A DNA stretch of 64,000 nt from positions 11,407-75,406 of the IMG/VR virus record IMGVR_UViG_3300035703_000059, one strand, 5' to 3'. Shown here piece by piece: positions 1 through 64,000 of this stretch (within the stretch, counting starts at the first letter, position 1; every line of letters begins with the position of its first letter). This DNA comes from a virus. The position numbers and the translations under genes were made by a program. The notes below the pieces were generated by a model, which saw only the letters and a list, made by a program, of their open reading frames with translations, did not search any database and was not told the DNA's origin.

Positions 1-361
1 CCCGAACTCGGCGCTCGCGGTGCGCTACACGCGCGACCACCCGACCGTCGACCTCTTTCCGTCGAACGAACTGCTGGACCGTCTCCCCGCAGAGGACTGC
101 GACGGGATGGTGGTGCGGCTCGGCGCGCTTCTGCGGGCCATTGGATTCCACGTTCGCACGCGCATTGTGGCGCCGGCCGGAAAGCCGAAACAATGGGCGC
201 ACATCTATCTGATGGTCGCGCCTGTGCCGGGTGTCGCCGACGGATGGTTGCCGCTGGACCCGACGGAGCCGGAGCGCGCGTATCGTGCGCGAAACGCGCC
301 GTTTTGGGAGCCGGGAACGGACCAGATCGATCCGCTGAAACTGGACGGGCCAATCATCTAA
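1..361 (+). CDS. Transglutaminase-like Cys-His-Asp protein (candidate virion maturation protease), 5'-truncated
   Basis: Motifs RYTRD, EDCD (Cys), WAHIY (His), WLPLDPT (Asp); frame is open to the window edge. Confidence 0.75.
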   Translation, partial: PNSALAVRYTRDHPTVDLFPSNELLDRLPAEDCDGMVVRLGALLRAIGFHVRTRIVAPAGKPKQWAHIYLMVAPVPGVADGWLPLDPTEPERAYRARNAPFWEPGTDQIDPLKLDGPII

Positions 362-380
362 GACAACAGGGAGTCCGCGC

Positions 381-701
381 ATGGCCGACAACGGTGAGAA
401 GTTGGAGGGACTGCTCGACGAACGGTATCGCCCGTCGTTTCGACTGATGGTTGGAATGGGCGTAGGGGTGGGCGTGCTGACGTTCCTCATCAGCCAAGCA
501 GAGGCGTTCGTCGAGGCGCGCATCGATAAGCGGGTGCTGGCGGGGAACGCGCTGGTGGAGATTCAGACCAAGCGACTTGAGAAGGTGGAGTACCGGGTCG
601 ACGAGGTTCGCGAGGCGGTGATGGAGATTCGCGCCGACGTGCGGACCTTGCGCGAGTCGCGAAACGTCCCGCCGCCGCCGGCCATCCGAAAGGCGGAGTA
701 G
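381..701 (+). CDS. Single-TM coiled-coil membrane protein
   Basis: GGGAG RBS; TM LMVGMGVGVGVLTFLI; heptad-like C-terminus; N-terminal LEGL motif. Confidence 0.7.
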   Translation: MADNGEKLEGLLDERYRPSFRLMVGMGVGVGVLTFLISQAEAFVEARIDKRVLAGNALVEIQTKRLEKVEYRVDEVREAVMEIRADVRTLRESRNVPPPPAIRKAE

Positions 702-704
702 CCG

Positions 705-1910
705 ATGTCGTGTGAGGTCGTCGCCGGAGAAGCCGCAGACGGTTCCGTCGTGTTGACGGACAATCAATGCCGCACGCTCGACATTCAGAACGTGCTGGCG
801 TTGTCCGACGGGGCCGGAAACCACGCGGCCTGCGGCTCCAAGGCGTGCGTCTACGAGACGAGCGACCCGTCCACGCTGGTCAAGGTGACGAGCGATTGGA
901 TGGACGTGTGGGCGCTGAAAAAGACGGCCGGGATGGCGGACGTCGTTCCCGTGAAGCGGATGTTCAAGCTGAAGGGGAAGCGGCGTTCGGTGAACGGAGT
1001 GGCCGAGAACGCGCTGTACGCCATCGAGGTCGCCCGCGCGCAGCCGCTATCGAAGCGCGACGAGTTGTTCCTCAACACGACGGCGTTCGACGCGATCACG
1101 CTCTACTTCGACCAGATGCTCCTCCCCGGCGTCTCGCCGAAGAGCGTCATTGATTTTCGCGAGTCGTGTCGAAAGACGGTGGATGCGGCGCGGCGCGGCG
1201 GGAAGCCGTACATGACGACGCCGCAGGCCGACCAAGCGGCGTGCGAGGCCGTGACGAGCGACGCGCTCGATGCGGTGGAGCGGATGGCGAAGCGCGGCGT
1301 CTACTTCACCGACGCCCACGCGGGAAATTGGGGCCGGTACAACGGGCGGCTGGTGGCGCTCGATCTTGGGCTTTCAGCACCGCGAGGGACACGGACCCCG
1401 AAGGTGCCAGAACTTGAAGGGATGGGCGCGATGAACGACCGGAAGATGCAAAACATGGTGCTGTTCGGCGCGGGCGCGCTGATTCTGTTCCTGCTTCTGC
1501 GGCCGAAGAAGGCCAAGGCGGAGACGTCGCTGCCCGGCAGCGGCACCGGCAGCGGGGAGTCGATCTCGTCGCTCGGCGAGCGGCCCATCGCGCTCGACCC
1601 CGCGTTCGCGAGGGCTTACGGCCCCGTCAAGGCGTACACGGTTCGCCGGGGTGACAGCCTGTCGAGGATCGCCCAGCGCGAGTTTATGACTGAGGAACTG
1701 TGGCCGTTCCTGTGGGACATCAACCGGACGGCGACGCAGTTCGCGGTTCCCGATGCGCTGGAAATCGGCCAGACCATCTACGTCCCGACGCGAGGCTCAA
1801 CGAATCGGGCATACTACACGCGGTTCGACGCGCACAAGACGTGGTACATGAGCGGCGGTCGCGGTGTTCCGCCGGAGTCTGTTTCTTCGTTCACCGTCAT
1901 CGCGCTCTGA
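705..1910 (+). CDS. Protein-kinase-like domain - TM - LysM fusion
   Basis: GSKACVY..LVKVT, DAHAGNW, ALDLG kinase-fold motifs; TM MVLFGAGALILFLLL; LysM YTVRRGDSLSRIA..LEIGQTIYVP. Confidence 0.75.
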   Translation: MSCEVVAGEAADGSVVLTDNQCRTLDIQNVLALSDGAGNHAACGSKACVYETSDPSTLVKVTSDWMDVWALKKTAGMADVVPVKRMFKLKGKRRSVNGVAENALYAIEVARAQPLSKRDELFLNTTAFDAITLYFDQMLLPGVSPKSVIDFRESCRKTVDAARRGGKPYMTTPQADQAACEAVTSDALDAVERMAKRGVYFTDAHAGNWGRYNGRLVALDLGLSAPRGTRTPKVPELEGMGAMNDRKMQNMVLFGAGALILFLLLRPKKAKAETSLPGSGTGSGESISSLGERPIALDPAFARAYGPVKAYTVRRGDSLSRIAQREFMTEELWPFLWDINRTATQFAVPDALEIGQTIYVPTRGSTNRAYYTRFDAHKTWYMSGGRGVPPESVSSFTVIAL

Positions 1911-1921
1911 GGAGTTGGCCC

Positions 1922-2578
1922 ATGTTCGCCCTTCGATATGACCGTCGCCCCGCGCGGCCGACCAACCTCGGCGAGCCGCTGACCGGCGGCACGGCGCTGT
2001 TCCTGTACCTCGGCGGGGGCGCGCTGCTCCTGTCGCTGTTTGGGCGCGGGAAGAAAAAGGCGGCCGACACGTCGACTTCTACTTCACCGTCGCCGACGTC
2101 TGATTCTGCGGCGGGGGCGATACGAGATGCGGCCAATCGGGTCGCTGACTTCACTCCTCCCCAGCTTGCGCCGTTCGTTCCGCCGGGGGGGTTTCTCATA
2201 CTGGCGCCCGACATCATCCAGTTGGCGAAGGGGTCGTTCGCGAAGCGCGTGGGCGGACGCTGGTACATCGGGGGCGAGGGCGCGGAGGAGAAGAACCCGG
2301 AGTTCACGCCGGAATGGTGGCGGAGCAACGAATCCGCAGACGTGAAGGACCGCGTCAACAGCGTGGGCTACGAGCGGTGCCGAAGCCTTCGGAACTACTC
2401 GACGAAACAGCCGAATACCAAGGCGGACTGCGCGCACCTCATCAGCGGGGAGAGCATGGAATACTGCGTGTTCAAGAAGAACGTGCGGGCGTCGGCTGAA
2501 GAACTGAACAAGAACTGCGCGGGCAAGCTGCCGAACGACATTTACATCGCACAGGACACCGGCACCTACGGGTGGTGA
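1922..2578 (+). CDS. Membrane-anchored putative virion protein
   Basis: GAGGAG RBS before ATG 1922; N-terminal TM; 4 Cys in the C-terminal part. Confidence 0.65.
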   Translation: MFALRYDRRPARPTNLGEPLTGGTALFLYLGGGALLLSLFGRGKKKAADTSTSTSPSPTSDSAAGAIRDAANRVADFTPPQLAPFVPPGGFLILAPDIIQLAKGSFAKRVGGRWYIGGEGAEEKNPEFTPEWWRSNESADVKDRVNSVGYERCRSLRNYSTKQPNTKADCAHLISGESMEYCVFKKNVRASAEELNKNCAGKLPNDIYIAQDTGTYGW

Positions 2579-2589
2579 GGAGAGAATCG

Positions 2590-3015
2590 ATGGCGCTTGA
2601 TCCAGAGGTCGCACGTCGCTTCGACGACGTGGAGAAGTTGCTCAAGCTGGTGCTGATGGCATCGGGGTCGTCGTTGCCGACGACGAGCGTGGCGACGAGT
2701 TTTTCGGGCAATCAGATCGGGACGACGGACCGCTATCTGAACCTGTGGACGAACACCTACGACCGGCTCATCGCGCTGAAGATCGTGGGCGCGTTCGCGA
2801 TTCCGGGTGCGACGGCGAAGCTGTCGCTGGAGCAGTCGGATGCGGGGCTGATCGAGGTGCTGTCGTCGACCGGCAAGGTCATCAGCGACACCATCTGGCT
2901 CAAGCCGGGGCAGCGGCTCTTCATCAACACGAACGACGTCGTGTTCACGCTGAACGGTTCGACGTTCAGCGTCCTCATGTTCGACGGCATCAACTACATG
3001 GAGTTCGTGCGATGA
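2590..3015 (+). CDS. Small beta-rich structural protein (penton/jelly-roll-like?)
   Basis: GGAGAGAATCG-ATG start; alternating hydrophobic beta-strand pattern. Confidence 0.55.
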   Translation: MALDPEVARRFDDVEKLLKLVLMASGSSLPTTSVATSFSGNQIGTTDRYLNLWTNTYDRLIALKIVGAFAIPGATAKLSLEQSDAGLIEVLSSTGKVISDTIWLKPGQRLFINTNDVVFTLNGSTFSVLMFDGINYMEFVR

Positions 3016-4016
3016 CCCTCTCCCGCGTGCGTCAGTTCGTCCTGTCGATTCACCGTGAAATCGTGGTGGCGTTCCTCGCGGCGTTGACGGTGACGTTCGC
3101 CGACTGTGCGGCGCAGGCGCAGATCGTCCAGCCGCAGTACGTCCGCCCATCGAAGGGCGCGAGCGTGTTCGTGTTCCCCGGCGCGGACGGCAAGGGGCTT
3201 CCGGCCAACACGAACATCCTCACGAACACCAGCGCCGTCTACGACTTCTCGGCGTTTGAGTCGGCGCAGGTTTTCGTCTCCGCGCAGACGACGTCGGGTG
3301 CAGCGTGCGCGGCCTCGTTCGCCACGGTCACGATCATCGCGCAGGGTTCGTTTAGCAAGACGACGGGATTCGTGAACGTCGCCGACCCCTACGGCGCTTA
3401 CACGCAGACGGCCTTTGGTGCGTTCGCCGATGCGTACTCGTTGAGTGACCTGCCGACCTACGTCAAGTTCTCGGCGGGGACGGGCGCGAACGCGGATGCG
3501 TCGTGCCGGCTTCAGATCAACATCATCCCGGTGCCGTTCGCCTCGACGGCCAACGTGCAGGGGCGAGTGGCGGCAAACGGGACGTTCCTCGGCGCGTACC
3601 CGGTCCTCATGGGTGGCTCGGACTACGTCGCTCCGCCAAACCAGCGTGCGCGGATGCTGAAGGTGGACTCCAACGGCGCGATCAGCGCGACGACGTTGAG
3701 CAGTCGGTACTTCTACACGAACCAGACCCTCACATCGATTCCGTCGGGCGCGGCGACGCGCGTCTTGACGGTGACGGTGGCAGAGGAGGGCGCGCGGCTT
3801 CAGAACGCCGGAAACCAGACCCTCTACTGCGGGTTCGCGTCGACGGCGTCCTCGGCGTCGTACAGCTTCGCGCTCAAGGCGTCGGCGTCGCCCGACGACG
3901 GCACCGGCGGCGTCATCGACCTGCCATACAAGGGTCAGCCGACGAGCGGCATCTGGTGCGCGGTCAGCGGCGTGACGGCCGGTACGCTCGCGTCGTTCAC
4001 CTACGTCCACCCGTAA
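3012..4016 (+). CDS. Beta-rich spike/vertex-like protein with N-terminal hydrophobic segment
   Basis: ATGA overlap; signal-like N-terminus; Ser/Thr/Ala/Gly-rich beta strands. Confidence 0.55.
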   Translation: MTLSRVRQFVLSIHREIVVAFLAALTVTFADCAAQAQIVQPQYVRPSKGASVFVFPGADGKGLPANTNILTNTSAVYDFSAFESAQVFVSAQTTSGAACAASFATVTIIAQGSFSKTTGFVNVADPYGAYTQTAFGAFADAYSLSDLPTYVKFSAGTGANADASCRLQINIIPVPFASTANVQGRVAANGTFLGAYPVLMGGSDYVAPPNQRARMLKVDSNGAISATTLSSRYFYTNQTLTSIPSGAATRVLTVTVAEEGARLQNAGNQTLYCGFASTASSASYSFALKASASPDDGTGGVIDLPYKGQPTSGIWCAVSGVTAGTLASFTYVHP

Positions 4017-4026
4017 GGAGTCATCG

Positions 4027-4260
4027 ATGGCAGAGCTTCCGAAGAAGAACTCCAAGAGCGCGGTCGCGCTTGCGTTTGCGCTGGGGACCGGCGCGGGTGC
4101 CGGCGGGCATCAGCTTTCCGTGAACTCGCCGGTCCATCTGACGACGATGGGCGAGACGCCGATTGCCGACGAGTGGGTGTGCGAGCCGGAGGGGGGCATT
4201 TTCGACGCCCCGGTCATTTGCAGGTACAAGACGGTGTCCGCACCGGACGCTGGAAACTAA
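4027..4260 (+). CDS. Small membrane-associated protein
   Basis: AAGGAG RBS, ATCGATG start, hydrophobic N-terminus, Cys pair. Confidence 0.6.
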   Translation: MAELPKKNSKSAVALAFALGTGAGAGGHQLSVNSPVHLTTMGETPIADEWVCEPEGGIFDAPVICRYKTVSAPDAGN

Positions 4261-4272
4261 AGGAGACGAGTC

Positions 4273-5754
4273 ATGGCACAGGTTCAGCTTGAAGAACTGA
4301 TTTACGCAGAGAGTCTCGACAACAGCGCGGGTCCGCAATACGATCTTCCGCTGCTGAGTGTGGACATCGGTCCCGCGACGTGGGTCGGCACGATGGGTGA
4401 CGGCAGCGTGACGCCGCTGTCCAAGTATTTTGCCGCGCAGCTTCAGCGGGCGGCGGCTCTCGTCAACCCGTCCGACGCGCTGCCCTTGTTCAAGGCGTTG
4501 GTGAGCATCCAGACGCTCAAGAACGGCCAGCCTACCCCGGCGGTGGGCGGAAGCTCGGTTGGCAGCGTCGTGACGTTCTACGCCACGATTCCGGCCGCGT
4601 ACATCGGGTCGTTCGTGTGGGGCATGACGCCCGACTCGACCGGCGGCTGGGCGCTTCCCGGTGGAGGAGCGGCTGGTGGCGGCGGTGGCGGAGGGGGTGC
4701 GCCGAGTGGTCCCGCTGGCGGCGTGCTGGACTACGTTGAAATCGATGGCGTCACGAACCCCTCGACCTACCCCAACCCGAACGGCCTTGCGGTGGTGGTG
4801 GACGACGGCGGCGGCGTTTGGCGAATCCCCGTTCGCAACAACGATCCGGGGAAAACCACCTTGGCGATTGGTCCCGACGCAAACAATCCGTTTAGCGGTG
4901 GCACCGAGACTTGGAGTTTCCGAGGGCCGGACGGGGCCGCGACCAACGATCCGCTGATCAATGCCGACGACGGCGTGAAGGCTGAGATTCGCTCTGGTCG
5001 TGGCGGCGATAGTTTGCCGAACGATGTGACGGCGACCGCGAACGGCGGCGCCGGGGCGGAACTTTACGTTTGGGCCGGCGACGGTGGTCAAGGCGGTGGT
5101 GGTGGTGGCGCTGCGGGCGGTGGCGGTGGCGTAACTGTGCGCGCCGGATATGGCGGCCCCGGAGGCGCGGGTGTCGCTGGCGGGCCACCCGGTGACGGCG
5201 GTGACGCGGGGATTACCGCCGGATACGGCGGCACCGGGTCCGCTACCCATCCAGCAGGAAAAGGCGGTCGGCTTCTTCTCTACGCTGGTGACGCCGGAAG
5301 CGACGTCGGTGGCGGCGTTGGAGCCGGTGGGAATGTCATCATCAAGGGCGGTAATCGGTCTGACAACGGCGCCGCCGGGAACAACGGCCGAATTTTGCAC
5401 GACTCCGTTTCGTCTTTCGCGGCGCTTCAAAGCGTCAACATCACCGCCGTAACGACTCAGTTCGGGTTCGTGAACAGCCCGGTCATCGCCATCGACAGCG
5501 ACGCGGCCTACGTCATGGCCCCGGCCGGCAAGCTGATCGAGGACGGAAGCGAGGACGGCGACACCGTGACGATCCAGAACGTCGGCATCTTCGCGATCAC
5601 GCTTCAAGGTGAGGCGACGTCTGCCGGCTCGAACCTTCTGATCGGCGGCGGATCATCGAGGCAGCTCAGCCCCAACGGCGGAAACATCACGCTGCGATGG
5701 TCCGACAATTTCACCAAGTGGATCGAGATCGCCTTCGCGGGGTCTGTGACCTAG
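4273..5754 (+). CDS. Glycine-rich fibre/receptor-binding-like protein
   Basis: AGGAG RBS; repeated (hydrophobic)x-AG-x-GG units and poly-Gly tracts; beta-rich C-terminal domain. Confidence 0.6.
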   Translation: MAQVQLEELIYAESLDNSAGPQYDLPLLSVDIGPATWVGTMGDGSVTPLSKYFAAQLQRAAALVNPSDALPLFKALVSIQTLKNGQPTPAVGGSSVGSVVTFYATIPAAYIGSFVWGMTPDSTGGWALPGGGAAGGGGGGGGAPSGPAGGVLDYVEIDGVTNPSTYPNPNGLAVVVDDGGGVWRIPVRNNDPGKTTLAIGPDANNPFSGGTETWSFRGPDGAATNDPLINADDGVKAEIRSGRGGDSLPNDVTATANGGAGAELYVWAGDGGQGGGGGGAAGGGGGVTVRAGYGGPGGAGVAGGPPGDGGDAGITAGYGGTGSATHPAGKGGRLLLYAGDAGSDVGGGVGAGGNVIIKGGNRSDNGAAGNNGRILHDSVSSFAALQSVNITAVTTQFGFVNSPVIAIDSDAAYVMAPAGKLIEDGSEDGDTVTIQNVGIFAITLQGEATSAGSNLLIGGGSSRQLSPNGGNITLRWSDNFTKWIEIAFAGSVT

Positions 5755-5780
5755 TTCGGTCATCAACTAGGAGCGCATCG

Positions 5781-6182
5781 ATGGCGTCGTGTCCGGTCAT
5801 CCGCAAAGAGTTTCAGCGCCTCACGAACATGAGCGCCGCTGAGATTCGGTCGTGGGCGAAGGATGACCGGGCGAAGTGCTTTTCGCAGAAGGCAACGCGG
5901 CGACGGCTCACGCAGCCCTCAATCTATCGAGGGCATCGTGTGCCGTCGCTCGCGAACCTTCGCAAGCGCGCCTTCACGGGGGCGTGGTCGGAAGAGGACT
6001 GCTGGTACGGGAACATCGTCAACGGGTTCAACAAGCGGTTCTTGAAGATGAAGCAGAAGCACGGCTGTACGGACGGGATCGTCGTCGCGCTGCGGAATTG
6101 GGGCCACCAGCCGAAGTCGTGCGCGGTCCCGACGAAGAAATGCAAGCGCGAGCATGAGCCGCGCGTATCGAAGAAGGGATGA
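5781..6182 (+). CDS. DUF3140-like basic protein
   Basis: F..LTNMSAAEIRSW and LRNWGHQP match the recalled NM..E...W / L.NWGHDP signature. Confidence 0.55.
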   Translation: MASCPVIRKEFQRLTNMSAAEIRSWAKDDRAKCFSQKATRRRLTQPSIYRGHRVPSLANLRKRAFTGAWSEEDCWYGNIVNGFNKRFLKMKQKHGCTDGIVVALRNWGHQPKSCAVPTKKCKREHEPRVSKKG

Positions 6183-6186
6183 GGCC

Positions 6187-7101
6187 ATGACGCGGCTTGA
6201 GGCACAGCGGGATGTCGAGACGGCGCAGCTACAAGCGGAGGCGAAGTATCAGTCCCTTCTGAACCAGCAACGCACGGCGGGACGCAGGGCTGTCGCAGCG
6301 AGCAAGGTGTCCGCGATCAAGACGAACCTCATCGATGTCGCGGAGAAGGCACAGAAGGCGGTGCTGGACTCCGAGAAGCTGATCGCGGGCAACATCGGCA
6401 CCTACGGCATCGCCAGCGGAGCGCTTCGTCGGGAGATCGAGAACAACATCGCCTACGCCAAGCGGTTCACGACGTTGTTCGTGCAGGCCGCGCGGGACTT
6501 CAAAGAAACGGGGCAGTTTTTCCGGGTGGCAGGGTCGTCGCGCGATCCGGCGGGCCTTACGGTCGTGGGCGACCAGTTCAACAGCGGCACCTTGCTTGCG
6601 AACTACGTTGACTTGACCTACGCGACGTCGGTGGCTCTCGGCGCGCAGGGCGACTCGTTGCAGGGCGGCGTCATCACCAACCTGTTCCCGAACTTGACCG
6701 ACGCCGTGGCGGTGCCGCTGATGAAGGGTGTCGCGGGGCTGTGGGACGTCGTCAAGACGCTGGGGCAGGCCGGCGTCGATATGGCACAGTTCCTCGCCGA
6801 CATTCTCAAGAAGCTGCCGAAGATTGGCGGGTTCGCGCTCGATTGGCTTCCGTGGGTGCTGGCGGTCGTGATCATCGGCCCGCCGCTCATTCGCATCATT
6901 CTCGCGGGTCGTCGGCGCGGTGCAGACGCGGCGCTGGAAGAGACAGGCGCGACGTTGACTGAGGGGCGCGAGGCGATCACCAGCGGCGCGCGAAAGGCGG
7001 GGTCGATGGCCGTTCGCGGGGGCAAGGTGGCGGCGGCGGCCTACACCGGAAATCCCGCGCTTGCAATCTCTGGATTGTCGAAACGCGCACGTCGCCGGTA
7101 A
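6187..7101 (+). CDS. Helical membrane protein (putative virion)
   Basis: Coiled-coil N-terminus, TM WLPWVLAVVIIGPPLI, C-terminal ISGLSKRARRR. Confidence 0.65.
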   Translation: MTRLEAQRDVETAQLQAEAKYQSLLNQQRTAGRRAVAASKVSAIKTNLIDVAEKAQKAVLDSEKLIAGNIGTYGIASGALRREIENNIAYAKRFTTLFVQAARDFKETGQFFRVAGSSRDPAGLTVVGDQFNSGTLLANYVDLTYATSVALGAQGDSLQGGVITNLFPNLTDAVAVPLMKGVAGLWDVVKTLGQAGVDMAQFLADILKKLPKIGGFALDWLPWVLAVVIIGPPLIRIILAGRRRGADAALEETGATLTEGREAITSGARKAGSMAVRGGKVAAAAYTGNPALAISGLSKRARRR

Positions 7102-7110
7102 AGTGAAAGA

Positions 7111-7440
7111 ATGGCCTACGGCGCTCGTCAGAACTTGATGATTCGGTCCTATCTGCTCATCGCGGCGAAGCTCGGTGGGTGGACGAAGGACGCGGGAGCC
7201 GATGGCGCGGCCTACGTCTCGCCGGCACAGAATCCCAACCGGGAAAAAGGTGGGGTGTGTCGGAACTGTGCCTTCTGGAACGGGTCCGACGGGTGCGCGA
7301 TTGTGAAGGGGCCGATTGCCGCCGAAGGGCTGTGCAAGCTGTGGGTCATCGATGAGTCGCGGCTGGGGGCCGGGCGCGTCGATGGCCGTCTCGCCGGTCG
7401 ACCGATGTCGCTTGAGGTCGTGCCGCCCAAACGTCGCTGA
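7111..7440 (+). CDS. HiPIP-like 4-Cys protein
   Basis: Y-x12-CRNCAFW-x5-CAIVKGPIAAEGLCKLW matches the HiPIP C-x2-C..C..G.C..W pattern. Confidence 0.6.
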   Translation: MAYGARQNLMIRSYLLIAAKLGGWTKDAGADGAAYVSPAQNPNREKGGVCRNCAFWNGSDGCAIVKGPIAAEGLCKLWVIDESRLGAGRVDGRLAGRPMSLEVVPPKRR

Positions 7441-7515
7441 AGTGCGAAGCCCCGCCGGTGTGCAGCCGGCGAGGCTTCATTTTGACTCTGCGACGGAGGG
7501 GCGCTCGGTCAAAGG

Positions 7516-7590
7516 TGGCTGGCGGGGTAGGAGTCGAACCTACGGCCACGCGATTAACAGTCGCGCGCTCTGCCTCTGAGCTACCCGCCA
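7516..7590 (-). tRNA. trnN: tRNA-Asn(GTT)
   Basis: Minus strand TGGCGGG-TAGCTCAGAGGCAGAGC-GCGCGACTGTTAATCGCG-TGGCC-GTAGGTTCGACTCCTAC-CCCGCCA-G-CCA: full cloverleaf, U1-A72, G73, encoded CCA. Confidence 0.95.
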
Positions 7591-7600
7591 ATCGATGCCG

Positions 7601-7629
7601 TTCCTACCGGCGTTCGCCGCTTCCGTCAA
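7601..7629 (-). promoter_or_regulatory. Putative sigma-70 promoter of the tRNA
   Basis: TTGACG-N17-TAGGAA ending 10 nt before the tRNA 5' end. Confidence 0.45.
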
Positions 7630-7649
7630 GAGCGGGTAAACTGCCCGCC

Positions 7650-8093
7650 ATGCCGGTTCAACGTGTCAGCGGACAAGCGTTCGGGGGGATCGTGGACGAC
7701 GCGTTGCGCGCGGTCGTTCCGCAGGCGGTGACGCGCGTCGAGTTTCGTACCTCGCTCACGCCGCCGTCGACCATCGCCACGACGGAGTCGATTCTGGCGG
7801 CGATGATTCGCGGCGACACCGCCGAGAACGCGCCTCCGCCGACGACGGCCGCCGAGAGAGCAGAGCCGTCATACTCGGCGTCGCAGAAGTTCTTTGCGGC
7901 ACTCAAGCCGACCTTCATGGTGGAGTCGCCGACGTTCGGGCGGCGTATCTACGCGCCCTACGGCGTGGCCGGACCAAAAGATTTCGTTCGTGGGCAGCGG
8001 ACCTTCATCGGCGGCCTCGTCGTGATGTCGCTGGGCCTTGTGGGCCTCGGCTACGCGCTTGGCTATGCCGTGGGCCGCACGATGCCCCGCTAG
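7650..8093 (+). CDS. C-terminally anchored membrane protein
   Basis: C-terminal TM FIGGLVVMSLGLVGLGYALGYAV. Confidence 0.6.
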   Translation: MPVQRVSGQAFGGIVDDALRAVVPQAVTRVEFRTSLTPPSTIATTESILAAMIRGDTAENAPPPTTAAERAEPSYSASQKFFAALKPTFMVESPTFGRRIYAPYGVAGPKDFVRGQRTFIGGLVVMSLGLVGLGYALGYAVGRTMPR

Positions 8094-8133
8094 ATTTTTC
8101 GCGTGCGGTGGACGCGCGCAACAGGAGTCGTCG

Positions 8134-8802
8134 ATGGCGAAAGGCATGAAGTCGGAGGCGGAGCGTCGCGCCGGGTGGCTCGCGAAGCAGCAGAAGTTCG
8201 CGGAGGCCATCGCGAAGCAGCGCGCGATGCGCGACTTCCAGTTTCCCGAAGACCGTCCGCCGCTTCGGCAGGACTCGCTCGTCAAAGGGGAGCGGCCGGA
8301 GGCTCTGCGTAGCCCCGGCGTGGCGTACCTGTGCAACTGCGGCCGTGCAGCGCGCGAGGGCGCGTCCTGCGTGTGCGAGGTCGATCCGCGCGTCCTGCGG
8401 CGCGAGGTGAGCAAGACGAACGCGCAGCGGGAGCGCCGTAAGCGGAGCATCGAGCGCAAGCTGCGTGGGTCGAAAATCGGGCAGGAAGAGCGCGCGGATC
8501 TTGAGCGCGAACTCGCCGAGATTCAAGACTTCTACGTCACCGCGCGGAACCGCACGGAGGCGAACCTTGTCGCCGAAGGACGCGTCGCGGGCAAGAAGGC
8601 CGGGCCGCGTCAGAAGAAGCTGAAGGGCAAGCTGGAGGCGAAGACGGTGGCGCCGGGCGTCGTTCGCCGGACGCGCGTGGACGGGCTTGAGGCGGTGGGC
8701 GACCGGGGCGTCATCAGCATTTGGACGCTGGGTTCCATCTTGCTCATCGGCGTGGGCGTCTACGCGGTTTACAGCACGTTCCAGAAAGAGCCGAAGGCGT
8801 AA
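8134..8802 (+). CDS. Basic protein with CxC..CxC motif and C-terminal TM
   Basis: AGGAG RBS, TCGATG start; CNC..CVC; VDGL motif before the TM. Confidence 0.65.
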   Translation: MAKGMKSEAERRAGWLAKQQKFAEAIAKQRAMRDFQFPEDRPPLRQDSLVKGERPEALRSPGVAYLCNCGRAAREGASCVCEVDPRVLRREVSKTNAQRERRKRSIERKLRGSKIGQEERADLERELAEIQDFYVTARNRTEANLVAEGRVAGKKAGPRQKKLKGKLEAKTVAPGVVRRTRVDGLEAVGDRGVISIWTLGSILLIGVGVYAVYSTFQKEPKA

Positions 8803-8805
8803 TCG

Positions 8806-9498
8806 ATGGCCGCATTGGCGAATGAGCGCGTCCTCATCATCGGCGACTCGATCACCGTCGGGTCGTTCGGTTCACGCTTGGAGCGGCGCTTCAAAGACGA
8901 GGGCGCGACCGTCAAGCGCGACGCGAAGAGCGGGCGCGCGACGACGTGGTTCTACGCGGACGCGGGCAAGCTGGACGCGGGCCGATTGCCCGGCCTCGCG
9001 GCGTTCAATCCGACGACGGTCATCATCGCGCTGGGGACGAACGATGCGGGGATGTTCACGACGAACGTCGAGCGCGCCAAGAGGTTCTTCGGCAAGGTGA
9101 TCGCCGACCTGCGTGACAACGCGGCGGCTCCGCCGACGTTCTGGTGGGTGACGGCGCCGGCCTTCGACTCGCGCGCGAAGAACGTGGACGCGTCGTGGAT
9201 CGACGCGCAGATTCGCGCCGTTTCGCCGCTGTTCGACAACGTCATCGACGCGCGTGCGCTGACGAGCGATATGACGGCGAAATCGGATGGGCGCACGTCC
9301 GACCTCATCCACTTCACGACGAACGGCGGCGCGCGGTACGCCGACCGCGTGTTCGATGCGTTCATGCAGAAGCGCGGAAAGACGCCCGACGTGGCGCCCC
9401 CGAAGCTGCCTTCGAAGGTCGAGCCGATGACCGTGGGTCTGTTCGTGGCGGCGGCCCTCATCGCTTACGCGGTGTGGGTGTCGCGGAGGCGCGGATGA
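8806..9498 (+). CDS. SGNH/GDSL hydrolase with C-terminal membrane anchor
   Basis: IIGDSIT, SG, ALGTND and DLIH blocks; C-terminal TM followed by RRR. Confidence 0.85.
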   Translation: MAALANERVLIIGDSITVGSFGSRLERRFKDEGATVKRDAKSGRATTWFYADAGKLDAGRLPGLAAFNPTTVIIALGTNDAGMFTTNVERAKRFFGKVIADLRDNAAAPPTFWWVTAPAFDSRAKNVDASWIDAQIRAVSPLFDNVIDARALTSDMTAKSDGRTSDLIHFTTNGGARYADRVFDAFMQKRGKTPDVAPPKLPSKVEPMTVGLFVAAALIAYAVWVSRRRG

Positions 9499-9974
9499 AG
9501 CGGGTCTGCCTGCCCGTGCGGAACAAGAAGGGCGTGTGCGCGCGTGTCGATGCCGAAACAGCCAAGTGGGCGAAGGCGATGACGTGGCACGTCCACAAGG
9601 GGTACGTCGCGACGACGCTCGGCAGCGGGAGCGAGGCGCAGCGGCTCTACCTGCATCGATTACTGGTGCCGACGGACGAGGCCGTGGTCGACCACAAGAA
9701 CGGCGACCGTCTCGATAACCGGCTCGGCAATCTGCGTCCGGCGTCCACCTCGCAGAACGGCGCGAACGTCTCGCGGCTGTCGACGAACAAGTCGGGATTC
9801 AAGGGCGTCGTGAAGCACGGTCGAAAGTTCCGCGCCTACGTTCACAAGAGCGGACGGACGCAGTACCTCGGCACGTTCGACACCGCGAAAGAGGCGGCGT
9901 GCGAGTACGACCGGAACGCAAAAAAGCTGTTTGGGCGATTCGCCAAGACGAACAAGGTCAAGTGCGGCGACTGA
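9495..9974 (+). CDS. HNH endonuclease with AP2 DNA-binding domain
   Basis: LHRL..VDHKNGDRLDNRLGNLR..SQN; NKSGFKGV..YLGTFDTAKEAACEYD. Confidence 0.9.
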   Translation: MKRVCLPVRNKKGVCARVDAETAKWAKAMTWHVHKGYVATTLGSGSEAQRLYLHRLLVPTDEAVVDHKNGDRLDNRLGNLRPASTSQNGANVSRLSTNKSGFKGVVKHGRKFRAYVHKSGRTQYLGTFDTAKEAACEYDRNAKKLFGRFAKTNKVKCGD

Positions 9975-10077
9975 CGCACGTTGACTTTCAACCATCGATT
10001 CTCAGACCATGAGGTCACGCCGCACCGTCGACTCGGTGCTCTGACGGGATGTCCCGCAGAAAGTAAGGAGAAATCTC

Positions 10078-10416
10078 ATGGCCGCTATCGCTGCAATCTC
10101 CAACGTCGCCTACGGCGACCGCTCGGTGTCGTTCACCGCCGTTTCGGCCGGTGTTGCTGACACCCTCGACTTCTCGGTCATCGCCGCCGCGCTGACCGCC
10201 GCTGGCGTGGCTTCCAGCACGATCAAGAGCTTCCTGTCGACGTCGCACACCGACGCCGCCGGCACGATGGCCGCGATTGCCGCCGCTGGCGGTCTGGTCG
10301 CCGGTCTGACCACGGGCAACGTCGCCGCGTTCGTCTCGGCCGACAACCAGCTTACGCTGCCCCTCGCGGCGACGTGGCAGGTCCGTATCGCGCTGGCCCA
10401 CACCATCAGCGCCTAA
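10078..10416 (+). CDS. Small Ala-rich structural protein
   Basis: AAGGAG RBS; strongly biased codon usage; TTGACT promoter-like element at 9981. Confidence 0.65.
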   Translation: MAAIAAISNVAYGDRSVSFTAVSAGVADTLDFSVIAAALTAAGVASSTIKSFLSTSHTDAAGTMAAIAAAGGLVAGLTTGNVAAFVSADNQLTLPLAATWQVRIALAHTISA

Positions 10417-10451
10417 TTCGCGGGCTGACCGCATCGACACGGAGGGAATCG

Positions 10452-10661
10452 ATGGCAACCAAGAAGAAAAGCACGAAGCGGCCGGCGAAGAAGGGGAGCG
10501 CCAAGGTGTCGCTGAAGGGTCTGGCGGCTCTGCCGCACAAGGATCGCTTCAAGAAGATCGCGCAGTCCTGCCAGCTTGAGGTCACGGCCGGGGGCAAGTC
10601 GCGCGCGAAAGAAGTCGGCAAGTGCATGAAGCGTGAGTTCAAGGCGTTGAAAGACGCGTAA
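10452..10661 (+). CDS. Lys-rich basic (DNA-condensing-like) protein
   Basis: GGAGG RBS, ATCGATG; MATKKKSTKRPAKK; LKGL motif; Cys pair. Confidence 0.65.
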   Translation: MATKKKSTKRPAKKGSAKVSLKGLAALPHKDRFKKIAQSCQLEVTAGGKSRAKEVGKCMKREFKALKDA

Positions 10662-10742
10662 GTCAACCCCTACACGCCCCCACATTGACTTTCGAAGATG
10701 AACTTCGAAAGGATGGGGGCAGCAGAAAGAAGGAGACACCCC

Positions 10743-11378
10743 ATGTACGACTACGGCATGAACGGTTTTGCGGGTCTGATGGACGACATCAAGTCGAGCG
10801 CCGGTGAGGCGTTCGCTGGCGGCGCCGGCCTCGTTGTCGGCGTGAGCCTTGCCAAGTTCGTCACCGCCAAGGTGGACAAGGCGGTTTCGGAGATGGAGGC
10901 GGGCGCTGGGAAGGACGCGCTCGGCTACGTCACCCCGGCCATCCCGCTGGTTCTCGGCCTTGCGCTGTACGCGAAGTTCCGCAACAGCCCGTCGCTCGCG
11001 GCTCGCAGCCTCGGCGCGGCGAACGGCGCGGGCATGATCGCCTTCTCGCTGGCGACCTACGCCAAGAAGCTGATCGGCCTGTCGAAGAGCGAGGGCGCCA
11101 CGGCGGCGGCCAGCTACATCGGCCTCGGCGCGGTGGACACCTACGAGTCCCCGATCCTCGCCGGCCTCGGCAACTACGGCCCGATCAGCGAGTACCTCCG
11201 CCCCAGCCTCGGCGCTTACGGGATGCGGTCGCCGGGCGCTCCGGTGTTCGTCGAGGACGCTGGCATGGCCGGCGCCCCGACGCAGTTCCAAGAGGTTCGT
11301 GGCAGCGTGAACGGCCTGCACGGCGCTCCGTCGTCCATCGAGATTGTTCCTTCCGCTCTTTCCTCGGTTCTGATGTAA
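10743..11378 (+). CDS. Multi-TM membrane protein preceding the capsid gene
   Basis: AAGGAG RBS; three hydrophobic helices; several xGL/xGF/xGM motifs. Confidence 0.7.
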   Translation: MYDYGMNGFAGLMDDIKSSAGEAFAGGAGLVVGVSLAKFVTAKVDKAVSEMEAGAGKDALGYVTPAIPLVLGLALYAKFRNSPSLAARSLGAANGAGMIAFSLATYAKKLIGLSKSEGATAAASYIGLGAVDTYESPILAGLGNYGPISEYLRPSLGAYGMRSPGAPVFVEDAGMAGAPTQFQEVRGSVNGLHGAPSSIEIVPSALSSVLM

Positions 11379-11457
11379 GAAGCCCCGCGCCGGCATCGAT
11401 GCCGGTGCATTGACCCCCAACTGACGCCTGCGGGCGTCGCTCGACAGGAGAACTACA

Positions 11458-12093
11458 ATGGCCGTTCTGCGTCCCACTTCCGAAACTGGCGTGTACGAGG
11501 TCGAAGGTCTTGGCACCAAGATCCGTTTGATCGAATGGCGTGCCGGCTCCTTCTATGACTCGGTGGCCTTCGCCGCCGGCGCCATCACCCCCGGCACCAA
11601 CCAGCTTCTCTTCCAGAACCTCCAGAACAAGAACCGCCAGCACACCAATCTCGACAACAACGCTGGCCGTCTGCCCGCGCTGACCGAGCTGATCTGCAAC
11701 CGTATCGGCGCGCACATCACGCAGGCCGTCGGCAGCAGCGTCACCGTCGACACCGACATCATCCAGCTTGCTCACGCGGCTTATATGCAGGTCTTCGTGA
11801 ACCAAGATCGCCGGGTCGCGGACCAGCCGCTCTACACCTTCCAGAGCGGCTACGGCATCACCGGCACCACGACCCGCAACGCCACCGGCGTTGTGACGAC
11901 CGGCGTCGCGTCGGCCGCTGCGGCTCCGCAGCTTCTCGTCGCGCAGCCCATCGGCCCGAACGACGCGCTGACCGGCAAGATTCAGGTTGACGCGGCGACG
12001 TGGATCGCCGGCTACGCGAACCCCTCGCTGGCCGCGACCAACGTCGTGACCGTGTTCCTCGACGGCCTCATCAAGAAGCCGCAGGGCGCGTAA
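11458..12093 (+). CDS. Putative major capsid protein, single jelly-roll type
   Basis: 211 aa, all-beta pattern; FYDS..LLFQ..HTNL..GRLP and C-terminal VFLDGL resemble vertical SJR capsid proteins; highly biased codons, strong RBS. Confidence 0.6.
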   Translation: MAVLRPTSETGVYEVEGLGTKIRLIEWRAGSFYDSVAFAAGAITPGTNQLLFQNLQNKNRQHTNLDNNAGRLPALTELICNRIGAHITQAVGSSVTVDTDIIQLAHAAYMQVFVNQDRRVADQPLYTFQSGYGITGTTTRNATGVVTTGVASAAAAPQLLVAQPIGPNDALTGKIQVDAATWIAGYANPSLAATNVVTVFLDGLIKKPQGA

Positions 12094-12209
12094 GTCTCCC
12101 CGACCATCGATTCCCCCGTCGATGGGGGCGCGAGCCGTCAATCCTCACGGATTGGCGGCTTTCGCCTTTGTGGGGTATGCTCGCCGCGACTCACCCGTAA
12201 GGAGACTCC

Positions 12210-12782
12210 ATGCAGATCGCACCGCCTCCCGATAACGCCTATATCCAGACGCTTACGTCGCGGATCATCGAAGGCCGAACGATCACGCCCTACGACTATC
12301 GCGCGATGGTGCTTCCGCTCTACACCACGCTGTCGACGTCGCAGCCCATCGGAAGCGCGACCTACACGATCCCGACGAATATGCGCTTCCGCGTGCGAAG
12401 CATCCTGCCGCACGTTGCGCCGCTCCGCGTGTCGGCGGAGACGATTGCGAACCCCGGCAACTTTGCTCCGCAGAACGTGGCGGGTGACGTGTTCGACGGC
12501 GGCGACGTCATCGACCGTCTCTATGCGAAGGCGATGAACTGCCGCATCAACATCGCGATGCAGAGCCGCGCGTTCGACCTCACCTACAACCAAGCGTTCG
12601 CGATCTCGGACCTCATGGCGGAGAACGGACAGGGTCCGAGCTTCCTCGATATGCCGGGTCTGATTCTGCAAGGAACGACCATCGACTTGAACGCCGCGCT
12701 CATCGATACCGACGCCGACGTGATCGGCAGCCCGACCGAGTACGGCATCGTTCTCGTCGGCGCCTTCATCCGCGTGGACTAA
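12210..12782 (+). CDS. Putative second jelly-roll capsid protein
   Basis: YTIPTNMRFRV, LYAKAMNCRI and C-terminal TEYGIVLVGAFIR; paralog of the next ORF. Confidence 0.55.
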   Translation: MQIAPPPDNAYIQTLTSRIIEGRTITPYDYRAMVLPLYTTLSTSQPIGSATYTIPTNMRFRVRSILPHVAPLRVSAETIANPGNFAPQNVAGDVFDGGDVIDRLYAKAMNCRINIAMQSRAFDLTYNQAFAISDLMAENGQGPSFLDMPGLILQGTTIDLNAALIDTDADVIGSPTEYGIVLVGAFIRVD

Positions 12783-12793
12783 GGGGAAAAACC

Positions 12794-13432
12794 GTGGCGA
12801 TTCTGACTCCCGCTCCGATCAACTTTCAGCAGAAAATCCGCAGCGAACTTGCGGAGGCTCTGCGGCTGAACTTCGGCGACATCTTTCCGACCATCCTGCA
12901 CCTTCGGGTGACGCTGGGCGGGACGCTGAACCCCGGACCGCCCCCGACGGTGACGCTGCCGACCCCCGGCAACGACATCTTCCGCATCCCCGGCGACTAC
13001 TCGCTGCTCGTCGGCGAGATTCGCGGCCACATCGCGCTCAACGAACTGTCGCAGGAGTCGACGACGGCTCCGACGAACACGGGCCTTCTGAACATCGCCG
13101 GTGTGCGTAACCGCGTCGTCGCCAAGGCGCTGAACGCGCGCATGGTGCTGGTCAACGCGGACCGCGACAATCTGAAGTTCGTGGAGACGGACATCGCGAA
13201 CAGCGCGAACCCGCTGGGCATCAGCGCGAACCTCTGCCTCGCGAACCTGCTCCCGGCGGCCGGTGGCTCCCCGATCAAGCTGATCGGGGACGGCGACGTC
13301 ATGCCGCTCATCGTGCCGGGCAACGAGCGCATCAAGCTGACCGTCGCACTCAACGACGAGAACGCGTCGCTGGGCCAGACGGAGTACGGACTGACGCTGA
13401 TGGGCGCCTTCGTGCGTTCGCGGGGTAGCTGA
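12794..13432 (+). CDS. Putative third jelly-roll capsid protein
   Basis: FRIPGDYSLLV, VVAKALNARM and C-terminal TEYGLTLMGAFVR; clear paralog of 12210..12782. Confidence 0.55.
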   Translation: MAILTPAPINFQQKIRSELAEALRLNFGDIFPTILHLRVTLGGTLNPGPPPTVTLPTPGNDIFRIPGDYSLLVGEIRGHIALNELSQESTTAPTNTGLLNIAGVRNRVVAKALNARMVLVNADRDNLKFVETDIANSANPLGISANLCLANLLPAAGGSPIKLIGDGDVMPLIVPGNERIKLTVALNDENASLGQTEYGLTLMGAFVRSRGS

Positions 13433-15225
13433 TGAAAACGGTCGCCGACCAAGTGCGTGAAATCCGCGCCGCTCTCATCGCGCAGCACAAGCGCGAGGGC
13501 GTCGGCGACATCGCCTCCGCGAAGATGCAGACCGAGCGCGAACTGGCGCTCACGAAGATCTACGGGGGCGTCCCCGGCTACTACGGCCCGCCGCCGCCCT
13601 CGCGTGGTCTGAGTGCGGTGTCGAACGCGATCTGCCCGCCGGGATTCAAGCGGGACCGCGTCTCCAATCAATGCACCGTCGCCATCGAAGAGAACCCGTC
13701 GTACCTGCCGGGCATCACCGAGTTCCAAGGCCCGACGCTGATGCAGAACTCGCGCGTCGACAACTTCGTCATGCAGGCGCCGAAGTTCCGTGCGCCGACG
13801 ATGCTGTCGGGCCTCGGTGATCTGTCGACTGATGCCCCGTGGCCGGCGTATACCGCGACTGAGTTGACGTGCAACGCGTTCAGCGGAGACGATGGGTATG
13901 CGAAATGGTCGATGTCGCAAAAAGTCAACCAAGCGGTAATCAAATGGGTGGCCTACTGGAGAAATCCGAATAACACCAGCCCCTCCGGCGGCACCGTATC
14001 TTCTCTTCGCGCCGATTTGATCACGGAGAGGGATGTCACGGACGAATTCAAAAACGCGGTTCGCAAGCGAAACCCCTGTCGCCCCTCTCACATCGATGCG
14101 CTAGTCCGCGCCTTCCCGCCGGGCCGTGGGGCCGGCGTGCTGGCGTGTGAGACAACCTATGAGTGCGCCAAGTACGGCAAGGTCTGCGTGAACGGGGTGT
14201 GCGAGGGTCAGTTAGTGTTCTGCGAGAAGACTGATGACTGCCAGAAGCTCGACTTTACCTACGTCTGCTCCAACGAAATCAGCTCCGTTCGTCCCCAGCC
14301 GCACGCGATATATAGTGCGCCTTACTGCACGCCAGCCCGCGCTAACGAAGTTGCGTTGTGGTCGGCCAAGAAGCGTGCAGCGGCGGCGGCAGCAACGGCT
14401 GAAGCTCGCGCCTTGCAGCAATCCGCGAATCGCGCCCAGCAGGCCCGTCAGCGTGCCGCATCCGGTGCTTCGGCACGAACGGCGGCCATCGAGAGCGCCA
14501 TACCCAGCATTTCTGCGTCGAAGTCTGCGGGGCGCGCGCGGGCAGCCGTTGCCGCAGCGGCAGCAGCAGCGGCGGCTCGCGGCGTTGGTCCGGGGACATC
14601 GACGATGTCGCCGGCCGATGCAGCGGCTCGTCAGCGCGCGGCGGCGGCCGTAGCTGCGGCGGCGGCTGTGGCGCGAGGACGCGGCCTTACGCCGGGAGCA
14701 GGCGCGGCGGCGGCCGATATGTCGCGCGCGGGCCAGCAGGCCACCGCCGACGCGGCGGCAGCGCAGGCGGCGCGTCAATCGTCGGCCGACAAGGCGGCGT
14801 GCCGACCGGAGTGCAAGACGGGCGAGGTCGCGGAGCGCATCCCCGGCACGAAGTGCTATCGATGCGTCGTTCCGCCGCTCCCGACCGACACGAAGCCACC
14901 CGAAACCAAGGTGTGCGACCCCGGATTCGTTCTCAACGCCGACGGCGGCTGCGTTCCGGCCACGCAAATCGAGCGTCCGCCGGAGTGTCCGGCGTGTCCG
15001 AAGGTGCGATGCCCGTCGTGTCCGCCCCAGCAGTCGTGTCCGACCTGCCCGCCGTGTGACGTCACCGGCGGATACGGTGGCAGCGGCGGCGGCGGTAGCG
15101 GCGGCGGTGGGGGTGGCGGCGTCACCTACATCGACAAAGAGTGTCCGGCCTGCCTTCAGAAGAAACCGAGCATTTGGCCGTGGGTGGTCGCCGGCGTTGC
15201 GACCCTCTACGCTGTCACCCGATAA
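13432..15225 (+). CDS. Large Cys-rich/Ala-rich protein with C-terminal TM
   Basis: LSGLG motif; Cys repeats (CETTYEC..CVNGVC; CPxCP); Ala-rich helix; C-terminal TM. Confidence 0.75.
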   Translation: MKTVADQVREIRAALIAQHKREGVGDIASAKMQTERELALTKIYGGVPGYYGPPPPSRGLSAVSNAICPPGFKRDRVSNQCTVAIEENPSYLPGITEFQGPTLMQNSRVDNFVMQAPKFRAPTMLSGLGDLSTDAPWPAYTATELTCNAFSGDDGYAKWSMSQKVNQAVIKWVAYWRNPNNTSPSGGTVSSLRADLITERDVTDEFKNAVRKRNPCRPSHIDALVRAFPPGRGAGVLACETTYECAKYGKVCVNGVCEGQLVFCEKTDDCQKLDFTYVCSNEISSVRPQPHAIYSAPYCTPARANEVALWSAKKRAAAAAATAEARALQQSANRAQQARQRAASGASARTAAIESAIPSISASKSAGRARAAVAAAAAAAAARGVGPGTSTMSPADAAARQRAAAAVAAAAAVARGRGLTPGAGAAAADMSRAGQQATADAAAAQAARQSSADKAACRPECKTGEVAERIPGTKCYRCVVPPLPTDTKPPETKVCDPGFVLNADGGCVPATQIERPPECPACPKVRCPSCPPQQSCPTCPPCDVTGGYGGSGGGGSGGGGGGGVTYIDKECPACLQKKPSIWPWVVAGVATLYAVTR

Positions 15226-15236
15226 GGAGAATCGAT

Positions 15237-16544
15237 ATGGCTAACAATCGTCGAAACGTGGTCCCCAGCCAGATTGCCCCCCAGCTTATGCAGATGCGCG
15301 ATCTGTCTGCCGGCAACGACATCTACCGTCAGTCGCGCCGCGCCGTCGAGGCGATGGCCGCGCTGGAGCGTCGGCGTCAAATTCTGACGTCGAAGGGCTA
15401 CGTCTCTGAGGCGGGCCGCACGTTGCAGGGCATGGCGGATGTGTTCGCCGCCGCTCCGACGCTGCCGGAACTGGAGAACGCGATCAAGCAGCTTCTCCCC
15501 GACGGCTCCATCGTCAGCGGTCGCGAGTATTACGACCGCATCCAGAAGCAACTGAACCCGGTCTGGTACAACGGCGGCTACTCCCGCCCCTCGGACTTCA
15601 ACGAGTTCGTCAAGCAGAACCTCAAGGTGACGAACTACCCGGCCGAGTACCAGCCCTACGTCATGCCGGGCGTGCAGGCCGCGTCGTACTTCTACGTCAC
15701 GCAGCAGGCGCAGAAGGCCGGTTCGGCTCTCAGCGGCTTCAGCCCCGCTCCGCGCAGCGTCGTCGAGGGCGCGCGCATGGAGGAGCAGGCGCGCAAGAAG
15801 GCTGTGGCGCTGATGGCGCTCGCGGGCCTTGGGCGAATCGGTAAGGGCGTTGAGCGTTGCTGGGGATTCAACTGCCCCGACGAGACGGGTGACTTTGAGT
15901 TCACGGTTCCCGCGTCGATTGTGAATTCCAAGCTGACGGGCATCGATTACTTGAAGATGAACACGTCATGGATGTCGGGGACGGCGGGATGCCAGACCGA
16001 AATCACCAATAAGTCCGGCGGCAAGGTGTTCGGCCTCGCCATCGATGACGGCGACTCAAACAGCTACAACAACGCCAACGCGATCCGTCGAGTGAAGGCC
16101 GCCGCCGTCGCGCAGGCGCTCTACAAGGTGGGCGGCGAGGCGTACTTGACGCTTCCCAACCTCTACACCTATGGCGCCATGAAGGCGCATGACGTGCGAG
16201 AGCTTGAGCAGCTTATCCGCACCTATGGTACGGCAGACCGGATTGCAGCCAGCGCACAGAAACCGCCCGACACGTTGTTCGGGGACGGGTCGAGTTCTCG
16301 GTCGAGTAGCTGTAAATTCGACATGGGTAAGATGCCCTCGCTGGACGACGTGGCGAAGGTTTGGGACACCGTTTCGTCGCGGATTCCCGGCGGCGGCGGA
16401 GAGGTGACTCCTCCTCCGGGCGGCGACACGCCTCCCCCCGACGACGAGGAGAAGGGCGGGATCGATGCGCTGACGATGGTCGGCGTCGTCGGCGTCCTCG
16501 CCCTCGGCGGCATCGCGCTCTACTTCGCGCGCCAGAACCGATAG
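15237..16544 (+). CDS. C-terminally anchored virion protein
   Basis: AAGGAG RBS; LQGM, LSGF and LAGLG motifs; Pro/Gly linker and C-terminal TM. Confidence 0.75.
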   Translation: MANNRRNVVPSQIAPQLMQMRDLSAGNDIYRQSRRAVEAMAALERRRQILTSKGYVSEAGRTLQGMADVFAAAPTLPELENAIKQLLPDGSIVSGREYYDRIQKQLNPVWYNGGYSRPSDFNEFVKQNLKVTNYPAEYQPYVMPGVQAASYFYVTQQAQKAGSALSGFSPAPRSVVEGARMEEQARKKAVALMALAGLGRIGKGVERCWGFNCPDETGDFEFTVPASIVNSKLTGIDYLKMNTSWMSGTAGCQTEITNKSGGKVFGLAIDDGDSNSYNNANAIRRVKAAAVAQALYKVGGEAYLTLPNLYTYGAMKAHDVRELEQLIRTYGTADRIAASAQKPPDTLFGDGSSSRSSSCKFDMGKMPSLDDVAKVWDTVSSRIPGGGGEVTPPPGGDTPPPDDEEKGGIDALTMVGVVGVLALGGIALYFARQNR

Positions 16545-16554
16545 GAGGCGTGTC

Positions 16555-16812
16555 ATGGCTTGTTCCGCAGACGTTTTGACGAAGTACCCGGCCGGCACGC
16601 TTGAGAACTACAAGCGGTATCCCAACGTCCAGTTCGCGAATGAGTGCTGGTACGGCTACGACGGCGTCAACACGGTCGTTTGGGCGCAAGATCCCGCCGT
16701 GCTTTACAAGGGGCAGGTCGACGACAAGATGAGCACCACGCAGATGATCGGGTGGGGCGTTCTTGGCCTCGCCCTCGTCTACGGGATCTGGTCAGCGTCG
16801 AAGAGCCGATAA
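16555..16812 (+). CDS. Small C-terminally anchored protein
   Basis: GGAGG RBS; Cys pair; C-terminal TM. Confidence 0.7.
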   Translation: MACSADVLTKYPAGTLENYKRYPNVQFANECWYGYDGVNTVVWAQDPAVLYKGQVDDKMSTTQMIGWGVLGLALVYGIWSASKSR

Positions 16813-16824
16813 CCGGGAGAAGCC

Positions 16825-17412
16825 GTGGCCGAAACTCGTCGATTTTCACAGGCCAACGACTTCGGATTCGTCAACCGTCAAGACGACGAGGTGATGTGCG
16901 CCGCAAGCGGCGCCGTGCCGTATCGGACGGTCTGCCAAGTCATCGATGACGCGGCGATCTACTACGCAACCGCCGGGGAAGGCGCCCTGCTCGACATCCG
17001 GCGCTGGTACAGCCAAAGCCCCGAATTCTTCCCCGGCTCGTTCCTCCCGGCGGGCGCGATTCCGGCGTTCTACCGGGCGATTCTGGCGCGTGCGTTTTTC
17101 GCCGAGTTTGGCGGCGCGAACTTCGTCCCGACGCTTCGGCAGATGATCGTCGTGCTGAACATGGTCGAGGAACCGCGCGGGCGTGAGGACGACTACGCCA
17201 AGACGCGGACGGCGGTGAAGGCGATCCTCGGCGTGTGCGAAAAGACGTTCAACGGACAGCCCGCGTGCAGTCCGGGGGAAATATCGTGGGCCGCAGAGCG
17301 GATGAACGCCCTTGATCGGGCAGAAACCGCCGGCCCCGGCGTCAACATGATGCTCATCGCCGTTCCGGCGCTCTTGTTTGCGGGCGCGCTGCTGCTTCGG
17401 CGGCGCGGGTAG
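16825..17412 (+). CDS. C-terminally anchored protein
   Basis: GTG start with GGGAG; 4 Cys; TM followed by RRRG. Confidence 0.7.
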   Translation: MAETRRFSQANDFGFVNRQDDEVMCAASGAVPYRTVCQVIDDAAIYYATAGEGALLDIRRWYSQSPEFFPGSFLPAGAIPAFYRAILARAFFAEFGGANFVPTLRQMIVVLNMVEEPRGREDDYAKTRTAVKAILGVCEKTFNGQPACSPGEISWAAERMNALDRAETAGPGVNMMLIAVPALLFAGALLLRRRG

Positions 17413-17421
17413 GGGAACGCG

Positions 17422-19521
17422 ATGGCCGACAACGAGAACACCACACCGCCGGGATTCGTCAGCACCTTTCCCGTGTTCGCTGAGTGCGATTCCATTCTGC
17501 GCGCAACGCGGGAGGGCATCGGTCTTTTGACGGGTGGGGAAGAGGGCAGGCGCCGGGTCGATGTGAAGTACCTTCGATGCCAGCTTCTCACGCAGAGCCG
17601 GACCGAACTTGGAGATCGGTCGCTGCTCCAGTTTCCGCTGTGGTGGGACTGCCGGCCGACGAGCGGCACCTTCGATCCGGGTGACGTTTTGCGGCGGGCC
17701 TACGCAAAATACACGCAGAAAGACCCCAACTCTGCGGACATCGGATTCATCGCAGGCATCCTTCGCGAGATCGACGACCTTCAAGAGGGGGGCGGCTCCA
17801 GCGAGGACCGGGCCAACTACGAGGGAAACGCGGGTTCGTACACCATCATTCAGAACCTCCTGCTGGCCCTCTCCGACTTCCCTCGGCAGGGGTCGGACGG
17901 ACGCGCGAACCTTGAGACAATCGTCGATTTGTCGCTGCGCGTGACCGACTCGATCAAAGACATCATCGTCAAAGCGTTTCCGGCGGCGGGCGGCGTCGGC
18001 GACAACGTCGTCCGCATCCTCAAGATTTTCCTCGACGGCATCTTCTACATGGGTGACGCGGTCGCCGAGGAGAAGGCGCTGCGGACCGAGATGGCCTCGC
18101 GGCTAATCTCCGACGAACGCGTGACGAACGTCGGCGGCGGCTACGAGAAGTTCTACGGCAACCGGCCATCGATGATCACGACCCGGTCGTGGTGCGCTGC
18201 CGGAAACGCTGCGCGCGACAACTACCTCGCCCCCGGAACGAACGGCGCGTACCTTCGGGCGAAGACCCGATACGATGACGCGCGGCGGTTCTTGGACACG
18301 TTCGCCGCGATGCTTGAGCGGACGCAGGGCGAGTCGACGCCGAAGACGCGCGAGCGGGTATTCGCACGATTCCAGCTAATCGGAAGCTGGATGCTGGCGT
18401 ATGCCGCCGACGAGGTATGGCTGTCGGATTACATTACCTACGACACCATCTTCGACCGCCTTCGATTGTCGGCGGCAGACGCGGTCGTGAAGGTGACGTT
18501 TGAGCCGAGGCTCATCGAGTTCAAGCGCCTCTACCCGTATTCGGCGCGGGCGGCGACTCGTCTTGAGTGCGATTACCCCGACTGCGACACGGATTTCTGG
18601 ATTCCGTTTTGGGCGGACACGAAAGCCGGAAACTGGAATCTGAAAACCGGAACTGCCGACATCGGTGTGACGGAAAAGGCGATCAGAGACGCGACGAACA
18701 TCACCTTCGACTTTTACGCCACCGCGATTCCGAAGCGAAGCGTGACCGGGCGCCGGTACAACAGCTACAAGTCGAAGTCGGTCGTGGACGTGTCGCTTAC
18801 GGTCATGCCGCTTGTGAACACGCTGTATGAGTGGGCGCGAGCCGCTGCCCCTACATGGGGGAAGATTAAGCAATACAATCTGATCCGTTACGCGCTGACC
18901 GGGTACGCGACCGGCGCCGTCAAAGACTTCGGCGAGTACGCGAAGAACCGCATCGATGTCTACGACCCGGCGTTTCGCCAGAGGTTCATCGACACCCCGC
19001 TGACGTGGCAGCAGATCGCGCTCTACATCATCGCCGGGCGCACGGACCTTGGGCCGCAGCCGAGGCCGGAAGAGTTCAACGTCGCGGCGACGCGGTGTCC
19101 CGGCGGCTCGTCGGACACGTCCTGCCTGCCCTGCGAGAAGATCAAGAATCGGCGCCCCATCGGCGCACGGGAAGTCCAAATCCCGATGCTCGTCGGCTAC
19201 ACGCCGCCTCTGGCGACGTTCGTCGGCAGCACGAACTATCGGGGTTCGGTGGAGTACGCGGCGTGGCGAAAGGCGCTCGTCGATGCGGGTTATCCGGGGT
19301 ACTACATCGACTGCATCGAACGTGACGTGACGTGGGTGTCCTCGCGGGCTGGCGAGGTGATTTCGGTTCGTCCGCCGCCGCCGCTCGTCGTCAGTCTACC
19401 GCTGGCCGCTGTGCCGAAGCCCCGCGCGGTGCGGACGTCGGACATTCCCGAACTCACCGGAATCACCCGGCCGCTCGTCGCCGAGATCGCGGGGCCGATG
19501 CTGCCTCGAAGGACTCGATAA
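17422..19521 (+). CDS. Large hypothetical protein (699 aa), putative virion/entry protein
   Basis: Long ORF in the structural operon; no family recognised. Confidence 0.7.
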   Translation: MADNENTTPPGFVSTFPVFAECDSILRATREGIGLLTGGEEGRRRVDVKYLRCQLLTQSRTELGDRSLLQFPLWWDCRPTSGTFDPGDVLRRAYAKYTQKDPNSADIGFIAGILREIDDLQEGGGSSEDRANYEGNAGSYTIIQNLLLALSDFPRQGSDGRANLETIVDLSLRVTDSIKDIIVKAFPAAGGVGDNVVRILKIFLDGIFYMGDAVAEEKALRTEMASRLISDERVTNVGGGYEKFYGNRPSMITTRSWCAAGNAARDNYLAPGTNGAYLRAKTRYDDARRFLDTFAAMLERTQGESTPKTRERVFARFQLIGSWMLAYAADEVWLSDYITYDTIFDRLRLSAADAVVKVTFEPRLIEFKRLYPYSARAATRLECDYPDCDTDFWIPFWADTKAGNWNLKTGTADIGVTEKAIRDATNITFDFYATAIPKRSVTGRRYNSYKSKSVVDVSLTVMPLVNTLYEWARAAAPTWGKIKQYNLIRYALTGYATGAVKDFGEYAKNRIDVYDPAFRQRFIDTPLTWQQIALYIIAGRTDLGPQPRPEEFNVAATRCPGGSSDTSCLPCEKIKNRRPIGAREVQIPMLVGYTPPLATFVGSTNYRGSVEYAAWRKALVDAGYPGYYIDCIERDVTWVSSRAGEVISVRPPPPLVVSLPLAAVPKPRAVRTSDIPELTGITRPLVAEIAGPMLPRRTR

Positions 19522-20325
19522 ATGGACACCCCCATCTACAAGCGCGCATGGTTCTGGGTCGTCGTCGGTGGGGCGATTCTCCTCGCCATCCGCCGCAAGC
19601 AGGTCGAACTGACCCCTCCGCCGAAGCTGCCGGGGCCGGAGGTCGCGCCTCCGTCGGGGTCGGCGTCGATTGACCCGTTCCGCACGACGAACCTGTCGGC
19701 CGAGCAGGAGCGCGCGTTCATCGCCGCCCTGCCGAGAGCCGGCCAGCAGTACGGCGCGCTGTTCGCACAGGCGGGTCGCGAGAAGGGCATCTCGCCGCTC
19801 TTGCTCGCGGCCATCTGCGAGACGGAGACGTACTACGGCGAGGCGGCGGCGTGCAAAGGCAAGGGTCCGGCCTGCGAGGGAACGCTCGCCGACGACTTCG
19901 GCCTCATGCAGATCAACAGCAAGGCGCACCCGGAGTTCTTCAAGCGAAGCGTCAACGGCACGCCCGCGTGGAAGGTGCCGCTGGAAAACATCCGCTACGG
20001 TGCCGAGGTCTGGAACTCGTCGCTCGCATCGATGCGCGGGCGTCCGAACTCCAGCGGCAAGGTCGACGTCGGCGCGCGGCGAGCCGCGCAGCTTCTCGTC
20101 AAGCCGGGCAAGTACCCCGACCCGCGTCCGATGGACATCGATCTCGCACGCTGGGCCGCGACTTCGGGCTACAATGCAGGACCGATGGCGGCAATCATCG
20201 CGGTGGCGGCGGACAGGTCGCCGGACGCCGTGACGCACGGCAGCAAGTACGGCAAGACGGTTCTGGACAAGCTGGGGAGAATCTTCAACAAGACGGTCGA
20301 GAACTTGAACCGGGGAGCACAATGA
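19522..20325 (+). CDS. Membrane-anchored lytic transglycosylase (SLT family)
   Basis: N-terminal TM; AAICETET (catalytic E), GLMQIN, GYNAG. Confidence 0.85.
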   Translation: MDTPIYKRAWFWVVVGGAILLAIRRKQVELTPPPKLPGPEVAPPSGSASIDPFRTTNLSAEQERAFIAALPRAGQQYGALFAQAGREKGISPLLLAAICETETYYGEAAACKGKGPACEGTLADDFGLMQINSKAHPEFFKRSVNGTPAWKVPLENIRYGAEVWNSSLASMRGRPNSSGKVDVGARRAAQLLVKPGKYPDPRPMDIDLARWAATSGYNAGPMAAIIAVAADRSPDAVTHGSKYGKTVLDKLGRIFNKTVENLNRGAQ

Positions 20326-20519
20326 GCGCGCCGAAAGTGATCAAGACGATGCAGTTTCCGACGCCGACAGCGGCGAAGCAGTACCTCGCGCAGATGGGGG
20401 CGCAGTACCGCAAGATCGACGAGTTGACCGGCAAGCCGCTCTACAAGACCCCGGCGGGCATCGTGTTCCGCCCGTCGTCACCGCAGGCGCTTGAAGTGCT
20501 TGCGAACTGTGTGTGCTAG
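20322..20519 (+). CDS. Small hypothetical protein
   Basis: GGGGAG RBS, ATGA overlap; ends CVC. Confidence 0.6.
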   Translation: MSAPKVIKTMQFPTPTAAKQYLAQMGAQYRKIDELTGKPLYKTPAGIVFRPSSPQALEVLANCVC

Positions 20520-20528
20520 GAGTCATCG

Positions 20529-20900
20529 ATGGCCGATATGATTGCGATGCTGAACGGGCTGGGCGCCTACGGCGAGTTTCCGATTGGGGACGTCGATCCG
20601 GCGACGAGCGCGCGCATCGGCCAGACCTCGCCGGGGACGGGCCTGTCGAACGAGCAGATCACCGTCTACAACCCGCAGCCGTACACGCTGGGGAAGATCG
20701 ACGACGAGGAAGAGGGTCTGAGCGGGACGACGTGGCTGTTCATCGTGCTGGGCCTCGGCGCTGCGGCGTGGGGCATCTCCAAGATGGTCAAGTCTGCGTC
20801 GCCGGAGCCGGGCGAGGACTTCCTCGACGGCATCGCCGAGCCGGAGATGATCGAACTCAACGCGCCCCCCGCACGCACGCGGGGCAAGGGGAAGCGATGA
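20529..20900 (+). CDS. Single-TM protein
   Basis: ATCGATG start; MLNGLGA motif; central TM. Confidence 0.7.
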   Translation: MADMIAMLNGLGAYGEFPIGDVDPATSARIGQTSPGTGLSNEQITVYNPQPYTLGKIDDEEEGLSGTTWLFIVLGLGAAAWGISKMVKSASPEPGEDFLDGIAEPEMIELNAPPARTRGKGKR

Positions 20901-21127
20901 CGCTTGAGCAATTTCTCGCCGACGACCGGACCCGCGAACTGATGACGCGCATCGTCAACGGTGAGCCGCCGAAGTCGGCTGTGGCCGGACTCGCGGGAAA
21001 CGTGCTGGCCGCAGAACTTGCGAAGTTGATGGGCGTTCCGCCGCCCCCGATGACGCAGGCATCGAAGCAAACGGTGACGGTCAAAGCGACGCCCGACGTG
21101 GTCGACGCAGAATTCAAAGAGGTGTGA
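20897..21127 (+). CDS. Small hypothetical protein
   Basis: ATGA overlap; ends VVDAEFKEV. Confidence 0.6.
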   Translation: MTLEQFLADDRTRELMTRIVNGEPPKSAVAGLAGNVLAAELAKLMGVPPPPMTQASKQTVTVKATPDVVDAEFKEV

Positions 21128-21128
21128 G

Positions 21129-21521
21129 ATGGCTCGCGAAGTGAACTACTACCAGTTGGCGGCTCTTGGGGCGGACGCCTGTCCCGCCAACATGAGGACG
21201 GTGCAGAAGCCCGACGGCGGCGTCGAGTGCGTGCCGCTGGAAGGTCCGGCTCCGCAGGGCTACCTCGCGCGGATCAAGGGCGCCGCGACGACCGAAGAGT
21301 TGTCGGCGGTCTACAACGGCGCGCTCGTTGACCCGGCGGTGTCTCGCGAGATGCTGAAGGAACTCGGCGAAGCCTACGCGTGGAAGTACGCCGAACTGAC
21401 GACGAGGCCGGGCAAGAAGGGGCTGCGTTGGCACCATGCGTTCTACGTCGTCGGCGTCGCGCTCCTCTGGAACGCGTGGCGCAAGTCGCAGGGCAAGCCG
21501 TTCAATCCGTTTTCACGGTAG
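21129..21521 (+). CDS. C-terminally anchored protein
   Basis: GAGG RBS; Cys pair; C-terminal TM. Confidence 0.65.
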   Translation: MAREVNYYQLAALGADACPANMRTVQKPDGGVECVPLEGPAPQGYLARIKGAATTEELSAVYNGALVDPAVSREMLKELGEAYAWKYAELTTRPGKKGLRWHHAFYVVGVALLWNAWRKSQGKPFNPFSR

Positions 21522-21532
21522 GGGAGATACCG

Positions 21533-21823
21533 ATGAAGCCGATGCTGACGTTCGTCTACATGGATGGGTGCGGGGCGTGCGAGACGGCGAAGCCGGAACT
21601 CGACGCGTTCAAGGCCGCGCACCCGGAGATCGCCATTCGACGAATCGACCTTCTCGCGGTCCGCTGGCCGGAGGGGTCGTGGGCGCCGACGGCGACGCCG
21701 ACCTATCTCGCGGAGTTCGGGAACCGTCGGCCGGTGGGGTACGTCGGCGCGCTCAAGAAGGCGCAGATCGAGCAGTTCCTTCGTGAAGCCGCGCCGCGAC
21801 TCGGACTCGCGGCTCCGTTCTGA
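21533..21823 (+). CDS. Thioredoxin-fold protein (CGAC)
   Basis: FVYMDGCGACETAKP and cis-Pro motif ATPT. Confidence 0.85.
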   Translation: MKPMLTFVYMDGCGACETAKPELDAFKAAHPEIAIRRIDLLAVRWPEGSWAPTATPTYLAEFGNRRPVGYVGALKKAQIEQFLREAAPRLGLAAPF

Positions 21824-21832
21824 GGCGCATCG

Positions 21833-22150
21833 ATGACTCTCCTCGCCATCCTCGCCATCGGATTCGCCGCCGCCGGCCTCGCGCTCGTCGTTCGCGCGCT
21901 CGTCCCGACGCTGTGGCTCCTCATCAAGCCGTTCTCCTGCGACCTCTGTATGTCGTGGTGGGGGTCGGTGGTGTTCACGCTTCTCGCCGGGGAGTGGTCC
22001 GTGGACGCGCTGACGGGCCTGTTCGGAGGCGTCGCAGTCTCGGTCGCGATGCTGAAGGTCGTCTCTTCGTTGTCCGATGTGGGCGCCGCGCCCCCGCCCA
22101 CGTTGTCGGATTCCCCCGACTTGGGCGATACTTTTCCCGAAAAGGAGTGA
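21833..22150 (+). CDS. Membrane CxxC protein (DUF1360-like)
   Basis: Three hydrophobic helices with KPFSCDLCMSWW. Confidence 0.65.
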   Translation: MTLLAILAIGFAAAGLALVVRALVPTLWLLIKPFSCDLCMSWWGSVVFTLLAGEWSVDALTGLFGGVAVSVAMLKVVSSLSDVGAAPPPTLSDSPDLGDTFPEKE

Positions 22151-22154
22151 CCCC

Positions 22155-23000
22155 ATGTTCTCTTCCGGCAATCCCGAACTGATGTCCGCCCTCGCCGGCA
22201 TCGCGCGCCTCGGCGCCGCGCCGAGCGTGACCAAGCGTGCGAAGAAGCTGCCCGCAGAAGCGCGCGCGGAGTTGAGGTCGATTCAGAAGCGGTTTGCCGA
22301 TGATCGCAAGGCCGCCATCGAAGCGCTGTTCGCGAAGTACCCCGCAGCGAAGATGCTGTCGCCGAAGGAGATGAGCGAGATTCGGCAGGTCGTCGATCTC
22401 TTCATCCTCAACGACGACTCCAAGGTGACGTCGTCGGGCGTGCAGTCGGACGGCGGCATGACGCTCAAGGTCGGCGGCAAGGTCGTCGCCGAGCGCAAGG
22501 CTCCGTACTCCCGATTCATGCGCGTCTGTGCCGGCGAGTTCGGTGCGGATATGACCAGCCGCCGCGCGGCGAACGCGCTGCTCGACGCGCTGGGCGCGGG
22601 CCTCTCGTTCCGTGACCGCGACGGTCGCGCGTTCATCACCCCGAAGGGGCGCGGCGCCGGTCGTCTGGTGTCCGAGTCGGCGTGCCACACCGTCGAGGTC
22701 AACGCTTCGATGCGTAACCGCGCAGTCGCCAACGTGAACCGCGCCATCCGCGAAGCCGGTCTGGACATCCAGCGGTTCGCCATGCCGACCGAGGGCGCAT
22801 CGGCGACGTCGCCGGTGCAGCGCGCGGTCGCGGCTCGCGAGGCGACGGCTGCGGCCGAGCGCGCAGCGGTGGCCGAGGCGTATCGTGGAAGTCAGTCGGC
22901 GGCGGCGCAGTACGAGTCGATGGTTTCGCGCCCCACCAAGCGTCAGCAGGCTGCACGGAAGGCGGCGGCGACCCGCCGTCGGAACGCGTCGCGTCGATAG
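22155..23000 (+). CDS. Basic Ala/Arg-rich protein (core-like)
   Basis: AAGGAG RBS; LAGI motif; C-terminal AARKAAATRRRN. Confidence 0.7.
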   Translation: MFSSGNPELMSALAGIARLGAAPSVTKRAKKLPAEARAELRSIQKRFADDRKAAIEALFAKYPAAKMLSPKEMSEIRQVVDLFILNDDSKVTSSGVQSDGGMTLKVGGKVVAERKAPYSRFMRVCAGEFGADMTSRRAANALLDALGAGLSFRDRDGRAFITPKGRGAGRLVSESACHTVEVNASMRNRAVANVNRAIREAGLDIQRFAMPTEGASATSPVQRAVAAREATAAAERAAVAEAYRGSQSAAAQYESMVSRPTKRQQAARKAAATRRRNASRR

Positions 23001-23069
23001 TCAGTCAACCTTGCGGCGTAGACCGCACAACAAGCGGCACCCCCGCCGCGCAAGAAACAGGAGGCCGTT

Positions 23070-23258
23070 ATGGCTGCAAAGCGTCCGAAGAAGGTGATGG
23101 CGAAGATCAAGGGCAAGAAGATGGAGTGCAAGCTGAACTGGAAGGGCAAGGATCCCAAGAAGAAGCCGAAGGCGTCCTGCAAGCCCGTCGTCGCCAAGAA
23201 GGCCTCCAAGAAGAAGGCCTCCAAGAAGAAGAGCAGCAAGAAGTCGAGCAAGAAGTAA
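23070..23258 (+). CDS. Very Lys-rich histone-H1-like protein
   Basis: GGAGG RBS; KKASKKKASKKKSSKK; Cys pair. Confidence 0.75.
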   Translation: MAAKRPKKVMAKIKGKKMECKLNWKGKDPKKKPKASCKPVVAKKASKKKASKKKSSKKSSKK

Positions 23259-23341
23259 TCGACGCCCTGCACCACTAGGGTCGATGAACGCAGGGGTCGT
23301 CGGACAGGTGCCGACGGCCCCTCGTCTTTACGGAGGAATCG

Positions 23342-23677
23342 ATGGAACCGACACCGTTCACAGGCAGCTTGACGTTCGATCACGTTCTCGCGTTTCTCGG
23401 CGCGCTGGTGCCGCTGATGAGCGCGCTCGCGGCGTTCCTCAACCACAAGGTCCGCGTCAGCGGGACGGCGTCGCCGTTCCTGCTCAACGCGGCGGCGGCG
23501 GTGAACGTGCTGGCCGTCAACGTCGACAAGGCGACCCAGCTTGCGAAGCTCGCACGCGGTCTGCCGGTGCCGTCGACTCCCGCACCGGCGGCTCCCGCCG
23601 TGGTGGACGTCGGCGCAGCGGCCGTTGAGCCGGCGCCTGCGGGTCAGCCGGAAGTGTGTCCGACGTGCGGGCGCTAA
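23342..23677 (+). CDS. Putative holin-like membrane protein
   Basis: GGAGG-AATCG-ATG; two hydrophobic helices; ends CPTCGR. Confidence 0.5.
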   Translation: MEPTPFTGSLTFDHVLAFLGALVPLMSALAAFLNHKVRVSGTASPFLLNAAAAVNVLAVNVDKATQLAKLARGLPVPSTPAPAAPAVVDVGAAAVEPAPAGQPEVCPTCGR

Positions 23678-23937
23678 TCGCGTCGGTGGTGACGGGGCTG
23701 GTCGTCGCGCTTTCGACGGCTGCCCTGTTCCTGCTCCGCGTCATCCCTCGCCGGGACGAGGAGCAGCGTCAGCGGGCGGAGGCATTGGCCGCCGACCTGC
23801 GGCGGAAGATCGAGGAAGCCAAGGCCGCTCGCGCGGCGGCGGTCGCGCAGCAGGTCGCGGTGGTGACGCAGGCCGGCGAGGCGGACAAGAGCGCCGACTC
23901 CGTGGGCGTCGCGAACCGAATCATCGGAGGCTCGTGA
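23656..23937 (+). CDS. N-terminal TM plus coiled coil (spanin-like?)
   Basis: TM followed by a helical domain; start uncertain. Confidence 0.45.
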   Translation: MSDVRALIASVVTGLVVALSTAALFLLRVIPRRDEEQRQRAEALAADLRRKIEEAKAARAAAVAQQVAVVTQAGEADKSADSVGVANRIIGGS

Positions 23938-24158
23938 TGCAGAACCAGAAGAACACCCAGCTTGTTCGCATGGCCGACGTGTTCGTCATCGGCCCGCTGA
24001 TGACCTACGGCGGACTCCGCATGATGAAGAGCGGCGAGAAGCTGCTCGGCCTCACGCTCGCGGCGTTCGGTCTGGCGACCGTCGTCTATAACGGCGTGAA
24101 CTACATCGATATGAAAGAAGCGCTCGACCGAGAGGACCGCATCGATGGGCCGATTTGA
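23937..24158 (+). CDS. Small two-TM protein
   Basis: GGAGG RBS, TGATG overlap; DVFVIGP..VYNGVNY. Confidence 0.6.
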   Translation: MQNQKNTQLVRMADVFVIGPLMTYGGLRMMKSGEKLLGLTLAAFGLATVVYNGVNYIDMKEALDREDRIDGPI

Positions 24159-24594
24159 GTGGGTCTTGATCGCGCTGTACGGCGCGCTCCTCGCGTGGAT
24201 TCCGATGTGCCACGACGCGCGCGCCGACGAGGCGTGCCGGGCAGTCGGCGACACCGTCGTCTGCCAGCGCGCGGGGTTCGACACGCTCGTCGACAAGTGC
24301 GTGGACGCCGACACGCGGGCCAAGGTCTGCTCGATCAATCTCTTTGAGGCGGTCCGCCAGCGCGACGAGTCGCGCGCGGCGTTCGACGCCTGTGCGGCAG
24401 CGCCGCGCCCCGTGCCTCCGCCCCCGCCGGAGCCGTCCCGGCGTCCGCTGGTGGCCGTGGCCGTCGCTGCGGCAGGTGCGGCGGCTGTCGCCCTGTCGGC
24501 GACGCTCGACGTGCCTGTGGGCGCCCGTGCGGCCCTCGCAGGGGCCGGCGTGCTGGGCATGGGCGCGGGTGTCGGCCTCGCGGTGGCGTGGTAG
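24145..24594 (+). CDS. Cys-containing membrane protein (lysis accessory?)
   Basis: N-terminal signal, Cys-containing helix, Pro linker, two C-terminal TMs. Confidence 0.55.
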   Translation: MGRFEWVLIALYGALLAWIPMCHDARADEACRAVGDTVVCQRAGFDTLVDKCVDADTRAKVCSINLFEAVRQRDESRAAFDACAAAPRPVPPPPPEPSRRPLVAVAVAAAGAAAVALSATLDVPVGARAALAGAGVLGMGAGVGLAVAW

Positions 24595-24640
24595 GCTCGC
24601 GGGGACACCGCGCAACTGATTGCGCCAACAGGAGTCATCG

Positions 24641-24922
24641 ATGGCAGCCAAGAAGAAGAGGAAGTCCTCGTCGAAACGCAAGATGACGGAGGCGCAGTAC
24701 CGCGCTGCCGTGCGCGCAGGACGTATCGTTCCGGCCAACTACCAAGCGGCCGTGATGGCCGACGTTGATGACGAGTGGAACCGGGCCGTGCGCCGGCAGC
24801 AGGGCGTCGGCGGGCTTACCAGCCCCGACGGCGTCATGGGATTGGCCGTCGGCGCGGTGATCGGAATCGTGGGCGCGCTCCTGTGGAAAGCGTCGAGCGA
24901 CATCGCGAAGAAAGACGCGTAG
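24641..24922 (+). CDS. Basic protein with C-terminal TM
   Basis: AGGAG, ATCGATG; MAAKKKRK; VGGL motif before the TM. Confidence 0.65.
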   Translation: MAAKKKRKSSSKRKMTEAQYRAAVRAGRIVPANYQAAVMADVDDEWNRAVRRQQGVGGLTSPDGVMGLAVGAVIGIVGALLWKASSDIAKKDA

Positions 24923-24949
24923 CAATCGCGCAACCGGCCGGGAGAAACG

Positions 24950-24993
24950 AAAAAAGGGGGGCGACGGCGAAAGATGCCGTCGCCCCCCGTTTC
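24950..24993. terminator. Intrinsic terminator between convergent operons
   Basis: 13-bp stem GGGGGGCGACGGC/GCCGTCGCCCCCC; A6 on the left, GTTT on the right. Confidence 0.8.
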
Positions 24994-25006
24994 CTTCGAT
25001 GCCGTT

Positions 25007-25297
25007 CTACTCGCCGAGTTCGTAGGGGCCGTCGGACGCGCGCACGAACTCCGGCGCGTAGTACCGATACCGGCGGACCATCGAGGTCATGCCTTCCGGC
25101 ACGAAGTATTCGAAGCGCCGCGCGAGGAGCCGGCGCTTGACCAGTTCGTTCGCGCGCTGGGCGAGGCCGCGCTTGGTGCGCGTGCCTGCGGTCTGAGCAG
25201 CGAGGACGTCGTAAGCCTCATCGATGGTGATGCCGACAACGCCGGTCGCACGGGTGGCGTCGAGGAAGATGGGGTCGATGATCGAGATTCGGGCCAT
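25007..25297 (-). CDS. Small winged-helix-like protein
   Basis: GGAG RBS; ITIDEAYD..RANELVKRRLL. Confidence 0.5.
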   Translation of the reverse strand: MARISIIDPIFLDATRATGVVGITIDEAYDVLAAQTAGTRTKRGLAQRANELVKRRLLARRFEYFVPEGMTSMVRRYRYYAPEFVRASDGPYELGE

Positions 25298-25298
25298 G

Positions 25299-26291
25299 TT
25301 ACTTTCTCCGCAGCACGTCGGCCGCGCTGCCTTTCGTGAAGGGGTTGTTTCGGCGGTCGTACATCTCAAGGGTTTCGGTTCGCTTGTGGCCGGTGGTCTG
25401 CATCGTGGCGCTGTCGGCGACGCCGCGCGCACGGGCCTCGGTGACGTGTCCGGCGCGCAGGCTGTGGCCGCTGAACGTGGTGCCGTCGAGTCCGGCGCGG
25501 TCGGCCGTGCTTTTGACGATGAGGGCGACGCTCTGCGGTGAGAGCGCCTTCGCGCGCACCCCGCCCTCGCGGGCAAGGGGGCGGAACACCGGGCCGTTCG
25601 CGATGCCAGCCTCTCGCATCCAAGCGGCGAGGGCGGACGCCGCGCAGGTCGGGCCGCCGATGTAGGGGATCGCCTTGTCGAGTCCGGCGCCCCGCTGGTC
25701 GGTCTTGGACCGGCGCACCGTGACGACGACGCCCTCCTGCGACCATCGAAGGTCGCGGGCTTCCAGCGCGCACAGTTCGGACCGGCGGAACGCCCCGGCG
25801 TAACCGACGAGCAAGATCGCCCGCGCGCGCCGGGCCTCAAGGTCGGTCCGGTCGCCGAACGTGGCGACCATCGCTTCGATGGCGTCGAACGTCGCAGGCG
25901 CCTTCGCCTCGACGCGGATGCCGAACGTGGCCTCGACGCCCTTCATGGCCGTCTTGACCGCCTCGGTCGAGCAGGGGTTCGGCAGGCTCTTGACCCCGTG
26001 CATCTTGCCGATGGCCGCGAGCCGCCGCCGCAGGGACGACGGCTTGAGGGTGTCGGCCCGCGCGACGAGGTAGGCGACGACGGTGCGCGGGTCGGCGGGC
26101 AGGTTGGAGCTTCGATGCTCGCGGCAGAAGTCCGAGAAGTCCGCCCAATCGGCCCGGTACGCCCGCTGCGTGTTCTTCGGCACCGCGCGCTCGACGTAGC
26201 CGCGCGCGGCCTCAAGAGCGGGCGCGAGGGCGGCGAGGTCGGCGGTCGGCACGGGGCCGGAGAGAACGAGCGCGTCGGGTTTCTTGGGCAT
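25299..26291 (-). CDS. Tyrosine recombinase, Cre-like family
   Basis: NTQRAY..W..F; AFRRSEL, RSKTDQ, GHSLRAG, TGH..Y catalytic residues. Confidence 0.92.
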   Translation of the reverse strand: MPKKPDALVLSGPVPTADLAALAPALEAARGYVERAVPKNTQRAYRADWADFSDFCREHRSSNLPADPRTVVAYLVARADTLKPSSLRRRLAAIGKMHGVKSLPNPCSTEAVKTAMKGVEATFGIRVEAKAPATFDAIEAMVATFGDRTDLEARRARAILLVGYAGAFRRSELCALEARDLRWSQEGVVVTVRRSKTDQRGAGLDKAIPYIGGPTCAASALAAWMREAGIANGPVFRPLAREGGVRAKALSPQSVALIVKSTADRAGLDGTTFSGHSLRAGHVTEARARGVADSATMQTTGHKRTETLEMYDRRNNPFTKGSAADVLRRK

Positions 26292-26390
26292 GACGAACCT
26301 CGGAAAAGAGGGGGGCGACGCGAGTCGGAGGGGTGAGGGCAGCGGTGGATTCACGCGCCGCCAACCGACCCACGTCGCCCCCTTTGCGGG

Positions 26391-26558
26391 CTACGGGAAA
26401 AGGATGGCGTACAGGATGCCAAGCACCGTGACAACGCCGATTACGGTCCCGGCGTCGGGGCCGGTCGGGGGGAAGTCCATCGCGAGGGCAACGGTCCGCG
26501 CCCATCGAAGGCGGCGCTCTTCGGGAGTCAGTTCGTCAGTTCGTCGGTCGGTCGGCAT
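26391..26558 (-). CDS. Small membrane protein
   Basis: C-terminal TM; AAGGG RBS. Confidence 0.45.
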   Translation of the reverse strand: MPTDRRTDELTPEERRLRWARTVALAMDFPPTGPDAGTVIGVVTVLGILYAILFP

Positions 26559-26621
26559 GGTCGTTCCCTTCGGGGAGGGGTCCAGCGGGGGGCGGGGCTG
26601 CCCCGGCCGCTGACCGGCCTC

Positions 26622-26649
26622 GCTAGTGATAACACCGCTTATCGCTACT
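26622..26649. promoter_or_regulatory. dif/lox-like 28-bp recombinase site overlapping a promoter
   Basis: GCTAGTGATAA-CACCGC-TTATCGCTACT: inverted arms, ATAA-N6-TTAT; minus-strand TTGTCA-N17-TATCAC overlaps it. Confidence 0.6.
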
Positions 26650-26714
26650 GACAAGCAAGACCCCTTGCCTGCCAGCCCCCAGCCGGGGGCTTCTGTTCGT
26701 GCGTTCAGTTCGGG

Positions 26715-27032
26715 TTAGCCGGCGCGGAAGGACGCGCAGACGACACCCGGCGCGATGCCGTCTGCCGCTGTGCCGACCAGTTCGACCGCCACCTTGGCCG
26801 GGTCGCTGATCCACGAGCTAGAGCTGTATCCGACGCGCTCGACGCATTGGTCGCGGTAGTCCCACCGCTCGCCCCAAGCGTTGTAGTGGTGCTTCTCCTT
26901 GTTGGGCGCCCCCTTTACGCTGCCATCGCTGGGATGCATCTTGCGGGCAGTCTCCTCATCGGGGGCGGCGACGACGGCGCTTTCGTAGGTGTCATAGCCG
27001 CGTGCGGTGCTGTGGATTCGGTACAGGTTCAT
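26715..27032 (-). CDS. Hypothetical phage protein
   Basis: GGAGAGAATCG-ATG; GYDTYESAVVAA..VVCASF. Confidence 0.75.
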   Translation of the reverse strand: MNLYRIHSTARGYDTYESAVVAAPDEETARKMHPSDGSVKGAPNKEKHHYNAWGERWDYRDQCVERVGYSSSSWISDPAKVAVELVGTAADGIAPGVVCASFRAG

Positions 27033-27238
27033 CGATTCTCTCCTCGCGTCTTGCCGACGCGCTCGTACAGGGGTTTGCCGTTCGCGTCGACGTCGTCCGT
27101 GATGACGTAGACGCCGAACGGCGTCTGAATCTCCTCCGGCGGGTTCGCCGGCAGTCCGTGTGCCTCAATCCACCGGAGCCAATCGTTCGGCGTCCAAAGA
27201 GCGGTGCAGACCGGAGGAACCGGGAATCGAAGGTTCAC
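27029..27238 (-). CDS. Hypothetical protein
   Basis: GGAG with GTG start, coupled to neighbours. Confidence 0.5.
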   Translation of the reverse strand: MNLRFPVPPVCTALWTPNDWLRWIEAHGLPANPPEEIQTPFGVYVITDDVDANGKPLYERVGKTRGENR

Positions 27239-27519
27239 GGCGTCTCCTTGAGCGCCTCGCGCGCGTCGATGGTGTCCTGCACCCGATTGACGATGGCGGT
27301 CAGTTCGTCGGCGACCTCGGCGAGACGGAACATCCTCTGTCGATGCTCGTCGAGCGCCGCCTGCCACGCGACGACGCCCTGCGGGTAGTAGTCGCGATGG
27401 TTCGGTGCGTTCATGGCAATCGCGCGGATCGCGTCCCGCACGGCGACGAGCGCATCCTCGTACCCGTCGCGCAGCGCCTCTGCCGACGTGCCGTTCAAGT
27501 GAATGGTCGGGTGAATCAT
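27235..27519 (-). CDS. Hypothetical phage protein
   Basis: GGAGG RBS; PTIHLNGTS..PNHRDYYPQG. Confidence 0.75.
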   Translation of the reverse strand: MIHPTIHLNGTSAEALRDGYEDALVAVRDAIRAIAMNAPNHRDYYPQGVVAWQAALDEHRQRMFRLAEVADELTAIVNRVQDTIDAREALKETP

Positions 27520-27520
27520 C

Positions 27521-27742
27521 TCAGTCCTCCTTCTGTGTCTCGGTGGCCCACGTCACCGATATGTATGTCGCCGCCGCTACCAGCCCGGCGATGAACGCCT
27601 TTTGCTCCTCCTTCGATGCGAACCGATACCGTTTCGTCGGGAGCCACGCCCCGTTGAACCTGTCGACATCGACCTTGAATGGCCGCACCGCCCGCTTCTT
27701 TGCTGCGGGGGCCGCGCGCACACTCTTCTCCGCCATCACCAC
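27521..27742 (-). CDS. Hypothetical protein
   Basis: GAGGAG RBS; contiguous operon. Confidence 0.6.
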   Translation of the reverse strand: MVMAEKSVRAAPAAKKRAVRPFKVDVDRFNGAWLPTKRYRFASKEEQKAFIAGLVAAATYISVTWATETQKED

Positions 27743-28029
27743 TCCTCACCAGCGGGGCTGTTCAGCCACCGCTCCGTCATCTCGCGCTCGCGCTCGCGGG
27801 CGCCTTTGAGCCACCGCATCCGTTCGATGTCGTTCGCCAATCGAACCTCGTCCGGTCGCGCGGTGACGACCGTCGACATCCGCTGCATGAGTTCGGTCTG
27901 CACCAGCACGCCGCCGGCATAGACGCTGCCTTCGAAGGTGCCTACCGCCCCGGCGTGAGGACCGGAGCCGGTGACGACCACGACATCCCCGGCCTCCAGT
28001 TCGTTCCCCGCTGCATCGATGACCTGCAT
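27736..28029 (-). CDS. KOW/SH3-like small protein
   Basis: LEAGDVVVVTGSGPHAGAVG; TGATG coupling. Confidence 0.6.
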   Translation of the reverse strand: MQVIDAAGNELEAGDVVVVTGSGPHAGAVGTFEGSVYAGGVLVQTELMQRMSTVVTARPDEVRLANDIERMRWLKGAREREREMTERWLNSPAGEEW

Positions 28030-28208
28030 CAGTTCCACACTCCCGACGCCGCCGCCTCGCGAACGGCATCCCACATCCGCGCTTCCAGCAGCGCGTGAAG
28101 CCTCAGTTGTTCCAGCGTCTCCGCAGAGAGGTGGTCCGCGTTCGCGCATCGCTCTCCGCAGAACGTCCCCGTCGTCGTCGGCTTGCTGCACACCAAGCAC
28201 TCAAACAT
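28029..28208 (-). CDS. 59-aa Zn-ribbon protein (absent from the ORF track)
   Basis: GGAGGCTTCG-ATG; MFECLVCSKPTTTGTFCGERC..; stop overlaps the next ATG. Confidence 0.65.
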   Translation of the reverse strand: MFECLVCSKPTTTGTFCGERCANADHLSAETLEQLRLHALLEARMWDAVREAAASGVWN

Positions 28209-28251
28209 CGAAGCCTCCTCGCGGCGCGTGGCCGCTTCCTGTGGTGGTCCG

Positions 28252-29361
28252 TTAGGCCGACGCGAACTCCACGTCGAGCCGCGCCTCTGCCCGCATCTGG
28301 CGATGGCTCTGGTGGTTCCAATCCTTCAAGACGTTGACGGGCATGACGACCGCGACCTCGCCGTTCTGGCCTTCGATGACCAGCGGCTCGCGCGGCGAGC
28401 GGTAGACCACCGACACCCGTTCGCCCGGCGGCACCGCGAGGGCGAGGTACTGCTTGTTGACGCGCAGCCACTCCTCGTCGGCGAACTGTACGAACTCCTC
28501 GTTGCCCCCGACGACGCCTTCGATGTGGACGGGCGGCGTCGGCGAGTCGCTGAAGAACGCCGCACGGTCGGGGCGAAGCGAGAGGTTCAGCACGCGCGTC
28601 TTCTCACGGGTGTTCGCCGGCAGCGGCTTGCCATCGGGGTCATGCGTCGTCGCGGCTTCGACGGCCGAGAGGAGATCGGCCGGCGTCGTGTCGAGGTGGA
28701 CCGTCTCATCGTGCTGGCGGTACAGGGGAACGGTCGAGGAGAAGATGTCGACGAGGCCCATCGGCATCGTGTCCGTCTTCTCCGCGCGGACCGAGAGCCG
28801 CGCTTCGATGGGGCCGCCCCGGATGAGGAGCGAGACGAGGCGCGAGTCGCGCGAGAGGCGGATGGTCGTCTGCCTCGGTGCCAGCGTGAACAGGCGGACG
28901 AACAGCGCGAGCATCCCACCCGGCACGCGGAACGTCGGGAAGTCGGACGGCACGCCGCACGGCGCCGTGTGAAGCCGCTTGCCGTCGCTGACGTACATCC
29001 GCCCCGCGTGAACGTAGACGCTGAACAACATATCGGTGCCGAGTTCGAAGAAGTCCTTTCGAGCCTCGGCGCCCTCGGTGTAGGCCCACGCGGAGACGAA
29101 CGGGATGACATCGACGGCCACGGCGTCGTGCGGCGCGGGGCCGAGAGACGAGACACCGGGCGACGACTCGACGGCGAACACCTTGGGCTTCGACCGCATG
29201 AACTCCGGCAGCGCATCGATGTCGCCGCGAAGCCGAAGCTCCGCGCGCGGCTCGCCGGGGGCGAACTCGTCGCCCATGACCAAATCGATGCCGTCGTCGG
29301 CGACGACCGCCGTGACCTGCCCGACACCCGTGAATCCCTTGAACAGCTTGTCAGCCTTCAT
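28252..29361 (-). CDS. DNA sliding clamp (DnaN beta)-like protein
   Basis: 369 aa; VSDGKRL (cf. ATDGHRL), VNKQYL, PLVI..VVMPV. Confidence 0.65.
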   Translation of the reverse strand: MKADKLFKGFTGVGQVTAVVADDGIDLVMGDEFAPGEPRAELRLRGDIDALPEFMRSKPKVFAVESSPGVSSLGPAPHDAVAVDVIPFVSAWAYTEGAEARKDFFELGTDMLFSVYVHAGRMYVSDGKRLHTAPCGVPSDFPTFRVPGGMLALFVRLFTLAPRQTTIRLSRDSRLVSLLIRGGPIEARLSVRAEKTDTMPMGLVDIFSSTVPLYRQHDETVHLDTTPADLLSAVEAATTHDPDGKPLPANTREKTRVLNLSLRPDRAAFFSDSPTPPVHIEGVVGGNEEFVQFADEEWLRVNKQYLALAVPPGERVSVVYRSPREPLVIEGQNGEVAVVMPVNVLKDWNHQSHRQMRAEARLDVEFASA

Positions 29362-29587
29362 CGGTCATATCCTCTCGCGCACGCTGGCGCTGAAACTTGC
29401 CCCACGTCTTTGCGGCAGCCTCGTTGAAGGCCGCCGGGTCTGCTTCCATCTGAAGGGCGACGGTTAGTCCGTACACGTCGTCCCACTTGAGCCGGAGCGG
29501 CTTCGCCTCGCCTGTCTCGACGAACGCGTGCCACAGCTCCTCGGCCCACTCACGGCCGACCGTCTTGGATTCTCTGAGCGTCAGCAT
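29351..29587 (-). CDS. Hypothetical protein
   Basis: GAGGCTTCG-ATG. Confidence 0.65.
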   Translation of the reverse strand: MLTLRESKTVGREWAEELWHAFVETGEAKPLRLKWDDVYGLTVALQMEADPAAFNEAAAKTWGKFQRQRAREDMTDEG

Positions 29588-29594
29588 CGAAGCC

Positions 29595-29924
29595 TCACGT
29601 CGGATAGATGCCGGAGTACCAAGAGGTCGCCTGCTCCGCGAATACCCCGTGAGGCAAGAGCGCGGCCATGACGGCTTCGATGCCGCGCGCGTAGCCGTAG
29701 TCCCAGTTGAAATAGGGCGCGTGGTCGCCGCCGTCGTGGACGACGATCAACACGGCGTTCTGCGCGTAGTCCTCGCCACGCTCCCGCCACTCGGCCGGCG
29801 AATAGAACGCCTTGCATCCCCCGGTGTCGAGCGCGTTCCGCTTCTCCAACAGCGCGACGATGGCGTTGTACGCGGCCACGCCCTTCGCACACAGCCCTTC
29901 CGGCATCTCCAGTTCTTTACGCAT
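29595..29924 (-). CDS. Hypothetical phage protein
   Basis: GGAGAGAATCG-ATG; GGCKAFYSP.EW..RGE.Y..VHDGG. Confidence 0.75.
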   Translation of the reverse strand: MRKELEMPEGLCAKGVAAYNAIVALLEKRNALDTGGCKAFYSPAEWRERGEDYAQNAVLIVVHDGGDHAPYFNWDYGYARGIEAVMAALLPHGVFAEQATSWYSGIYPT

Positions 29925-29934
29925 CGATTCTCTC

Positions 29935-30231
29935 CTACTGCCCGATGAGGGCGATGGTCCCGTCGACCGAGACGTGTCCCGCGCGTTCGATAGCCTCGAT
30001 GAGTTCGGGCGATGCCGTGAAGGGCTTGCCCAAGTAAAGAAGGTGGTGGCTGTACGCGCCGCCCGCGTGAACCGCGAAGAGGCCGTCGCCCGTGTTGAGA
30101 TCGACGCGCGCGATGGCGTCGTCGGCTTGAATGAGGGCCAGCCTGTCCGTGGGCTTGCGCGGATAGACGACGCACTCGCGGACCTTGCGCGTGCCGGGGA
30201 ACTTGACCGTAACCTTGTCGAAGCGTGCCAT
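29935..30231 (-). CDS. Hypothetical protein
   Basis: GGAGACATCG-ATG. Confidence 0.7.
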   Translation of the reverse strand: MARFDKVTVKFPGTRKVRECVVYPRKPTDRLALIQADDAIARVDLNTGDGLFAVHAGGAYSHHLLYLGKPFTASPELIEAIERAGHVSVDGTIALIGQ

Positions 30232-30298
30232 CGATGTCTCCTCGCGGGGCGCGCTTCGATGCGCGCTCCCGCTTCCTGTGAATGTTGAACGTGCCGAA

Positions 30299-30652
30299 CT
30301 AGCCGTCGCCGTACCGGGAGAAGTTGATGAGTCTCAACTCCTCTCCGTTCGCGTCGGTCCACGCGATCTGTTCCGGCGTGTAGTCGACGAAGAACTCATC
30401 GTCGGTGTCGCCTTTGCGCGTCGAGGCGTAGCCCAGCGCAAACCGCTTCGCATCGATGCCGTCGACCGTATCGGCCGTTCCAAGCGCGCCGACGAGACGC
30501 ATCCCCGGCGTGTTCGGGCCGAAGATCTCTTTGCCGTTGTCCCGCACGACGACCTCGACTGCGGCAGCGCCGCGCTCATCGAAGCCCGTCTGGAACATCT
30601 CGATCACCATCCCCTTGCGGGGCTTCAGCACTACCACTCGCTCGCGCATCAT
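30299..30652 (-). CDS. Hypothetical protein
   Basis: GGAGG RBS; GDTDDEFF.DYTPEQ..W. Confidence 0.7.
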   Translation of the reverse strand: MMRERVVVLKPRKGMVIEMFQTGFDERGAAAVEVVVRDNGKEIFGPNTPGMRLVGALGTADTVDGIDAKRFALGYASTRKGDTDDEFFVDYTPEQIAWTDANGEELRLINFSRYGDG

Positions 30653-30897
30653 CGCGCCTCCTCCTCTCGCAGTACCTCGGCTTCAGCCGCCGAAATTCGC
30701 TTCTCACCGCACGGCTCGTTCCACGAACAATACGCGCAGAGCGCATAGCCAACGGTGTCCTTCTTGCAGCCGCAGGGACACTCGCATCGATGTTCGTGGT
30801 AGCCCGGCTTCGCGTGCAGCCGGTACGCCTCGTAGAACTCCATCCCGTTCTTGATCGCCTTCCGTAGATTGCGGTGGCAGTCACAACGCTTCGCCAT
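30649..30897 (-). CDS. Cys-rich Zn-binding-like protein
   Basis: CDCH, CECPCGC, CAYC. Confidence 0.65.
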   Translation of the reverse strand: MAKRCDCHRNLRKAIKNGMEFYEAYRLHAKPGYHEHRCECPCGCKKDTVGYALCAYCSWNEPCGEKRISAAEAEVLREEEAR

Positions 30898-30906
30898 CGA
30901 TGCCTC

Positions 30907-31491
30907 CTAGTGGCAGACGCAGAGTTCGTTCAGCTTGCTCTTCGCCGACGCCACGGCCTCTTCGACCAGCCCGTATTCGCGGGCAGCTTCCTCGACCGTC
31001 TCCAGCTTCACCCAGCCCTCGCACTCGATGCCTCCGATAGACGCGCGGCCAAGTTCGACCCCGTTGCGCCACGCCTCGACCGTGACGACGATGCCGAACA
31101 GGTCGCCGGCAGCGAGCTTCGATGCCGCCATGCGCGCGTCGTCCAGCGCATCGCGCCACGCCTCTTGCTCGGAGATGCCGTTACTCATCCGCCACTTGAC
31201 CCGCTCCTCGATCTCGTAGACCGCGAACCAGCCCCAAGCGCGATGCGACGTGCGCTCCCACGACGGCGACCCCTCGCCCCGGTCCACCTTGCGCCACGCG
31301 TCCGGGTTACGGATGAGGAAGGCGCCCTCCGGCGCGTTCTTCTCCTCGCAGAAGACCCCGTAGTGCGAGTAGTCCCACGACTCATCGTAGTCCCACGTCA
31401 CCCGGACATCGAAGCCCTCGACCTCGGCCTTCAGCCCCTCGCGACCGCCGCGCCCCTTCATCTCTTCGAACTTGATCTCGGTGGTGTCCAT
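30907..31491 (-). CDS. Hypothetical acidic protein
   Basis: GGAGTGAATCG-ATG; SIGGIE motif. Confidence 0.7.
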   Translation of the reverse strand: MDTTEIKFEEMKGRGGREGLKAEVEGFDVRVTWDYDESWDYSHYGVFCEEKNAPEGAFLIRNPDAWRKVDRGEGSPSWERTSHRAWGWFAVYEIEERVKWRMSNGISEQEAWRDALDDARMAASKLAAGDLFGIVVTVEAWRNGVELGRASIGGIECEGWVKLETVEEAAREYGLVEEAVASAKSKLNELCVCH

Positions 31492-31495
31492 CGAT

Positions 31496-31816
31496 TCACT
31501 CCTCCCCGTTCGTCGCGGGTTCCAAAAAGTCGACGTGGTAGAAGCCGCCGCCCGGTTCGTAGACCTCGCCTTCCCACTCGATGTCGACGTGCGGGCCGGA
31601 CTTGAAGATCCGCGCCTCCGGTCCGACGTACCCGTATCGATACCGCTTGGTCGCCCGGTGTGTCGGCTCCGGCGCGAGCGCGAAACGAACGCGCAGCCCT
31701 CGCGGAAAGCGCGCCAGCGCCCGCGTGCAATCGCACGGGTCGTCTCGGTGCGGCCGAACCGCGATGCCGCACGCCTCGCAGCGCGGCGGGAACACGTCAT
31801 GCTGATAGCTCATCAT
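31496..31816 (-). CDS. Zn-finger/SH3-like hypothetical protein
   Basis: CEAC..CDC; GGAGG RBS. Confidence 0.6.
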   Translation of the reverse strand: MMSYQHDVFPPRCEACGIAVRPHRDDPCDCTRALARFPRGLRVRFALAPEPTHRATKRYRYGYVGPEARIFKSGPHVDIEWEGEVYEPGGGFYHVDFLEPATNGEE

Positions 31817-32067
31817 CGCGCTGCCTCCTCTTCTTCGGCGCACTCCTCTTCGAACCCATCCGCGCTCAGAGCGAGGAGCGCATCGATGTCGATGCCCTCG
31901 CGCTTGCACAGGTGGCGCAGGTCGCAGAGAAGGTCGCAGGTGAAAGACTCGATCTCTTGGGTCCGGTCCGCCCCGACCAGCACATCGATGCTGTCGTTGT
32001 CGGCGTAGGCAATCACCGCACCCAGCGCGCGCTCCGCGCGGTCGTCGTTCGTAGGTGAACCCGACAT
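31813..32067 (-). CDS. Hypothetical protein
   Basis: DLLCDLRHLC motif; TGATG coupling. Confidence 0.65.
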   Translation of the reverse strand: MSGSPTNDDRAERALGAVIAYADNDSIDVLVGADRTQEIESFTCDLLCDLRHLCKREGIDIDALLALSADGFEEECAEEEEAAR

Positions 32068-32231
32068 CACTCCGCCTCCTCTTCCAGCGTGAGGCACGAC
32101 GGCGGATAGCGCACCGTCGCCCCGTAGCTTCCAGCCAGCCGAACCGTCACCGTCTCCGGCGTCACATCGATGACCCGGCATCGCCGATTCAGCGGGTCAA
32201 CCACCACCATTCCGACAACGAACGCTCCCAT
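32067..32231 (-). CDS. 54-aa SH3/KOW-like protein (absent from the ORF track)
   Basis: GGAGGCTTCG-ATG; MGAFVVGMVVVDPLNRRCRVIDVTPETVTVRL..; stop overlaps the next ATG. Confidence 0.6.
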   Translation of the reverse strand: MGAFVVGMVVVDPLNRRCRVIDVTPETVTVRLAGSYGATVRYPPSCLTLEEEAE

Positions 32232-32336
32232 CGAAGCCTCCACCCGCGCACAACGCGCGACCGCTGGACCCTCGCGAGAAGGCCCAGCGGTCGAGCGGGG
32301 GCCGCGCGCAACCGCGCCGCCCCTCGCGTCGATCCC

Positions 32337-32969
32337 TCACTCCGCCGACGACCACGATTCGACGGCCATCGTTTCCTCGCGGCTGCGCTGCTCCGCACGC
32401 TCCGCCCGCTCCTGCTCGTAGGTGGCAACCAGCCGGCACGCGTCCGGCGCGTAGCACCATCGATTGGTCGGGCAGCGAAGGTTCTGCGGCAGGTCCGACA
32501 CCCACGCGTGCTGCTTCCGATTCCCGTAGCCGCTGCCCGTCCAGTAGACCGGCGAGAAGGGGACGCCCGCCGCCTTCAGCGCGCCCAGCCAGCCCAGCAG
32601 GTTCGTGTCGTACTGCTCGATGTCGAGCGCCTTCAGCACGTCGAGGTGCCGCTTGACGGCATCGATGGTCGCTCGCGTCTGCTCGCGGAACGTCGCGGCG
32701 TAGGGCGCCGAGTACGGCGCACCGCCGACATCCCAGAACGGACCGTGCGCCGTCGAGGCGCGCAGGTCGAGAACCTCCGACACATACTTTCCGTTGTCGT
32801 TACGGTCGAGGCGATGACGCTGGAAGGAAACGTAGATGCTCGACTCGTAGCGGTCCGACTCGTGAGGGAACTTGATCGTCACGGTGTCGTAGTCGTTCGT
32901 CGCGTCGGCGTTGATGATGATCTCCGCCGAATGAAACCCCAGCTTCGCCAACTTGTTCTTCGTAGCCAT
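32337..32969 (-). CDS. Hypothetical protein
   Basis: AGGAGGCATCG-ATG; 210 aa. Confidence 0.75.
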   Translation of the reverse strand: MATKNKLAKLGFHSAEIIINADATNDYDTVTIKFPHESDRYESSIYVSFQRHRLDRNDNGKYVSEVLDLRASTAHGPFWDVGGAPYSAPYAATFREQTRATIDAVKRHLDVLKALDIEQYDTNLLGWLGALKAAGVPFSPVYWTGSGYGNRKQHAWVSDLPQNLRCPTNRWCYAPDACRLVATYEQERAERAEQRSREETMAVESWSSAE

Positions 32970-32978
32970 CGATGCCTC

Positions 32979-33239
32979 CTAGTTGATTCCGCAATACGCG
33001 GCGATGTGACCTTCGGGAATACGAACGAGAACGCGCCAGCCGGCACGAACGTCTTTCGCCTTCGATGGCGGAAGGTGCGCGAGGAAGTCGCCGATGTTGT
33101 CCTCGCTCTGAAGGTAGAGGAGCGCTTCGCCGGAGAGCGGCGGGGCGTCCATCAGCTTGCGGAGCCGCCGTCCCGCCTTGTCCGACTTCGGCTCTATCTC
33201 GACGTGACCGAACCTGTTTTGCTCGACGATGACCAGCAT
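32979..33239 (-). CDS. Hypothetical protein
   Basis: AGGAGGCATCG-ATG. Confidence 0.7.
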   Translation of the reverse strand: MLVIVEQNRFGHVEIEPKSDKAGRRLRKLMDAPPLSGEALLYLQSEDNIGDFLAHLPPSKAKDVRAGWRVLVRIPEGHIAAYCGIN

Positions 33240-33248
33240 CGATGCCTC

Positions 33249-33737
33249 CTAGCGTGACCGAATGATGTGGTGGAAGATGTGCGCGACAAGCTGCGCCTTC
33301 GACTCGACGGAAAGCGCATCGAATCCGTCGCGGACCGACTCGTAGGTGGGCGGCGGCGGAGCCGCCGGACCGATGCCGTTCGCCCGAAGAATGACGGAGA
33401 GCGCTTCGGGATCGCGCGTCTGCATCGCCTTGATGAGATCCGTCCAGTTGAGGCGGAGAGAGGCAGCGACCGCCTCTGCCGTGACCGGAGCATCGATGGG
33501 GACGCCCGCGTGATTCAGACACGAACGCAACGCCAGCGGGTCCGTGTCCTGCATCTCTTTGAGAAGGTCGGTCCAATCGTAGGACGCCACCACGTCGGCC
33601 ACGTCATACACGTTATCGATGCCAACGCTCGACGCCTCGACTATCTCCCGAATGTCGCTCCCGTCGAAATCGTACAGGTCGCTCGCGTCAATCTCGACTT
33701 CCACTTCGACCGTCTTCGTAAAAAGGGGGCGGCCCAT
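33249..33737 (-). CDS. Hypothetical protein with internal duplication
   Basis: WTDLLKEMQDTDPLAL / WTDLIKAMQTRDPEAL repeat. Confidence 0.7.
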   Translation of the reverse strand: MGRPLFTKTVEVEVEIDASDLYDFDGSDIREIVEASSVGIDNVYDVADVVASYDWTDLLKEMQDTDPLALRSCLNHAGVPIDAPVTAEAVAASLRLNWTDLIKAMQTRDPEALSVILRANGIGPAAPPPPTYESVRDGFDALSVESKAQLVAHIFHHIIRSR

Positions 33738-33855
33738 CGATTCTCTCCTCGCCGCGTGATGCGGCTTCCGTGAAACGTCCAACCGTTTCCGTCAGACCCC
33801 AACCATCGATGGCCGGAGGCTGACGGAAACGGCGCGCGGATGCGCGCCGGTCCCC

Positions 33856-35166
33856 TTACGCCGCGAGAGCGAGTTCCACCTTGCGAACGAGATTCTTGTC
33901 GGTGAGGAGCGACCCGGCTTCACGCTCCACCGCGTCGGCATCGAAGGCGCCGCGCCACCGGAAGCCTTCGTGAACGGAACGCGTCACCGCGTTCACCACG
34001 TCGGCGCGCGTGAACCCCGGCTCCTCCATCCAAGCGGATAGAAGGCCAGCCGCCACCTCGGTTTCCTTTCCGGGGAGCGAGAGGATCTTCGCCTTCGATA
34101 GCCCTTCGAAGAACCGATTGGCCGGCATCCCGTCGGTCAGAAGGATCTCGGACCGTGCCTGTCCCCAATCGTGCCGGAACGCGCCGAACTTCACTTCGGC
34201 TTCGGCGAACGCCGACGCCAGCGCGACGTGAATCTCGGTCGGGGCGCCGACGTGCTTCAGCGAGAACAACGCGTGCTTCAGTTGGCCGATGACGATGAGG
34301 TTCAAGCATCGATTCCGCCACGCCACAAGCTCGCCCGTGATGGCGCCCTCGCGAACGTCGTTCGCGCGGAGCCTCAGACCGATCTTGAAAACGTCACCGG
34401 CCGCCAGATCCACCACTTGATCCGGCATCGAGAGGAAGTCGAGCGCCAGCCGCTCGCCGTCGTATCGAACGTCGCCCTTCCACGTCTGCATCAGATCGGC
34501 CGACGACGAGAGGAGCGACGCTAGAACCATGTCGGCATCGAAGGCCGTGTATTTCGTAGAGGCGATCCGGTACACCTCCGGCCGTTCCAGCGTCCGCCCA
34601 TCGATACCCACCTCGCGATAGGCCGCCACAAGCTGCTTCGACTCGCGAGGCAGGTAGTCGTTCAACATCGCCGCACGGACCGCGAGCGAAGCGTGCGGGG
34701 CGTGCGCCGCCGCGAACCGGGGCGCGTCGGGACAAAGGCCGAAGGCGTGTTCCCATGCCGTCGGCGTCAGATCCACGTCCATCCCGTTCAACGTCACCGC
34801 GCCCGTTTTGGCATCGAAGCCGACGAGGCTCAGATCCATCTCGGTTTCGGCGCGATTCTCCCGCTGAATCGCCTTCAGCCGGTCATAAGCCGCCGTCGCG
34901 CCGTCGGGCATCGAGTCGATCTTTCGCCGCTCGATAGTGAAGTTACGGACGCCGGTTTCGTTCACGCGCGACCCGGCCGGATAGATTGGGTCCGTCCGCG
35001 CCGCCGCCTCCTCGCCGAAAGTCTCGACAAGCGCGCGACGCTGGCGAGCGATACGCGCCGCCGCCACCGTCGAAACCGTGCCAGCCTCGCCCGTCATGGT
35101 AACAGGCGACTTCGCCTTGCCCTTCGCGCCGCCCACGATCTCGCCGTTCGTTTTGACGATCTGCAT
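33856..35166 (-). CDS. DUF932-like protein
   Basis: ASTKYTAFD, WRNRCLNL, LKHVG motifs. Confidence 0.65.
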   Translation of the reverse strand: MQIVKTNGEIVGGAKGKAKSPVTMTGEAGTVSTVAAARIARQRRALVETFGEEAAARTDPIYPAGSRVNETGVRNFTIERRKIDSMPDGATAAYDRLKAIQRENRAETEMDLSLVGFDAKTGAVTLNGMDVDLTPTAWEHAFGLCPDAPRFAAAHAPHASLAVRAAMLNDYLPRESKQLVAAYREVGIDGRTLERPEVYRIASTKYTAFDADMVLASLLSSSADLMQTWKGDVRYDGERLALDFLSMPDQVVDLAAGDVFKIGLRLRANDVREGAITGELVAWRNRCLNLIVIGQLKHALFSLKHVGAPTEIHVALASAFAEAEVKFGAFRHDWGQARSEILLTDGMPANRFFEGLSKAKILSLPGKETEVAAGLLSAWMEEPGFTRADVVNAVTRSVHEGFRWRGAFDADAVEREAGSLLTDKNLVRKVELALAA

Positions 35167-35296
35167 CGATTCACCCCTTGCGCGTCAAGCGCGCAAAACA
35201 CGGACCCTCGCCCGTTGAAAGCGTCCCGGCCGACCGAGGCGCTTTCGACGGACGGCGGGGAGCGCGCGCAACGCGCCCCCGCTCGTCCTTCGATTC

Positions 35297-36340
35297 CTAC
35301 CGGCGCATCGAACCAAGCGCCTTCGCCAGCGCGGCGAACTTGCCAGCCTGCGCGGGAGTCGGCGCCCCCCCGTCGATGACGAACGAGAGCGTCATCCACG
35401 CGCCTTGCAACGCCGCCTTCTCGACATCCGACAAGCCCGCCGTGATCACGGCCGCTTGCACGGCCATGACAACCGCGCCGATCTCGTCCATCTTCGGACG
35501 GCCGGAACGCGGACCCGTATCGGCCGGAACATCGGCCGAGTCGCCCTTCGATGCCGCCATGCGCTTCGTTTTGAGCGACGGGGCGATCTCGACTCCCTTC
35601 GCTTCGGCAATCGCAGCGTACACGTCACGCGTCGCGATCTTCGCCGCGCCCCCGTCCGTCGTCTTACGCTTCCCGCTTTCGTCCGTCGCCAGCGCAACGG
35701 CCGCCTTCTGACGTGCAGCCGTGAGGATCGCGTTTTGATCTTCGTGTGGACGCGTAGAAAGCTCCGCGCCCGAAGTCGTCGACAATTCGCCAGCGTTGAC
35801 GGCCGCTTTGATCTCGTCGCTCGCCTTGTCGAGAATGTTGAGGAGATCCTTCAGCCCGTCCACCTTGCGGCCCATAGCGCGGGCCACGTCCGCCTTCGAT
35901 TTCCCGGCCGCCAGCGCCGCCTTCGCCGCACGGGCCTGTGCCATGATCGAAGGCGCCATGCGAACGGCGTTCAATTCGTGCGAGAGAAGGACGCTATCGA
36001 TGTCCGACTTCGGCGCCGCCTTCACCTTGAACGGGATCGTCTTTCGTCCGGCTTCGATAGCGTGCAACGTCCGGCGCCGGCCGTCCTCCACTTCAAGCCG
36101 GCCCTCTTCGTTCACGAACACGATCACGTCGAACATGACGCCGTGCTTCTTGATCGAAGCGAGCGTCACCGGGTCAATCGGATAGGCCGAAAGGTCCGCC
36201 CGTTCGTCGTAACGCGGATGTGCCGCGTCCGTCACGATGAACAATTCCTTCGGATCGATCTCGCCACGGAACCCAACCGGGAAACGCTCGCTCATCGAAG
36301 CCTCCACCGAAACAGTCTCGTTCTTCTTCGCAGCACCCAT
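35297..36340 (-). CDS. ParB/Srx N-terminal-domain protein with HTH
   Basis: LASIKKHGV..V..EDGRRR; ELNAVR; HTH-like SKADVARAMGRK. Confidence 0.8.
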   Translation of the reverse strand: MGAAKKNETVSVEASMSERFPVGFRGEIDPKELFIVTDAAHPRYDERADLSAYPIDPVTLASIKKHGVMFDVIVFVNEEGRLEVEDGRRRTLHAIEAGRKTIPFKVKAAPKSDIDSVLLSHELNAVRMAPSIMAQARAAKAALAAGKSKADVARAMGRKVDGLKDLLNILDKASDEIKAAVNAGELSTTSGAELSTRPHEDQNAILTAARQKAAVALATDESGKRKTTDGGAAKIATRDVYAAIAEAKGVEIAPSLKTKRMAASKGDSADVPADTGPRSGRPKMDEIGAVVMAVQAAVITAGLSDVEKAALQGAWMTLSFVIDGGAPTPAQAGKFAALAKALGSMRR

Positions 36341-36373
36341 CGAAGCCTCCTCGCCGCGAATCGCGGCTTCCTG

Positions 36374-36556
36374 TTAGATCGAGAAATCCAGATCGGACCC
36401 GCCACCGAAAGCCGAGAAGTCGACTCCCGCTTGAGCGCAAGCCCGCACGAACCCGGCCGGGTCCGTCGCCCACATCCTACGAAAAAGCTCTACCCACGAA
36501 AGATTCGGGTCGGCCGCGATGTCCGCCTCCCCGAAAGAATCCGATACGTTCGCCAT
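36374..36556 (-). CDS. First ORF of the early operon, hypothetical
   Basis: GGGGTG RBS; 60 aa. Confidence 0.5.
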   Translation of the reverse strand: MANVSDSFGEADIAADPNLSWVELFRRMWATDPAGFVRACAQAGVDFSAFGGGSDLDFSI

Positions 36557-36571
36557 AATTCACCCCGTATG

Positions 36572-36622
36572 AAAAACCGTCCTATCGGCGGCCCGTCCGA
36601 AAACCGGCCGCCGATAGGACGG
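36572..36622 (-). terminator. Intrinsic terminator upstream of the early operon
   Basis: Perfect 17-bp stem CCGTCCTATCGGCGGCC/GGCCGCCGATAGGACGG followed by U5 on the minus strand. Confidence 0.75.
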
Positions 36623-37312
36623 GGCGCGCGTCACCACGCGCGCCACGTCCCTTGATTTGCTTTCCCCGTTCACTCTACCGATAACAGAGGCGACGCGCCG
36701 TGAGGCTTCCCGATTGGGGCCGCTTGTTCCGATAGTGCCGACGTTACAGAGGCGGATTTCTAGTAGAGGGATCCGCTTGTCGCGACAACGTGCCTTCGAT
36801 ACTTGACGCTCGATTGACCGACGGGAGGCGACCGACAAGCGCGCCGGGAAAATTCACCGGGCGCCGTTCGCGCTTCTCGCCACCTATCGAGCGCTTCGCA
36901 TAGGGAAAGGCTAAAGGGCTTCTATTCGGACCCGCTTCTTCCGCGCGGGTCGCACGATCCGATTCGGACCGTTTTCGTTTTCAGCGCGCCCCCCTTAGTA
37001 GCCTTCGGGGGGGCTTCCTTCTCTATCCCGTTCCGATTCGACACCCCGCGAAGAGGGGGGTGCGCTCGGACCCGATCTAGAGCCTTCGTGACGGGCAACG
37101 GTCCCGTCTTTCGCGCGTCGAATACGCGTCTACTGTATGCAATCGAAGGCTTCGATTGGGTCGCGCGGCTGGCCCGTCCTAAGACGGCGCTTCGCGCTTG
37201 CCTTTCGCGAATCGTTCGACTCCGTTTCCGGTCCGATAGCCTTTCGGCCGATTCGTGCCTTCGATTGTCCGGGGGGCCGGACTAGCAAGCCCCCCCTTCG
37301 TCTAACCTTTCG
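36572..37312 (-). ncRNA. Candidate large structured ncRNA / leader RNA (~740 nt)
   Basis: Bounded by promoters and a terminator; no credible ORF; several hairpins and CGAAAG words on the minus strand. Confidence 0.5.
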
Positions 37313-37318
37313 TCCCTC

Positions 37319-37522
37319 AGTATAGTGCGAGAGGGGTCAAGGTGTCAAGCCCTTTTCGTCTTACCGTCGGGGGCCGTCGTTCAAGCCCCCCAATCTTTCC
37401 CGCTTAGTATATGCGAGAGGGGGCGCGGCGTCAAGCCCCTTTCGCTCTTTTTTCGGTCCCCCGCCTAGCAGGGCGGACCGTCGAACGTGAAAGAGTATGC
37501 CACGGGGCGCCCCCTTACGCAA
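37319..37522 (-). promoter_or_regulatory. Three tandem sigma-70 promoters
   Basis: TTGACA-N18-TATACT (37348-37319), TTGACG-N17-TATACT (37434-37406), TTGCGT-N17-CATACT (37522-37494). Confidence 0.8.
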
Positions 37523-37745
37523 GTAAAAAAAGAAGCCCCCTTGTCGATTCCGGCCGGACGGGGCCAGGGCGCGCCCCCCCTCGCATGATTCTAGGAATAG
37601 AGGCAAATCGATAGGGGGCGCAGTAACTGCGAAAGGACGGCATTATCGGCCCTCTCTCGCATGAAACCTGGGGGCGCGGGGGCCGGGTCCGGGGGGCGCG
37701 GGGGGCCGGACGGCCGGACGGCCGGGTCGCGCGCGCGGAGAAACG

Positions 37746-37774
37746 AAAAACCCCGCGAGCTTTCGCTCGCGGGG
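37746..37774 (-). terminator. Intrinsic terminator of the replication operon
   Basis: CCCCGCGAGC-GAAA-GCTCGCGGGG followed by U5. Confidence 0.85.
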
Positions 37775-37803
37775 GCAGGGCGCAACGCCCTTTTCTCAAT
37801 CAA

Positions 37804-38079
37804 TCAGCGCCAGAATCCCAGCGGCATCGATGGCGCGTCGCCGCCCGCCTCTGCCTCTGTCTCCGCCTTCTTGGGACGGTCGATCTTCGTCAAGCTGGGC
37901 GCTGGCCGCTTGTCCGTGAGAATGACCCACGCATCGATTCCCACTTCCGGCAGGCCGCGCTCCCGATGAAGCTGGTCGAGCTTCTTCGCCGGGACGCGCC
38001 CCTCGTCGATCCACTTCTGAATCGTGCGGCGCGAAACGCCCCACATCTGCGACGCCTGCGATACCGTCAACTGCGCCAT
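37804..38079 (-). CDS. Excisionase/MerR-type HTH protein
   Basis: LTVSQASQMWGVSRRTIQKWIDEGRVPA. Confidence 0.8.
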   Translation of the reverse strand: MAQLTVSQASQMWGVSRRTIQKWIDEGRVPAKKLDQLHRERGLPEVGIDAWVILTDKRPAPSLTKIDRPKKAETEAEAGGDAPSMPLGFWR

Positions 38080-38089
38080 CGGTCACTCC

Positions 38090-39757
38090 CTATCCACGTT
38101 GAATCACGGTCCATCCCGACGGCACCGACGTCGGCCCCACCGGAGACGTCAGTATAACTTGATGAGGGGACTCGCCAAGGGCGGTCATCACCTCGCAGAG
38201 CGTCGCCGGATCGAACGCGCGCTCTTCGGGGATGACGCACGCGTACTGCCCTTCGGTGACGCACGCCGCCGCGAGCGCCGCCATGACCCGCGCCCACTCG
38301 GCACCCGACAACGCCGTGTGCAGGTGTCCGCCGCGCACCAGACCGAACTGGACGACCTCGCGCTCGCCGTCCCGCAATCGAAGGTCGAACACGTCGCCGA
38401 CGGGCAGATTGGCTTGCACCCGCGCGACGAACGACTCCAGCGCCTTCACCAGCAGGGCGCCCATCGCGAGGTCGAGCGCCCCCTTGAGTTCGGCCCACTC
38501 GCCGGCCTGCCGCTCGGCGTCCAGCGCGGTCTTCTGCGCCGTCTGCGCGGTCTGCCATGCCGCCGCGCGGGTCTGAAGCTCGGTGAGGTGCGCCGCTGCC
38601 GCCTCCTGCGCCTTGCGGGCCTCTTCGACGGACTCCAGCGGATCGCGGTCGCCATCAACGACCTTCTCCGCGTCCGCCGCCGATGCCTCCAGCGCCTCGA
38701 CGTCACCTATCGCCCGCTCGGCCGCCGCCCGCGCCTTGTTCGCCAGCGACTCGGCCTCGGCGTAGGCGGCACGCGCTGCCGCGCTCTGCTTGCGGTACTC
38801 GGCGATGGCTTCGTGGTTCGCCCGAATCGGCCCGACCAGCGCGCCCCCGCAGACCAGACACTCCCCGGCGTCAATCGACAACTCGCACACCGACGACACC
38901 CGCGCGAGGTTCGCGTCGTTGTCGGAGGGCTTTTCCAGCGCGTCAAGCTGCGTCTGGCGCTCTTGGAACAGCGCGATCAGCCGCTCCGCCTCGGCGCGCG
39001 CCGTCTCCAGCCGCTCCGCCGTCCGGCCCATGCCATCGAAGGCTTGCTGCGCGGCCATGACCTCGACGAGCCGCTTCTGCGCCTCGGACGCCGCCTTCTT
39101 CGCCGCCTTGATCTCGGAGTCGGTCGGCGGCGCGTTCGCGCCCCCCGTCACCAGCGCCGCCGCGCCCTTCGCCGCCTTCGCCTCGGCCGTCAGCGACCGC
39201 GCCCCCGCGCCCGCCGCCTCCAGAGCCGCCACCAGCGCGTCCGCCGGCAGGATGTCGCGTGGCAACGTCCCCAGCACCTTTTCCAGCGTCTCGCGGAGAT
39301 GGGACGGAACCAGCGAACGCACGTCGTCCAGCGTCAAATCGCCCGACGCCTTCGCCAGCAGGTACTTCCGCGCCGTTTGCGGACTCCCCAGCACCGCCTC
39401 CCGCAAGCTGCGGATGGGCAGCACGTCGGCGTGACAACGATCCGACGGCTTGTCGCCGGTCGCCTTCTTCGCCTTCGCCGTCGACCCCGACGTGCGGTAG
39501 GCCGCGACGACACCGTCGTCGAACGTCGCCAGCGCCTCCAGTTCCTTCGCCCCGTTCTGCGCGAGGCTCATCACGTCCACCTCGCGCGCAACGTCCACCC
39601 GACCCGCGATGTCGCTCGCGCGACCGGTCAACGCCAGTTCGACCGTATTGACGATGGTGGATTTGCCCGACCCGTTCGGCCCCACGACGAGAGTCTTTGC
39701 CCCCAACTCGACGTCGCACCCCTTCTTGACGTTACCTTTCACCCCGACGATGTGCAT
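38090..39757 (-). CDS. SMC/Rad50(SbcC)-like ABC ATPase
   Basis: GPNGSGKST, coiled coil with CLVC hook, LSGAE signature. Confidence 0.85.
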   Translation of the reverse strand: MHIVGVKGNVKKGCDVELGAKTLVVGPNGSGKSTIVNTVELALTGRASDIAGRVDVAREVDVMSLAQNGAKELEALATFDDGVVAAYRTSGSTAKAKKATGDKPSDRCHADVLPIRSLREAVLGSPQTARKYLLAKASGDLTLDDVRSLVPSHLRETLEKVLGTLPRDILPADALVAALEAAGAGARSLTAEAKAAKGAAALVTGGANAPPTDSEIKAAKKAASEAQKRLVEVMAAQQAFDGMGRTAERLETARAEAERLIALFQERQTQLDALEKPSDNDANLARVSSVCELSIDAGECLVCGGALVGPIRANHEAIAEYRKQSAAARAAYAEAESLANKARAAAERAIGDVEALEASAADAEKVVDGDRDPLESVEEARKAQEAAAAHLTELQTRAAAWQTAQTAQKTALDAERQAGEWAELKGALDLAMGALLVKALESFVARVQANLPVGDVFDLRLRDGEREVVQFGLVRGGHLHTALSGAEWARVMAALAAACVTEGQYACVIPEERAFDPATLCEVMTALGESPHQVILTSPVGPTSVPSGWTVIQRG

Positions 39758-39950
39758 TTTCTCTCCCCGATTGCGCTCGACGTAACCCGTCGAGCAGTAG
39801 TGGATGTGGTGACATCCCTTCGCGTAACCAGCGGTAAACCGACCGCTGACTTGCCCCCGTTGCTTTGGCGATCTGATCCATCGTCCAGCCCTTGTCGAGC
39901 AACGCTTGGACGATTTGTGCGGCCTCTTGTGCCTGTGATGTGCGCGGCAT
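39732..39950 (-). CDS. XRE/Cro-like HTH regulator
   Basis: GWTMDQIAKATGASQRSVYRW; upstream TTGACA-N17-CATACC (40012-39984). Confidence 0.8.
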   Translation of the reverse strand: MPRTSQAQEAAQIVQALLDKGWTMDQIAKATGASQRSVYRWLREGMSPHPLLLDGLRRAQSGRENAHRRGER

Positions 39951-40008
39951 GACGGTACTCCCGGCGAGATTCAATGCCGCGAGGGTATGCCACCTTCTAT
40001 TGTACCTG

Positions 40009-40431
40009 TCAAGTGTCAATCCACCATCCGGTGGTGTAGTCCTCTGGATCGTCCACCACAATCTCGACAGCGCGCTCGATCTTCGCCGGCTTGTTCTCGT
40101 CGGCCACCGCGCGCGTCATCACCAGCACCGGGCGCCCCTGCCCCATCGCCGACGACACCACGGCCTGCGTCGCCGCTCCGATGGTCCGGCCGGGAACCAG
40201 AATCGCGTCGTAGAATGGCTGGCGCGTCGACATATCGATTCTCGCCACCACGTCCAGCGCCCACGACTTCCAGCCGCCCGCGCTTGCCGCGTACTGGAAA
40301 TAGTCGTCCCGACCAGAGACGAACGTCGCCTCCCCCAGCCCCTCGTCGTCGAACAGCGCCGCCGCGTCCGCAATCCACGCCGCCGTCTCGGCCTCGTCCA
40401 TCGATTTCGGGTGTGCGAAAAAGACCCTCAT
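40009..40431 (-). CDS. Nucleoside-deoxyribosyltransferase-like fold protein
   Basis: RVFFAHP..YDAILV..IGAAT..A..GRPVLV pattern. Confidence 0.45.
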   Translation of the reverse strand: MRVFFAHPKSMDEAETAAWIADAAALFDDEGLGEATFVSGRDDYFQYAASAGGWKSWALDVVARIDMSTRQPFYDAILVPGRTIGAATQAVVSSAMGQGRPVLVMTRAVADENKPAKIERAVEIVVDDPEDYTTGWWIDT

Positions 40432-40730
40432 CAGTCGTCTCCCCGGTTGATCAACGTCACCGCGTCCTCGGCCCCCGACTCCAACTCCGCGATGCGCTCG
40501 GACAATTGCGCCACAATCGCGCGGTACGTCTCAATCTGGTGTTGCACCGGGTCGGGGCAGTCGTCGGTGTATCCCGGCCAATTCACCGCCGAGAACTGGT
40601 CCGCGCCCCACAGGTAGAGGAAATACTCCCCGAACTCCATCGACTCACACAGCGCGGCCACGATCCGCCCGATGTAGTTCGTCTTCTCCTCATGCGTCAT
40701 TCCGTCCGTCACTTCTTTGTCCAGCAGCAT
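40431..40730 (-). CDS. Hypothetical protein
   Basis: Coupled to polA. Confidence 0.55.
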   Translation of the reverse strand: MLLDKEVTDGMTHEEKTNYIGRIVAALCESMEFGEYFLYLWGADQFSAVNWPGYTDDCPDPVQHQIETYRAIVAQLSERIAELESGAEDAVTLINRGDD

Positions 40731-43381
40731 CAGACCTCACTCCATCGAAGCCCAATCTTGGGCTTCGCCGCAAAGGACACGTCCGGCAAACCCGGCACGG
40801 TCCGGTTCATCGCTTCCTTGATCATTCGCGCGACCGTGTTCGCATCGCACTCGCACCCCGGCGGGCAGAATCCGAACTCGCGCTCCTTCTCGATCACCTT
40901 GCCGTCCGCATCCAGCGGCCGGTACTCGTCGTGCGGACACGGCACCTCAAACGTCAACGCGTCGTGGCATTGGTTGACGAGGCCCGTCCCCGGCCCCCAC
41001 AACTCGCACTTGAGCGGACCTTCGACGAGGTCGAACGTCGCCATGTGGATGATGTGCGCGCCCGCGCTCTGGACGCCGAAATTGATGATCTCGTTGAACT
41101 TCTCGCCGTCGAGGAAGTCACGCCGACGGCCGAGAACCGGGTCGACGATGTACCCCACCGTCCGATAGGTGTCCAAGCACTCGTCCCACCACTTCTGAAG
41201 CTGCGGAATCTCCCGCAGCCACCGCTTCCGAAGCGTGGCGACTTGATTCAGCGTCAAGTCGGGGTACATCAGCGTGCCGTCCGCGTTCTCCGCGCTCGTC
41301 ACCAGCCCATGCACCGTCTCGTCGCCGGAGCCATAGAACGACGCGTAAGCGATGCTCTTCGCGATTTTTCGCAGCTTGTCCCATTGGTCCGACTTCGGCA
41401 CCAGCCCGTCGAACTGCTTTCCGAACATCATCGATGCCGTCTGCGCGTGCGGATCGCCGCCAGCCGAAAACGTCTCCAAGTAGCGCGGGATTTGGGCCAC
41501 CGACGCGATGATCCGAAGCTCCAACTGGTCCGCGTCCGCGCCCACCAGCACCCGCCCCGGCTCCGCTTTCACCAGCGCCCGCAGGTGCTTCGGGAAGTTC
41601 TGGGCGTTCGGATTCGATGACGACAGCCGGCCCGACGTCGTCCCGTGCGCGTTGTAGTCCGGGTGAATCCGCCCGTCCGGCAGAATGAGGCCGCGAGCCG
41701 CCTCATCCTGCTCGTCCTCGCTGCGAAACTGCACCCCATCGACCGGCTGGCCGTAGGGGACGAGCCGCGTGACGTAGGTGCCGTACTCCTTCGCCACCTT
41801 GCGATACCGTCGCAAGGAATCGATGAACTTCACGATGTTCTCGCGGTCCCGGTTCTGCGTCCGCAGCAGGCGAAGCGACTCGTCCGACGTCGAGGGGTCG
41901 CCCAGCTTCGTCATCTCGGCCGGCGTCAGCCCCCACTTGTCGAAAAGCAGGTCGCGAATCTGATAGGTGCTGTTCGGATTGAGGTTCGGATTCTCGGCGT
42001 TGACGCGCGTCTCCGCGAGGTAGTCGGCGATCTTGACCCGAAGCTCGTCCGACACCTTGTTCCGCAGCGGCCGGTCCACCCACATCCCCGTCCGATGCAG
42101 GTCCGCGCAAATCGCCTGCACCCGATGGTCGAATCCCACGACGTTTTCCTGCCGCCGCAGCTTCACCGCGTCCGCCAGCTTCGGCATCACGCGCGCCGTC
42201 ACCACGCAGTCGACGGCACAGTAGGTCGTCAACTCCTCGTCGGTCTGCGCCACCTCCGCCGTGTGCGCGGCCTTCCATGACGTGACGTCGGTGTAGACGC
42301 TGCCGATGTACCCCAGCTTGTGCGGCAGTTCGCTCTCGACGCTGCGGTGCAAAAGGATGGTGTCGAGGAGCGGCTTCGGCGTGACGCCGAAATGCTGCTC
42401 GATGACGATGCGGTCGAAGTACCCCGCGTTGTGGCCGACCTTCAGCTTCGTGTCATCGATGAAGAAGTCCCGCAGGATGCCCCGCAGCCGCAGCAGGTCC
42501 GACGCGGTGTACCACGGCGGATCGACGAGCGAACCGTTCGGGCCTTCGATGCTCTTGAGCGAGACGACGATGGACGCGTTCTCGTTCGCGATGCCCACGC
42601 ACTTGAGTTCCGCGATGAGCGGGTCGTCGAACGTCGTCTCGACGTCGTAGATGTACGGGATGTCCGTGCGCGCGAGGAACGCCTCGACCTCGTCGGGCGA
42701 CGGCGTCAAATCGATGTACGGGTGCTGCCAGCCCAGCCCACCCCGGAACCATCGGAACGCGCGTGACAGGTCGCTGCGGAACGCCCGCGTCCAGCGCCGC
42801 GCCCGCAGCACGAACGCGGGGTGCAGCGTCGGCAGCACCTTCACGTCCTTCGGCTTGTCGCCGCCGGTGATGAAGTTCCCGATGACGTCGAACCGGCCCT
42901 CGACCGGGCCACCGCGAATCTCGGTGACGCTCGCCGCCTGCCCCGTCACCGCTTGGAAGGCGATCTTCCCCAGCGTGATGATGTTCTTCGTCTGGCCGAT
43001 GTCGTGCATCAGCCTCGGTCGGCAGCAATCGATGGGGTGCGGCAGGGGGTCTTCTTTCGCCGCGATCCGCTTCTTGTTGTCCCGCGACAGCTTCACCAGC
43101 ACGCGGTCCAGTTCGTTCTCTGGTGGCCGGCACGCGAGGGCCGTCGTGATCGAGACGGCGCCGCGCGGGATGCCCACCGCCTTCAGCGACTCGTTGAACT
43201 CGATGCCTGCCGAGTCGACGAGCGGGCGCTGCTCCTCGACGTCCTTCTCACGCGGCGACTCCGTCACGACCACCGCGACAGAACCGGGCCGAATCTCGGC
43301 CGGGACCGGGACACCCGCGCGCGCCTTTCGCAGAACGCACTCGTCGCATCGCGCGCCGTCGTCTCGCGGGTCGTAGATCAT
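40730..43381 (-). CDS. polA: Family A DNA polymerase with N-terminal UDG-like and 3'-5' exonuclease domains
   Basis: UDG-like CDEC, ACRP, TLHPAF; exonuclease YDVET, HNAGYFD, YCAVD; polymerase TSGRLSS, DADQLELR, RKIAKSIAY, HD. Confidence 0.93.
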   Translation of the reverse strand: MIYDPRDDGARCDECVLRKARAGVPVPAEIRPGSVAVVVTESPREKDVEEQRPLVDSAGIEFNESLKAVGIPRGAVSITTALACRPPENELDRVLVKLSRDNKKRIAAKEDPLPHPIDCCRPRLMHDIGQTKNIITLGKIAFQAVTGQAASVTEIRGGPVEGRFDVIGNFITGGDKPKDVKVLPTLHPAFVLRARRWTRAFRSDLSRAFRWFRGGLGWQHPYIDLTPSPDEVEAFLARTDIPYIYDVETTFDDPLIAELKCVGIANENASIVVSLKSIEGPNGSLVDPPWYTASDLLRLRGILRDFFIDDTKLKVGHNAGYFDRIVIEQHFGVTPKPLLDTILLHRSVESELPHKLGYIGSVYTDVTSWKAAHTAEVAQTDEELTTYCAVDCVVTARVMPKLADAVKLRRQENVVGFDHRVQAICADLHRTGMWVDRPLRNKVSDELRVKIADYLAETRVNAENPNLNPNSTYQIRDLLFDKWGLTPAEMTKLGDPSTSDESLRLLRTQNRDRENIVKFIDSLRRYRKVAKEYGTYVTRLVPYGQPVDGVQFRSEDEQDEAARGLILPDGRIHPDYNAHGTTSGRLSSSNPNAQNFPKHLRALVKAEPGRVLVGADADQLELRIIASVAQIPRYLETFSAGGDPHAQTASMMFGKQFDGLVPKSDQWDKLRKIAKSIAYASFYGSGDETVHGLVTSAENADGTLMYPDLTLNQVATLRKRWLREIPQLQKWWDECLDTYRTVGYIVDPVLGRRRDFLDGEKFNEIINFGVQSAGAHIIHMATFDLVEGPLKCELWGPGTGLVNQCHDALTFEVPCPHDEYRPLDADGKVIEKEREFGFCPPGCECDANTVARMIKEAMNRTVPGLPDVSFAAKPKIGLRWSEV

Positions 43382-43384
43382 CGG

Positions 43385-43579
43385 TCAGCCTTTCGTTCGT
43401 TTGGGCGTCCGCCGACAGGGGACGCACATCCCGCTGCGGTTGAAAGCCGCGATGCGGTTTCCACAGCCGGGAATGACGCAGGTCTTTGCGTGGTTCACAC
43501 AACCGGCGCAGTAATCGGTCTGCTTGCTAGATCGAAGATTCAGCGTCTTTCCGCAGCCAAGACAGATGGGCGAACGCAT
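43385..43579 (-). CDS. Small Zn-finger protein
   Basis: Four Cys pairs. Confidence 0.6.
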   Translation of the reverse strand: MRSPICLGCGKTLNLRSSKQTDYCAGCVNHAKTCVIPGCGNRIAAFNRSGMCVPCRRTPKRTKG

Positions 43580-43583
43580 CGCC

Positions 43584-44096
43584 TCACCTCGTCATCAAGT
43601 CGGTGTAGCTGAAGCGCTCTTTGAGGGCTTCGTCGACACCCAGCGGCTCGACGGACAGCTTGATCAACTCGCCGTCGTACAGAAAGATGTGCTTCGGGAC
43701 CGTCACGCGGCCCTCGACGAACGCGATGCCGGTGTCGGTGATCCGCCAGTACCCCGCGTGCGGAGAGTCGGTTTCGGTCGGCGAAAGCACGTTGCCGGTT
43801 GCCTCCTCAACGAGTCCCCAATAACGCATCTTGGCGAAATCCCCGCCGCGCGCGGCGCTGAACCGGGGGCCGAGAGACGAGGGAACGTGAATCCACTCGC
43901 GGATGTCGCCCGCATCCTTGTAGATCTTCCACATCTCGATGAGCGCGCGCGCCATCGCGCTCGTCATGGTCCGCCGGTAGACCTTCGCGAACTGGTCGCA
44001 GCACGGGCAGCGCACTCCGTCATCGATGTTCTGGCGCACCCACTCGCGGGCGCTGTTCAACGTCGTCTCGGTCAGTTCGACCTTCTCGGTTTCCAT
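43584..44096 (-). CDS. Zn-ribbon plus wHTH-like phage protein
   Basis: CPCCDQFAKVYRR..YWGLVE..GYWRITDTG. Confidence 0.7.
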   Translation of the reverse strand: METEKVELTETTLNSAREWVRQNIDDGVRCPCCDQFAKVYRRTMTSAMARALIEMWKIYKDAGDIREWIHVPSSLGPRFSAARGGDFAKMRYWGLVEEATGNVLSPTETDSPHAGYWRITDTGIAFVEGRVTVPKHIFLYDGELIKLSVEPLGVDEALKERFSYTDLMTR

Positions 44097-44245
44097 CGTC
44101 GCCTCCGATTTCGGACAAAAAAGAGGCCGGCTCGCCCCGCCACCGCTGCCGGCCAACTCGCCCTGTCGGCGAGTACCCTGTGATTGGGGATGTGGAGAGG
44201 GTTCACCCCCGCCGTGCGCTCACCACAAGCGCGGACCTCCCGCTA

Positions 44246-44839
44246 CTACTTGCCGAGCATGGCGCGCAGGCCGCCCGCACCGGCCGGCTTCGGAGCCGCC
44301 GTCACGGTCATCGCCGGGGCCGCCGCAGGGGCCGCCGCCTTCGCGGGCGCCTTCACCGACGCCTTGGCGGCGACGGGAGCCGCCGCGACCGCGATCTCCG
44401 TGCCGGTCAGCGACGAGAACGACTCCGGCGTGATGAACTGCCGGTCGCTCTGCGACGTCGGGTCGTTGACGTCCTTCGCCTTGTAGTAGATGTACGCCTC
44501 CTTGCCGTTGAACGTCTCCTCGCTGATCCCGATCTCGCCCGTCTCGATCTGGGCGGCGGTGTACCCGCAGGACAGCAGGGCCGTCTTCCACGACCGCAGG
44601 TTGCCGGCCTTCGTCAGATCGAGGCCGATGAAGAGCCGCGTCTCGACACCCGCGAACGGCCCCTCTGCGATCACCGTCTGGAACCGCACCGACTTCTTGC
44701 CATCCTTGTCGTACTCGATGGCCTCGGTGATGTTCACCTTGTACGCGCCCGTCTCCGGCTCGACGTACCCGGCGCCGGGGTTGCGGGCCTGCACGCCCGC
44801 CACGTTGATCTGCGCCGACCAGTTCTTGTTTTCCGACAT
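44246..44839 (-). CDS. Putative single-stranded DNA-binding protein (DUF669-like)
   Basis: PETGAYKVNITEA; next to a Sak4-like gene; Ala/Pro tail. Confidence 0.6.
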   Translation of the reverse strand: MSENKNWSAQINVAGVQARNPGAGYVEPETGAYKVNITEAIEYDKDGKKSVRFQTVIAEGPFAGVETRLFIGLDLTKAGNLRSWKTALLSCGYTAAQIETGEIGISEETFNGKEAYIYYKAKDVNDPTSQSDRQFITPESFSSLTGTEIAVAAAPVAAKASVKAPAKAAAPAAAPAMTVTAAPKPAGAGGLRAMLGK

Positions 44840-44971
44840 CTTACGCTCCGTTTGCCATCGATGTATCGCGTCCCGTGCGGGTCGACAGCGGTGCCGCCTG
44901 TTTTGCCTCTGTGCGACGAAGAGGGGTCTGAGGGCGTGGGACGATGAGGTTTTGCCCTCGAAATCGTTATC

Positions 44972-45202
44972 CTATCGAGTGAACTTTCGGCGCTTCGTGG
45001 CCGATTTTTCGGCCTTCGCCGCCTTCTTTTTCGGCTTCAGCGGCTTGCGGTCGAACTCCTTGCGGAGAGCCGCAACCGCTTCTCCTGCACCGCACTTGCA
45101 CACGGCCCCAAGGCCCAATTCCAAGGGACAAGTGTGCGTGTGGTTTACGAACTCGATGACATCTCTGATCAACTTCTTCTGCCTTGGTGTGAACCGCTGC
45201 AT
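44972..45202 (-). CDS. Small basic protein
   Basis: AGGAG RBS; H..C..C.C. Confidence 0.55.
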   Translation of the reverse strand: MQRFTPRQKKLIRDVIEFVNHTHTCPLELGLGAVCKCGAGEAVAALRKEFDRKPLKPKKKAAKAEKSATKRRKFTR

Positions 45203-45214
45203 CCCGTACTCCTA

Positions 45215-46117
45215 TCAGCCCAACTTCGGCTTCGGCTTGTCCGTGAACATCGACAGGACGTCGGCTTTCGCGCGCATCAGCACCGCGCGGTCCAGCGAAT
45301 CCCGCAACACCCAGCGGACGTGTAAATCGTTGTCGGTCTGCTCTCTCGCGAGTTCGATGGCCTCCGCGACCAGCCCCGACTCATTCGCCGGGTCGTTGAA
45401 CATCGCGACGGCCAGCGCCTCGACGAGTTCTTCCTGCCACTCCAGCTTCGGGGCGCGCGGTATGACGTACCCCGCGCTCCGCAGAATCTCCGCCACGTTC
45501 ATCGGCGCCCGGTCCGGCGTGACGCCGTGCCTGTCTTTCGTGACCCACGACGGGTCATCGATGGTGCAGCGGTAGCACCCGTGCCAGCCTCGCCGCGTCT
45601 GATCGAACGCGGCACGCAGCACCACGTCGCAGGCCGTCGGCACGTCCTCTGGCAACCGCCCCGGCAGGCGCGGACCGCCGCGAACGAACACCCCGTTGAC
45701 GGTCCGGGGCGTCGATTCGTGCGCCGTGAGGACAACGTGCATCCCCGCGTGCCTCGCGGTGTCGCGGAACTCCAGCACCGCGTCTCGCAGCGCGCCCCAC
45801 AGCTTGAACCCCGAAAACTTCTTCTCAAGCTGTGCAACCGTCGACTCTGCGAGGAGCGAGAAGTCATCGACGATGATGGCCGAGTACCGCTTGTCCTTGC
45901 CGCGCTCACGCACGATCTTGGTCGCGTCGAGTATCGATGCGGCTTCCGTGTGGTCGGGGACGTGGCCGACGACCAGATGGGCCGGCTTGATTGCTCCCGG
46001 TGGGGCGACGAACAGCCCCGTGGGGAACGAGAAGAGGAGGTCCGTGGTCTTTCCGATGCCCGATGGCCCGTAGATCGCGACCACCGCGTTCGCGCCAGAG
46101 AAAGGAGCCGCGCTCAT
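45215..46117 (-). CDS. AAA_24 / Sak4-like ATPase recombinase
   Basis: IYGPSGIGKTT, IIVDDFS, LTAHE, TKDR. Confidence 0.85.
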   Translation of the reverse strand: MSAAPFSGANAVVAIYGPSGIGKTTDLLFSFPTGLFVAPPGAIKPAHLVVGHVPDHTEAASILDATKIVRERGKDKRYSAIIVDDFSLLAESTVAQLEKKFSGFKLWGALRDAVLEFRDTARHAGMHVVLTAHESTPRTVNGVFVRGGPRLPGRLPEDVPTACDVVLRAAFDQTRRGWHGCYRCTIDDPSWVTKDRHGVTPDRAPMNVAEILRSAGYVIPRAPKLEWQEELVEALAVAMFNDPANESGLVAEAIELAREQTDNDLHVRWVLRDSLDRAVLMRAKADVLSMFTDKPKPKLG

Positions 46118-46458
46118 CGTTCACCCGCGCCAATCTTGCTCCGCAGCCTCTCCAACTCAGACTCCAACTCTTCGACGTCGTTCTCAAGGTCCGCCCGCTC
46201 GCTTTGCAGACGCTCGACCTCGTCCTCCAGCTTGATCACGTCCTCGTTCAGAGCGGCGACTTCCTGCCGAAGTTTCGCCACCTCTCCCGGCTTCACCGCC
46301 TCGCCGTCGAGGGCCGACGTGATTTCCTCGGCAATCACTCGCGCGATCTCCCCCGACCGCGCCGGATAGAACACCACCGCCACCGTTCGTCCTGTCGGGT
46401 CTACCACCGTGTTTCCGCGCGCCATCCACGGCGTTGCAGGCATGAGCGACTTGTGCAT
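46114..46458 (-). CDS. Coiled-coil protein
   Basis: GGAG-TAATCG-ATG; heptad repeats. Confidence 0.65.
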   Translation of the reverse strand: MHKSLMPATPWMARGNTVVDPTGRTVAVVFYPARSGEIARVIAEEITSALDGEAVKPGEVAKLRQEVAALNEDVIKLEDEVERLQSERADLENDVEELESELERLRSKIGAGER

Positions 46459-46461
46459 CGA

Positions 46462-47319
46462 TTACTCCCTTGTGATGACGTGCGAAACGTAGACGCCGCC
46501 GGGGACGAGCGTGAAAACGTGCATGGTCTTGCCGTCCAGCTTGAGCAGGGGCGCGATGTTGCCGCCGTCGGGCAGGAACACACCGGCGCTTCGCTCCAGC
46601 GACACCGTCGGCTTGTAGGCCGCAGGCGGGGCAGGCACCGCGCCAGCCTTCTCGGCCGCCGTCGGCTGAATGCCCGTGATTTCGTAGATTTCGCGAATCT
46701 GCTCCTCGCGCGACGCTGACGGCGTCGGCAGGGGAGCGGCCTTCGGAGCGACCTTCGGCTCGACCTTCTTCTTTGGCTTCTCCGCAGGTGCGGGCGAGGG
46801 CTTCGATGCCGGCTTCGGCGCGGGCGCCGTCGCCGCCACGACCTTCTTAGGAGTCCGCTGCTTCCCGTCGTACCCTTCCATCTTCTTGCGAATCGACAGC
46901 ATCGTGTCTGCCGCCGGGACGTAGTCACCGGCCATGATGCGCTGGACGTAGGACTTGGAGAGTTTCAGCAGGTCGGCGAGGTCTTGCGTGATCATCCCGT
47001 GCCGCTTGCGGAACTCCCGCAACTCGCGGGCGATGACCGGCAGCACCAGTTCCTTCGATGGCGGCGTGACCTCGACCGCCTTCGGCATCACGAAGGCCTT
47101 TGCTGCCTGCGCGGCATCGAAGAGAATCTGCTCTCGGCTTTTTCGCTGAATCTGCGCGAGGTAGTCCGCGCGGACCTCATCCGAGAGCGTGCCGATGCTC
47201 TGCTCGATGCCGCTGATGTCGTTGATGGTTCTGCCGGTTGCGAGAGCGAGGTCTACCAGATCGACCTTCAGCATCTCGCGGCGCGCAAACGCCGCCTTAC
47301 CAATCTCTTCTCGGTTCAT
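46462..47319 (-). CDS. Double XRE-HTH regulator
   Basis: RREMLKVDLVDLA..ISGIEQ and FRKRHGMITQDLADLLKLSKSYVQRI. Confidence 0.75.
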   Translation of the reverse strand: MNREEIGKAAFARREMLKVDLVDLALATGRTINDISGIEQSIGTLSDEVRADYLAQIQRKSREQILFDAAQAAKAFVMPKAVEVTPPSKELVLPVIARELREFRKRHGMITQDLADLLKLSKSYVQRIMAGDYVPAADTMLSIRKKMEGYDGKQRTPKKVVAATAPAPKPASKPSPAPAEKPKKKVEPKVAPKAAPLPTPSASREEQIREIYEITGIQPTAAEKAGAVPAPPAAYKPTVSLERSAGVFLPDGGNIAPLLKLDGKTMHVFTLVPGGVYVSHVITRE

Positions 47320-47381
47320 CTCATGTCCTCACCCAGCTTCGCCGGGCTTCCTGTGCCGACCGCCTCGATCAGCGTGACGAC

Positions 47382-47412
47382 CTTATACCGTAGGCTTTTG
47401 ACGAATGTCAAA
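47382..47412 (-). promoter_or_regulatory. Promoter with overlapping operator palindrome
   Basis: TTGACA-N18-TATAAG; TTTGAC-GAAT-GTCAAA over the -35 box. Confidence 0.6.
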
Positions 47413-47420
47413 GGAAAAAA

Positions 47421-47762
47421 TCAGCCCCCCTTCACTTTTTTTCGACGCCCCCGAACCACAGCATCAGCGACTTTGCCACCATGACCTGCCCCTTTCCCAG
47501 CAGTTCCTCCACGCGCACCGCCAAGTCCTCGTCCACGAACGCCGCCTCGCACCCCGGCACTTCCATCCGCCGAAACCCCTGCGGCGCTGCGCTTTCGTTT
47601 ACGGGCAGGACGAATATTGCTTCCATCACTCAACTCCTTCACCGGCGCCACGACCGGCAACATCGACACACAGAACGGATACCCGCTGCACGCCCACACT
47701 TGACCGTGTTTCCCGACCCGAATCTTCATCGCGCTCGCACAGCGCGGACACGCCGGAGTCAT
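47421..47762 (-). CDS. Topoisomerase-type C4 Zn-ribbon protein (C-terminus overlaps alternative ORF 47432..47629)
   Basis: CPRCASAM..WACSGYPFC. Confidence 0.55.
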   Translation of the reverse strand: MTPACPRCASAMKIRVGKHGQVWACSGYPFCVSMLPVVAPVKELSDGSNIRPARKRKRSAAGVSADGSAGVRGGVRGRGLGGARGGTAGKGAGHGGKVADAVVRGRRKKVKGG

Positions 47763-48052
47763 TCGTCATCTCTCGGCGTCTCGACGAACCGCGCAAGCGT
47801 TCCTGCACCACTCACCGCAGAGTCATACGCGTCGGCAATCGCCACGCGCATCTTCTCGGCGCCCCGCGCGAACGCGCGGTCCTGCTCCTCGACGCGGCGC
47901 GCCAACAACTCGACCCGTTCCAGCGCGGAAGCAAGCTGTTCGCGCGCCAAATCACGCTGTTTCGTCGTCAACTGGTACAGCGCGTTCGACACGGTGTAGT
48001 CGTTCTTCCACCGCTCGGCCTCGGCCTTCAACTGTGCTTCTCGCAAGATCAT
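47759..48052 (-). CDS. Coiled-coil hypothetical protein
   Basis: Overlapping operon ORF; QRDLAR motif. Confidence 0.55.
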   Translation of the reverse strand: MILREAQLKAEAERWKNDYTVSNALYQLTTKQRDLAREQLASALERVELLARRVEEQDRAFARGAEKMRVAIADAYDSAVSGAGTLARFVETPRDDE

Positions 48053-48220
48053 GTGAGCTTCCCTCGCGTCACTTCGTACTCGCAGTACCGTGTGCCGCGT
48101 GGCTTGACCTCGCGACCTCGCTTCTTCTCCGCTCTTTCGCACGCCCGGCAAATCTCGCGGCCTCGCAGCAGCGTCACGCCGTCGCAGGCGGTCTGCGCCG
48201 GACAAATCCGAACCGTCGTC

Positions 48221-48574
48221 TCAAGGATGCCCCGATGTCCCATCGTGATTCTCCGCGCGAATCTGCTCTTCGTAATGCTCCAGCGCGTACCGAATCGACT
48301 CCATCGTCGCCACCGCACGCGGTCCCCAAGTCCACTTCCCCTCTATCGAATTCGGCCCCGCACCGGCGAAGAAATCGCGCGCCGGCCGCACCCACCGCCG
48401 GCCCATGTTCCGGTCCTTGTAGATGACGCACAACGTCAAGTCGTCCTCGCGAATCACCAGCCCGCAGATGACGTAAACCGTGTTCCGACCTCGGTGCAGG
48501 ACCGTGATGTCCAGCCCTTCGATGCTCTCCATCACCCGCGACACGTCGAAGACGCGGTCCGGCACCCGGCTCAT
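48221..48574 (-). CDS. DUF1653-like protein
   Basis: H....Y.I......D....VIY......WVRP..DF. Confidence 0.65.
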   Translation of the reverse strand: MSRVPDRVFDVSRVMESIEGLDITVLHRGRNTVYVICGLVIREDDLTLCVIYKDRNMGRRWVRPARDFFAGAGPNSIEGKWTWGPRAVATMESIRYALEHYEEQIRAENHDGTSGHP

Positions 48575-51352
48575 CGCGTCTCTCCCGCCGCCAGCTTCAG
48601 CACGACCCACAGCTTCTTCGCAAGGTCGGGATTCCGTTCCAGCGCCTCCGTCATCTGCGCGATGGCCCAACGGTCCTCCGCCACGCGATCCTTCGGGTCC
48701 ACCGTCCCACCGCACAGGTCGCACTCCTCGCAGCCACCACATCCCTCCCGAACGTAAGTCGTCATCACTTGCCTCCCTTCACGACGGTCCGGCTGTCGAG
48801 CGCCGTCATATGACCCCACTCGTCCCGCAGCGCGAACATCAGTTCGTCGCGCGTGTAGCCCATATGCCGCGCCATGACGGCGACGGAGAGCAGAGTCGTC
48901 TTGATCGCCCCCGCATCCCGCACACCCGCCGGCACGGCCGCCATCGCCTCTTTCGTCGCCCCGATCACCGACTGACGCAACTCCGGCGTCATGATTTCCA
49001 TCTTAGTGGTCATTCTCGCCCCTTCTCGTCCGAGTCACTTCGAACATCTCTTGGTAGAAATCGATGCGTCCCTGCATCAGTTCGACCTTGGTTTCCAACA
49101 GCGCCAGCGCCAGCGACAATCGATGCACCTCGTCGCTCATCGTCCGGCGCCACGCCTCGACGTCTTGCTCCCCGATCATCCCGCGACCTCCCTCTTGTCC
49201 AGCAGGCACTCCGCGTGCGCGTCCTCAAATGCTCGCAGCATCGCCGACAAGTCCCGCACCGGCATCGGGAGCAGCAGGCGCAAATCAGCCCGACACTCCT
49301 CGCACACCAGCGGCATAACGACCGCGTCCCTTACCATTGTTTGCTCGCCGATTACCACCGCCATCTGCGCCCCCTATTGCGATTCCCACGCCTTCGTCTC
49401 GGACATCAACGCCTTCGCCTCGTCGCTCGACTTGCCGAAGTGCCGTTGGATGGTGTGCCGGCAGAGTCTTTCACTCTCGTCCTTCTGCCCGGCGACGCAC
49501 ATCGCACCGAGGAAGCCGCAGGCGACGAGGAGAACGGCCACCAGAGTCACGTCAACGCCGTCACGCATCGATGCCCTCCTTCTTAGGGTACAGCGCCGTG
49601 CGCGCGATGCGCGCCGCCGCGTGAACCTTGTCGCTCGCGCTGCTCGTCGACTCGTATTCCATGAGCGAGATTTGGGCGAGCGCGTTCCGCAGCCGCTTGA
49701 TCTCGCGTTCGCTGTCGGCCGTCTCCAGCGCCGTCGCAATCCGCTTCGCCGTGTCCATGATCCCGAACATCACGGCTCTCCCTTTTCGACGCGCAGTTCC
49801 AGCTTCAACAGTTCCGTCATGCGCCGCTCGGCCCGATTCAACGCCTTCAGCGCCGCGTCCTTCTTCGCGACCTCTGCGGCGAACGCGAGGTCGATGGCTT
49901 CCTTCTTCGTCAACCCGACGCGAAGTTCCGTGCGCTCGTCCTTTCGTATTCGGAAGCGGTAGTCGAAGGCCGCTTTTGCGGCGTAGCTGTCGTCAACAGC
50001 GATTCGGTCGCCTGTCGCGATGTACCCCTTCGGCCCCTTGACTGCCTCACCGCGATACAGCGTCGGGGTTTCCTTCTTCCACTCGCGCTCGATCTCCATG
50101 CCCCAATCGATGCCCCACAACTCCACGACCTTCTTTTCAGCGGCCATCACTCTTCTCCTCCCTCGTCTGGCACAGGAATCCCCGCCAAACACCGGGCCTC
50201 TGTTCGCCCCGAAATACGTCCCAATCGAAACGCCGTCTCCGCAGCTTGGTCGACATCGGCCCTGTGCGTCTTCATGGCAAGGTGGAACACGCCCCCCGTG
50301 ACAAGAAAACCAGACGCCACTCCGGCCAAAAATGCGTACAACATCAGTCACTCCCCCATCCGTCCGCGCCGTCCCATTCGGCCCACGGACTGTCGTTTGG
50401 GTCGAACACGTCGCCCCATTGAATCGGACACTCTGAACCGTCGAGTTCCCGCGTCCCGCGACACTTGGGGAACGCCATGCACCCCAAGAACTTGCCCCTC
50501 TCCCGCCGGTTCGTTCGGACCACCATCTCACCCGCGCATCGCGGACACGCGTGCTCGACCTTCGATGGCAGCTTGACGCCCCACGCGCCCATCACTTGTC
50601 CCCCTTGTCGAGTTCCGTGATGAGCGCGTCGGCGTAGCGCACCGCTTCCGACGCGTGCCACTCGATGTCGAGTCCGGTCAGATTCTCCTTCGAATTCGCC
50701 AGAATCCCCTGCATCGCCGCCGTCGCGATGCGCTCACGCCGCCCTGCTTCCGGCGCGGCCACGCGCAGCTTCTCGATCTCGGCCTTCAGCGTTTCGGCTT
50801 CCTGCCGGACCGCGTAGACCTCGTTGTCCCGCTCATGGACGCCCATAATCGCCGCGCTACCCGCCTCACACGCATCTGCGAGTCCCGGCATCTTCACGTC
50901 GTTTCTCAGCCACGACGCCGCCTGCTTCAGCTTCCCCGCCATATCCTCATGCCACGGTGTCATCACTTCTCCCCCGTCGTCTGTTCCAGAATCTCTGCCG
51001 CCTTCGCACACGCCGCGTCCGAGTCCGCAAACTCACCCGGCGCCGTCACCGTTCCGTCGGGCCAGTAGACGTTCAGCACCCACGTTTTCAGCGGCGTCGG
51101 CAACACCTCAAACCGCAACCGGCGCCCGTAGTGGTAGGCCATGAGTCGGAACGGGCGCCCGCGAGTGTCGTTCCGACTGTGCCAACGCAGAATCGGTTTC
51201 CCCTCCAGCTCCTCGTCAATCTCTTGGATCAACTCCTCATACATCGGAACGATGCTATCGATGGGCCGGCAGATCGAAAACGAGTCGTCGGTGTCGTCGA
51301 GGCACAGCTTCGCTCGACACAGCAGTTCCTCCAGCCTCTCTTCCCGCGTCAT
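48571..51352 (-). other. Run of ~11 small translationally coupled hypothetical ORFs (48571-48765, 48765-49013, 49003-49179, 49176-49364, 49374-49568, 49561-49773, 49770-50147, 50147-50344, 50344-50592 Zn ribbon, 50592-50963, 50963-51352)
   Basis: Each has a GGAG-type RBS and most overlap by TGATG/ATGA; 50344-50592 has CPRC..FLGCMAFPKC. Confidence 0.65.
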
Positions 51353-52176
51353 CACTCCTCCACCGTCGCCGTAATCACGGCACTCTCGCCCCACCGACAA
51401 ATCTCATACGCCTCGCACGTCCCGTAGGCCGTGACGCACGTCTGCTCCGACAACGCCTTCGGCCAATCCCACGGGTCTGTGTCCGACAACGAGTCGATGA
51501 CCCGCCGCGCGTGCGCCACCGACAACGTGAACTTCTGCCGGGCCACCGGCGCGGGGTCCACGACCTGCCTCGACATCTCGCCGGACAGCGAGACGAGATT
51601 CAGCTTCACGCCGCCGAACTCGGAGCCGTAGACCGCCGCTCCGAAGTTCTGCATCCCAAGGAACTGCCCCGACAACGTGTACCGCAGCGGAATCTTGGCA
51701 TCGATGCGCCCGACGGTCTTGTGGTCCCAAATGTAGACCTTGCCGTTCGGCTCCCGCACGACGAGGTCGAGCCTCTGCGTGAACGGCTGTCCCGCAATAT
51801 CCGCGCGGAACACCTCTTCGATGGCCATCGGCTCCACGCGCTCCGACGCGTAGTGCGCCGCGTACTTGCGGTAGAGCAGGTGGATTTCCTCGACGTATGC
51901 CTCGCCGCCAATCTTCTTCGCCGTCTCGACCACCGCGTCATACGGCAGCGCCCACTCGCCGGGGTCACGGCCCTCTTGCTGCGACTGCATCCGCGCGTAG
52001 TGCTGCGCGAGCGCCGCGTGCATCAGCGACCCTCGCAGCAGCGGCGCCGACTTGGTCTTTTGCAGCACGTTGAGCCGGAACTTGTAGGCGAACAACTGCG
52101 GACACCGCAGCGCCGTCTCGACCGCGTGCCAACCCCATTCCCCCGACGAGCCGGCATCGATGATTTTCCCGGTCAT
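51352..52176 (-). CDS. PD-(D/E)xK Cas4/RecB-like exonuclease
   Basis: RCP, RGSLMH, E..RLDL..WDHKT, Q, C-terminal C..C..Y..C. Confidence 0.85.
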   Translation of the reverse strand: MTGKIIDAGSSGEWGWHAVETALRCPQLFAYKFRLNVLQKTKSAPLLRGSLMHAALAQHYARMQSQQEGRDPGEWALPYDAVVETAKKIGGEAYVEEIHLLYRKYAAHYASERVEPMAIEEVFRADIAGQPFTQRLDLVVREPNGKVYIWDHKTVGRIDAKIPLRYTLSGQFLGMQNFGAAVYGSEFGGVKLNLVSLSGEMSRQVVDPAPVARQKFTLSVAHARRVIDSLSDTDPWDWPKALSEQTCVTAYGTCEAYEICRWGESAVITATVEE

Positions 52177-52364
52177 TTACCCTCCGTATTCTTCGGGACG
52201 TAGCGATCCATCTTCGTCTCGACCGAGAAGGGGCTGTTCGCCAGCCCCAGCGCGCGCTGAAGTTCGCGCACGCGCCCGACGAGACGGTGGACCGTCTCGA
52301 CTCCCGCGCCGTTGTACCGGGTGGCGTTGATGGCAATCTCGTTGAGTTCCTGCTCTGAAATCAT
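52173..52364 (-). CDS. Hypothetical protein
   Basis: GGAGG RBS; coupled. Confidence 0.55.
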   Translation of the reverse strand: MISEQELNEIAINATRYNGAGVETVHRLVGRVRELQRALGLANSPFSVETKMDRYVPKNTEGK

Positions 52365-52873
52365 GATTTGTCCTCCGGCGTCGGTAGGGCGCGCAGTTCT
52401 TCGGCTATGTCATCGGCACCCCACCCAAAGGACGCCTCGTTGCACACCCTCAGAGACGCCTCGCGCATCGCTTCCGCGCCGCGCTGGTAGGCTGCTGCTT
52501 CAGCGCGCTTTCGCTGGCCGGCTCTCTCAGCAAAGCCATCCCATATCGCATCGGCCTCCAGCATAAGCCGCGCGCGGTTTTCGGCGGCAGCAGCTCCCGC
52601 CATTTCAAGCCAGTCCCGCTTCAGCCGCTCGACCTCGGCTCGCGCCTCGTCGCGCTGCTTCTCCATCGCCCACAACTCTTCCAGCGTGACTCCCAGCTTC
52701 TTGATTGCCTCGTCGCGCTGCTGCTTGAGAACAGCCCCGCCCCACGGTTCCCCGTCAATCGCGGCGCGGAGTGTCTCGACCTCGGCCCGCGCTTCGTCGC
52801 GCTCGCGGAGCGCCGCGTCCAGCTTCGCGGTCAGCTCTCGCTGGTACTCGTAAATGGGTCCGCTTCCGCTCAT
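52361..52873 (-). CDS. Coiled-coil protein, paralog 1
   Basis: RDEARAEV x2; AAYQRGAEAMREA. Confidence 0.65.
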   Translation of the reverse strand: MSGSGPIYEYQRELTAKLDAALRERDEARAEVETLRAAIDGEPWGGAVLKQQRDEAIKKLGVTLEELWAMEKQRDEARAEVERLKRDWLEMAGAAAAENRARLMLEADAIWDGFAERAGQRKRAEAAAYQRGAEAMREASLRVCNEASFGWGADDIAEELRALPTPEDKS

Positions 52874-53304
52874 GGCTTCACCTCCGGCAGCGGCAGGGCG
52901 CGGATTTTCTGACCCGCCCCAGCTAACGACAGGGTGATGCCGTTCGCTGAGATGCGCGGGCTATTCGCCTCAATGTAGGCGGCAGCCGCCTCGCGCATGG
53001 CTTCCGCGCCGCGTTGGTAGGCCGCCGCGACCTCGGCCCGCGCTTCGAGGCGCTGCTGTTGAGCTTTAATCATGCGGCGCTGCGCGTCCCCCTGCGCCCA
53101 CGCCGCCCTGTCCGCGATATCTTGGAGTGTTTCGCATCGGGCGCACTCACCCACCGGCTCCGCGAGCGCGGCGTCGATGCGACGAGCGAGGTTGCACGCC
53201 CAGCATGGACAAGTCAGAAGATGGTGGACGACTTCTTCGCCCTCATCGAAAAGGCCATCTCGCGCTTCCGCGAGCAGCGCCCTCAGTTTCGTTTCATTGG
53301 TCAT
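52870..53304 (-). CDS. Coiled-coil protein, paralog 2
   Basis: KLRALLA, DAALAEP, ARCETL..AWAQGDAQRRMI, AAYQRGAEAMREA. Confidence 0.65.
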   Translation of the reverse strand: MTNETKLRALLAEARDGLFDEGEEVVHHLLTCPCWACNLARRIDAALAEPVGECARCETLQDIADRAAWAQGDAQRRMIKAQQQRLEARAEVAAAYQRGAEAMREAAAAYIEANSPRISANGITLSLAGAGQKIRALPLPEVKP

Positions 53305-53937
53305 CTACTTATCCCCCAGAGCGGACAGTCCCGCCGCATACGCGCCTTGGCGCTCAAGCGTGTAAACGTCATCGCAGTCAAGCCCCTCATGCGAACATCC
53401 GGGTAGGCACGCCGCCCGCAGCGCTCCGGCAAGTACCTCAGTTCGTTCACGCAGCAACGCCAGTTCGGCCCGCGCTTCGTCGCGCTGCTTCTGCGCCTCA
53501 ATCATGCGCCGCTGCGCGTCCCCCTGCGCCCACGCCGTCTTGTCTGCGAGGTCACGCAGAGTTTCGCATCGGGCAAGGGCATCATCGCGCTCCTGCTTCA
53601 GCGCATCGATGACGCGGGCCGAGTCGCACGCATCGCATTGGTGCTTGCCGGGGCGAACCTCGGTCAGCGTGTGACCGCAATCGGCGCAAACGGGCGCCGC
53701 CGGCTCCGCGAGCGCGGCGTCGATGTGCTCAACGCAGTACCAGCGGCCATCGGAATCCCGTTTCCGCGTGTTCATTCGGTTGCAGAAAGAGAACTCACAC
53801 TCCACCGGCTCTACCAGCTCCGCGAGCGCGGCATTGATGCAGTCGGCGACCGACGGAATCTCCCGGTCGTATTCCTCGCTGATCACGCCACGCGCCCGCG
53901 CGAGCAGCGCCCGTAGCTTCTCGACTTCACTCGGCAT
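53305..53937 (-). CDS. Coiled-coil/Zn-finger protein, paralog 3
   Basis: KLRALLA, AALAE x2, ARCETL..AWAQGDAQRRMI. Confidence 0.65.
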   Translation of the reverse strand: MPSEVEKLRALLARARGVISEEYDREIPSVADCINAALAELVEPVECEFSFCNRMNTRKRDSDGRWYCVEHIDAALAEPAAPVCADCGHTLTEVRPGKHQCDACDSARVIDALKQERDDALARCETLRDLADKTAWAQGDAQRRMIEAQKQRDEARAELALLRERTEVLAGALRAACLPGCSHEGLDCDDVYTLERQGAYAAGLSALGDK

Positions 53938-54124
53938 TTCGTCCCCCGTTCGTGTCGCACTCGCAATAAAGAAACCCGTTCGGATTACATTCCGCCACCG
54001 GGAAGGGCGCACACTTGGACACGCATTGACGGCAATCCGGCTCGCACACAGCGAGCACCCAGCAGAAAAGCCCTACGATTGCAAGCACGATGACCACCGC
54101 TTGCACTTCATCACGCTGCATCAC
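53927..54124 (-). CDS. Small TM plus Cys-rich protein
   Basis: TM followed by 7 Cys. Confidence 0.5.
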   Translation of the reverse strand: MMQRDEVQAVVIVLAIVGLFCWVLAVCEPDCRQCVSKCAPFPVAECNPNGFLYCECDTNGGRNAE

Positions 54125-54410
54125 AGCACCTCATCCCGCAGCGCCGCGTCCACCTTGCACGCGAGACAGCGTTCGCAATCGATGTCGTGTTCGTCCCACA
54201 GGTGAGCGCACGCGCAATCGCACCCGTTGCGCGAAAGCACGGCCTCGACCCGCTTGATCGCGTTCAGACTCTCCTCACTCATCCTTCTTCTCCCCGTCCA
54301 AAACGAACTCCCACACGAAAATCCCCGTCGTCATCGACATCAACAGCGCCGACGCAATCCTCTCCGCCTCTCCCGTCGCCGTCGGCAACAACAGGAGCGA
54401 CATCAGCCAG

Positions 54411-55532
54411 CTAACCGCCAGCAAGAAGCGCGTGTTCGACACCGCTTTCCTCCGCCGCAGACGTGATGCGCCGTGACGCAATCTCGAAAAACGCGGACTC
54501 GCGCTCGATACCCACGAATCGATACCCGGCCCGCAGCGCCGCCACACCCGTCGACCCCGAACCCGTGAACGGGTCCAGCACCACGCCGTTCGGCGGCGTC
54601 ACCAAACGGACCAGCCACGCCATCAGTTCGCTGTTCTTCACGGTCGGATGGTTGTTCCCCTCGCCCCGGTCCTTCGCGCTCGCCTTGGAAAAGATGTGGA
54701 ACGCCATCGGGTTGCCGCCCTGCTCGACGATTTCCCACACCACGCACTCGCGCGTGCAGCCGTCCGCCACACACTCGTCGTCGTGTTCGAAGATGACGTT
54801 CTTCGGCCAGCGGCCCGTCGTCTCCGTCGCGGGCGCGTCCACCGGCATCCCGACGAGCGCCATGTTGAGCGAGTTCCCGCCCTTCTTGTTCCCCGCGCGG
54901 CCGTTCACCCGGCGCTCCGTTCCGATTTTCGACCCATCGATGTAGAGGCCACCGACGCCCCACTCGACGATGTTCTCGACCAGCGTGCCGATGAGCGGCT
55001 TTCGCGCCAACACGATTGGCTCATGCGCGGGTCCGAGAGCCGACCCCCAGCCCTTCCACCGCTTCGCGAGGTCGCCCTTCGGCTCGTATGCCTCGACGAC
55101 CGTCGGAGCAGACTGCAACGTGCGGCCGTCGGTGAGGTCGTTCCCGGCGACGCTGAACCGCTTTCCCCGGTGGCCTTGCAGACCCGCCGCCTTGTCGAGC
55201 ATCAGCGCGATGTTCTGCGACTTCGGGAACCCGCCGGGCCGAATCCAATGCAGCGAGTCGCGAATCTCAAAGCCGGCGTCCTCGATGGCGCACGCCATCC
55301 GGTGGTAGGTCCGGGGGGCGCCGAACGACACCAGATGCCCGCCCGGCTTGAGCGCCCGCAGCACGTCGCGCCAGAGGTCAACGCTGAACGCGATGCCCGC
55401 GTCGTCCCACGCGCGATTCATGAACGCAATCTCGTAGGGTGGGTCGGTGACGACCGCATCGATGCTGTCGTCGGGAATCTCGGCAAGCTGCTCCCGGCAG
55501 TCGCCGTTCAGCAGGAAAAAACGGTCCATCAC
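54411..55532 (-). CDS. DNA N6-adenine/N4-cytosine methyltransferase (beta class)
   Basis: VTDPPY precedes HPTVK and LDPFTGSGST. Confidence 0.92.
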   Translation of the reverse strand: MMDRFFLLNGDCREQLAEIPDDSIDAVVTDPPYEIAFMNRAWDDAGIAFSVDLWRDVLRALKPGGHLVSFGAPRTYHRMACAIEDAGFEIRDSLHWIRPGGFPKSQNIALMLDKAAGLQGHRGKRFSVAGNDLTDGRTLQSAPTVVEAYEPKGDLAKRWKGWGSALGPAHEPIVLARKPLIGTLVENIVEWGVGGLYIDGSKIGTERRVNGRAGNKKGGNSLNMALVGMPVDAPATETTGRWPKNVIFEHDDECVADGCTRECVVWEIVEQGGNPMAFHIFSKASAKDRGEGNNHPTVKNSELMAWLVRLVTPPNGVVLDPFTGSGSTGVAALRAGYRFVGIERESAFFEIASRRITSAAEESGVEHALLAGG

Positions 55533-57196
55533 GCCACCTCCAGCATCGCCAGCACCGAGTCGACGATTTCGTCCTCGGTCTTGTCCCCGTACATCAGCGA
55601 GTCGGCGAATCCGATGACGCTGTCGTCTTTCGCCACCTCTTCGACGGCGGGCAGCTTGTCGACGAGGATCGACGCCATTCGCTCATCGACCGTGTTCTCG
55701 GCGACGAGATATTCGATGAGGACCGGCCGCTTCTGACCGTGACGGGCGACGCGGCCCTCCCATTGAATGACCTGCCCCGGCGTCCACGGCAGCATCGCGA
55801 CGAGGAAGACGTCCGTGTCTTGGATGTTCATGCCCTCGCCCCACGCGTCGCCGGTGCCGACCAGCACCGCCGGACCGGGGTCCGCCATGTATTTCTGAAG
55901 CTCCTCATCGCGCACGCCGGCCGGCGTCCCGCCGTGACCCGTGAACACGCGCGCGACGTCTCCAACCGCCTTGCGGACGGCGTCGGTCAGCTTTTCGCAA
56001 TCGATGCGCCGGCCGGTGAACACCAGCACCTTCTGACCGGCCTCGACACACTCCTCGATGCGGTCGACGACCGCCGCCCGCTTGCGCGACGCGGCCTCGG
56101 CCAGCCGGACCTCCAGAATGGCCGTCTTGCCGGTCTTGGAGGCCCGCGCCAGTTCCTTCGCGAAGCCGCCCGACGGCGCCGATTGGTCGGCGACGGGAAT
56201 CCGCGTGACGACGCGCCGCTTGGGCGGCAGGTCGCGGTGCGTCACGGAGTACGGGACTTGGTGGACCGCGAGGGAGACGCGGTTCCAGAGTTCGTCGAGA
56301 TTCGACGCGCCCGACGTGTCCAGACCACCGAAAGCGTTTTTCCGTGCGGCGCAATACCGCGCGGTGAAGGACGCCTTGTCCTGCCGGTAGAACGGTCCCC
56401 ATGCGTCCGGCTGGCACAGGTCAAGCTGCGCCCACAGGTCGCGGGTCCGGTCCTTGATGGGCGTCGCCGTCGTCCCCAGCCGGAACTTGACCGCGCGCGA
56501 CAGGACGTAGGCGTGGTACGCCATGTTGTCCCGGTTCTGGAACGCCAGCGACCCATCCTTGCGAGGCACAGCCTCAAACCGCTTGTTCGACTTGGCCTTG
56601 TGGATTTCGTCGAAGATGACGTTCGTCGGCTTCCACTTGACCAGCGCCTCGGCGTGGGCGGGCAGCGTCTCCCAGCCCAGCACCACGAACATCGATTCCT
56701 CCAGCCGCTCCTCGTCGAGCGGCCCCGTGTCCTCGACGACGTAGGCCCGGTGATTCGTGAACCGCTCAATCTCGCGGCCGTAGTTCCGGCGGACCGCCGC
56801 ACGCGTCACGACCACCGTCGCCCCGCCGTTGCCGAGCGCCCAGCAGATGCCGCCCAGCGTCTTGCCGGAGCCGGCGGCCCACAGCAGCATCCCCGACCGC
56901 CGCGACATCGTGAGGATGCCTTCGCGCTGGTACGGCGTGAGGAACGCTGGCACCCATTCCCGCAGGCCACGTTCGGTGAGCGAGTCGATGTCCGTGATGC
57001 CGGGGGGCGGCGAGACGAGAGCCGCCGCCGCGAACTTGACCCCGTACCGATTGCACGCCTCCTCGACCAGCCAAGCACCGTTCTCCGGCGCCAGCACCTC
57101 GCGCGGACCCCGGATGTTGACTCCCGGCAGAGCCGCGAGCGCACCCCGTAGTTCTGGTGGCACCCACCCCAAACTATAACGATAAATCGCGTGCAT
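55529..57196 (-). CDS. SNF2-family helicase
   Basis: TPYQ, GSGKT, DEIH, TATP, GEGMN, QWEGRVARHGQ. Confidence 0.9.
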   Translation of the reverse strand: MHAIYRYSLGWVPPELRGALAALPGVNIRGPREVLAPENGAWLVEEACNRYGVKFAAAALVSPPPGITDIDSLTERGLREWVPAFLTPYQREGILTMSRRSGMLLWAAGSGKTLGGICWALGNGGATVVVTRAAVRRNYGREIERFTNHRAYVVEDTGPLDEERLEESMFVVLGWETLPAHAEALVKWKPTNVIFDEIHKAKSNKRFEAVPRKDGSLAFQNRDNMAYHAYVLSRAVKFRLGTTATPIKDRTRDLWAQLDLCQPDAWGPFYRQDKASFTARYCAARKNAFGGLDTSGASNLDELWNRVSLAVHQVPYSVTHRDLPPKRRVVTRIPVADQSAPSGGFAKELARASKTGKTAILEVRLAEAASRKRAAVVDRIEECVEAGQKVLVFTGRRIDCEKLTDAVRKAVGDVARVFTGHGGTPAGVRDEELQKYMADPGPAVLVGTGDAWGEGMNIQDTDVFLVAMLPWTPGQVIQWEGRVARHGQKRPVLIEYLVAENTVDERMASILVDKLPAVEEVAKDDSVIGFADSLMYGDKTEDEIVDSVLAMLEVA

Positions 57197-57227
57197 CCTT
57201 CATCCCCGTTGCAGCGTGTGCGGGGGC

Positions 57228-57278
57228 TTGTAGCACGGCGTTTTGTCACTTGTCAATCGGAAAGCGACGTGCTAAGAC
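57228..57278. promoter_or_regulatory. Divergent overlapping promoters
   Basis: Plus TTGTCA-N17-TAAGAC; minus TTGACA-N18-TACAAG. Confidence 0.5.
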
Positions 57279-57325
57279 GGCCGCCCTCGTCATATCCGGC
57301 GGGGGCGAGAGAACGGGGAGACAGC

Positions 57326-58669
57326 ATGATTTCGGAACAGGAAGTGTGGGCCGCGTTGCCCGCGCGAGGGTTCGTTCGCAGCTACGTCGAGTACGCCAGC
57401 CAGACCACGGATGCCAACGTCGCGTACCATCTGTCGAGCGCGCTGGCGATTCTGACGCAGACGGTCCCGCTGGACTACTGCGTGCCGTATGCCAGCCCTC
57501 TGTGGGGCAATCTTTTCAGCCTCATCGTCGGCGACTCGTCGAAGAGCCGCAAGACGGCGTCGGTGAACGTGGCCCAGCGCATCCTTCGGGAAGCCCTGCC
57601 GGGGTCGGTGGGCGAGGTGCCGGGGTCGCAGGAAGGGTTGTACGAAAGCCTGCGCGCCCAGCAGCGGCAACTCATCATCTACGGCGAGTTCGGCGAGTTC
57701 CTCGCGAAGGCGGAGCAAGGCTATTTGATGCCGCTGAAGACGGCGTACACGAACCTGTGGGACGCGATTCCGATTGGCCGCGCGCTGGCGAACAGCCGCC
57801 GGGGCGCTGTCAGCGACCCGCGACTCTCGCTCCTCTGCGGCGTCGCCACCGACCTGCTTGAGCGGCACACGGAGGTCGCAGACTGGACCGGCGGGTTCCT
57901 TGCCCGGTTCCTCACCTTTCACGCGGAGCCGGAAAGGCACTACGCCGCCCCGCCCATCGACGACCCGTCGAAGCGCGGCCAGATCGTGAAGTGGGTGAAA
58001 GACCTCGCCGCCCCGCAGGCGCTCCCCGGCCGGTGCCTCTGGCTCGACAAGCACGGCGAAGAACTGTGGGCCGCATGGTGGGAGGATATGGGCAAGGCGC
58101 GTGACCGTGCGAATCGCCGGGTCGCTGCCGCGTGTTCACGCTCGACGAGCATCGCGGCGAAGGTCGCCCTTCTCCTCGCGTGGGACGTCGGGCAGGCCCG
58201 CAGCGGCGCCGATTGGTACGTCGGTGAGCAGGAACTCGCGAGCGCCCTTGCCATCACGAACCTGCACCTCGACAGCGTCATCGAACTCGGCGAGACGGTC
58301 ACGGGGTCAAAGGATATGCGCGACCGCCGGTCGGTTCTGCGCTCGATTGCCGAAGTCCCGACGCCCCTCGGCGTCATCATCAAGACGAGCGACCTGCTCA
58401 AGCGCCGCGTGTCGGAAATCATCGACTCGCTGGTCGAAGAGCGCATGATTCGCATGGAGCGCATCAACGGGCAGGTCTGCTACGTCCGCACGCCGGACGA
58501 GCACCAGATGCTCTTCGATATGGTGAAGTCGCAGGAAGCGGCCGTCGCCGGAGGCGAGTCGGGCAACGTCGTCGCCATGATGCGCCCGCTCCCGAAGCCG
58601 TCGCCCCTCGTTCCGGCAGGCCGGGAAATCGACGAGGACGACATCGATTGGGCGACGTTCGACGGGTAG
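57326..58669 (+). CDS. DUF3987/YfjI-like P-loop protein (replicative helicase-like)
   Basis: NLFSLIVGDSSKSRKT, GSQEGL, EFGEF, LWD, GFLARFL; C-terminal wHTH-like segment. Confidence 0.75.
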   Translation: MISEQEVWAALPARGFVRSYVEYASQTTDANVAYHLSSALAILTQTVPLDYCVPYASPLWGNLFSLIVGDSSKSRKTASVNVAQRILREALPGSVGEVPGSQEGLYESLRAQQRQLIIYGEFGEFLAKAEQGYLMPLKTAYTNLWDAIPIGRALANSRRGAVSDPRLSLLCGVATDLLERHTEVADWTGGFLARFLTFHAEPERHYAAPPIDDPSKRGQIVKWVKDLAAPQALPGRCLWLDKHGEELWAAWWEDMGKARDRANRRVAAACSRSTSIAAKVALLLAWDVGQARSGADWYVGEQELASALAITNLHLDSVIELGETVTGSKDMRDRRSVLRSIAEVPTPLGVIIKTSDLLKRRVSEIIDSLVEERMIRMERINGQVCYVRTPDEHQMLFDMVKSQEAAVAGGESGNVVAMMRPLPKPSPLVPAGREIDEDDIDWATFDG

Positions 58670-58679
58670 GTCTGCGGTC

Positions 58680-59000
58680 TTAGCGCCGATAGCAGGACGA
58701 ACCGAGAAGGCCGGCGACCCCGTCGGCCTTCTTCTTTTTCTCCAGCCGGTTCATCTCGACCTTGATCTCGACCAGCACCACGGCCTCGACGAACAGCGAA
58801 GCGATGAGCGCCTTCTTCGCCAGCGGCTTGAAGCCGTTGCGTTCCCCGGCGACCCATAGGGCCGCGCCGAGAATGACCGCGCGCTGAAGGACGCTGTACC
58901 CGGCCTTGAGTATGCCCTCCGGCTCACCGGCCCAAAAGGCGTGAGCCGACCGGACGGACGGCAGGGTCGGGCAATCGTTGACGGGGTCTAGGTCGGCCAC
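58680..59000 (-). CDS. Small membrane protein (virion-like)
   Basis: TLPS..GEP..R; two hydrophobic helices; VAGL motif. Confidence 0.6.
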   Translation of the reverse strand: MADLDPVNDCPTLPSVRSAHAFWAGEPEGILKAGYSVLQRAVILGAALWVAGERNGFKPLAKKALIASLFVEAVVLVEIKVEMNRLEKKKKADGVAGLLGSSCYRR

Positions 59001-59010
59001 GGGACGCTCC

Positions 59011-59277
59011 CTATCGATTCTTCGCTTCGTTGCGCCCGGCCGCTTTGCCGAACAGGTAAGCCGCGACCACGAATAGGGCGGGTCCGGCGAGCGACTTGAG
59101 GGTGTACCCGGCGGGCGTCATCGCTTGCTCCGTTCGTTGGCGTGCCACGCGAAGGCGACGGCCAGCAGACCGGCGACGAGGACGCCGGTCTTGACTCGGT
59201 CCCACCACTCAAAGTACGCGGCGCCATTCTGCATGGCCGTCGTCGCGTCCTCGGACCATCCGCCTAGCTGCCTCATC
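59011..59277 (-). other. Two very small TM ORFs (59011-59121, 59118-59277)
   Basis: GGAG RBSs; one TM each. Confidence 0.5.
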
Positions 59278-59689
59278 ACGGCTCCACGAACTTCTTGATC
59301 CGCTTGTAGTAGTCCCGGCGCTCGCAGAGGTGGTCGGCGGCGACTCTCGCTGTGTCGCCGACCCGTCCTTTCGTCACGCCGCGATGCTCGCGCTCGACTT
59401 CCATCCCCTCGCGGAGTTCGGCAGGCGTAATCCCGCAGGACTGATACCGCCGGGGCAGCTTCTTGAGGGCGCGCTTCGCTGTGCCGACGGGGATGCGCCC
59501 GTGTGCCGGCAGACCGGCGACCGTCACCCGCGACTCGCCTTTTCGGGGCAGGTGAAGAAGCAGGTAGCCGAGAGCGGTGAGGCTGGCGACGGACCCGGCG
59601 ACGTTGAGCCAATGGGTCCAATCGCGTGTCGGGGAGTCGTCTCCCGACAAGCCGGCCATGCCGCAGTTCCGTCCGCAGGGGCAGGGCAT
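59276..59689 (-). CDS. TM plus DUF5661-like protein
   Basis: ELREGMEVEREH..A.DHL.E..DYY.RI; MAGLSG motif. Confidence 0.7.
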   Translation of the reverse strand: MPCPCGRNCGMAGLSGDDSPTRDWTHWLNVAGSVASLTALGYLLLHLPRKGESRVTVAGLPAHGRIPVGTAKRALKKLPRRYQSCGITPAELREGMEVEREHRGVTKGRVGDTARVAADHLCERRDYYKRIKKFVEP

Positions 59690-59693
59690 CGAT

Positions 59694-60059
59694 TTATCGC
59701 TTGCCCTTCTTCTTGCCCTTCTTCTTGCTGACCTTGAAACTGCCCTTGATCGTGCTGCCCGACTTGATCATCGATACCTTGACGCCGGCCTTCTTGGCGC
59801 TCTTGGCCGAGATGGTCGCGCAGCCCTTACCGAAGGCGACGACGGCGTCCCGCGTCTTGGCGCGCTTTTTCCCGCCCCCGGCGCGGGCCTCGGCGTCGAC
59901 CATACCGGCGGCGTACTCTGCGGCGAGAATCGAGCGGAGCGCGGCCACGCACTTGCCGGCCTTCACGTTCTTCTTCGCGTCTTTGGTCAGCGTGGCGACG
60001 GCCGACGACCCGGCCTTATACATCTTCTTGTGGGCTTTCATCGGGGAACCGAGAGACAT
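59694..60059 (-). CDS. Lys-rich basic protein
   Basis: GAGGAG RBS; K-rich; Cys pair. Confidence 0.7.
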   Translation of the reverse strand: MSLGSPMKAHKKMYKAGSSAVATLTKDAKKNVKAGKCVAALRSILAAEYAAGMVDAEARAGGGKKRAKTRDAVVAFGKGCATISAKSAKKAGVKVSMIKSGSTIKGSFKVSKKKGKKKGKR

Positions 60060-60145
60060 CGGGAACTCCTCGCGGCATAGGGCCGCCGGGTGATAGGCCC
60101 GGCCACTCTACTCCGAAAGGGGCGCTCCGTCGAATCCGCGTGCCG

Positions 60146-60418
60146 TCAGTTCAGCATCCCGCCGGTCGGCGGGGTGCCGCCGGGGGAACCCTTGATCTCG
60201 TCGAGCCGGTCCATCGCCTCGGTCGCGACGGCCCGCATCTTGTCGTGAATGGCCCGCGTGCCAGACTTCCCGGCATCGAAGCGCGAGGCGCCGTATCCGG
60301 CGGCCAGCAGGTCGCCCTCCTCGCCCACGATGACGCCCACGACGACGTAGGCCCGCACGTCGTAGGCGGCAGCGAGTTCACGAACGGCCAGAAAAAACGC
60401 GTCCTCTTTGCGGGCCAT
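60146..60418 (-). CDS. Hypothetical protein
   Basis: GGAGG RBS. Confidence 0.55.
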   Translation of the reverse strand: MARKEDAFFLAVRELAAAYDVRAYVVVGVIVGEEGDLLAAGYGASRFDAGKSGTRAIHDKMRAVATEAMDRLDEIKGSPGGTPPTGGMLN

Positions 60419-60441
60419 CGCCCCTCCGACCGTCAACCATA

Positions 60442-61464
60442 TCACGATTTCGCGATGACCTTGTGGAGCCATTCGTTCGACGCCTTCAGCGCCTTGCGCC
60501 ATTCGGGCATCGTCTCCTCCGGGTCGCTCATCGTCCCGAACCGGCGCGGCTCCGCGTCCTCGATGTCCCCGGCCTCGATTTCCACCGGCCCGACGGAAAC
60601 GGTGGCCGGCTCCCCGACGGCCGGCGGCGCCGTCTCGCGGAACCATCGATAGCGGTCGTCGGGGTCGAGTTCCTTCTTGTCGACGCGGAGCAGCACCGCG
60701 TTCCACTTCGCCACGAACTCCCGCAGGTCGCCGCGCCGCAGGTCGGCAAGCGCCTTTCCGGCGACGCTGAACGCCTTGGGCCGGTCGTACCGGGTCGCGT
60801 TCTCCGCCGTCTGGACGAACCAGCCCATCACCTCCTCCACCTCGGCGAGCGGCCGTTCCGCGTCCGTCATCGCGAGGTAGGTGTCGAACGCGATGCGCTC
60901 CTCGGCGCCGGTCCAGCCGCTCGACAGGTGCGTGACGACGGCCTCGGCCATATCCGGCGGCATCGGGATTTGCCGGAGACGGCGGGTCAGCGGGATGACC
61001 GGGAACGCAGGGTCCGGCTCCGCCTCGCCCCAAACGTAGTCGAGGACCGACATCAGACGACCGCGCTCCCGGTCGCCCAGCGTGCCGAGAATCGCAGGCA
61101 CGTCGGCCCACGTCATCGTTGACAGCCGGTCAAAGCTGAAGGCGACGGAGAGGACGTCGACAGCGTCGGAGAAGATGGACGGCGGGGAGAAGGCATGGCG
61201 GACCGACGCGTAGTCGACGATTTCGATGCCGTGGTCTTTCACCGACTCCCCGATGTGGTGCAGTACCGACCCCAGCTTGGCCCGCATGGTGGCACTCAAG
61301 CTGATTCGGTACAGGTTGACCGCCTCGCCGTCGTTCCACGACTCCGGCGGCAGGCGCAGCACCAGCCGATGGGCGGCGGCGCGGTACGTCTTGATCGTGA
61401 TGCGGTTGGCGAAGGCGCGGTCGAGATAGTGGTCGAACACCAGCTTGAACTCGTCGGGAGTCAT
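60442..61464 (-). CDS. Hypothetical protein with integrase-N-like start
   Basis: GGAGG RBS; F..YL....TIKTY; no catalytic HxxR seen. Confidence 0.6.
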   Translation of the reverse strand: MTPDEFKLVFDHYLDRAFANRITIKTYRAAAHRLVLRLPPESWNDGEAVNLYRISLSATMRAKLGSVLHHIGESVKDHGIEIVDYASVRHAFSPPSIFSDAVDVLSVAFSFDRLSTMTWADVPAILGTLGDRERGRLMSVLDYVWGEAEPDPAFPVIPLTRRLRQIPMPPDMAEAVVTHLSSGWTGAEERIAFDTYLAMTDAERPLAEVEEVMGWFVQTAENATRYDRPKAFSVAGKALADLRRGDLREFVAKWNAVLLRVDKKELDPDDRYRWFRETAPPAVGEPATVSVGPVEIEAGDIEDAEPRRFGTMSDPEETMPEWRKALKASNEWLHKVIAKS

Positions 61465-61489
61465 TTTTTGCCTCCTTTTGGCTGCGACA

Positions 61490-61880
61490 GTATACAGGTA
61501 TACGCGGCAGAGATGCAATCAAAATCGGGGGTGTAGGTAGAAGTTTTGTCGATTCTGCATCTGTGCCACTAGGTAAGTTTTTGCAAGAAAAAGTAGGTAG
61601 AACCTGTGCTGTTACAGAGAACTTATATATACCCAAGTTACCTACTACCTACCCCCTAAAAAATAGCTGCATAAGTATAGGTAAAAAGAAAAATCGTATG
61701 CACTATAAGAGCTTAGGTGATGTAATCTCTCGTTCTAGCTGTTCTCAAGTCTTTCCGAAAAGGGGAAGGTAGGTAGTAGGTAAGTAGGGTATATATAAGT
61801 GCGATGAAACAGCAGAGATTCTACCTACCACACAGATTCTACCTACCCCAGCACTTTCAAAGTTCTACCTACACCCTTCC
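61490..61880. repeat. AT-rich region with ~60-bp inverted repeat and GTAGGTAGAA iterons (origin-like)
   Basis: 61621-61653 vs 61768-61800 match 31/33; GTAGGTAGAA at ~61533 and 61593, its complement at ~61819, 61837 and 61863. Confidence 0.8.
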
Positions 61881-61987
61881 GCAGTAACCCAAGCGCGATC
61901 CGGCGGCACACCGTTCTTCGCCCATCGATGTGAGGACTTTCACTCTGCACTTGCGTTGCATGATCAAGGGCGGCATGGTCGCGCGCC

Positions 61988-62605
61988 ATGCAACGACGCG
62001 ACTCGTCACAACTCCTGTTCGACTTCGCCCGCACACCGGCGTCCGCCCCTGCGCTCACGCTCGTCGAACCACCGCCCGCAGAGCGCGCGCCCGTCGCCGC
62101 GCGGCCCGTCCTTCCCCCGCGACCGGCCTACGGGCCTCGGACCGACGACCCCAAGGTTCGGCTGACCGTCGTCTGGCCGCCGCCGTCGCCTTATGGCGAG
62201 TTTCCGGCACCCCGACCGGGTCCAGACAGCTTCGCGGACGAACTATTCGCTCTGGAGCCAACAGCGGACGATTTTGACGAGTCGCGTCCTCGGACACGCG
62301 GGGACTGCTACGGCAAGCCGCGCCCGTGTCCGTGGGTGTCGTGCCGGTACAACCTGTACCTCGACGTGCGCGAGGACGGGGGGCTGAAGCTGAACTTCCC
62401 CGACAAGGAACCCGACGAGATCACGGCATCGTGCGCGCTCGACTTGGCGGAGGACGGCTCGCGGACGCTGGACGGCATCGCGGCGCTGATGGGCATGAGC
62501 AAGGAGCGTGCGCGGCAGCTTGAGGCTCGCGGCCTTGGAAAGATGCGCGACGGCCTGCCGCGCCGGGACGACGTCACGCGTCTCGACGACACGGATTGGA
62601 TTTGA
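61988..62605 (+). CDS. Sigma-70 region-4 HTH protein with Cys cluster (myxobacterial type)
   Basis: PRTRGDC..PCPWVSCRYNLYLDV..SCALD..TLDGIAALMGMSKERARQLE; start uncertain. Confidence 0.8.
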   Translation: MQRRDSSQLLFDFARTPASAPALTLVEPPPAERAPVAARPVLPPRPAYGPRTDDPKVRLTVVWPPPSPYGEFPAPRPGPDSFADELFALEPTADDFDESRPRTRGDCYGKPRPCPWVSCRYNLYLDVREDGGLKLNFPDKEPDEITASCALDLAEDGSRTLDGIAALMGMSKERARQLEARGLGKMRDGLPRRDDVTRLDDTDWI

Positions 62606-62626
62606 CGTCGCCCCGGTTGCGCGTTG

Positions 62627-62941
62627 TCACCGCGACTTGGCCTTGTAGCCGGTCGGGCAGGACGAACCGCGTCGGGCTTTGATGACGGCGTGCGAGCGCG
62701 TGCCGACGGTGCAGACCATCCGACGGCCGCAGATTTTCTTTCCGCTCTTGGTGGTCTTGCAGCCGCTCTTCTGCGTCTTGGACTTGCCCTTCGGGCATCC
62801 GATCATCACCACGGTCCCCTTGCCACCGGGGATGTAGCGAAATCCGAACTCCTTTGAGAACTCCTTTTTGGGCTTCGTGATCTTGGTGCAGCGCTTCTCC
62901 GGCAGCTTGAGCCGGGTCTTCTTTTTCGCCTTCGATGCCAT
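62627..62941 (-). CDS. Lys/Cys-rich basic protein
   Basis: MASKAKKK; FGFRY..MIGCPKGK..VGTR. Confidence 0.7.
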   Translation of the reverse strand: MASKAKKKTRLKLPEKRCTKITKPKKEFSKEFGFRYIPGGKGTVVMIGCPKGKSKTQKSGCKTTKSGKKICGRRMVCTVGTRSHAVIKARRGSSCPTGYKAKSR

Positions 62942-63357
62942 CACTTGACTCCTTTGAGACTGACGGGTGCGGGACAGGAGAGCAGGTAAACGACCTGCCG
63001 TTTCTTGGTTTCGGTGCGGACGACCTTGCGGGACGCGCGTCCCTTGGCAAGCTGCTTGCGCCAGAAGCCCTCGGACATCTTCGTCCGATAGCCCGAACTG
63101 CCAAGAGGCGCCTTGAACTTGGCACAGGCGGTCTGTGCCGCGAGTTCGTAGATGCGCGTGCCGATGCCCTGCCGGTGGTACTCCGGCCACAGGCCCACGC
63201 TTTCGATTCGGGCAATCGGACCGACGTCGGGAACGTCCTCGGCCCACAGAACGGCGCCGCCGACCCGCTTTCGCCCGTCCATGACACGGATGGGTAGGAT
63301 GTCGAGATTCAACTCCGGGTTGAACTTCCGTCGACCAACGACAACGCGAATAGCCAT
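62941..63357 (-). CDS. GNAT acetyltransferase
   Basis: VGLWPEYHRQGIGTRIY (motif A), S..FW. Confidence 0.8.
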   Translation of the reverse strand: MAIRVVVGRRKFNPELNLDILPIRVMDGRKRVGGAVLWAEDVPDVGPIARIESVGLWPEYHRQGIGTRIYELAAQTACAKFKAPLGSSGYRTKMSEGFWRKQLAKGRASRKVVRTETKKRQVVYLLSCPAPVSLKGVK

Positions 63358-63488
63358 GCGGCACCTCCGACCCGACGACCCTACCCGACTCCCGTCGATT
63401 CGCCCACTTACGAGTTCCCTTCGATTCTGGCTTGACTGACGCGATAAGGTGGTGAAGTTTGCGTGCGTCCCCAACATGGAGGTCCGCG

Positions 63489-63920
63489 ATGGGATGGAAC
63501 CCGCTCAAGACGATTCACGACAGTCAGAAACGCAAGGAATACAAGGCCGTCCTGCTCGGCCTACTGGCACGGACGCAAAAGGCCGGTGACGGGATTCAGA
63601 TCAGTCCCGGCGAGGGCGAGTCGGGCATCTGGTCCCCCGTCATCGAGGAGATCCTCCGAGAGAACCGCCAGTATTCGCTGGCGATGTGGCCGGAAGGACC
63701 GGCCATCGTCCGCACGGCCGACATCGATGCCCTCAACGCCGACTTCCGGCAGGTCAACGAGTCGGCGCAGTTCCTCAACCGTGGCGGACAGGACTTCAAC
63801 ATCGAGGAGATCAAGCCGCGCCCGACCGGCGGCGAACGCGTCAAGGCCGAAGAATGGGAGAAGGAGATTGGGCAGGAACTCGACAAGCCGGGGTACGAAA
63901 ACCCCTTCAAGAAGGAGTAA
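63489..63920 (+). CDS. Hypothetical protein
   Basis: GGAGG RBS; upstream TTGACT at 63432; the next ORF starts at 63924 and runs off the window. Confidence 0.7.
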   Translation: MGWNPLKTIHDSQKRKEYKAVLLGLLARTQKAGDGIQISPGEGESGIWSPVIEEILRENRQYSLAMWPEGPAIVRTADIDALNADFRQVNESAQFLNRGGQDFNIEEIKPRPTGGERVKAEEWEKEIGQELDKPGYENPFKKE

Positions 63921-64000
63921 CCGATGACGGGTCAGCAGAAAACCGTCTCGCCGGAGGCGCAAGACATTCTCGACCGCCTCCGCGAGCATTACCGGCAGCA

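What the first reader, a model, noticed from the sequence alone, without database searches (positions are those of the whole stretch)
21533..22150. Thioredoxin plus membrane CxxC pair: a candidate virus-encoded disulfide relay
Seen: adjacent genes for a signal-less CGAC thioredoxin and a 3-TM CDLC protein, inside an operon where many proteins, even Lys-rich ones, carry paired Cys. Known: DsbA/DsbB or VKOR pairs, and the poxvirus E10-A2.5-G4 pathway that oxidises virion membrane proteins in the cytoplasm. Inference: a bacterial-virus analogue that forms disulfides in virion proteins during cytoplasmic assembly.
Basis: partly seen in the sequence, partly recalled or inferred. Interest (0 to 1): 0.7.

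Follow-up and report, generated by a model that had tools for sequence, protein, structure and literature searches.

The report
Phage thioredoxin beside CxxC membrane protein
An uncultured 75-kb bacterial virus has, side by side in its late genes, a real thioredoxin with an isomerase-like active site and a small membrane protein with a cytoplasm-facing Cys-x-x-Cys. This makes them a testable but unproven candidate for the phage-encoded disulfide machinery that 2026 papers say has not been found.

Summary
Gene 21533-21823 encodes a 96-aa signal-less minimal thioredoxin (CGAC, cis-Pro). Gene 21833-22150 encodes a 105-aa three-helix membrane protein whose invariant CxxC caps helix 2.

- Both genes lie in the same order in all 9 related contigs.
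- A deeply diverged relative (thioredoxin 28% identical) has an ATGA start/stop overlap between the two genes.
- The thioredoxin always has Thr before the cis-Pro, which marks DsbC/DsbG-type isomerases rather than reductases.
- Late proteins favour even Cys counts (24 against 11, p about 0.002), and the Cys pairs are conserved in relatives.
- The genome has no ribonucleotide reductase.

Against a DsbB/VKOR/Erv-type relay:
- The membrane protein has one Cys pair, three helices, and no match to those families.
- No electron sink is encoded.
- Other genes sit between the pair in 7 of 9 clade contigs.
- The membrane protein's family (about 400 clusters, distantly DUF1360-like) occurs in many phages, including two complete genomes with no thioredoxin.

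Best reading (about 0.4): a late viral thiol-disulfide exchange pair that acts on cytoplasm-facing Cys pairs. The direction of electron flow is unknown.

The scan had already noted similar candidate pairs on other DNA (e1-5980631, e1-5999700, e1-5324900).

The parts
21533..21823 (+). Minimal thioredoxin, 96 aa, cytoplasmic. CGAC is at residues 13-16 at the start of helix 1. T55-P56 is the cis-Pro loop. It lacks thioredoxin's N-terminal strand and helix, and helix 2.
   Evidence: Pfam Thioredoxin E 7.6e-4, below the cut-off. The profile of 10 homologues hits E. coli Trx1 variants in the PDB at about 1e-8. AF2 pLDDT 92.7. Foldseek TM 0.77, rmsd 1.8 A to E. coli thioredoxin. Invariant columns.
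21833..22150 (+). Three-helix membrane protein, 105 aa. Family motif [KR]-P-[LWF]-[SAG]-C-x-x-C-[ML]-[SAG]-[FW]-W, with the CxxC capping helix 2. The C-terminal tail is Pro-rich and acidic. Predicted topology is N-out, loop 1 and C-terminus in.
   Evidence: AF2 pLDDT 90.8. 405 representative clusters at E <= 1e-3, a few of them zinc-finger false positives. Motif and charge bias over 123 members: loop 1 K+R 2.86, N-terminus 0.07, loop 2 0.48. Weak DUF1360 and phrog_781 matches. ESM Atlas structure match to a DUF1360 cluster, TM 0.64.
21815..21835 (+). Gene junction: thioredoxin stop TGA (21821-21823), GAGG ribosome site overlapping it, then ATG at 21833. The two genes are tightly packed in one operon.
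   Evidence: Sequence read directly. The same junction is a 4-nt overlap in L009 and an ATGA overlap in L048/G009.
20322..20519 (+). 65-aa late protein ending in C-x-C. Candidate client of the thioredoxin (inference only).
   Evidence: C63 and C65 are conserved in 4 of 4 relatives at 45-66% identity.
22155..23000 (+). 281-aa late protein with exactly two Cys (125 and 177) and a basic tail. Candidate client (inference only).
   Evidence: Both Cys are conserved in 4 of 4 relatives, down to 26% identity.
19522..20325 (+). Lytic transglycosylase (SLT domain). Listed as context: cell-wall enzymes lie near the membrane protein's homologues in several lineages.
   Evidence: Pfam SLT E 5.3e-8. Homologues lie in the same block in L005 and L009.

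Best explanation
These are two co-transcribed late genes of a complete 75-kb virus. Gene 1 encodes a cytoplasmic, redox-active minimal thioredoxin. Its active-site determinants are those of disulfide isomerases or mild oxidases, not of reductases: Thr before the cis-Pro, CGAC or CPAC, and an aromatic residue where thioredoxin has its buried Asp26. Gene 2 encodes a small membrane protein of a large uncharacterised phage family that is distantly DUF1360-like. Its invariant CxxC sits at the N-terminal cap of helix 2 on the cytoplasmic face. I think the two most likely exchange thiols and disulfides with each other and with the conserved Cys pairs of cytoplasm-facing domains of late (virion or membrane) proteins. 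In that picture the thioredoxin is the soluble catalyst that forms or reshuffles pairs, and the membrane protein is its membrane-bound partner or client. Shown here: fold, motifs, conservation, gene linkage, predicted topology, even-Cys bias, and the absence of known oxidases and of ribonucleotide reductase. Inferred: any thiol exchange between the two proteins, the direction of electron flow, and the idea that the Cys pairs are disulfides at all.
For: The thioredoxin fold and active site are confident. Thr at the position before the cis-Pro is invariant in the 10 aligned clade thioredoxins and is also seen in the L031, G009 and G008 thioredoxins. Ren et al. 2009 (PMC2665069) report Ile there in thioredoxins and Thr in DsbC/DsbG, 'absent in reductases'; the I75T change makes E. 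coli thioredoxin 45 mV more oxidising. Linkage: the thioredoxin gene lies upstream of the membrane gene in 9 of 9 clade contigs (own, L004, L005, L006, L007, L008, L009, L010, L031). The genes overlap by 4 nt in L009. G009 has an ATGA overlap, although its thioredoxin is only 28% identical and its membrane protein is barely alignable (hhalign E 2e-4). Charge bias puts the CxxC loop in the cytoplasm, within reach of a signal-less thioredoxin. The late block has an even-Cys excess with conserved pairs. Several Cys-bearing domains lie on the N-terminal, predicted cytoplasmic, side of C-terminal membrane anchors, out of reach of host DsbA. The genome has no ribonucleotide reductase, the most common client of phage thioredoxins.
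Against: Conserved gene order in a viral late operon is expected from common descent alone. Other genes (0.6-2.7 kb) sit between the pair in 7 of 9 clade contigs, and in G008 the two genes are 28 kb apart on opposite strands. The membrane family occurs without this thioredoxin within 5 kb in L013, L016, L026, L027, L029 and L030. Two complete phage genomes that carry it have no Pfam thioredoxin hit at all. No oxidant or cofactor site is evident, and no fused thioredoxin-membrane form was found, though that is weak evidence. There are no experimental data of any kind. Several neighbouring proteins have CxxC...CxxC or CxC...CxC spacings that look like zinc sites.
Confidence: 0.4

Rival explanations
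1. The two genes are unrelated neighbours. The thioredoxin is an ordinary phage thioredoxin that works as a reductant for host or viral enzymes or for redox takeover. The membrane protein has its own role in morphogenesis or at the host membrane, and its CxxC is structural or binds a metal.
For: Phage thioredoxins are common; the BFVD hits are dozens of phage and giant-virus thioredoxins and phrog_22. The membrane family occurs in many phages without a thioredoxin. In Bacteroidota siphophages it lies between tail genes and the tape measure, for example PDS1 gp55. Insertions between the two genes are tolerated. In G008 they are 28 kb apart.
Against: The genes remain adjacent, with an ATGA overlap, across a divergence to 28% identity. 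The Thr before the cis-Pro is untypical of reductases. The genome has no ribonucleotide reductase. The thioredoxin gene sits in the late block, not in the replication block.
Confidence: 0.35
2. One reading: an oxidative relay. The membrane protein is a DsbB/VKOR-like oxidase, facing the cytoplasm and passing electrons to a membrane quinone. It re-oxidises the thioredoxin, which then puts disulfides into virion proteins during cytoplasmic assembly, by analogy with poxvirus E10R-A2.5L-G4L.
For: The CxxC sits at the N-terminal cap of a membrane helix, as in DsbB and VKOR (the comparison rests on my knowledge of those structures). A nearly invariant Trp lies four residues after the second Cys. The thioredoxin has oxidising-type determinants. 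Paired, conserved Cys lie in cytoplasm-facing domains. Published papers state that the machinery for phage virion disulfides is unknown.
Against: There is one Cys pair, where DsbB, VKOR and Erv1 each have two. There are three helices instead of a four-helix bundle. There is no Pfam hit to DsbB, VKOR, DsbD or Erv1. There is no fold match (an absence only). No cofactor site is known. The family is common in phages that lack a thioredoxin.
Confidence: 0.12
3. The membrane protein is a holin-like or otherwise cell-wall/lysis- or entry-associated membrane protein, and the thioredoxin is irrelevant to it.
For: It has three helices, a predicted N-out/C-in topology and a charged C-terminal tail, like class I holins (the comparison rests on my knowledge of lambda S). 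Homologues lie directly after a Peptidase_M23 gene in L013 and L016 (Pfam) and in L015 (by eye), and after a PG_binding_1-like protein in L011. An SLT gene lies 1.5 kb upstream here. One ESM Atlas structural neighbour cluster carries Phage_holin_5_2 in 18% of its members.
Against: This genome's M15/VanY endolysin is 30 kb away. In Bacteroidota siphophages the homologue lies in the tail module, not in a lysis cassette. An invariant CxxC is not a holin feature. No holin Pfam or PHROG family matched.
Confidence: 0.12

Closest known systems
E. coli thioredoxin 1 (TrxA) and phage-encoded thioredoxins (Pfam PF00085, phrog_22)
   Same: Same fold (TM 0.77, rmsd 1.8-2.0 A, 22-25% identity). The CxxC is at the start of helix 1, there is a cis-Pro loop, and the protein is cytoplasmic.
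   Different: 96 aa. It aligns only to Trx residues 25-106, so the N-terminal strand and helix are missing, and helix 2 is replaced by a 17-residue loop with two invariant Trp. It has CGAC or CPAC instead of CGPC, Thr instead of Ile before the cis-Pro, and an aromatic residue instead of the buried Asp26. It scores below the Pfam cut-off (19.9 against 23.5 bits).
DsbC/DsbG-type disulfide isomerases (active-site signature only)
   Same: Thr immediately before the cis-Pro, which Ren et al. 2009 link to a more oxidising potential and to isomerases.
   Different: No signal peptide, no dimerisation domain, and a cytoplasmic location. The isomerases are periplasmic and are kept reduced by DsbD.
Pfam DUF1360 (PF07098) and phrog_781, small membrane proteins of unknown function
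   Same: A small multi-helix membrane protein with CxxC-x-x-x-W at the start of a membrane helix. It is the only Pfam family that recurs among family members (7 of 23 and 8 of 123). An ESM Atlas structure match gives TM 0.64. A related Bacteroidota phage gene is annotated DUF1360.
   Different: All matches are below the curated cut-off (the matches whose scores were listed reach 16-17 bits against a cut-off of 21). P0002 itself has no hit. No function is known for DUF1360.
DsbA-DsbB and VKOR with its thioredoxin-like partner
   Same: A thioredoxin-fold protein paired with a membrane protein whose CxxC caps a membrane helix.
   Different: Those oxidases have four or more helices, two Cys pairs and a bound quinone, and they face the periplasm. 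This protein has three helices and one pair, is predicted to face the cytoplasm, and shows no sequence or fold similarity.
Poxvirus E10R-A2.5L-G4L cytoplasmic disulfide pathway (PMC9282662, PMC1318495)
   Same: A virus-encoded thioredoxin-like protein made late, in a virus whose late block encodes many predicted membrane-anchored proteins with paired Cys on the cytoplasmic side.
   Different: No Erv1/ALR flavin oxidase in this genome or in three relatives. No A2.5L-like adaptor was identified. There is no homology beyond the thioredoxin fold.

Membership tests
Thioredoxin family (PF00085) | Thioredoxin fold: central sheet with flanking helices | tested here: met
   AF2 pLDDT 92.7 with strand-helix-strand...strand-strand-helix order. 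Foldseek E 5e-6, TM 0.77 to E. coli Trx.
Thioredoxin family (PF00085) | CxxC at the N-terminus of helix 1 and a cis-Pro loop | tested here: met
   C13 and C16 sit at the start of helix 14-29. A54-T55-P56-T57 is invariant and aligns to thioredoxin's G-I-P-T.
Thioredoxin family (PF00085) | Score above Pfam's gathering cut-off | tested here: not met
   19.9 bits against a cut-off of 23.5. The family profile nevertheless hits solved thioredoxins at about 1e-8.
Reductase-type thioredoxin (TrxA-like) | CGPC, Ile before the cis-Pro, and a buried Asp26 | tested here: not met
   CGAC or CPAC, Thr55, and Phe or Tyr at the Asp26 position. Rule from PMC2665069.
DsbB (PF02600) | Four membrane helices, two periplasmic Cys pairs, quinone site | tested here: not met
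   Three helices. One Cys pair. The CxxC loop is predicted to be cytoplasmic. No Pfam hit in the genome or among family members.
VKOR (PF07884) | Four-helix bundle with an active-site CxxC plus a pair of loop Cys | tested here: not met
   No hit in the genome at E <= 1. One Cys pair and three helices.
Erv1/ALR sulfhydryl oxidase (PF04777) | FAD-binding helical bundle with CxxC | tested here: not met
   No hit in this genome at E <= 1, nor in G005, G006 and G007 at E <= 0.1.
DUF1360 (PF07098) | Score above Pfam's gathering cut-off (21 bits) | tested here: not met
   P0002 has no hit. Members match only weakly: best E 5e-4, and 16-17 bits where scores were listed. Together with the structural neighbour, this points to a distant relationship at most.
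Poxvirus-type three-component disulfide pathway | Erv1-family oxidase, adaptor and thioredoxin-like protein all present | tested here: not met
   Only the thioredoxin-like component is present.
Class I holin | Three helices N-out/C-in, forms lethal membrane holes, usually next to an endolysin gene | tested here: inconclusive
   The predicted topology fits. M23 or PG-binding genes are neighbours in some lineages, but not here. Hole formation cannot be tested with these tools.

The most novel reading that the evidence does not exclude
DUF1360-like phage membrane proteins are a new class of cytoplasm-facing, membrane-embedded thiol oxidases built from one CxxC at a helix cap. In lineages such as this one they work with a dedicated phage thioredoxin or glutaredoxin, and together they form the phage-encoded disulfide-forming machinery for virion proteins that is stated to be unknown (PMC13576161; bioRxiv 10.64898/2026.07.24.740622).
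Probability: 0.12. Interest if true: 0.85.

Novelty: new variant of a known kind. Interest (0 to 1): 0.5.

Why it matters
Cryo-EM work from 2026 shows phage virions held together by extensive disulfide networks. [quoted passage not shown] This locus offers a concrete, clonable pair to test: a thioredoxin with isomerase-type determinants and a cytoplasm-facing membrane CxxC protein. The pair has stayed linked across deep divergence, in a virus whose late proteins carry conserved Cys pairs on the side of the membrane that host DsbA cannot reach. A positive result would also give a first function to a family of about 400 sequence clusters of phage membrane proteins. A negative result would leave an ordinary phage thioredoxin next to an uncharacterised membrane protein.

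Tried and rejected
- No cultured-phage match for P0002, P0031, P0121 or the L022 homologue by tblastn. No DNA similarity of 17001-25000 to any deposited phage.
- No relative of the membrane protein in the genome-contig scan. The P0139 scan found nothing. Alignment A3 was too diverse for a scan.
- No solved-structure match for the membrane model. Foldseek gave nothing at E <= 0.001. VIA-align's best Z was 7.0, to parts of unrelated transporters, within the noise for helical proteins. This is an absence only, not proof of a new fold.
- The profile hits to C2H2 zinc fingers are a chance match of K-P-F-x-C-D-x-C to the finger linker. I rejected them as homology.
- No fused thioredoxin-membrane protein among longer proteins or in the top 150 of the exhaustive search. 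This is weak evidence.
- No RNA holder was listed among the sequencing runs, so I did not lay reads.
- A role in ribonucleotide reduction is rejected, because the genome has no ribonucleotide reductase.

Full report
WHAT IS THERE. The window is bases 11407-75406 of a 75,406-bp IMG/VR virus record with direct terminal repeats, rated 100% complete. The + strand block from the genome start to window position 24922 is one co-directional late block of about 50 genes by my codon-model gene call. The finding's two genes lie in it exactly as described. The first is a 96-aa ORF at 21533-21823 with CGAC at residues 13-16. Nine bases later comes a 105-aa ORF at 21833-22150 with CDLC at residues 36-39. 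Each has a ribosome site, and the second site overlaps the first gene's stop codon.

THE THIOREDOXIN. On its own the protein scores below Pfam's cut-off (Thioredoxin E 7.6e-4, 19.9 against 23.5 bits). A profile of ten homologues hits E. coli thioredoxin 1 variants at about 1e-8 to 1e-7 and other solved thioredoxins somewhat more weakly. It aligns to Trx residues 25-106.
- The AlphaFold2 model is confident (pLDDT 92.7). It shows a minimal fold: strand 4-9, helix 14-29 starting at the CxxC, strand 34-39, a 17-residue loop with two invariant Trp in place of helix 2, strands 57-61 and 68-71, and helix 76-90.
- Foldseek puts it closest to classical thioredoxins (TM 0.77, rmsd 1.8-2.0 A, 22-25% identity) and to many phage and giant-virus thioredoxins.
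- There is no signal peptide.
- Both Cys and the A-T-P-T cis-Pro loop are invariant. The dipeptide between the Cys is G-A or P-A.
- The position of thioredoxin's buried Asp26 holds Phe or Tyr.
- The residue before the cis-Pro is always Thr. Ren et al. 2009 (PMC2665069) showed that this position is Ile in thioredoxins and Val in DsbA and glutaredoxins. It is Thr in the isomerases DsbC and DsbG, and Thr is 'absent in reductases'. The I75T change makes E. coli thioredoxin 45 mV more oxidising and lowers the pKa of the attacking Cys.
By these rules the protein is redox-active and not of the purely reducing type. Its actual potential is unknown.

THE MEMBRANE PROTEIN. P0002 has no Pfam, PHROG or NCBIfam family.
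- A word-based search found 23 close homologues. An exhaustive profile search found 405 representative clusters at E <= 1e-3, nearly all 85-140 aa. A few long zinc-finger proteins among them are false positives.
- Over 123 members P33, C36 and C39 are invariant, and R21 and W43 nearly so. The motif is [KR]-P-[LWF]-[SAG]-C-x-x-C-[ML]-[SAG]-[FW]-W.
- The AlphaFold2 model (pLDDT 90.8) has helices at 3-23, 37-52 and 57-84, with the CxxC at the N-terminal cap of helix 2.
- Mean K+R is 2.86 in the 15 residues before the CxxC, 0.07 in the N-terminus and 0.48 after helix 2. By the positive-inside rule the N-terminus is outside, and the CxxC loop and the acidic, Pro-rich tail are in the cytoplasm.
- The only recurring Pfam family among members is DUF1360, always below its cut-off (7 of 23 and 8 of 123; best E 5e-4). 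Six members weakly match phrog_781, of unknown function.
- The ESM Atlas gives a DUF1360 cluster as the nearest structure (TM 0.64), and otherwise unnamed clusters of tailed phages.
- No solved structure matches, and none of DsbB, VKOR, DsbD or MerT appears.
- The literature says nothing on the function of DUF1360.

LINKAGE. Nine contigs of this virus clade carry both genes, always with the thioredoxin gene upstream: the window's own genome, L004, L005, L006, L007, L008, L009, L010 and L031.
- The gap is 9 nt here and a 4-nt overlap in L009. It is 0.6-2.7 kb in the others, where other genes lie between, including a GP88-family protein and Cys- and Lys-rich proteins.
- In G009 (59 kb) a thioredoxin only 28% identical to P0001, again with CGAC and Thr-Pro, ends in an ATGA overlap with the start of a 113-aa membrane protein. 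That protein has the same design (helix 1, basic loop, C-P-A-C-F-G-F-W at a helix start) but is barely alignable to the family (hhalign E 2e-4).
- G009 shares one further late protein with this genome, and it has similar basic proteins with an xGLG motif. It is therefore probably a deep relative, not an unrelated lineage.
- In G008 (95 kb) both genes exist but lie 28 kb apart on opposite strands.
- Against an obligate partnership, homologues of the membrane protein stand without this thioredoxin within 5 kb in L013, L016, L026, L027, L029 and L030.
- Two complete genomes that carry the membrane protein (G001 of 80 kb and G002 of 102 kb) have no Pfam thioredoxin hit at all. The same search does find the thioredoxin in this genome.
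- In Bacteroidota siphophages the homologue lies between tail genes and the tape measure (PDS1 gp55, annotated DUF1360). In L013 and L016 it follows a Peptidase_M23 gene.
- No fused form was found.

CONTEXT.
- The minus-strand block holds a family A DNA polymerase fused to a UDG domain, an SNF2-type helicase and an SbcC-like ATPase.
- In the late block I found an M15/VanY endolysin, a fibre-like protein, an SLT transglycosylase and a LysM protein. No terminase, portal or HK97-type capsid family matched.
- About 20 of the 50 late proteins have a predicted membrane segment, often at the C-terminus.
- The genome has no Erv1, DsbB, VKOR or ribonucleotide reductase hit and only this one thioredoxin. 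Three relatives also lack Erv1.
- Late proteins favour even Cys counts: 24 even against 11 odd, p about 0.002 by random placement. The Cys pairs are conserved in relatives down to 26% identity.
- Several Cys-bearing domains lie N-terminal to a C-terminal anchor. They would therefore be cytoplasmic and out of reach of host DsbA.
- Some spacings (CxxC...CxxC, CxC...CxC) look like zinc sites, so parity alone does not show disulfides.
- The source sample is a subsurface metagenome. Part of the stretch also occurs in freshwater runs, and no RNA holder was listed.

HOW IT MOST LIKELY WORKS. I commit, at about 0.4, to a late-expressed thiol-disulfide exchange pair. The soluble thioredoxin has isomerase- or oxidase-like determinants and acts on cytoplasm-facing Cys pairs of late proteins. 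The membrane protein's cytoplasmic CxxC is its membrane-bound partner or one of its clients. The direction of electron flow is not determined.

The membrane protein has one Cys pair, three helices, no known cofactor site and no similarity to any known oxidase, and no electron sink is encoded.

The main rival, at about 0.35, is that the two are unrelated neighbours whose order is inherited. In that case the membrane protein has a morphogenesis, entry or lysis role of its own, perhaps holin-like, or with a metal at the CxxC.

COMPARISON, NOVELTY, WEIGHT. The thioredoxin is a new, trimmed member of a known family with an unusual active-site signature. The membrane protein belongs to a large uncharacterised family. 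The pairing resembles DsbA-DsbB, VKOR and the poxvirus pathway in outline only, and it fails their defining features.

Two 2026 papers state that phage-encoded disulfide machinery is unknown (PMC13576161) and that the origin of virion disulfides is an open question (bioRxiv 10.64898/2026.07.24.740622). The pair is therefore worth a bench test.

The same scan has flagged similar candidates on other DNA (e1-5980631, e1-5999700, e1-5324900). Those are unchecked notes. I used one as a lead and tested it, and I do not count them as evidence.

LIMITS. G009 was reached through a lead chosen for showing this pairing, so it is not an unbiased sample.

Noticed in passing
window 13432-15225 (+): A 597-aa late protein with 27 Cys, by far the most Cys-rich in the genome. 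It has no Pfam or PHROG family.
   Followed up: no
window 20529-20900 and 22155-23000; L031:2948-3463 and 5238-6068; L002:5188-6180; L045:1879-2523(-): Small-residue motifs of the type L-x-G-L-G or L-A-G-I/L lie near the N-termini of several late proteins and are conserved in relatives. They also occur in the deep relative G009, next to Arg-rich stretches. They could be maturation cleavage sites. First-stage notes e1-6023970 and e1-6023972 raised the same point.
   Followed up: no
L003:2383-3735 (same contig as L005): A GP88-family protein (Pfam E 1.4e-18) with many Cys lies between the thioredoxin and the membrane gene in this relative. In L002 a 448-aa Lys- and Cys-rich protein holds that place. 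In L008 the protein there looked by eye like a Dam-type methylase.
   Followed up: partly
G006 (record of L005), 52,638 bp: IMG/VR classes this relative as a provirus. The window also has a tyrosine-recombinase-like gene at 25299-26291, which I did not test; first-stage note e1-6023974 calls it Cre-like. The clade may therefore be temperate, and the ends of that record could name the host.
   Followed up: no
L041 (Croceibacter phage P2559Y, NC_023614.1) record 10468-10647: A homologue of the CxxC membrane protein (41.7% identity to the L029 protein) lies in an unannotated gap between P2559Y_0013 and P2559Y_0014, just before the tape measure gene.
   Followed up: partly
L013:3734-3946, L016:5049-5276, L020:143-361: In the high-GC clade where the membrane protein follows an M23 peptidase (L013, L016), a 70-75-aa protein ending in or near a C-P-C motif lies just upstream of the peptidase. 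L020 has a similar protein upstream of its homologue.
   Followed up: no
window 5781-6182 (+); L016:7347-7664; L013:5665-6033: A basic 133-aa protein with 6 Cys has homologues (28-29% identity) about 1 kb downstream of the membrane protein's homologue in L013 and L016. Those contigs may therefore be distant kin of this virus, although no thioredoxin lies nearby in them.
   Followed up: no

Follow-up and report, generated by a model that had tools for sequence, protein, structure and literature searches.

What does a virus with tightly packed genes specify in a stretch of more than a kilobase that appears to encode no protein? The question is raised by a virus recovered from a subsurface metagenome as a single 75,406-bp contig (IMG/VR record IMGVR_UViG_3300035703_000059), of which bases 11407-75406 form the 64,000-nucleotide window analysed here. 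An exact 127-bp repeat is present at both contig ends (contig G000, 1-127 and 75280-75406) and runs through a gene start, which indicates a circular assembly with an overlap of the type left by assemblers and no biological terminal repeat. The genome is 65% GC. Its plus-strand genes extend to window position 24922, and a minus-strand block spans 57097 down to 25007. This block encodes an SNF2 helicase, an N6/N4 methylase (54411-55532), a PD-(D/E)XK nuclease and an AAA_24 protein, followed by a UDG-PolA fusion, an SMC/SbcC-like ATPase and an HTH_17 protein. Then comes the gap, and on its 3' side lie a 60-aa ORF, a ParB-like gene, about 25 small ORFs and a tyrosine recombinase (integrase). No close homologue of the ParB-like protein turned up among 5.8 billion proteins or in IMG/VR. 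The presumed virion arm (window 1-24922, plus strand) encodes 10 large proteins without a PHROG match, barring a LysM/endolysin-like piece. Searching species genomes with a polymerase profile returned neither a provirus nor a clue to the host.

The gap is the largest stretch of the genome without coding signal (36341-37803, or 36557-37803 and 1247 nt if the 60-aa ORF is real), the runners-up measuring 871 and 423 nt. A codon log-likelihood scan trained on 17 confident genes was negative in all six frames across 36560-37800, against +15 to +28 per 120 nt in the flanking genes. This bears out a sequence-only reading of the same DNA, which had described the longest region without a credible ORF; the conserved coding signal that it had named as contrary evidence was sought with the same scan and not found in 36560-37800. 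A tblastx search for decayed genes in the leader gave only scattered, composition-driven hits. Natural variation in the leader lacks a 3-nt periodicity; most variable positions coincide with codon positions 1 and 2 of local ORFs, in which most of the changes would be non-synonymous. The gap most likely specifies a heavily base-paired, untranslated RNA of 740-830 bases, the features of which are collected in Table 1.

Table 1. Features of the leader locus, in window coordinates
Feature	Position	Strand	Remarks
Upstream operon's intrinsic terminator (PolA ... SMC-like, HTH_17)	37751..37774	-	10-bp stem, GAAA loop, T5CGT3
Inverted pair of operator-like words	37575..37662	+	CCCCCCTCGCAT at 37575, CCTCTCTCGCAT at 37651; upstream of promoters
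P3, weak promoter-like, TTGCGT-17-CATACT	37494..37522	-	8/12 match; putative
P2, TTGACG-17-TATACT	37406..37434	-	operator-like word 37422-37411 inside spacer
P1, TTGACA-18-TATACT	37319..37348	-	operator-like word 37336-37325 inside spacer
ORF-free, heavily base-paired leader	36572..37312	-	~740 nt from P1, ~830 nt from P2
6-bp hairpin	37090..37108	-	two compensated base-pair swaps, three metagenomes
Helix-closed domain	37022..37081	-	pair 37081/37022 U-A -> A-U in variant haplotypes
9-bp all-G/C hairpin	36623..36644	-	directly abuts terminal hairpin
Terminal 17-bp perfect hairpin + U5	36572..36622	-	terminator-like and/or double-strand RNase site
Shine-Dalgarno GGGGTGA + ATG of 60-aa ORF	36554..36566	-	ATG at 36556
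60-aa ORF	36374..36556	-	coding signal weak
ParB-like gene	35297..36340	-	first large gene of operon behind leader

The promoters that precede this region set it apart from the rest of the genome. The near-consensus elements that had been reported directly before it are indeed present, and P1 and P2 are the only sigma-70 matches of at least 10/12 in the whole 75,406 bp, other intergenic matches reaching 8/12; three promoter matches were found, compared with a mean of 0.4 in shuffled sequence. P1 and P2 are part of an 86-bp tandem duplication, in which P2 is a 33-nt duplicate of P1 with 85% identity, and the spacer of each holds the 12-nt word CCCCTCTCGCA(T/C). When up to two mismatches are allowed, the word CCCCTCTCGCAT has four intergenic copies, all at the P1/P2 locus. 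The promoter pattern was also searched for in IMG/VR and was not found there. No further promoter was seen between the terminal hairpin and the Shine-Dalgarno sequence, or elsewhere ahead of the downstream operon, in agreement with the earlier remark that the early genes lack any other obvious one. Judging by these motifs, the leader would be transcribed from P1 and P2. Between the upstream terminator and the operator-like words, the minus strand also carries a block of C-runs (37666-37740, CCGGCCGTCCGGCCGTCCGGCCCCCCGCGCCCCCC...), which draws poly-G artefact reads in metagenomes.

Several small hairpins had been singled out by eye on the minus strand, and all are present: GCC-GAAA-GGC at 37239-37248, AATCGAA-N3-TTCGATT at 37141-37157 and C6...G7 at 36989-37013. 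Every other feature coordinate given at that time holds as well. The word CGAAAG, said to be repeated, has six copies on the minus strand and one on the plus, compared with 0.45 expected. The minus-sense leader has a minimum free energy (MFE) of -348 kcal/mol, which undercuts dinucleotide shuffles by 32-37 kcal/mol (z -3.5 to -5.9). Nine of ten coding controls of 756 nt lie within -14 to +14 kcal/mol of their shuffles and the tenth is at -18; z scores as low as -3.4 occur among coding controls. The plus-sense leader is nearly as stable as the minus sense; thermodynamics alone therefore indicates dense inverted repeats and does not point to a strand. GNRA and UNCG tetraloops on Watson-Crick stems of at least 4 bp number four in the sense and none in the antisense of three leaders (those of this virus and of two related lineages described below), numbers too small to be informative.

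Natural variation provides a view of the fold that does not depend on its energy. Metagenomes from freshwater, 'fungus' and drinking water contain close variants of the stretch at low depth; no RNA run was listed as containing it. Contigs from four runs carry at least 20 leader substitutions, which were mapped on the MFE structure of the reference alone; these contigs are low-depth, their haplotypes are linked and the data are strain-level only. The 20 listed substitutions comprise three compensated pairs, 10 unpaired positions, two changes from C-G to U.G and two that disrupt pairing. Two of the compensated pairs lie in one small hairpin (37091/37107, U-A to G-C; 37092/37106, G-C to C-G), and the third, 37081/37022, joins bases 59 nt apart with a pair probability of 0.99. 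Among the listed substitutions, two positions are incompatible with the minus-sense fold, compared with 7.8 expected by random placement (P=0.0015), and five are incompatible with the plus-sense fold (P=0.045). Refolding the leader with its listed substitutions changed the MFE by -0.7 kcal/mol, compared with +15.2±7.1 kcal/mol for matched random sets, none of the 80 being as good. In a 267-nt variant contig covering 36915-37181, all 12 differences are compensated or unpaired. Template switching at quasi-palindromes in DNA can mimic compensated changes. Within the strain-level data, these patterns suggest that selection keeps the fold of the leader RNA, and the variation fits the minus sense better than the plus. 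The proposal of a structured RNA is thus supported both by natural substitutions that preserve the predicted fold and by the folding excess.

The variants show two further peculiarities. The differences within 36915-37181 are concentrated in a hypervariable patch, chiefly 37081-37132, with 11 substitutions in 52 nt that are common to three unrelated metagenomes; the rest of the leader around it is 98-99% identical between variants. This patch looks like a recombined cassette that has retained its hairpins. A CC>TT variant at 36832-36833, seen in two studies, converts GTCGGTCG into GTCAATCG and adds one more CAATCG, a recurrent word, to the minus strand.

The leader ends in a hairpin that had been described as a 17-bp stem with U5 about 15 nt before the first early start codon, and the ATG is indeed found 15 nt further on. 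The stem (36622-36577, minus strand) has a dG of -41.5 kcal/mol (20 nt at 95%) and is followed by TTTTT at 36576-36572. Together they have the make-up of an intrinsic (Rho-independent) terminator, with an unusually long stem; one terminator scan missed it. Clean hairpins followed by T5 occur at only three sites of the minus-strand block, namely at the end of the upstream operon (37750), at the leader hairpin (36576) and at the end of the block (24955), and the leader hairpin is the most stable terminator-like site of the genome. The U5-tailed helix probably terminates transcription in this virus.

How much of this arrangement is shared was assessed in relatives found with the polymerase profile. 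The polymerase family is large, and the order polymerase, p140 and SMC-like gene is widely conserved among the fetched loci. In the closest relative (L001, 73% polymerase identity) the contig ends 284 nt past the polymerase gene; the nearest lineages with enough flanking sequence are L087/L107 and L088, the latter a complete 85.8-kb record (the records of L088, L107 and L087 are G001, G002 and G004, respectively). Both lineages have the same order as this virus, with an SMC-like gene, an HTH gene, a gap, one or more small ORFs and a gene with ParB_N and HTH domains. Their gaps fall in the range 1.25-1.45 kb (1.36 kb in L087 and 1.43 kb in L088) and contain no credible ORF. The ParB-family proteins of the L087 and L088 lineages are 36% identical to each other, and each is 24-29% identical to that of this virus. 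Larger gaps in L056, L045, L075, L014 and L090 were not counted, as they lack sigma-70-like promoters and ParB genes.

In L087 and L088 the gap begins with a hairpin after the upstream gene, followed by the palindrome GAATCGATTC and by four to five copies of a ~16-nt repeat (GGCCCCCNGATG..AGA), the last of which lies within the spacer of a promoter (GGGGCTTGAC/CAT, GGGGCTTG-type). About 1 kb of hairpin-rich sequence comes next. A search with the operator pattern of these relatives returned only chance matches and contigs that were already known. Their leaders fold better than shuffles (z -5.2 and -4.0), their coding controls reaching -3.5. No similarity was detectable among the leaders of the three lineages beyond the control part common to L087 and L088, and a common fold is therefore unproven. 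As these syntenic leaders are unalignable, covariation between diverged homologues had no alignment to draw on; the leaders of L087 and L107 differ at only three positions and are uninformative. The idea of a large RNA conserved in sequence is thus not borne out. A perfect helix of 17-19 bp nevertheless closes the leader in all three lineages, 20-74 nt before the first ORF. In this virus it stacks on an extra 9 bp. The U-tract that follows it here is absent in L087 and L088, and termination does not hold up as a conserved role of the hairpin. Because the relatives keep the helix and not the U-tail, a shared role of the RNase III type, in which the 5' end of the mRNA is processed or stabilised, appears more likely from the sequence comparison. 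Leaders processed by RNase III, such as those with T7 R0.3 or of lambda N, carry a helix of about two turns.

Two observations in these genomes touch on the ParB operon. A match to the self-cleaving Twister-P5 ribozyme, which scores 38.9 bits (gathering score 37.6) and shows the conserved CGGUCCCAAGCCCG core, immediately follows the ParB-like gene in the complete relative (L088, 20827-20889, plus strand) and has no counterpart in the window; it hints that RNA cleavage may shape the ParB operon in the clade. The palindrome CATCGATG occurs 51 times in the genome of this virus and two to three times in the relatives. Conversely, GAATCGATTC occurs 59, 38 and 25 times in the records of L088, L107 and L087, respectively, and is absent here, and reversed-pattern controls gave none. 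Since these dispersed palindromes are lineage-specific and the ParB-family proteins diverge in step, they may be ParB sites or targets of the viral N6/N4 methylase.

Large non-coding RNAs are carried by other viruses, and GOLLD and ROOL had been named as examples. Members of the GOLLD and ROOL families keep their sequence and structure even when distantly related. All 4227 Rfam families, including GOLLD, ROOL, HEARO and OLE, were searched, and the best hits in the region scored 12-21 bits (E 3-10), compared with gathering scores of 36-90. Neither GOLLD (RF01998) nor ROOL (RF03087) matched even at E<=10, so that kinship is not supported and nothing links the leader to either family. A blastn search against phage records also gave no match. 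The leader resembles GOLLD and ROOL in size class and in being carried by viruses, and differs from them in its sequence turnover; as its sequence is not conserved, it cannot be called GOLLD- or ROOL-like. A parallel in layout is offered by the early region of T7, where the tandem host promoters A1-A3 are followed by an untranslated leader and by the RNase III site R0.3 before gene 0.3. Here too, strong host-type promoters stand in tandem, the leader is long and untranslated, and a long helix immediately precedes the first early gene. In contrast to T7, the leader is about twice as long, the helix is U5-tailed, the unit lies mid-genome after another operon, and cleavage by RNase III is only putative. 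By analogy, the working principle resembles those of the T7 early leader and of lambda pR'-tR', and the RNA belongs to no described family. Our verdict is that it represents a new, fast-evolving structured leader or non-coding RNA.

The explanation that we prefer, held with evenly balanced confidence, is that the region is the long untranslated 5' leader of the sole operon with strong host sigma-70-type promoters. Host RNA polymerase would start at the duplicated promoters P2 and P1, and a virus regulator would probably act through the 12-nt word present in both spacers and in two inverted copies upstream; the 91-aa HTH protein encoded just upstream is the obvious candidate for this regulator. 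The resulting RNA of 740-830 nt is predicted to fold into several closed domains with base-pairing under selection. The control point would be the stacked 9-bp and 17-bp helix with its U5, 15 nt before the first ribosome-binding site, where most polymerases may be halted and/or the RNA may be cut by a double-strand-specific RNase. Downstream expression would then hinge on read-through or processing. A gating role for the leader, as the sequence-only reading had proposed, is plausible. What best fits the data is a long, structured, fast-evolving leader of which the position, the regulated strong promoter, the dense pairing and the long terminal helix are conserved.

Other explanations share part of this evidence. 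The locus could be a stand-alone RNA gene, whose 740-nt product ends at the hairpin and U5 and has a trans-acting role, perhaps in taking over the host or as a decoy against its defences; leakage through the terminator would be all that feeds the downstream genes. The strongest promoters stand before it, it forms a complete promoter-to-terminator unit closed by the most stable terminator-like hairpin of the genome, and natural variation preserves its fold. However, neither syntenic relative conserves the U-tract, a trans-acting RNA bound to a fixed partner would hardly be expected to show such extreme sequence turnover from lineage to lineage, and the operon would be left without a promoter of its own between hairpin and Shine-Dalgarno sequence; we consider this possibility real but rather unlikely. 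Processive antitermination of the put or nut/Q type, in which an RNA element or a promoter-bound protein makes polymerase resistant to the leader terminator and later ones, would account for a strong promoter followed by a terminator ahead of the first gene of a long operon. The same layout is found at lambda pR'-tR', which yields a 6S RNA of 194 nt and is subject to Q antitermination, and the operator-like word occupies the -35/-10 spacer, which is the binding place of Q in lambda. The RNA here would be 740 nt, the relatives do not conserve the terminator, nothing resembling N or Q was identified among the proteins scanned, and boxA is absent (the best match has three mismatches, at the -10 of P3, which is chance level). 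In HK022, put measures ~70 nt and consists of two defined stem-loops of ~35 nt each, which need no protein to act on polymerase; the leader is likewise a folded RNA past early promoters that could govern read-through in cis, but the two-stem-loop module was not identified in it. Antitermination of either kind is very unlikely in our estimate.

Function might also reside in the DNA: the region could load ParB or act as a centromere, provide a signal for replication or priming, or be a site of recombination, with the hairpins serving as protein sites or single-strand DNA structures. A ParB-family gene adjoins in all three lineages, the folding excess is nearly symmetric between strands, and repeat arrays overlap the promoter as in the centromere-operators of plasmids (R1 parC and the omega sites of pSM19035), where the operon likewise carries a partition-type gene. 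Yet this likeness is limited to the promoter-proximal 300 nt and does not extend to the 740-nt leader, and a ParA partner is not evident. The region holds a single 19-nt palindrome and the leader no repeated one, and CATCGATG is absent from the whole of 33811-37825, where no parS-type array was found. For the promoter-proximal repeats a centromere role is conceivable; for the leader it is not, given the lack there of repeated palindromes and of any of the 51 CATCGATG sites. The compensated pair spanning 59 nt and the G.U-compatible changes also fit a minus-sense RNA better. As for replication, gene orientation and GC skew switch at ~26 kb and at 57-62 kb, which puts a likely origin at about 57-62 kb and the terminus around 26 kb, away from the leader. 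Overall, we regard a DNA-level element as distinctly unlikely. A transcription-primed origin of the ColE1 RNA II or T7 primary origin type was rejected, as no switch in skew or orientation occurs at the promoters and both the divergence point and an AT-richer gap lie at 57-62 kb. This 871-nt gap (61465-62335, 55% GC) adjoins a DUF3987 helicase-type gene where orientation and GC skew diverge, and is a better candidate for the replication origin than the leader region. Reading the leader as a genome end was likewise discarded, as the assembly is circular with its 127-bp overlap and the skew switches elsewhere. Finally, the region might be spacer or decayed DNA without a function of its own, its palindromes being kept by templated mutation. 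Sequence conservation between lineages is absent, as that would predict, but three lineages whose genomes are otherwise tightly packed have kept a gap of similar size at one position, in each case with a perfect 17-19-bp terminal helix, and every difference in the 267-nt variant contig is compensated or unpaired, which makes spacer DNA highly improbable.

If the leader is transcribed as predicted, it would rank with the longest untranslated leaders of any known bacterial virus, and it precedes the only operon of this genome with a strong host sigma-70-type promoter. A fold that is kept while the sequence is wholly replaced between related lineages would suit an element engaged in conflict or one with lineage-specific partners. 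A bolder reading, which we put forward tentatively and consider rather improbable, is that the strongest promoters in a clade of uncultivated viruses, with virion proteins that match those of no known phage family, serve to express a new class of large structured viral RNA. Such an RNA would be 0.75-1.1 kb long, fast-evolving and fixed in position before a ParB-family gene, and would be a discrete molecule and no passive leader, with a role in taking over the host, evading its defences or controlling the ParB operon. The promoters, the leader and its terminal helix provide a defined target for studying how this group of viruses times the expression of its early and ParB genes.
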